Below, piece by piece: positions 1 through 17,788 of a DNA stretch of 17,788 bases (position 1 is its first letter; each line of letters starts with the position of its first letter). The stretch is from Nitrospira japonica. Lineage in GTDB: Bacteria > Nitrospirota > Thermodesulfovibrionia > Thermodesulfovibrionales > SM23-35. The DNA lies in NCBI GenBank assembly GCA_020725385.1, contig DYFC01000023.1, positions 1 to 17,788 of the forward strand, in the 5' to 3' direction. Made by a program: the position numbers and the translations under genes. The notes below the pieces were generated by a model that was not told the DNA's origin, did no database searches, and saw nothing but the letters and a program-made list of their open reading frames with translations.

Positions 1-204
1 AAAGAAAAGACACAAAGATTAAAGACACTGAGATTTAAGTATTTTGTATTGCCTGCACAATTAGGCAGCGACGGCAAAAAGAAAATGCTTAGGATTTTGG
101 TCATTTCTCAGGAAATAAAATCAAAACTCATTTATCTTTTTAACCGCATAATTCAACATTTTCCAGATTATACTGACATCTGCAATGCATTTGGATGGAG
201 ATAA
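1..204 (+). CDS. 3' end of a probable IS1380-family (DDE) transposase, partial at the window edge
   Basis: Frame 1 is open from base 1 to TAA at 202-204: KEKTQRLKTLRFKYFVLPAQLGSDGKKKMLRIL...FGWR*. The 'LKTLRFKYFVLPAQL..DG....LRI' segment resembles the C-terminal motif of IS1380 transposases. Not in the ORF track. Confidence 0.6.
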   Translation, partial: KEKTQRLKTLRFKYFVLPAQLGSDGKKKMLRILVISQEIKSKLIYLFNRIIQHFPDYTDICNAFGWR

Positions 205-325
205 GATATTTCAGAGAAGAGGTGATTTAAAAACAGCATAAATATTGGCTATCACTGCACTTATATGTTGAATCTTCTTGATAGGCTTGCCTCTACAGCT
301 CTGCCTTTTAACTGCGTTTTTCGGG
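1..325 (+). mobile_element. Right part of a putative IS1380-family insertion sequence; probable right end ...ACTGCGTTTTTCGGG at 311-325
   Basis: Transposase-like C-terminus followed about 120 nt later by a GG-ending sequence similar to IS1380-type termini. The left end is outside the window, so the IR and target duplication cannot be checked. Confidence 0.45.
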
Positions 326-479
326 TTAATCTCGGCTAACCCGATAGTTGTATCATTTACTAAAACTTTTTCGTCAATTAACACAGCCCATGCTCTCCAA
401 TTGGTATTTTAGAACAAGTATACTATATGGGCTATCCCAAAATCGCCCCTAAATTTATGCGCCTGTTACGCGAGTGGCA

Positions 480-534
480 AGCCAACGAAAAAATCACCCG
501 GAGCATAGCGATCAGGTGCATCGACTTGTTGGGC
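480..534 (-). mobile_element. Integron attC site (short, 55 bp)
   Basis: Minus strand: R'' GCCCAAC, spacer AAGTC, L'' GAT(G)CACC with extrahelical G, loop, L' GGTGAT, spacer TTTTTC, R' GTTGGCT. It starts 19 nt after the stop of the zinc-ribbon gene. R'' complements the cassette's own start GTTAGGC (1272-1266) at 6 of 7 positions. Confidence 0.75.
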
Positions 535-553
535 AAAACATTCTGTGACAATG

Positions 554-799
554 CTATGAAAGTGCGCCGCCACAATTCGGGCATTTTGCTTCCCCGCCTA
601 CAATACTCAAAAGACCGAATCGTGCGCCACATTTTTTACAGCTGGCGTTTGCAATAGTTGTAGTCTTAGGGCCACCCGGTGCCGCGACCAAAGGGCCACC
701 GCATCCAGGGCATACTGGTTTGCCACCAACAGATGCAAAAGTACCGATTGTCGTGTTGCAACGCGGGCAGTGGTGACCAAAGAAAACATTAGTTTCCAT
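554..799 (-). CDS. Small tandem double zinc-ribbon protein (81 aa, 2 x CxxC-x15-CxxC), cassette-borne, function unknown
   Basis: CPRC-x15-CPGC and CKKC-x15-CPNC form an internal duplication. Start reassigned to ATG 799 (METNV...), with SD AAGGAG inside the last codons of the upstream gene. Confidence 0.8.
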   Translation of the reverse strand: METNVFFGHHCPRCNTTIGTFASVGGKPVCPGCGGPLVAAPGGPKTTTIANASCKKCGARFGLLSIVGGEAKCPNCGGALS

Positions 800-806
800 G
801 GATGTT

Positions 807-1244
807 CTACTCCTTTTCGATTTGTCCACCGATCTTTAATCCAGTGACATTCTTCGATGCAGTGGCTATTGTTCGAATATGTGTACCGGCTTGCATTGTA
901 ACAGGACCGCTATTTTCTGCGACATGAACACCCACTACTGAATCTGCACCATGAGCGCAAGTTTCGATTAGCCCTTGCAGTATGAAGCCTTGCGTATTTA
1001 ACTCTTTTGCAGCTTGGGAAATGGCGTCATCAATTTTACAAAGCATTTCCAAAATGACATCTTGGATTATTTTCTGTTTTTCTTCGTCTATTGCATCGTC
1101 ACGACCCACGAAAATTTTCCCAAGCGCCCCCAACGGGTCAGAAAACGCTCCGAATAATGCACTTATTGCATTACGGTTTAAAACCTTTTTCTTTCTGCTC
1201 TTGAGCTGCTCGTCGATTGCGTTTTCAACGATATGCCTGTCCAT
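807..1244 (-). CDS. Hypothetical protein (145 aa): helical N-terminus and beta pseudo-repeat C-terminus; first gene of the cassette
   Basis: ORF track 807..1277. The start is moved to ATG 1244 (MDRHIV...) because AGGAG precedes it and the longer start lies inside the attC. Confidence 0.8.
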   Translation of the reverse strand: MDRHIVENAIDEQLKSRKKKVLNRNAISALFGAFSDPLGALGKIFVGRDDAIDEEKQKIIQDVILEMLCKIDDAISQAAKELNTQGFILQGLIETCAHGADSVVGVHVAENSGPVTMQAGTHIRTIATASKNVTGLKIGGQIEKE

Positions 1245-1265
1245 GTTAGCTCCTATGAATTTACT

Positions 1266-1356
1266 GCCTAACGCCAATCATCAGCCGCACCGCTACAAAG
1301 TTTTGGCTGAAAAACCGCCAAGCTTATTCGGCGTCGACTGTATGAATTTGTTATGG
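1266..1356 (-). mobile_element. Integron attC site (91 bp) closing the hicBA cassette
   Basis: Minus strand: R'' CCATAAC 1 nt after the hicA stop. Left arm TCAT(A)CAGTCG(A)CGCCG pairs with right arm CGGTGCGGCTGATGA, leaving two extrahelical bases. R' GTTAGGC is a perfect GTTRRRY. Confidence 0.85.
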
Positions 1357-1357
1357 C

Positions 1358-1546
1358 TCACTTTATTTGTTTTATGCCAAGATCCTTACAAATCTTTCGT
1401 GCGAGGTGATCATCAATTTCAGTATGTCTTGGAACAGATGATCGTTTGTTTTGACTTGGATTTATCCACCATGAATGACGGCTGCCTTCTCTAATAAATT
1501 CACAACCTTGTGACCGCAAATATTTTAGCAGGTCAGTTCGTTTCAT
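1358..1546 (-). CDS. hicA: HicA-family mRNA interferase toxin
   Basis: 62 aa, basic, with 'REGSRH' (catalytic His) and 'VPRHTEI...LARKICKDLG', typical of HicA. Overlaps hicB by 4 nt (ATGA). Confidence 0.9.
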   Translation of the reverse strand: MKRTDLLKYLRSQGCEFIREGSRHSWWINPSQNKRSSVPRHTEIDDHLARKICKDLGIKQIK

Positions 1547-1755
1547 ACGGCTATTATTTCTTCGATATATCCTGATCCTACGGCGGAGATAGCGTCTTGG
1601 CGGTTAAATTCGAGTGCCTCTTTTAACGTAAGCCGAAGGCTTTCAATTAGTTCTTCACGTGTTCGTTCTTGACAGTTCACACCTGGAATTTCCTCTATCC
1701 AGCCAATCCACCAATCGCCTGATTGCTTTAGTATTGCAGTATATTCTTTATTCAT
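1543..1755 (-). CDS. hicB: HicB-family antitoxin (short form, no DNA-binding domain)
   Basis: 70 aa with 'YTAILKQSGDWWIGWIEEIPGVNCQERTREEL' (HicB partial RNase H fold). SD AGGAGG is present and the gene is coupled to hicA. Confidence 0.9.
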   Translation of the reverse strand: MNKEYTAILKQSGDWWIGWIEEIPGVNCQERTREELIESLRLTLKEALEFNRQDAISAVGSGYIEEIIAV

Positions 1756-1787
1756 TGTTTGCCTCCTAATACAATAAATTATACATG

Positions 1788-1816
1788 ATCATATGCTTTT
1801 AATATAGATATCTCAA
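1788..1816 (-). promoter_or_regulatory. Putative sigma70 promoter of hicBA
   Basis: Minus strand TTGAGA-17 nt-TATGAT. A second TATAAT lies at 1783-1778. TA cassettes commonly carry their own promoter. Confidence 0.5.
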
Positions 1817-1931
1817 TCAGGTTAGGACATTACCAACAAAGATAACAAGCTATGGTGAAGGAGAAAAAAGAGACGCAAAGGTACAATAAATTCCATAGTC
1901 AAATATATTAAAAAACTAAATAATATCCTCT

Positions 1932-2013
1932 TATCCGTAATCCGTATTCCGTTGCACATATAAAAAAATGACACGGTTAAAGGATACGGGAAGCGAATTT
2001 TTATGCAATATCT
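1932..2013. repeat. Degenerate copy of a dispersed palindromic (MITE-like) repeat
   Basis: Hand alignment with 14025-14106 gives about 61/83 identical positions, including GTAATCCGT, ATATAAAAA, GACAC.GTTAA.GGA and TGCAATATCT. Confidence 0.6.
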
Positions 2014-2039
2014 TTATTTTTCAGGGTAAAATAAATAAT

Positions 2040-3488
2040 ATGAATCTTAAAGAATATTTTTTGAGCATTTCACTCAATAAAAAGTTAATAGGCATGATGC
2101 TTTTTTTAAGCCTTATTGTTATTTCTATACTTACATACCTTTATTCACAGTCTGAAAGAGCGCTTATGAATGAACTTGAAAAACAAACTTCAGAACTTTC
2201 GAAAGCTATACAGGTTGGGGTAGAAGAAGTCACAACAACAGGATACACCGATGAGATGAGGCTCCAGAATTACCTGAAAAAGCTTAATGCAAAAGGTGTA
2301 AAGGAAATTTCCATTATAAGTCCTTCTGATGAGATTGTCGCAAGCACCAATCCGCAAAAAATTGGCGAACAACTCGGACCTACCAAAAAAGAAAGAATTA
2401 TCAAAGCAGAACTTGGAGAGCCTGTTACAAAAGAAGGAAAGGTTTACAATGTTATACTTCCTGTTGTTGCAGGAGATGCACATTATGGATATATACATCT
2501 TAAGATTAATGTAGAAGATTTTTCAGAGATTATAGAGAATAATGCAATCAAAAGAATTATTGCAATTATTATAGTATTCGGTATCGGTATTATTCTGGCT
2601 GTCATTTTGTCGTTAATGTACACAAAACCCATACATAATGTAGTTGATGCTGCGAAAAGTGTCGCAGCAGGAGATTTAACAGTGGAGCTTATGACTAATA
2701 GGAAAGATGAAATCGGTGAATTAACGCAGAGTTTCAACCATATGTTGAAAAAATTAAGAGAAGAAAAAGAGATGGAAGAAAAACTTCGCGAAGCAGAACA
2801 CCTCTCGGCTATTGGCCAGCTTGCAAGAAGTATTGCTCATGAAATCAGAAATCCTCTTAATTTTATCAGCCTTTCTATAGACCATATTAAGAAAAAATAT
2901 GTTCCTGAAGCAGAGAAAGAAAAAGAACAGTTTGAATCACTTATTAATAGCATTAAACAGGAAATCCAGAGACTTAACAAACTTGTTGGAGATTTTCTTG
3001 ATTATGGAAAGCCAATGAAATTGAATTTTCAGAATACAAATATTGAAACTCTTATAAATGATATTTTAGACCTCGTAAAAATAAAAGCAGAAAAGGATAA
3101 CATTAGAATAAATTTTCAAAAAGGCGAAGTCCCTTTATTATCTGTTGACCCTGAACTTATTAAAACCTGCATCTTCAATATAATACTTAATTCTTTTCAG
3201 GCAATGTCTGACGGGGGCGAACTTAATGTTGAGACAAACACAGTAAATAATAAGGTTCAGATAATAATTCGTGACACGGGCGCCGGTGTATCAAAGGATA
3301 ATATACAGCGTATTTTTGAGCCTTTTTATTCAACAAAAAGTAACGGTCTCGGGTTGGGACTTGCCATGACAAAGAGAGTTATTGAAGAACACGGCGGTAA
3401 AGTTGATTTTAAAAGTGAAGAAGGTAAAGGGAGTGTAATGACTATTATGTTACCAATAAACACCAAGATTAATAATATTCAGGCATAA
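2040..3488 (+). CDS. Membrane sensor histidine kinase (TM, periplasmic domain, TM, HAMP, HisKA, HATPase)
   Basis: Two hydrophobic helices, HAMP 'RKDEIGELTQSFNHM', H-box 'AHEIRNPL', N-box 'NIILNS', 'DTGAG', 'FEPF', 'GLGLGL'. ATG 2040 is preferred because the 1968 start lies inside the repeat. Confidence 0.93.
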   Translation: MNLKEYFLSISLNKKLIGMMLFLSLIVISILTYLYSQSERALMNELEKQTSELSKAIQVGVEEVTTTGYTDEMRLQNYLKKLNAKGVKEISIISPSDEIVASTNPQKIGEQLGPTKKERIIKAELGEPVTKEGKVYNVILPVVAGDAHYGYIHLKINVEDFSEIIENNAIKRIIAIIIVFGIGIILAVILSLMYTKPIHNVVDAAKSVAAGDLTVELMTNRKDEIGELTQSFNHMLKKLREEKEMEEKLREAEHLSAIGQLARSIAHEIRNPLNFISLSIDHIKKKYVPEAEKEKEQFESLINSIKQEIQRLNKLVGDFLDYGKPMKLNFQNTNIETLINDILDLVKIKAEKDNIRINFQKGEVPLLSVDPELIKTCIFNIILNSFQAMSDGGELNVETNTVNNKVQIIIRDTGAGVSKDNIQRIFEPFYSTKSNGLGLGLAMTKRVIEEHGGKVDFKSEEGKGSVMTIMLPINTKINNIQA

Positions 3489-3506
3489 TTCAGGGGGCTT
3501 TATTTA

Positions 3507-4883
3507 ATGTCTGTTATCCTGGTCATAGATGACGAAAAACTTCAGAGGGATATTCTTAGAACAATTCTCGAAGATGAAGGATTTGAAACCCACACTGCTT
3601 CTTCTGCTGAGGAAGGACTTGAAATCATAAAGAAGATAAGACCTGATGTTGTGCTGACTGATTTAAAGATGGAGGGCATGGATGGTATTGAGTTAATCGA
3701 TTCCCTGCCCGAGGAACCTTTCAAGCCTACAACAATTGTCATGACAGCATTTGGAACAATATCATCCGCTGTTGATGCCATAAAAAAAGGTGCTTTTGAT
3801 TATCTGACAAAGCCCCTTGACAAGGAACTTTTGCTTGTAACTATTAAAAGAGCAGCAGAAAGAGCAATACTCCAGAAAGAAAACCTGCGTCTCCAGAAGG
3901 ATTTATACGGAAAATTCTCTTTTGAGGGAATTGTGGGACATTCACAAAAAATGGTAGAAGCAATCGAAGTCGTCAAAAAAGTTTGTTCGAGCAATGTAAA
4001 TGTATTGATACTAGGAGAAAGCGGTACAGGCAAAGAACTCATTGCAAGAGCTATTCATTATAATAGTCCAAGAAAGACAAAGCCTTTTGTTGCGGTTAAC
4101 TGCGCTGCTATCCCGGAAAATTTAATTGAAAGTGAACTTTTTGGTCATGAACCCGGCTCTTTTACAGGAGCAACATCAAGAAGCATCGGATTATTCGAAT
4201 CAGCAAATAATGGCACAATTTTTCTTGATGAGATTGGAGATCTACCAGCTTTAACTCAATCGAAAATCCTGCGCGTGCTTCAGGACAAGGAGATAAGAAG
4301 GGTGGGAAGCCGTGATAGCATAAAAATAAATGTAAGAATTATTTCAGCAACAAACAAGGATCTTGAAAAAGAAATTATAAATAAAACGTTCAGGGAAGAC
4401 CTTTTTTATCGTTTAAAAGTAATTACAATAAACTTGCCGCCTTTAAGGGAGAGAAAAGAAGATATACCGGATCTCGTCTCTTTTTTTATTAAGAAATATA
4501 ATCGTGAATTTGGCAAGAGAATTAACGGTATAGATGATAATGCAATGAAAGCTATTATAGAATATCACTGGCCCGGAAATATCAGGCAGCTCGAATCAGT
4601 TATTGAAAGAGCAGTAATAATGTGTGAAACACGTAATATAAGTCTTAAAGATATAAAAAGTGAACTCAGGTTCATTCAGGGATCAGGAATACTCGATATA
4701 GATTTGCCGGATGAGGGAATTAATTTTGATGAACTTGAGAAAGAATTGTTAAAAAAAGCAATGGAAAAAGCAAATGGAGTTGCTGCAAAAGCTGCAAAAC
4801 TTCTTGGTATGACCTATAAGACTTTCTGGTACAGATGGGAAAAACTCGGCTCAAGTTCCCCAAAAAAGGAAGCCGTTCCCTAA
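3507..4883 (+). CDS. Sigma54-dependent response regulator (NtrC/AtoC/ZraR type: REC, AAA+, Fis-type HTH)
   Basis: REC (DD, 'TDLKM', 'TAFG', 'KP'), Walker A GESGTGKE, 'ESELFGHEPGSFTGA', Walker B 'FLDEIG', 'WPGNIRQL' and a C-terminal HTH. Confidence 0.95.
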   Translation: MSVILVIDDEKLQRDILRTILEDEGFETHTASSAEEGLEIIKKIRPDVVLTDLKMEGMDGIELIDSLPEEPFKPTTIVMTAFGTISSAVDAIKKGAFDYLTKPLDKELLLVTIKRAAERAILQKENLRLQKDLYGKFSFEGIVGHSQKMVEAIEVVKKVCSSNVNVLILGESGTGKELIARAIHYNSPRKTKPFVAVNCAAIPENLIESELFGHEPGSFTGATSRSIGLFESANNGTIFLDEIGDLPALTQSKILRVLQDKEIRRVGSRDSIKINVRIISATNKDLEKEIINKTFREDLFYRLKVITINLPPLRERKEDIPDLVSFFIKKYNREFGKRINGIDDNAMKAIIEYHWPGNIRQLESVIERAVIMCETRNISLKDIKSELRFIQGSGILDIDLPDEGINFDELEKELLKKAMEKANGVAAKAAKLLGMTYKTFWYRWEKLGSSSPKKEAVP

Positions 4884-4890
4884 AAAGGAA
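4857..4890 (+). promoter_or_regulatory. Tandem palindromic boxes; putative enhancer (UAS) for the sigma54 activator
   Basis: TCCCCAAAAAAGGAA (4857-4871) and TTCCCTAAAAAGGAA (4876-4890) are 13/15 identical with a TTCC-N7-GGAA dyad, upstream of the IHF and -24/-12 motifs. Confidence 0.6.
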
Positions 4891-4915
4891 ATATTTAGAA
4901 TCTAATTTTATTCAT

Positions 4916-4928
4916 AATCAATGAGTTA
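4916..4928 (+). promoter_or_regulatory. IHF binding site
   Basis: AATCAA-TGAG-TTA matches WATCAA-N4-TTR exactly, has an AT-rich 5' flank and sits between the UAS and the promoter. Confidence 0.65.
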
Positions 4929-4933
4929 GCACC

Positions 4934-4949
4934 TGGCAGGTATTTTGCT
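4934..4949 (+). promoter_or_regulatory. Sigma54 (-24/-12) promoter
   Basis: TGGCAGGTATTTTGCT: GG (4935-4936), 10 nt, GC (4947-4948), in TGGCA...TTGC context. Confidence 0.8.
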
Positions 4950-5015
4950 TTTAACTTATGGCTGTTTAATAATTTTTAAAAATATTTAAATAACTTGTGA
5001 AAGGAGGTGATTTTG

Positions 5016-5522
5016 TTGAAGAGAACAATAGCTATTTTAGTATCCCTTATGTTTGTTCTTTCTTTTACAGCCCTCTCATTTGCAGTAGAGAAAGCCGCTG
5101 CTCCTGCAGCACCTGCAAAAGCTGAGGAGAAGAAAGCTCCTGCAAAGGCTGAAGAGAAAAAGGCTGCTCCAGTAATGGAAGAAAAGAAGGCTCCTGTAAA
5201 AGTAAAACAGGTTACAGGTGATGTCGCAGCAGTTGATGCAAAAGCAAACACCATCACTGTAAAAGGTAAAAAAGGCGATGTAACAGTTGCATGTGATGCC
5301 AAAACCAAAGTAATGATGGGTAAAGAAGCAAAGACTCTTGCTGATGTTAAGGTTGGTGACAAGGTTACAGTAAAATATACTGAAGCTGACGGCAAAATGA
5401 CAGCAAAGAGCGTTGCAATTAAAACTGCAGAGAAAAAGGCCGAGCCTGCAAAGGTAGAAAAGAAAGCAGAGCCTAAAGCAGAGAAAAAAGCAGAGCCTGC
5501 AAAACCAGCAGAGAAAAAATAA
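5016..5522 (+). CDS. Secreted/periplasmic Lys-Glu-Ala-Pro-rich protein with a central small beta-barrel (DUF5666/OB-like) domain
   Basis: SD AAGGAGGT then TTG 5016 gives the signal peptide MKRTIAILVSLMFVLSFTALSFA. AEEKKAPAK/AEKKAEPAK repeats flank 'VTGDVAAVDAKANTITV...LADVKVGDKVTVKY'. Confidence 0.85.
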   Translation: MKRTIAILVSLMFVLSFTALSFAVEKAAAPAAPAKAEEKKAPAKAEEKKAAPVMEEKKAPVKVKQVTGDVAAVDAKANTITVKGKKGDVTVACDAKTKVMMGKEAKTLADVKVGDKVTVKYTEADGKMTAKSVAIKTAEKKAEPAKVEKKAEPKAEKKAEPAKPAEKK

Positions 5523-5537
5523 TTTTTATTTAGAGAC

Positions 5538-5578
5538 AAATAGGGAGTTGAAAATAAGTTCAACTCCCTATTTTTTTT
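5538..5578. terminator. Intrinsic terminator between convergent genes
   Basis: Perfect 15-bp stem AAATAGGGAGTTGAA / TTCAACTCCCTATTT followed by a T-run. It overlaps the stop of the minus-strand gene. Confidence 0.85.
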
Positions 5579-6480
5579 ATCTGTTCGGTAATTTTATTGA
5601 GAGTATCCTGAACCCTGCATTCGTAAAAGATATGAAGCTTTTTTAAAACATCAGGATATTTACTGAAAATCTCCTCAAGAAGAAATTTTCTGAACTCAAA
5701 AACATTTATTTTTCCAAGAGCAATAACTGAAGCAGTACGGGGTCTTCCGGTTAAAAATGCAACCTCTCCAAATACATCTCCTTCAGAGAGAATTGCAAGC
5801 TCTATTTCCTGTCCGAGAATATGTGTTGTAACCCTGGCTTTCCCTGATTGAAGAAGATAAATTGAGTTGCCTGAATCCCCTTCTTTAATAATGTAGTCAC
5901 CTTCAGAGTAACGATGTGGGGCAGACAATTCAAGTATATGAATAATTTCATCAGGCGGGAGTGATTCGAATAAAGGCGGAATATGTATTGCTTCCTGATC
6001 TGCAATCCAGTCATCTTTTGCTAAATCTTTGAGACGCAACTTCAGCCTTTCATCAAGAGATTGACGATCGAATTCCACCCCTCGTAAATAATATATATTC
6101 ATTTTTTCACTTGATTCTTTGTCAACAGGTTTTGAAATTTCTAATTCATGTTTTTTAGACTTGATTTGTTCAATCTCAAAAAGTAAATCTTGCGATATTC
6201 TCAAAGCGTCAATATTATCAGGATCAAGTCTTAGTATTATCTTATAAAGTGCGAGGGCTTTATGAATAAAACCTTCTTTTTTCAGAAGCCATGCAGACTT
6301 ATGGTATGAAGAAATAGCGTTATTTGTATCTCCGAGCCGTTGATAAATATCTCCAAGCTTTATAAGTATCTGTGGATTCCTTCTATCCGATTCGCAAATA
6401 GTCAGAAGACATTGCTTGGCATTTTCCCAGTCCTCATTTTTAATTGCTGCATAGAAATTTTCCCAGTTGACTTTATTCAT
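5560..6480 (-). CDS. TPR plus cyclic-nucleotide-binding domain protein
   Basis: N-terminal TPR-like 'LIKLGDIYQRLGDTNNAISSY' and 'ILRLDPDN'. C-terminal cNMP domain 'IIKEGDSGNSIYLLQSG...GDVFGEVAFLTGRPRTASV'. Confidence 0.88.
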   Translation of the reverse strand: MNKVNWENFYAAIKNEDWENAKQCLLTICESDRRNPQILIKLGDIYQRLGDTNNAISSYHKSAWLLKKEGFIHKALALYKIILRLDPDNIDALRISQDLLFEIEQIKSKKHELEISKPVDKESSEKMNIYYLRGVEFDRQSLDERLKLRLKDLAKDDWIADQEAIHIPPLFESLPPDEIIHILELSAPHRYSEGDYIIKEGDSGNSIYLLQSGKARVTTHILGQEIELAILSEGDVFGEVAFLTGRPRTASVIALGKINVFEFRKFLLEEIFSKYPDVLKKLHIFYECRVQDTLNKITEQIKKIGS

Positions 6481-6666
6481 AAAATTTCAGCCTTACAATT
6501 TAGATAAATTTTGAGCTATAGTTACTTTATTCCGGTTTAAGAACTTTATATATATTAATCGCCACTTTTAAATAAAACTTTATTTAACGTATGAAAACTC
6601 TTAAAAAATAACTACATAATGTTATATAATATCAAATCCCCGGGAAAAAAAATAAAGGAGGCAGGC

Positions 6667-7839
6667 TTGAAAAAAAGAATTAAAGTTGAAATGGCTTTAA
6701 GAATAAAAAATCTTCCACCTTATCTTTTCGCATCCATTGATAAAATGAAACAGAAAGCGATACAAAAAGGCGTTGATTTGATAGATCTAAGTATTGGCGA
6801 CCCTGATATTCCTACTCCCGAACATATTGTTTCAGCGATGCAAAGAGCAGTAGAAAACCCTGTTCACCATCGTTATCCTTCTTATGAAGGGATGCTGTCT
6901 TTCAGACAATCTGTTTCGAAATGGTATAAAAGAAGATTTGGAGTTAATCTTGACCCGAAAAGTGAGGTATTATCTCTGATTGGTTCAAAAGAAGGAATAG
7001 GACATATCCCTCTGGCATTTATAAACCCGGGTGATACAGTACTTGTGCCATCTCCGGGATACCCTGTTTATCCTGTTGGAACACTTTTTGCGGGTGGTAA
7101 AAGTTATATTATGCCATTAATTGAAAAGAATGATTTTCTTCCTGATTTTTCATCTATTCCTGAAAAGGTTTTTCAAAAAGCAAAACTTATGTTTATAAAT
7201 TATCCCAATAATCCTACCTCTGCTTCAGCTACAATAGATTTTTTTAAAGAAGTGGTAAAAATTGCTCTCAAATACAATATAATTGTATGCCATGATGCTT
7301 CTTATACCGAAATTTATTATAGTAAAAAACCTCTTAGTTATTTACAAATACCGGGTGCAAAGGAGACAGGAATAGAATTCCATTCACTCTCAAAAACATA
7401 TAATATGACAGGATGGAGAATAGGATTTGCAGTAGGAAACAAAGATGTTCTCGCTGGATTGGGTAAGGTAAAAACAAATCTCGATTCCGGAATATTCCAG
7501 GCTATACAAGAAGCAGCTATTGTAGCTCTTGATACAGAAGATAAAATTCTTGCGAAAATAAGAAATACATACAGAGAGCGCAGGGATATACTTTATAACG
7601 GTCTTAAAGAAATAGGAATCGAACTTTCTAAACCCGAAGCAACTTTTTATTTATGGGCGAAAACACCTAAAAGGTTTAATTCAGCAAGTTTTGTTGCACA
7701 TATTTTAAATAAAGCAGGAGTGCTTGCAACACCCGGAAATGGTTTTGGTTCACCTGGAGAAGGGTATGTAAGGTTTGCTTTGACTGCAGATGCCAGAAGA
7801 ATAAAAGAGGCTGTAGAAAGAATAAAAAAGATCATTTAA
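6667..7839 (+). CDS. dapL: LL-diaminopimelate aminotransferase (class I/II PLP aminotransferase)
   Basis: 'LPPYLFA', 'IGSKEGIGH', 'NYPNNPT', PLP-Lys motif 'EFHSLSKTYNMTGWRIG' and 'KTNLDSG'. SD AAGGAGG then TTG 6667. Confidence 0.8.
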   Translation: MKKRIKVEMALRIKNLPPYLFASIDKMKQKAIQKGVDLIDLSIGDPDIPTPEHIVSAMQRAVENPVHHRYPSYEGMLSFRQSVSKWYKRRFGVNLDPKSEVLSLIGSKEGIGHIPLAFINPGDTVLVPSPGYPVYPVGTLFAGGKSYIMPLIEKNDFLPDFSSIPEKVFQKAKLMFINYPNNPTSASATIDFFKEVVKIALKYNIIVCHDASYTEIYYSKKPLSYLQIPGAKETGIEFHSLSKTYNMTGWRIGFAVGNKDVLAGLGKVKTNLDSGIFQAIQEAAIVALDTEDKILAKIRNTYRERRDILYNGLKEIGIELSKPEATFYLWAKTPKRFNSASFVAHILNKAGVLATPGNGFGSPGEGYVRFALTADARRIKEAVERIKKII

Positions 7840-7913
7840 TAAAAAACACAAACATTTTTTAAAGTTTATTTAGTTCGATAAATTTATTTTTTAGAAATAA
7901 ATAAAACAAACAT

Positions 7914-8372
7914 ATGCCAACAGTTTATATAGGAATTGGCTCGAATTTAGGGGATAGGATTAATAATTGTAAGCAGGCGATAAGTTTATTGAGAGAAGAG
8001 GGAATAGTAGTTCAAAAAGAATCATCTGTCTATGAAACAGAACCATGGGGTTTAAAAGAACAGCCATTATTTATTAATATAGCTGTCGAGGCTGAGACAG
8101 AGATGGAACCATTTGATTTATTAAGAGCCCTTAAAAACATAGAAAAGAAAATGGGAAGAAAAGAAACATTTCATTGGGGACCCCGCATAATTGATCTTGA
8201 TATTCTTCTTTATGATAATATGATTATTAATAACAAAGAACTTAGTATTCCCCATAAGAACATGCATGAACGTTACTTTGTATTGAAACCTTTAAGTGAA
8301 ATAGCAGGAGAAATAAAGCATCCGGTTTTACAACTGAATATAAAAGAACTTTTGCAGAGAATCAACAAATAA
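7914..8372 (+). CDS. folK: 2-amino-4-hydroxy-6-hydroxymethyldihydropteridine diphosphokinase
   Basis: 'YIGIGSNLG', 'SSVYETEPWG', 'WGPRIIDLDILLY' and 'IPH...R.FVL.PL'. Confidence 0.96.
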   Translation: MPTVYIGIGSNLGDRINNCKQAISLLREEGIVVQKESSVYETEPWGLKEQPLFINIAVEAETEMEPFDLLRALKNIEKKMGRKETFHWGPRIIDLDILLYDNMIINNKELSIPHKNMHERYFVLKPLSEIAGEIKHPVLQLNIKELLQRINK

Positions 8373-8412
8373 AATATTTCTGCACTTATTTTAGAAAGAA
8401 GCTGTGTGAGAG

Positions 8413-10407
8413 ATGGAATTCCTTGATATTGAAAATCTATCCGATTTATTAAATCACCTTGCAAAGCTTACCGGGCTTCCTATCTCTTTATACAATTCAA
8501 AAGGCGATATTATATTCCAGACGTTAAACGAATCCGGAATATTAAAAACTATTAAATGTTCTTCGGCCGGCATTTCAGAATATAACGAATTTGTTAAGAA
8601 ATCTATAAATAAAGCAATTCTTTCTCCCGGGGTTTCGATTTTTAAAGGTCCCGAAGACGGTTACCATTTCTTTGCTCCTGTGAATTTAAAGAAAAATATT
8701 CTCATAATAGCAGGAGGCGGTGTATATTTATCATTAAAAGATTTCGAAAGATTTTTCGAGAAAAAGAAAGATTATTATTCATTCCCTGAAACAAAGAATA
8801 ATGGTTTCAACCCGATAATAATAGAAAAATTATCTTCTTTTATCAGTACAGCCCAACATATTAAATCAATTTTTACCATAATATTCACAGGAAATTACAA
8901 ACATAATATTAATGAAAAAAAATACAGGGTAATGAAAATAATGATGGAAATTATTTCGGATATCAATACCGGAAATCAGAAAACCAATATATTCCATACG
9001 CTGTCAGACATGATACTTTTCTTTTTTAATGTAGAAAGCCTTGCAATTTTGATCAGAAACAATGATCTGCTTGAACCGGTTTGGGCTGCCGGCAAGCTGA
9101 GGGATTATTTAACAACAACCAATCTCAAAATAAATGGTTTTATTGAAAAAGCGATAGAAGAACAAATATGCGTTTACAGTGATTCAGCCATGGATATAAT
9201 GAGTGCCGGATTAAATGAAGATATAGTTTCAATTTTTACATTTCCGATTATTACCGGCAATGAAGCAGCCGGGATATTGAACATAATCAATACTAACCTG
9301 ATAGCTGAAGATATTCAATTGATAACAGAGATTTGCAGGGTAGCGGGTTTAATGCTAAGAGTGGCACAGCTACAGGATGCATATCAAAAATATATAAGGG
9401 ATGTTAATACTCTCTGGAGTGCTGCTGAAAGAATAATACCTTTGATGGAGCCGGATGAACTTTATAATGCAATACTCGAAACATCTGTACGGCTTGCCGA
9501 AGCAGAAAAGGGCTCCCTGCTTTTAGCAGAAGGTGATTCATCGTTACTTACTATAAAAGCTGCAAGAGGCATTCATAAAAAACTTTACGATGCAGTAAAA
9601 GTAAAGCCAGGTGAAGGTATAGCAGGAAAGGTTTTTACAGAGGGAATTCCTGTGCTTGTTGATGATATTGAAAAAATCCGGGATATAAAATCATCCAGAA
9701 AATATAAATATAAAACAGGTTCATTTCTAAGTATTCCTCTTAAAATAGGTGATAGAACAATCGGGGTCCTAAATATAGCTGATAAAATTACAGGCGGCAT
9801 TTTTTCCGAAGAAGACATGTCCTTGATACGTTCTTTTGCTTCGTATGCTACCATAGCTCTTGAAAGGTCAAATTATTATAATCTTGCCGAACATTTACGT
9901 GAACTCTCAATTACGGATTCCCTTACAGGTTTATTTAACAGAAGATATTTCGAAGAAAGATTTATTGAAGAACTTCACCGCTCCGGGAGGCATAATCTTT
10001 TATTTTCATTGGCGATGATTGATATTGATGATTTCAAACTTTTCAATGACACAGAAGGACATCTCTCAGGAGATGAAATGTTAAAAGCAATATCGTTTAT
10101 TGCAAAAGAAACCCTGAGGGTAAGCGATGTTATAGCGCGTTTTGGAGGCGAAGAATTTGCTGTAATTATGCCCCAGACAAATAAAGAGGAAGCTTTTCTG
10201 GTTACCGAAAGAATCAGAAAAGCTGTCAGGGAATTGATTCCAAAGAACTGGAGAAAATATCCAAAAGAAGCAATTACAGTCAGTATCGGTATTGCTTCTT
10301 TTCCGGAAGACGGGGTAAACAGAAAAGAGCTTATAAGAAGTGCGGACCGTGCACTTTATCGTTCGAAGATGGAAGGAAAAGATAGAACAACTGTTTGGTC
10401 GGTTTAA
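8413..10407 (+). CDS. Diguanylate cyclase (PocR-like, GAF-like, GAF, GGDEF)
   Basis: 'DSLTGLFNRR', 'DIDDFKLFNDTEGH..GD', 'RFGGEEF' and a canonical RxxD I-site (RVSD). GAF motif 'GEGIAGKV...FLSIPL...IGVLNI'. Confidence 0.93.
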   Translation: MEFLDIENLSDLLNHLAKLTGLPISLYNSKGDIIFQTLNESGILKTIKCSSAGISEYNEFVKKSINKAILSPGVSIFKGPEDGYHFFAPVNLKKNILIIAGGGVYLSLKDFERFFEKKKDYYSFPETKNNGFNPIIIEKLSSFISTAQHIKSIFTIIFTGNYKHNINEKKYRVMKIMMEIISDINTGNQKTNIFHTLSDMILFFFNVESLAILIRNNDLLEPVWAAGKLRDYLTTTNLKINGFIEKAIEEQICVYSDSAMDIMSAGLNEDIVSIFTFPIITGNEAAGILNIINTNLIAEDIQLITEICRVAGLMLRVAQLQDAYQKYIRDVNTLWSAAERIIPLMEPDELYNAILETSVRLAEAEKGSLLLAEGDSSLLTIKAARGIHKKLYDAVKVKPGEGIAGKVFTEGIPVLVDDIEKIRDIKSSRKYKYKTGSFLSIPLKIGDRTIGVLNIADKITGGIFSEEDMSLIRSFASYATIALERSNYYNLAEHLRELSITDSLTGLFNRRYFEERFIEELHRSGRHNLLFSLAMIDIDDFKLFNDTEGHLSGDEMLKAISFIAKETLRVSDVIARFGGEEFAVIMPQTNKEEAFLVTERIRKAVRELIPKNWRKYPKEAITVSIGIASFPEDGVNRKELIRSADRALYRSKMEGKDRTTVWSV

Positions 10408-11015
10408 GCTTTTCTAACAAATTCACCGAAATTTTTTAGAATTTTCAAGCCAGTTTGCTGACTTTTCTCGGGATGAAATTGTGTTGCAATAATATTGTCT
10501 TTCCATACCATCGAAGTAAAAGTTATTCCATAATCAGTTATACCTGAAACAACTTCTTCATTATCAGGTTTGACATAAAAAGAATGGACAAAATAAAAAT
10601 AAGAATTATCATCGATACCATTAAAAATAGGAGGCTTATTTACTAATTTTACCGTATTCCAGCCCATATGCGGAACTTTTAAGTTGTTCCGGAAACGTAC
10701 GACTTTGCCTTTTAATAAATCTAAGCCCTTTTGAATCCCGAATTCCTCTGATTCAGAAAAAAGTATCTGCAAGCCAAGGCATATTCCAAGATAGGGTTTC
10801 CCTTTCTTTATAGAGTTAATTATGGGTTCAATTAGATGCATATTGTCAAGATTCATGATACAATCTCTGAATGCACCAACACCCGGCAATACTATAGCAT
10901 TGGCATCATTAATTAAGCCGGGCTCTGTAACTACCCTTGCATCTATACCTACTTTCAGGAACCCTTTTTCAACACTTCGAAGGTTGCCCATTCCATAATC
11001 AATAATCGCAATCAT
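10404..11015 (-). CDS. hisH: Imidazole glycerol phosphate synthase glutaminase subunit
   Basis: 'IIDYGMGNLRSV', 'LPGVGAF', 'GICLGLQ', 'VPHMGWN', 'YFVHSF' and 'QFHPEKS'. Confidence 0.97.
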   Translation of the reverse strand: MIAIIDYGMGNLRSVEKGFLKVGIDARVVTEPGLINDANAIVLPGVGAFRDCIMNLDNMHLIEPIINSIKKGKPYLGICLGLQILFSESEEFGIQKGLDLLKGKVVRFRNNLKVPHMGWNTVKLVNKPPIFNGIDDNSYFYFVHSFYVKPDNEEVVSGITDYGITFTSMVWKDNIIATQFHPEKSQQTGLKILKNFGEFVRKA

Positions 11016-11113
11016 AGCATATTATAAACTAAAAATTAGAATCTTGTTGAGATATTCTTTTAATACCAGTTAGAAAGGTGTAAGTTTCGAAAGATATTCT
11101 TTGCCTGAAAAAT

Positions 11114-11191
11114 TGGCGTCCCCAACGGGATTTGAACCCGTGTTACTGCCTTGAAAGGGCAATGTCCTAGGCCGGGCTAGACGATGGGGAC
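11114..11191 (-). tRNA. tRNA-Glu (anticodon TTC), CCA encoded
   Basis: Reverse complement GTCCCCATCGTCTAGCCCGGCCTAGGACATTGCCCTTTCAAGGCAGTAACACGGGTTCAAATCCCGTTGGGGACGCCA folds into a cloverleaf. Confidence 0.97.
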
Positions 11192-11196
11192 GCATA

Positions 11197-11272
11197 TGGT
11201 GAGCCGCGTTGGATTCGAACCAACGACCCACGCCTTAAAAGGGCGTTGCTCTACCTGCTGAGCTAGCGGCCC
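11197..11272 (-). tRNA. tRNA-Lys (anticodon TTT), CCA encoded
   Basis: Reverse complement GGGCCGCTAGCTCAGCAGGTAGAGCAACGCCCTTTTAAGGCGTGGGTCGTTGGTTCGAATCCAACGCGGCTCACCA folds into a cloverleaf. Confidence 0.97.
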
Positions 11273-11286
11273 GTAAAGTAAAATAT

Positions 11287-11316
11287 AATCTAACTTAAAA
11301 AAACCTTTTTTGTCAA
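11287..11316 (-). promoter_or_regulatory. Putative sigma70 promoter of the tRNA-Lys/tRNA-Glu operon
   Basis: Minus strand TTGACA-18 nt-TAGATT, ending 14 nt before the tRNA-Lys 5' end. Confidence 0.55.
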
Positions 11317-11500
11317 TTTAAAACTCTAAATTTTTCCAATTCTAAAAGGTTCTATAAGAGATTATTTTTTAAATAGTATCTTCTTGAAATAAAAAATTAT
11401 TATTTGAATAAATTGTTCTTGCATTAAATTGCTTAGATATGCTATAAATTCTACGTTTGTAAAACTTTTAAGAAAATTATCAAAACTCACAGGGGGTTAT

Positions 11501-13186
11501 ATGTGTAAGAAAATGGTCTTGTTAATGTTTCTTTTAGTTTCTTTCATGCTCTGCCCCATGTATGTTTTTGCTGCAAAAGCCGGCTCTGCCGAAAATAACA
11601 AATTATGTCTTCAATGCCATTCTGACAAGACTCTGACTAAAAAATTGTTGAACAAGGAGATTCTGTCACTTTATATTGATGGCGGTCAGTTTGCAGCTTC
11701 TGTACATGGGAAGATAAGTTGTAGCGGTTGCCACATTGATATTAATATGGATAATCATCCTCAATCAAAGAGAATTGCAAGCAGAAGAGACTATGCTTTA
11801 AGTGTCTCAAGAAACTGTTCAATTTGCCATACAGAAGCACAATTGAACCAGAGACAACCAATTCATAAAGCTCTTGCTGAGAAAGGACCATGTATTGAAT
11901 GTCATGGCTCACATTATATAAGGCCAACAGCTATCAATAAAGCAGGGGTACAGGAAAATGCATATTGTCTTACATGCCATAGAAATAAAATAAGTATGAG
12001 GATGAAAAATGGTGAAACTCTTTCAGTTTATGTTGATGAAAATGCATTTAATTTATCAGTTCATGCAAAACTTCAATGTAAAGACTGTCATGCTGAATTT
12101 TCCAAGACCCAGCACCCTGTGAGAACATTCAATAGCAGGAGAGCATATACTATAGCAGCTTCAGACCTATGCGGAAAATGCCATAAGGAAGCTGCTAAAC
12201 TTTATGAAACAAGTGTTCATATAGAACAACTTAAAGGTGGAAACGAAAAAGCGCCGACCTGTATTGATTGTCATGGAGACCATTCTGTTGTTAGCACTAA
12301 AAAAGATAAAACTATCGGAATTGTCTCCTGTAATAAATGCCATAGTGAAATGAACGCTTCATATGAAGCAAGTATGCATGGCAAAGCAAGAATTAAGGGA
12401 GATGAAAAAGCCCCTTCGTGTGCATCCTGCCATAATGCTCATAATGTTGAATCTGCAAAGATGACTACAAAAATAAAAGATGGTTGTTTGAGATGCCACA
12501 AAGATGCAGCGAAAGTTCACTCAAGATGGCTCTATAATCCTCCTGTTAAATTATCTACATTTTCAATCGCACATTTTGATGCTGTCTCATGCGCAGCCTG
12601 TCATTCACCCGGGGCAAAAAGAGGAATTTATTTAACACCTTATAACAGAAAAACCGGTAAACCTTTGTCAGAAGATGAAATAATGAAAACTCTCGGATTA
12701 GAATCCGATGGTTTGATGAAAAAATTCGATTCAAATTCAAATGGTAGCATCGAACCTAAAGAACTGTGGAATATTTTTGCAGAACTCTTCAAAAAGGGCG
12801 AGATGATAACATTTATGGGCAATATGGATGTACAAAAGGCAACAGAAGCCCATATGATTGGAAGTAAGGCAGAAGGTGTAAAAGACTGTGATAAATGCCA
12901 TAAACCCGATGCCGAGCTTTTCCAGAATGTATTTGTAGTTATAAAGAAATCTGACGGCAAACCTTTGATAATTCCTGCTTCAAAAGAAATATTGAATTCT
13001 GTTTATGCGATACTTCCTATGAGCAAATTTTATGTTCTTGGAAGTACAAGTATTAAGTTGCTGGATATAATATTTATCATTGCTCTGATTGGTGGTATAG
13101 CAGTACCAATCGGGCATATATCTTTTAGAATAATAACTTCTCCTATTAGAGCTTTGAGAAGAATGGGGAAGGGAGGTAAGAAATAA
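11501..13186 (+). CDS. Periplasmic multiheme cytochrome c (13 CxxCH) with an EF-hand-like loop and C-terminal membrane anchor
   Basis: Signal peptide from ATG 11501 (SD AGGGGG). Heme motifs: CLQCH, CSGCH, CSICH, CIECH, CLTCH, CKDCH, CGKCH, CIDCH, CNKCH, CASCH, CLRCH, CAACH, CDKCH. C-terminal TM 'LLDIIFIIALIGGIAVPIGH'. Confidence 0.93.
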   Translation: MCKKMVLLMFLLVSFMLCPMYVFAAKAGSAENNKLCLQCHSDKTLTKKLLNKEILSLYIDGGQFAASVHGKISCSGCHIDINMDNHPQSKRIASRRDYALSVSRNCSICHTEAQLNQRQPIHKALAEKGPCIECHGSHYIRPTAINKAGVQENAYCLTCHRNKISMRMKNGETLSVYVDENAFNLSVHAKLQCKDCHAEFSKTQHPVRTFNSRRAYTIAASDLCGKCHKEAAKLYETSVHIEQLKGGNEKAPTCIDCHGDHSVVSTKKDKTIGIVSCNKCHSEMNASYEASMHGKARIKGDEKAPSCASCHNAHNVESAKMTTKIKDGCLRCHKDAAKVHSRWLYNPPVKLSTFSIAHFDAVSCAACHSPGAKRGIYLTPYNRKTGKPLSEDEIMKTLGLESDGLMKKFDSNSNGSIEPKELWNIFAELFKKGEMITFMGNMDVQKATEAHMIGSKAEGVKDCDKCHKPDAELFQNVFVVIKKSDGKPLIIPASKEILNSVYAILPMSKFYVLGSTSIKLLDIIFIIALIGGIAVPIGHISFRIITSPIRALRRMGKGGKK

Positions 13187-13899
13187 TGACAAGAATATTT
13201 CTTCATCCAATACCAATTAGAATATGGCACTGGGTAAATGCGCTTGCATTTATAATTCTTATATTAACAGGCGCCCAGATAAAACTCGGAAATGCTATCC
13301 ACTTTTTCTCTTTCCATACAGCTGTTAAAATACATAGCTGGCTGGGATGGATTCTTGTATTCAATTACTTCATCTGGGTTATTTACTATTTTTCAACTGG
13401 TAATATAAAGATATATATTCCTCCTCTAAATCGTCCTGTTGAATATGCAAAAAAAGCATTGCGTCAGGCAAAATTCTATGGCTGGGGAATCATGGTTGGT
13501 GATGAAAATCCCCATCATTCAACTTTTGAGAACAAATTTAATCCAATGCAGCAAGTATCATATCTCATGATTATGGTCGCGCTAATACCTTTGCAGCTTA
13601 TAACTGGCATGTTATTATGGGATCCGAAACTGTTTGAACCTATTGTAAATATTGCAGGTGGATTGCAGATTGTTGATCTTATCCATGTTTTTCTCTGGAT
13701 TTTCTTCAGCGCATTTATAATAGTGCATTTCTATCTCGCAACACTCGGACATACGCCTATGGCACATATAATTGCCATGTTTACGGGTTATGAAGAATTG
13801 CATGATGATCACGGACACGGACACGGTCACGGTGAAGAGCATGGCCATGAGAAAGAACATCAGGATTCACACGGACACGGTGAAAGCCACAGTCACTAA
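13186..13899 (+). CDS. Membrane cytochrome b (Ni-hydrogenase/FDH cytochrome b type) with a His-rich tail
   Basis: 'RIWHWVNA', 'IHSWLG', 'KFNPMQQ.SY', 'LIHVFL' and 'IVHFYL'; four TM helices. TAATG overlap with the cytochrome c gene. Confidence 0.92.
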   Translation: MTRIFLHPIPIRIWHWVNALAFIILILTGAQIKLGNAIHFFSFHTAVKIHSWLGWILVFNYFIWVIYYFSTGNIKIYIPPLNRPVEYAKKALRQAKFYGWGIMVGDENPHHSTFENKFNPMQQVSYLMIMVALIPLQLITGMLLWDPKLFEPIVNIAGGLQIVDLIHVFLWIFFSAFIIVHFYLATLGHTPMAHIIAMFTGYEELHDDHGHGHGHGEEHGHEKEHQDSHGHGESHSH

Positions 13900-13909
13900 T
13901 TGTTAAAAC

Positions 13910-13948
13910 AAAAAGCGGAATTCTTTGAATTAGGATTCCGCTTTTTTT
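13910..13948 (+). terminator. Intrinsic terminator of the cytochrome c/b operon
   Basis: Stem AAAAAGCGGAATTCT / AGGATTCCGCTTTTT plus a T-run, 10 nt after the stop. Confidence 0.85.
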
Positions 13949-13997
13949 ATATGTATCGTATTTCATTGAATATATAATTAAATACAAATGAAATAAT

Positions 13998-14108
13998 GCA
14001 GATCTTGCAAAATCCACGTTGCGCTATCTGTAATCCGTGTTTGTTATTTATATAAAAATACGGACACTGTTAACGGACATGTAGAACGATTTTTCGTGCA
14101 ATATCTGC
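13998..14108. repeat. MITE-like palindromic element with terminal inverted repeats
   Basis: GCAGATCTTGCA (13998-14009) / TGCAATATCTGC (14097-14108) form an 11/12 IR. Internal hairpin TCCGTGTTT...AAATACGGA. A related copy is at 1932-2013. Confidence 0.6.
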
Positions 14109-14151
14109 TTTTCTAAGTAACTCTGAAATAATATAAAGGAGGATTAAATAA

Positions 14152-14664
14152 ATGGGGGGGAAAATTATTTTTTCATCGACAATCATTTTTCTTTTCTTAC
14201 TATATCCTTTTATTTTAGTAGCCGACGCAATAGATGATATAACCGCTGCTTCAAAAGCACAGTCAGCCGGAAATTATGATGAAGCAATCAGATTATATAC
14301 CAAAGCTATTAAATCCGAAGAACTCAAGGAAAATCTAATTCTGGGATACGTGCGGAGAGGAAGTTGCTATGAAGCTAAAGGCCAACTGGATAGTGCCCTG
14401 GAAGATTATACAGCAGCAATTAAACTTGAATCGAATAATTCATATCATTTTACTGCCCGTGGAATAATTTATATGAAAAAAGGATTCTGGGATCGTGCTA
14501 TAGAGGATTTTACAGAGGCAATTAGTCTTAACCCATCAAATATAAATGCTTATAAACAGAGAGCGATAGCGTATGAAAAAAAAGGTCTTACAGAAGCTGC
14601 AAAAGAAGACTTAAGGAAAGTGATGCAATTAGGAGCTGAATCAGGCGGGAAAGATTCTTTTTAA
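14152..14664 (+). CDS. Secreted tetratricopeptide repeat protein
   Basis: N-terminal hydrophobic signal and about four TPRs ('RRGSCYEAKGQLDSALEDYTAAIKL', 'RGIIYMKKGFWDRAIEDFTEAISLNP'). SD AAGGAGG. Confidence 0.9.
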   Translation: MGGKIIFSSTIIFLFLLYPFILVADAIDDITAASKAQSAGNYDEAIRLYTKAIKSEELKENLILGYVRRGSCYEAKGQLDSALEDYTAAIKLESNNSYHFTARGIIYMKKGFWDRAIEDFTEAISLNPSNINAYKQRAIAYEKKGLTEAAKEDLRKVMQLGAESGGKDSF

Positions 14665-15266
14665 ATATTATATATAGATAGGAATATATCCTCTTTATTA
14701 TGTCTTAATATCACATGTTTTGATATTTCTTTAATTGTGAAATCAAGTATTTCTCCTGGTTTTACATAAAAAAGTTCTACATCTTTGTGCGGTATAAAAT
14801 CGGTCAGAAAGCAGGCATGCATTGATTCTTTACAAATGGAAAAAAGTTTTTTAAGAGTCTGCTTTAGCGATTCTTCAATCCCAGCAATTCTAAGATTGAA
14901 AACCCCGCATATTATGATAATATCAAATTTTCTTTTGATCCCATTTTCATCAATATCAATAGCTATAAATTCAGCATTCTTATCTTTGTATTTAATTTTT
15001 GCAAGGGAAATCAAATTTTCATTTATATCAATACCGCAATATGATACCGGAATTTTTTTTTCATTAAGGAAGCTATAAAAGTCACCTTTACCGCAACCAA
15101 AATCAAGTATTGATTTATTGTTACAATCACCTATTATTTCAAGTAGTGTTTCATAGCGTCTAAGTTGTCCTTCGGGTGTCCATCTGACTGCCTGTGGTTT
15201 ATCACCAAAATGTTTCAGATGCATATTATAGAAGGTAATAAGTTCTTTTTTCCCGAGCGGGTCCAT
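14661..15266 (-). CDS. Class I SAM-dependent methyltransferase
   Basis: Motif I 'ILDFGCGKG', motif II 'YCGIDIN' and 'FDIIIICGVFN'. Confidence 0.9.
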   Translation of the reverse strand: MDPLGKKELITFYNMHLKHFGDKPQAVRWTPEGQLRRYETLLEIIGDCNNKSILDFGCGKGDFYSFLNEKKIPVSYCGIDINENLISLAKIKYKDKNAEFIAIDIDENGIKRKFDIIIICGVFNLRIAGIEESLKQTLKKLFSICKESMHACFLTDFIPHKDVELFYVKPGEILDFTIKEISKHVILRHNKEDIFLSIYNI

Positions 15267-15303
15267 TTGAATATATTATATATTAAAAATATTTCCCTGA
15301 CTG

Positions 15304-15340
15304 TTGCCTATTTTGTTTCTTTAGTGTACAATGTATTACA
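15304..15340 (+). promoter_or_regulatory. Sigma70 promoter with overlapping operator-like palindromes for the RHH-ParE module
   Basis: TTGCCT-17 nt-TACAAT, overlapped by the dyads TGTACA and TGTATTACA, as is typical of RHH antitoxin autoregulation. Confidence 0.6.
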
Positions 15341-15352
15341 AAGGAGGTGGTT

Positions 15353-15619
15353 ATGAGAACCGCAACAATTACGGTACGCGTTGAGGAAGAACTAAGAGAC
15401 CGAATAGAAAAGATATCAAGAGCAACAGACCGTCCTATATCATATCTCGTGAAGCGAGCCCTTGAACAGGTCATAGAGCAAGAAGAGTGGCAAATCGGCG
15501 AAATCCAGCGGCGAATTGAATTAGCGGACCGCCCTGAAGCCAGGTTCATTTCTCATGAGGATATTGAAGCTTGGCTGAAAAGCTGGGGCACCAGGAGAGA
15601 GAGGAAGCCGCCTAAATGA
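15353..15619 (+). CDS. CopG/ribbon-helix-helix antitoxin
   Basis: RHH 'TITVRVEEELRDRIEKISRATDRPISYLVKRAL' and C-terminal 'FISHEDIEAWLKSWGT'. SD AAGGAGGT favours ATG 15353. Confidence 0.88.
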   Translation: MRTATITVRVEEELRDRIEKISRATDRPISYLVKRALEQVIEQEEWQIGEIQRRIELADRPEARFISHEDIEAWLKSWGTRRERKPPK

Positions 15620-15900
15620 ACGTAAAGTGGTTAACGGAGGCGAAGCAAGACCTTGTTGAGATCCGCACATATATTGCAAGCGAGCACCCTGACACTGCTC
15701 GGAGCGTCGCACAACGCATACTCGATACTATCGCTTATTTGCGTGATCATCCAGAAATCGGCAGAATAGGACGAATTACAGGCACGAGGGAGCTAGTAAT
15801 ACCCGGACTTCCCTACATTGTCCCCTATAGAGTGAAAGGAAGCGTGATCGAAATTTTAGGCGTACTGCATGGGGCTAGAGAATGGCCGAAGGAGCTTTGA
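15616..15900 (+). CDS. RelE/ParE-family toxin
   Basis: 'VKWLTEAKQDLVEIRTYIA', 'PEIGRIG...GTRELVI...PYIVPYRV...ILGVLHGAREWP'. ATGA overlap with the antitoxin. Confidence 0.92.
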   Translation: MNVKWLTEAKQDLVEIRTYIASEHPDTARSVAQRILDTIAYLRDHPEIGRIGRITGTRELVIPGLPYIVPYRVKGSVIEILGVLHGAREWPKEL

Positions 15901-15928
15901 CGGATGCTCTACTTTTGAGAAATTTTTC

Positions 15929-15957
15929 TTGACATCTAAAATTTATATTTTTAGAAT
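15929..15957 (+). promoter_or_regulatory. Near-consensus sigma70 promoter in the long intergenic region
   Basis: TTGACA-17 nt-TAGAAT, about 450 nt upstream of the next CDS. Confidence 0.5.
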
Positions 15958-16222
15958 AAGACGATTTTTAAAAAAGTGTTCTTAAAAAGATATTTTTAAT
16001 TTTCGGGGGATGGATTAGAGAAAGATGCCGGGGGATAATTTATTTATATCTTTAGTTAATCCATGTCAAGAATTTCCTACACTAAAATCTTCAAGATTTG
16101 CTATTCCTGAGAATATTGGTACGGGTAATGTTGAAAGTTTCATGAAAAAATAATGAAAGATATGAAACCACAGAAACTCCATATATTTTATTTACTTAAT
16201 CAACAAAGGTTTTGTTTTTGCT

Positions 16223-16359
16223 TGTCATTGTCCGACTTTTCTTCCAGTTGTTTTTGTGGCAGGATCGGACAATCCAAGAAAAATGACTGGATTCCGTCCT
16301 CTGACTTGCCTGTCTGCCATTTTTTTGGCGGGATCAGAGGATTAAATTCGGTAATTACA
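16223..16359. repeat. Nested REP-like palindromic element
   Basis: Stems ATTGTCCGA/TCGGACAAT (16227-16235/16265-16273), AATCCA/TGGATT, TCCTCTGA/TCAGAGGA (16297-16304/16334-16341), CTGCCA/TGGCGG, with outer TGTCATT...AATTACA. Confidence 0.6.
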
Positions 16360-16411
16360 GAAGAAAGAGCATATTTTGACAATAGGTTTTTATAAAAAAG
16401 AGAGGTTTATT

Positions 16412-17788
16412 ATGAAAACTACAAGATTGTTAATTTTACTATTATCTCTATTTTTAATAACTTCAGTTTCATGGGCTAAAGAAATTCTACCTATTGGGTC
16501 TGATTTAAATCAAAAAGAAAAAATAAAGATACAAGAAACATACGGAAAATTACCGCTTTACTTTATTGAAAATAAAGGTCAAGTGGATGAAAAAGTAAAA
16601 TTCTACGAAAAGGGTTCTGGTCAAAGCGTTTACTTAACAAATGATGAAGTATATATAGTATTAAGGAAAAAAGAAAAGACAGAAAAAGACGACTTAACGG
16701 TTGATTCAATTAAGCAGCATAGAAAGAATAAATTCAGTCCAATAGCCAAATCAAAAAACGAGAGTTTAAAAACAAAAGCAGATGTTGTAAAGCTCAAACC
16801 TTTAAATGCAAATAGAGCTCCAGAGGTAATTGCAGAGGAAAAGCTTTCAGGGAAAGTTAATTATTTCATAGGCAATGACCCAAGTAAATGGAAGACAGAT
16901 ATTCCAATATACAAAAAAGTAAGATATAAAGAAATATATCCCGGAATAGATATAGTTTTTTATGGGAATCAGAGACAACTTGAATACGACATTGTTGTAA
17001 AACAAGGTGGTGATCCATCAATTGTAGCTTTCGAATATGAAGGAGTAAAAGAACTTGAAGTAAATACTGATGGGGATCTTATTGCAAGGCTTGCATCAGG
17101 CGATGAAATAGTTCAGCGTAAGCCTAAAATTTATCAGGAAATAGATGGTAAAAAGATTAATGTAGCAGGTGGATATAATATTAAAAGAGATGGGAATAAA
17201 TACATTTTCAGCTTTATTCTCAATGATTATAACAAATTATATGCTCTTGTTATAGACCCTGTGATTGTCTATTCAACATATCTTGGTGGGAATGATTTCG
17301 CCATTGGCATAGCAGTAGATTCATATGGAAATGCATATGTAACAGGTTGCACCAGCTCAGATGATTTTCCAACAAAGAATGCATATCAGGGAAATTTTAA
17401 AGGTTATTATGATGTTTTTATTACAAAACTTTCTTCTAATGGAAATAGTCTTGTGTATTCAACATATCTTGGCGGAAGTGATAGTGATTGGGTCTATGGC
17501 ATAGCAGTAGATTCATATGGAAACGCATATGTGACAGGTTACACCGAATCAAATAATTTTCCAACAAAGAATGCATATCAGGGAAATTTAAGAGGTGGTG
17601 GGGATGTTTTTATTACAAAACTTTCTTCTAATGGAAATAGTCTTGTGTATTCAACATATCTTGGCGGAAATTATATTGATTATGGCCATGACATAGCAAT
17701 AGATTCATATGGAAACGCATATGTAACAGGACACACTGAATCATATGATTTTCCAACAAAGAATGCATATCAGGGAAATTTAAGAGGT
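16412..17788 (+). CDS. Secreted SBBP (beta-propeller) repeat-containing surface protein, 3' partial; absent from the ORF track
   Basis: SD GAGG and ATG 16412; open to the window end (459 codons). Signal peptide MKTTRLLILLLSLFLITSVSWA, then 'LPLYFIENKGQ', 'VNYFIGNDPSKW', 'IYPGIDIVFYG..RQLEYD', 'LVIDP' and repeats 'YSTYLGG...GIAVDSYGNAYVTG.T.S..FPT...DVFITKL'. Confidence 0.92.
   Translation, partial: MKTTRLLILLLSLFLITSVSWAKEILPIGSDLNQKEKIKIQETYGKLPLYFIENKGQVDEKVKFYEKGSGQSVYLTNDEVYIVLRKKEKTEKDDLTVDSIKQHRKNKFSPIAKSKNESLKTKADVVKLKPLNANRAPEVIAEEKLSGKVNYFIGNDPSKWKTDIPIYKKVRYKEIYPGIDIVFYGNQRQLEYDIVVKQGGDPSIVAFEYEGVKELEVNTDGDLIARLASGDEIVQRKPKIYQEIDGKKINVAGGYNIKRDGNKYIFSFILNDYNKLYALVIDPVIVYSTYLGGNDFAIGIAVDSYGNAYVTGCTSSDDFPTKNAYQGNFKGYYDVFITKLSSNGNSLVYSTYLGGSDSDWVYGIAVDSYGNAYVTGYTESNNFPTKNAYQGNLRGGGDVFITKLSSNGNSLVYSTYLGGNYIDYGHDIAIDSYGNAYVTGHTESYDFPTKNAYQGNLRG
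17270..17788 (+). repeat. Intragenic tandem repeat of 186-192 nt (62-64 aa SBBP units), at least 2.7 copies
   Basis: Units start at 17270, 17456 and 17648. The 67 nt at 17411-17477 and 17603-17669 are identical. Confidence 0.95.

Follow-up and report, generated by a model that had tools for sequence, protein, structure and literature searches.

A promoterless two-gene integron cassette in an integrase-less attC cluster carries a candidate conflict module of an apparently undescribed family

The window considered here, i.e., the whole stretch of 17,788 nt that was analysed, carries close to its start two small genes on the minus strand, referred to below as A and B. Gene A (1244..807, minus strand, with the stop codon TAG at 809..807) encodes a protein of 145 aa and gene B (799..554, minus strand) a protein of 81 aa whose eight cysteines form a double zinc ribbon. 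The first-pass annotation had described the two genes as tightly coupled, and this was confirmed from the sequence: seven nucleotides (806..800, minus strand) separate the stop codon of A from the ATG of B, and the ribosome-binding site of B (AAGGAG, 815..810, minus strand) lies within the final codons of A. Integron attC sites are described by their boxes R'', L'', L' and R', with the consensus RYYYAAC/GTTRRRY and a crossover at G/TT. The upstream site, attC1 (1356..1266, minus strand), lies between hicA and gene A, and its R' core GTTAGGC (1272..1266, minus strand) marks the 5' end of the cassette, 27 nt before the ATG of A. The 5' crossover falls between G1272 and T1271, and the leader that follows (1271..1245, minus strand, 27 nt) contains the Shine-Dalgarno sequence AGGAG; no promoter-like site was found in it by a promoter scan, 27 nt being too short for one. 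This leader is conserved from the GTT core on in five other copies of the pair (loci L010, L011, L007, L013 and L014). At the other end, the cassette's own site, attC2 (534..480, minus strand, 55 nt), has its R'' box GCCCAAC (534..528, minus strand) 3' of gene B and its R' box GTTGGCT (486..480, minus strand) 41 nt beyond, the 3' end of the cassette being at G486. As the annotation had proposed, the two ends of the cassette match: when its 5' TTAGGC is placed after the G of its own attC, the resulting GTTAGGC can pair with GCCCAAC at six of seven positions; the equivalent pairing in L014 is seven of seven. All the other elements that it had listed, i.e., the genes, their spacing, the Shine-Dalgarno sequence and the flanking motifs, were recovered as well. 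Based on the boundaries seen in other copies, the A-B cassette is 1271..486, with one attC of its own.

A pattern scan with the strict consensus missed both attC sites of the window; its sole match was a palindrome within the IS-like repeat described below (151-273). The R'' box of attC1 needs one bulged A to fit, and the R' box of attC2 is off GTTRRRY at one position. Folded as single-stranded DNA, attC2 was not more stable than shuffled sequences (z of +1.2 and +1.4), and attC1 was mildly more stable on the gene strand (z of -1.6), its fold being a long imperfect hairpin with two single-base bulges in the 5' arm. Because of this consensus misfit and unimpressive folding, the sites were tested comparatively with a covariance model, R1, built from 20 clear attC sites of other, related loci. 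R1 has 67 positions and only 7 modelled base pairs, and is therefore mostly a sequence profile. It was searched against the entire 17.8-kb window, on both strands and with filters off, with E-values that are rough according to the tool. Full-length matches were obtained at 534..480 (minus strand, 24 bits, E of 3.6e-4) and at 1356..1266 (minus strand, 16.3 bits, E of 0.022); the third-best match had an E-value of 6.3, which leaves just two sites, bracketing A-B and oriented as the genes. A looser energy filter for attC was dropped for its many false positives. An attC profile run with nhmmer over the entire genome gave a single match (E of 4.1) and missed the window's own sites, hence this search is uninformative on further arrays in the genome.

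The limits of the cassette can be read from other copies of the pair. Across 12 copies, the similarity of the region upstream of A to 11 other loci begins only at the GTT(G/A)GGC core, and GCCCAAC stands at the same position 3' of B in eight of the 12 aligned loci. With R1, an attC adjoining the pair was found in 11 of the 35 other loci, on both sides in three of them (L014, L017 and L018) and on one side in eight, and none was found between A and B in any of the 35. These counts are partly circular, 20 of the 28 R1 matches in other loci being the model's own training sites; eight matches are new, half of them (four) directly upstream of A. In independent metagenome contigs, which are about 97-98% identical, the match breaks off at 1273 and at 481-484. 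This comparison set 300-1700 against the runs X3, X4, X7 and X15, parts left uncovered being no evidence of absence. A DNA contig of X3 (792 nt) matches 525-1273 with 20 differences and diverges beyond 1273, and at its other end the X3 copy of the cassette departs from the window at 525, just past the R'' box. From X4, contigs at 483-633 and 621-790 cover B together with the attC of the window itself and no longer match before 483, and similarity ends at 481-484 in contigs of X4, X15 and X3. In addition, at least 10 contigs of X3, one bioreactor metagenome, match only 481/484-518 and have unrelated flanks on both sides; given so many contigs with differing flanks, the R' half of attC2 is a multi-copy repeat there. 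As a side observation, some organism in this bioreactor seems to have an array with attC2-type sites. It could be argued that the flanks are chance palindromes or terminators and that the pair is an ordinary chromosomal operon: both attC sites are off the strict consensus, the downstream hairpin is no stabler than shuffles and the genome has no integron integrase. However, the only two matches of R1 in the window are the two flanking sites, other loci and independent contigs share the boundaries, and clear attC sites flank the pair in L014, L017 and L018, so that this explanation is close to refuted. The earlier proposal that A and B would move as one cassette is thus upheld by the R1 matches bracketing the pair and by boundaries shared with other loci and with metagenome contigs.

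In the host genome (96.6% complete, 71 contigs) the pair is foreign and lies within a strain-specific island. It was found in one of 301 genomes of the order, which is the host genome itself, five other members of the genus being without it. The alignment of the nearest relative to the window begins only at base 2009, and in this relative the sensor kinase is immediately preceded by liv permease genes, at the place that the island occupies in the host. The liv genes of the host terminate contig C12, which stops in a multi-copy repeat. For the integron integrase model (TIGR02249), the best score in the host genome was 74.8 bits against a cut-off of 265, and the matches are ordinary tyrosine recombinases on other contigs. 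With no integron integrase in the genome, the pair therefore lies in a two-attC cluster without integrase.

The local order is hicBA, attC, A/B, attC and the IS-like repeat. Upstream of the pair and co-oriented with it, hicA (1546..1358, minus strand; HicA_toxin, PF07927, E of 2.2e-11) ends at attC1 and is accompanied by a hicB-like gene (1755..1543, minus strand) with a weak match to UPF0150 (E of 0.029). The best promoter-like site of the region in the promoter scan is at hicBA (1816..1788, minus strand), and a terminator-like stem with a T-run (1333..1316, minus strand) occupies the centre of attC1, between hicA and A. This stem could block read-through from the hicBA promoter, so that the pair may be silent here; terminator-like sites are no commoner than in shuffles (1 against a mean of 1.7). 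Contigs from RNA libraries with 98% identity cover 579-837 and 606-770, i.e., B and the A/B junction, which is a weak hint of transcription of the pair, since the tool warns that DNA can occur in such libraries. On the other side, the contig start (1..332) is the end of a multi-copy IS-like repeat, which cuts off whatever came after attC2. Contigs C68 and C33 have copies of its part 191-332 at their ends, with 92% identity. An open frame at 1-204 (plus strand), which we take to resemble a transposase C-terminus, had no Pfam match, and a palindrome of 123 nt (ATTCAAC...GTTGAAT) spans 151-273. The 147 nt between attC2 and the repeat (333-479) could represent the beginning of another cassette that the insertion truncated.

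Other features were observed farther along the window. A gene for a ParE-family toxin (15616-15900, plus strand; PF05016, E of 3.5e-17) overlaps the end of a 90-aa open reading frame (15347-15619, plus strand) that may be its antitoxin. A multihaem cytochrome of 585 aa, with Cytochrome_C7 and MtrC/MtrF-like domains, stands directly before a membrane protein of the cytochrome b561 type (11429-13899, plus strand). Genes for a sigma-54 two-component pair (1968-4883) and for a GAF-GGDEF protein (8413-10407) lie upstream of this cytochrome.

The predicted model of A (mean pLDDT of 83.3, pTM of 0.55) contains helices at 3-32, 37-45 and 47-85, then six short strands at 87-138. An N-terminal helical hairpin, whose conserved tip is hydrophobic and glycine-rich (about 26-47), is thus followed by a beta domain of two repeats at the C-terminus (about 86-140). 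The invariant residues N23, N25, A26, A29, F31, P37, G42, F45 and G47 are at the hairpin tip (23-47), which is also the most hydrophobic stretch of the family, with a mean of 1.2 over residues 29-47. The usual transmembrane hydropathy threshold is about 1.6, and since the tip stays below it, a membrane role is a guess. Residues 1-25 have a net charge of +3. In the C-terminal part, an internal repeat (IETxAxxxxxVVGVxI against IRTxATxxxxVTGLKI) was detected with an hhalign probability of 67%. Searches of A in Pfam, NCBIfam and PHROGs gave no match, and PADLOC-DB 2.0.0 (the 2023 library) gave no family for A or for B at E-values up to 1. With Foldseek, nothing in the PDB exceeded noise (best E of 0.64); the best E-value was 0.24 in a fold search against viral models and 2.4 against PDB sequence profiles. 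VIA-align against 48,161 chains had a best Z of 7.2, with generic helical hairpins, and its matches cover residues 1-85 only, so that the beta domain was barely tested. The ESM Atlas returned just the protein's own unnamed cluster (0.96) and no usable named cluster. The beta part alone was matched by a 507-aa Ig-repeat protein (E of 1e-4), and no informative domain was seen in 16 of 89 rows scanned for odd-length or longer relatives.

Gene B encodes tandem CxxC...CxxC zinc ribbons, with all eight cysteines conserved, and its model (pLDDT of 81.5) consists of two beta-hairpin zinc ribbons. The protein stays below the curated cut-offs of PF09723 (Zn_ribbon_8, 31.3 bits against 34.4), TIGR02605 (FmdB, 30.5 against 31.3) and PF12773 (DZR, 22.4 against 27.3). 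Like B, the FmdB/Zn_ribbon_8 and DZR proteins are small and carry tandem CxxC...CxxC knuckles, a likeness of the generic zinc-ribbon motif only. Foldseek gave noise (best E of 0.75), the best VIA-align match was the zinc ribbon of TFIIE-alpha (Z of 3.8), and PDB sequence profiles gave generic Cys-motif matches only. Hence neither protein family is recognised any better than in the first-pass annotation, with no above-cut-off match in Pfam, NCBIfam, PADLOC or PHROG and no fold match, and by their sequences A and B are a pair of an undescribed family.

The relatives of A amount to 94 at E-values up to 0.001 among 5.8 billion clusters. All have 112-169 aa and are called hypothetical wherever they are named. 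A profile of A run against 1.84 billion representatives found 89, of which 25 were below 1e-30. For B, the profile gave 94 proteins of about 80 aa, a family size like that of A (94 clusters each). B stands directly 3' of A in 34 of the 36 A-encoding loci (L007 and L010-L044, where L012 repeats L007 and L021 nearly repeats L020), five of these copies being cut by the contig end. The two exceptions are L044, without downstream DNA, and L042, where a 159-aa relative of A has no B in the remaining 118 nt. Two further loci, L008 and L009, were dropped as family members for their weak partial matches. A contig of a viral collection (L055) also has both genes, with B after A. A and B are therefore an obligate pair. 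A third gene 3' of B was considered and dropped: in L037 (4426-5358) and L039 (1411-2325), membrane-protein open reading frames of about 305-311 aa overlap the end of B, and they are mutually unlike (BLASTP best E of 3.4). These two copies are promoter-bearing and are not cassettes. Synonymous codon changes exceeded non-synonymous ones in both genes in four of five comparisons with close copies, so that A and B are both real coding genes. This is illustrated by the comparison with L007 (46 synonymous and 30 non-synonymous changes in A, 33 and 7 in B), the exception being L010 (17 and 11 in A, 5 and 6 in B). A prediction of the A-B complex, for which controls were not run, scored 0.02 against a mark of 0.32, a result that bears on binding in neither direction. 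Among the source names of relatives are Syntrophales, Acidithiobacillus, Parcubacteria, Pseudomonas and Paraburkholderia; tblastn of A gave no match in 72,556 plasmid records. Overall, the structural part of this description, i.e., the cassette, the pair, its mobility and purifying selection, is held with high confidence.

Elsewhere, the pair keeps varied company. In L018 (1-10429) it is part of an attC array with at least 13 R1 matches, all co-oriented, and the cassettes beside A-B encode a trypsin-like protein (PADLOC PDC-S45), a SIR2-domain protein, a serine hydrolase and a HigB toxin. In L011, by comparison, no attC was found on either side of the pair, which is flanked by a type ISP restriction enzyme on one side and a PIN-domain protein on the other, in an island with a type ISP/IIG enzyme, the PIN protein and a DUF1016 nuclease. 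The cassette leader is nevertheless kept there (4915-5040, with the core GGTGGGC) next to a copy of A 91% identical to that of the window, and this copy looks like a cassette fossilised in a defence island. Islands in L033 and L034 hold type III restriction-modification genes together with MNT/HepT, an AriA/Ppl-like ATPase is near the pair in L021, and integrases are near it in L028, L037 and L042. The more distant copies have promoter-like TTGACA/TATAAT boxes upstream, as read by eye and unscanned, and not attC. The follow-up proposed for homologues, i.e., to see if they co-occur and where they sit, gave B after A in 34 of 36 loci and some copies in attC arrays and defence islands.

A neighbour matching a PADLOC model (E up to 1e-8) was found in eight of the 18 longer loci, a count made without matched control and leaving out UvrB and a tRNA methyltransferase. 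These neighbours include type IIG and type III restriction-modification, a SIR2 protein, a Ppl/AriA-like ATPase and several PDC candidates. The other 10 of the 18 loci have no such neighbour, many array neighbours are unrelated genes without known function, and islands and arrays attract accessory genes whatever their role. These observations would suit a mobile accessory module with no part in conflict, in which A might be a small protein that self-assembles as a scaffold or serves in stress, and B a chaperone or regulator built of zinc ribbons. Integrons and islands would hold the module only because they hold accessory genes of all kinds. Such a module would also account for a promoterless cassette, like ordinary cassettes, and for the lack of similarity of A and B to toxin, nuclease or defence models. 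However, the pair is extremely rare and patchy, being missing from 300 relatives, and it repeatedly adjoins restriction-modification genes, toxin-antitoxin pairs, integrases and prophage tail or lysis modules, with no housekeeping context seen; we regard this explanation as somewhat unlikely. Indeed, neither independent occurrence of homologues in housekeeping contexts nor a confident match to a benign family, which would both have spoken against the first-pass proposal, was found when looked for.

Toxin-antitoxin genes are recurrent neighbours, with hicBA here and RES/Xre, HigB, MNT/HepT and PIN in other loci. Together with the fixed order of two small, translationally coupled genes, they could point to a plain addiction pair, which would stabilise arrays and islands without acting against phages, the toxin coming first and B being a zinc-binding antitoxin. 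Toxin-first pairs are known from hicAB, higBA and mqsRA, and MqsA is a zinc-binding antitoxin. Typical toxin-antitoxin cassettes have their own promoter, whereas the A-B cassette has none; furthermore, B has no DNA-binding domain beyond its zinc ribbons and no toxin family is recognised, which makes a plain addiction pair quite improbable. Two loci, L035 and L055, place the pair in prophage tail or lysis regions, as would be expected of a prophage moron that serves the phage, e.g., in superinfection exclusion or lysis timing, and was secondarily taken up by integrons. However, only one locus in 2.9 million viral contigs has the pair, tblastn of A found none in 50,697 phage records, and most loci are attC arrays or chromosomal islands, so that an origin as moron is highly improbable.

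From its rarity, its patchy spread and a company typical of defence and addiction modules, we infer that this promoterless integron cassette, with its obligate and undescribed pair, most likely encodes a conflict system in which A is the effector and B its partner, a tentative reading that we place slightly below an even chance. The module would act in anti-phage or abortive-infection defence, or in addiction. As effector, A could use its glycine-rich hydrophobic hairpin tip, together with the basic N-terminus, to engage the membrane, and it could self-assemble by stacking of its two-rung beta domain into oligomers. Translational coupling would keep B at a fixed ratio to A, and B might restrain A or sense the trigger. 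This working model of A and B is drawn from shape and analogy only. In a more specific form, which we consider unlikely, A and B would be a minimal abortive-infection system of a new type, with 226 residues, where B senses a phage product and releases A. Released A would then self-assemble through its beta domain and drive the hairpin tip into the membrane. Transfer of the module across phyla would take place both in the form of one integron cassette and as an accessory gene pair of prophages. Against a conflict role stand the absence of matches to defence or toxin models, the absence of a fold match and the lack of a promoter in the cassette, as well as the terminator-like stem upstream of A, the L042 relative of A with no B in the DNA left to it and the lack of an integron integrase in the genome.

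The A-B cassette has 0.8 kb and two proteins, with no relative of known function, and it is found in three kinds of mobile context. Should the pair defend or kill, it would offer a new architecture of effector and sensor, and one that lends itself to dissection. Should it do neither, it would show that a defence-rich setting does not make every tight two-gene cassette a conflict system. In either case, the boundaries give the exact fragment for cloning, which makes A-B a well-bounded and clonable candidate.

Among known systems, an analogy is that with HET-s/HeLo and the alpha-pore-forming YaxAB, A likewise being a helical hairpin with a short repeat beta domain. In the Foldseek results of A, HET-s(218-289) ranked 3 (E of 0.95) and YaxAB 47 (E of 4.9), with probabilities of at most 0.12, i.e., noise. 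Unlike these systems, A-B has no motif shared with a partner gene, no NLR-type neighbour and no sequence similarity to them. MqsR/MqsA shares with A-B two small coupled genes, the larger one first and the zinc-binding one second, in a mobile setting; B differs by having no helix-turn-helix, and A has no similarity to RelE-like or other toxin families. No paper describing the pair was found in the literature searched, which for the integron-defence papers means the main texts. According to these papers, many phage-defence systems have lately come to light among integron cassettes of formerly unassigned function, and many such cassettes are reported to protect against phages; the words zinc and two genes occur in neither of the two main texts searched. 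Like A-B, such defence cassettes are attC-bounded, promoterless and compact, A-B being a two-ORF unit in several arrays. The A-B host differs in having no integrase. Taken as a genetic element, A-B is an ordinary integron cassette, located in an attC cluster that has no integrase, and the pair that it carries is a good candidate for a new phage-defence or toxin-type module.
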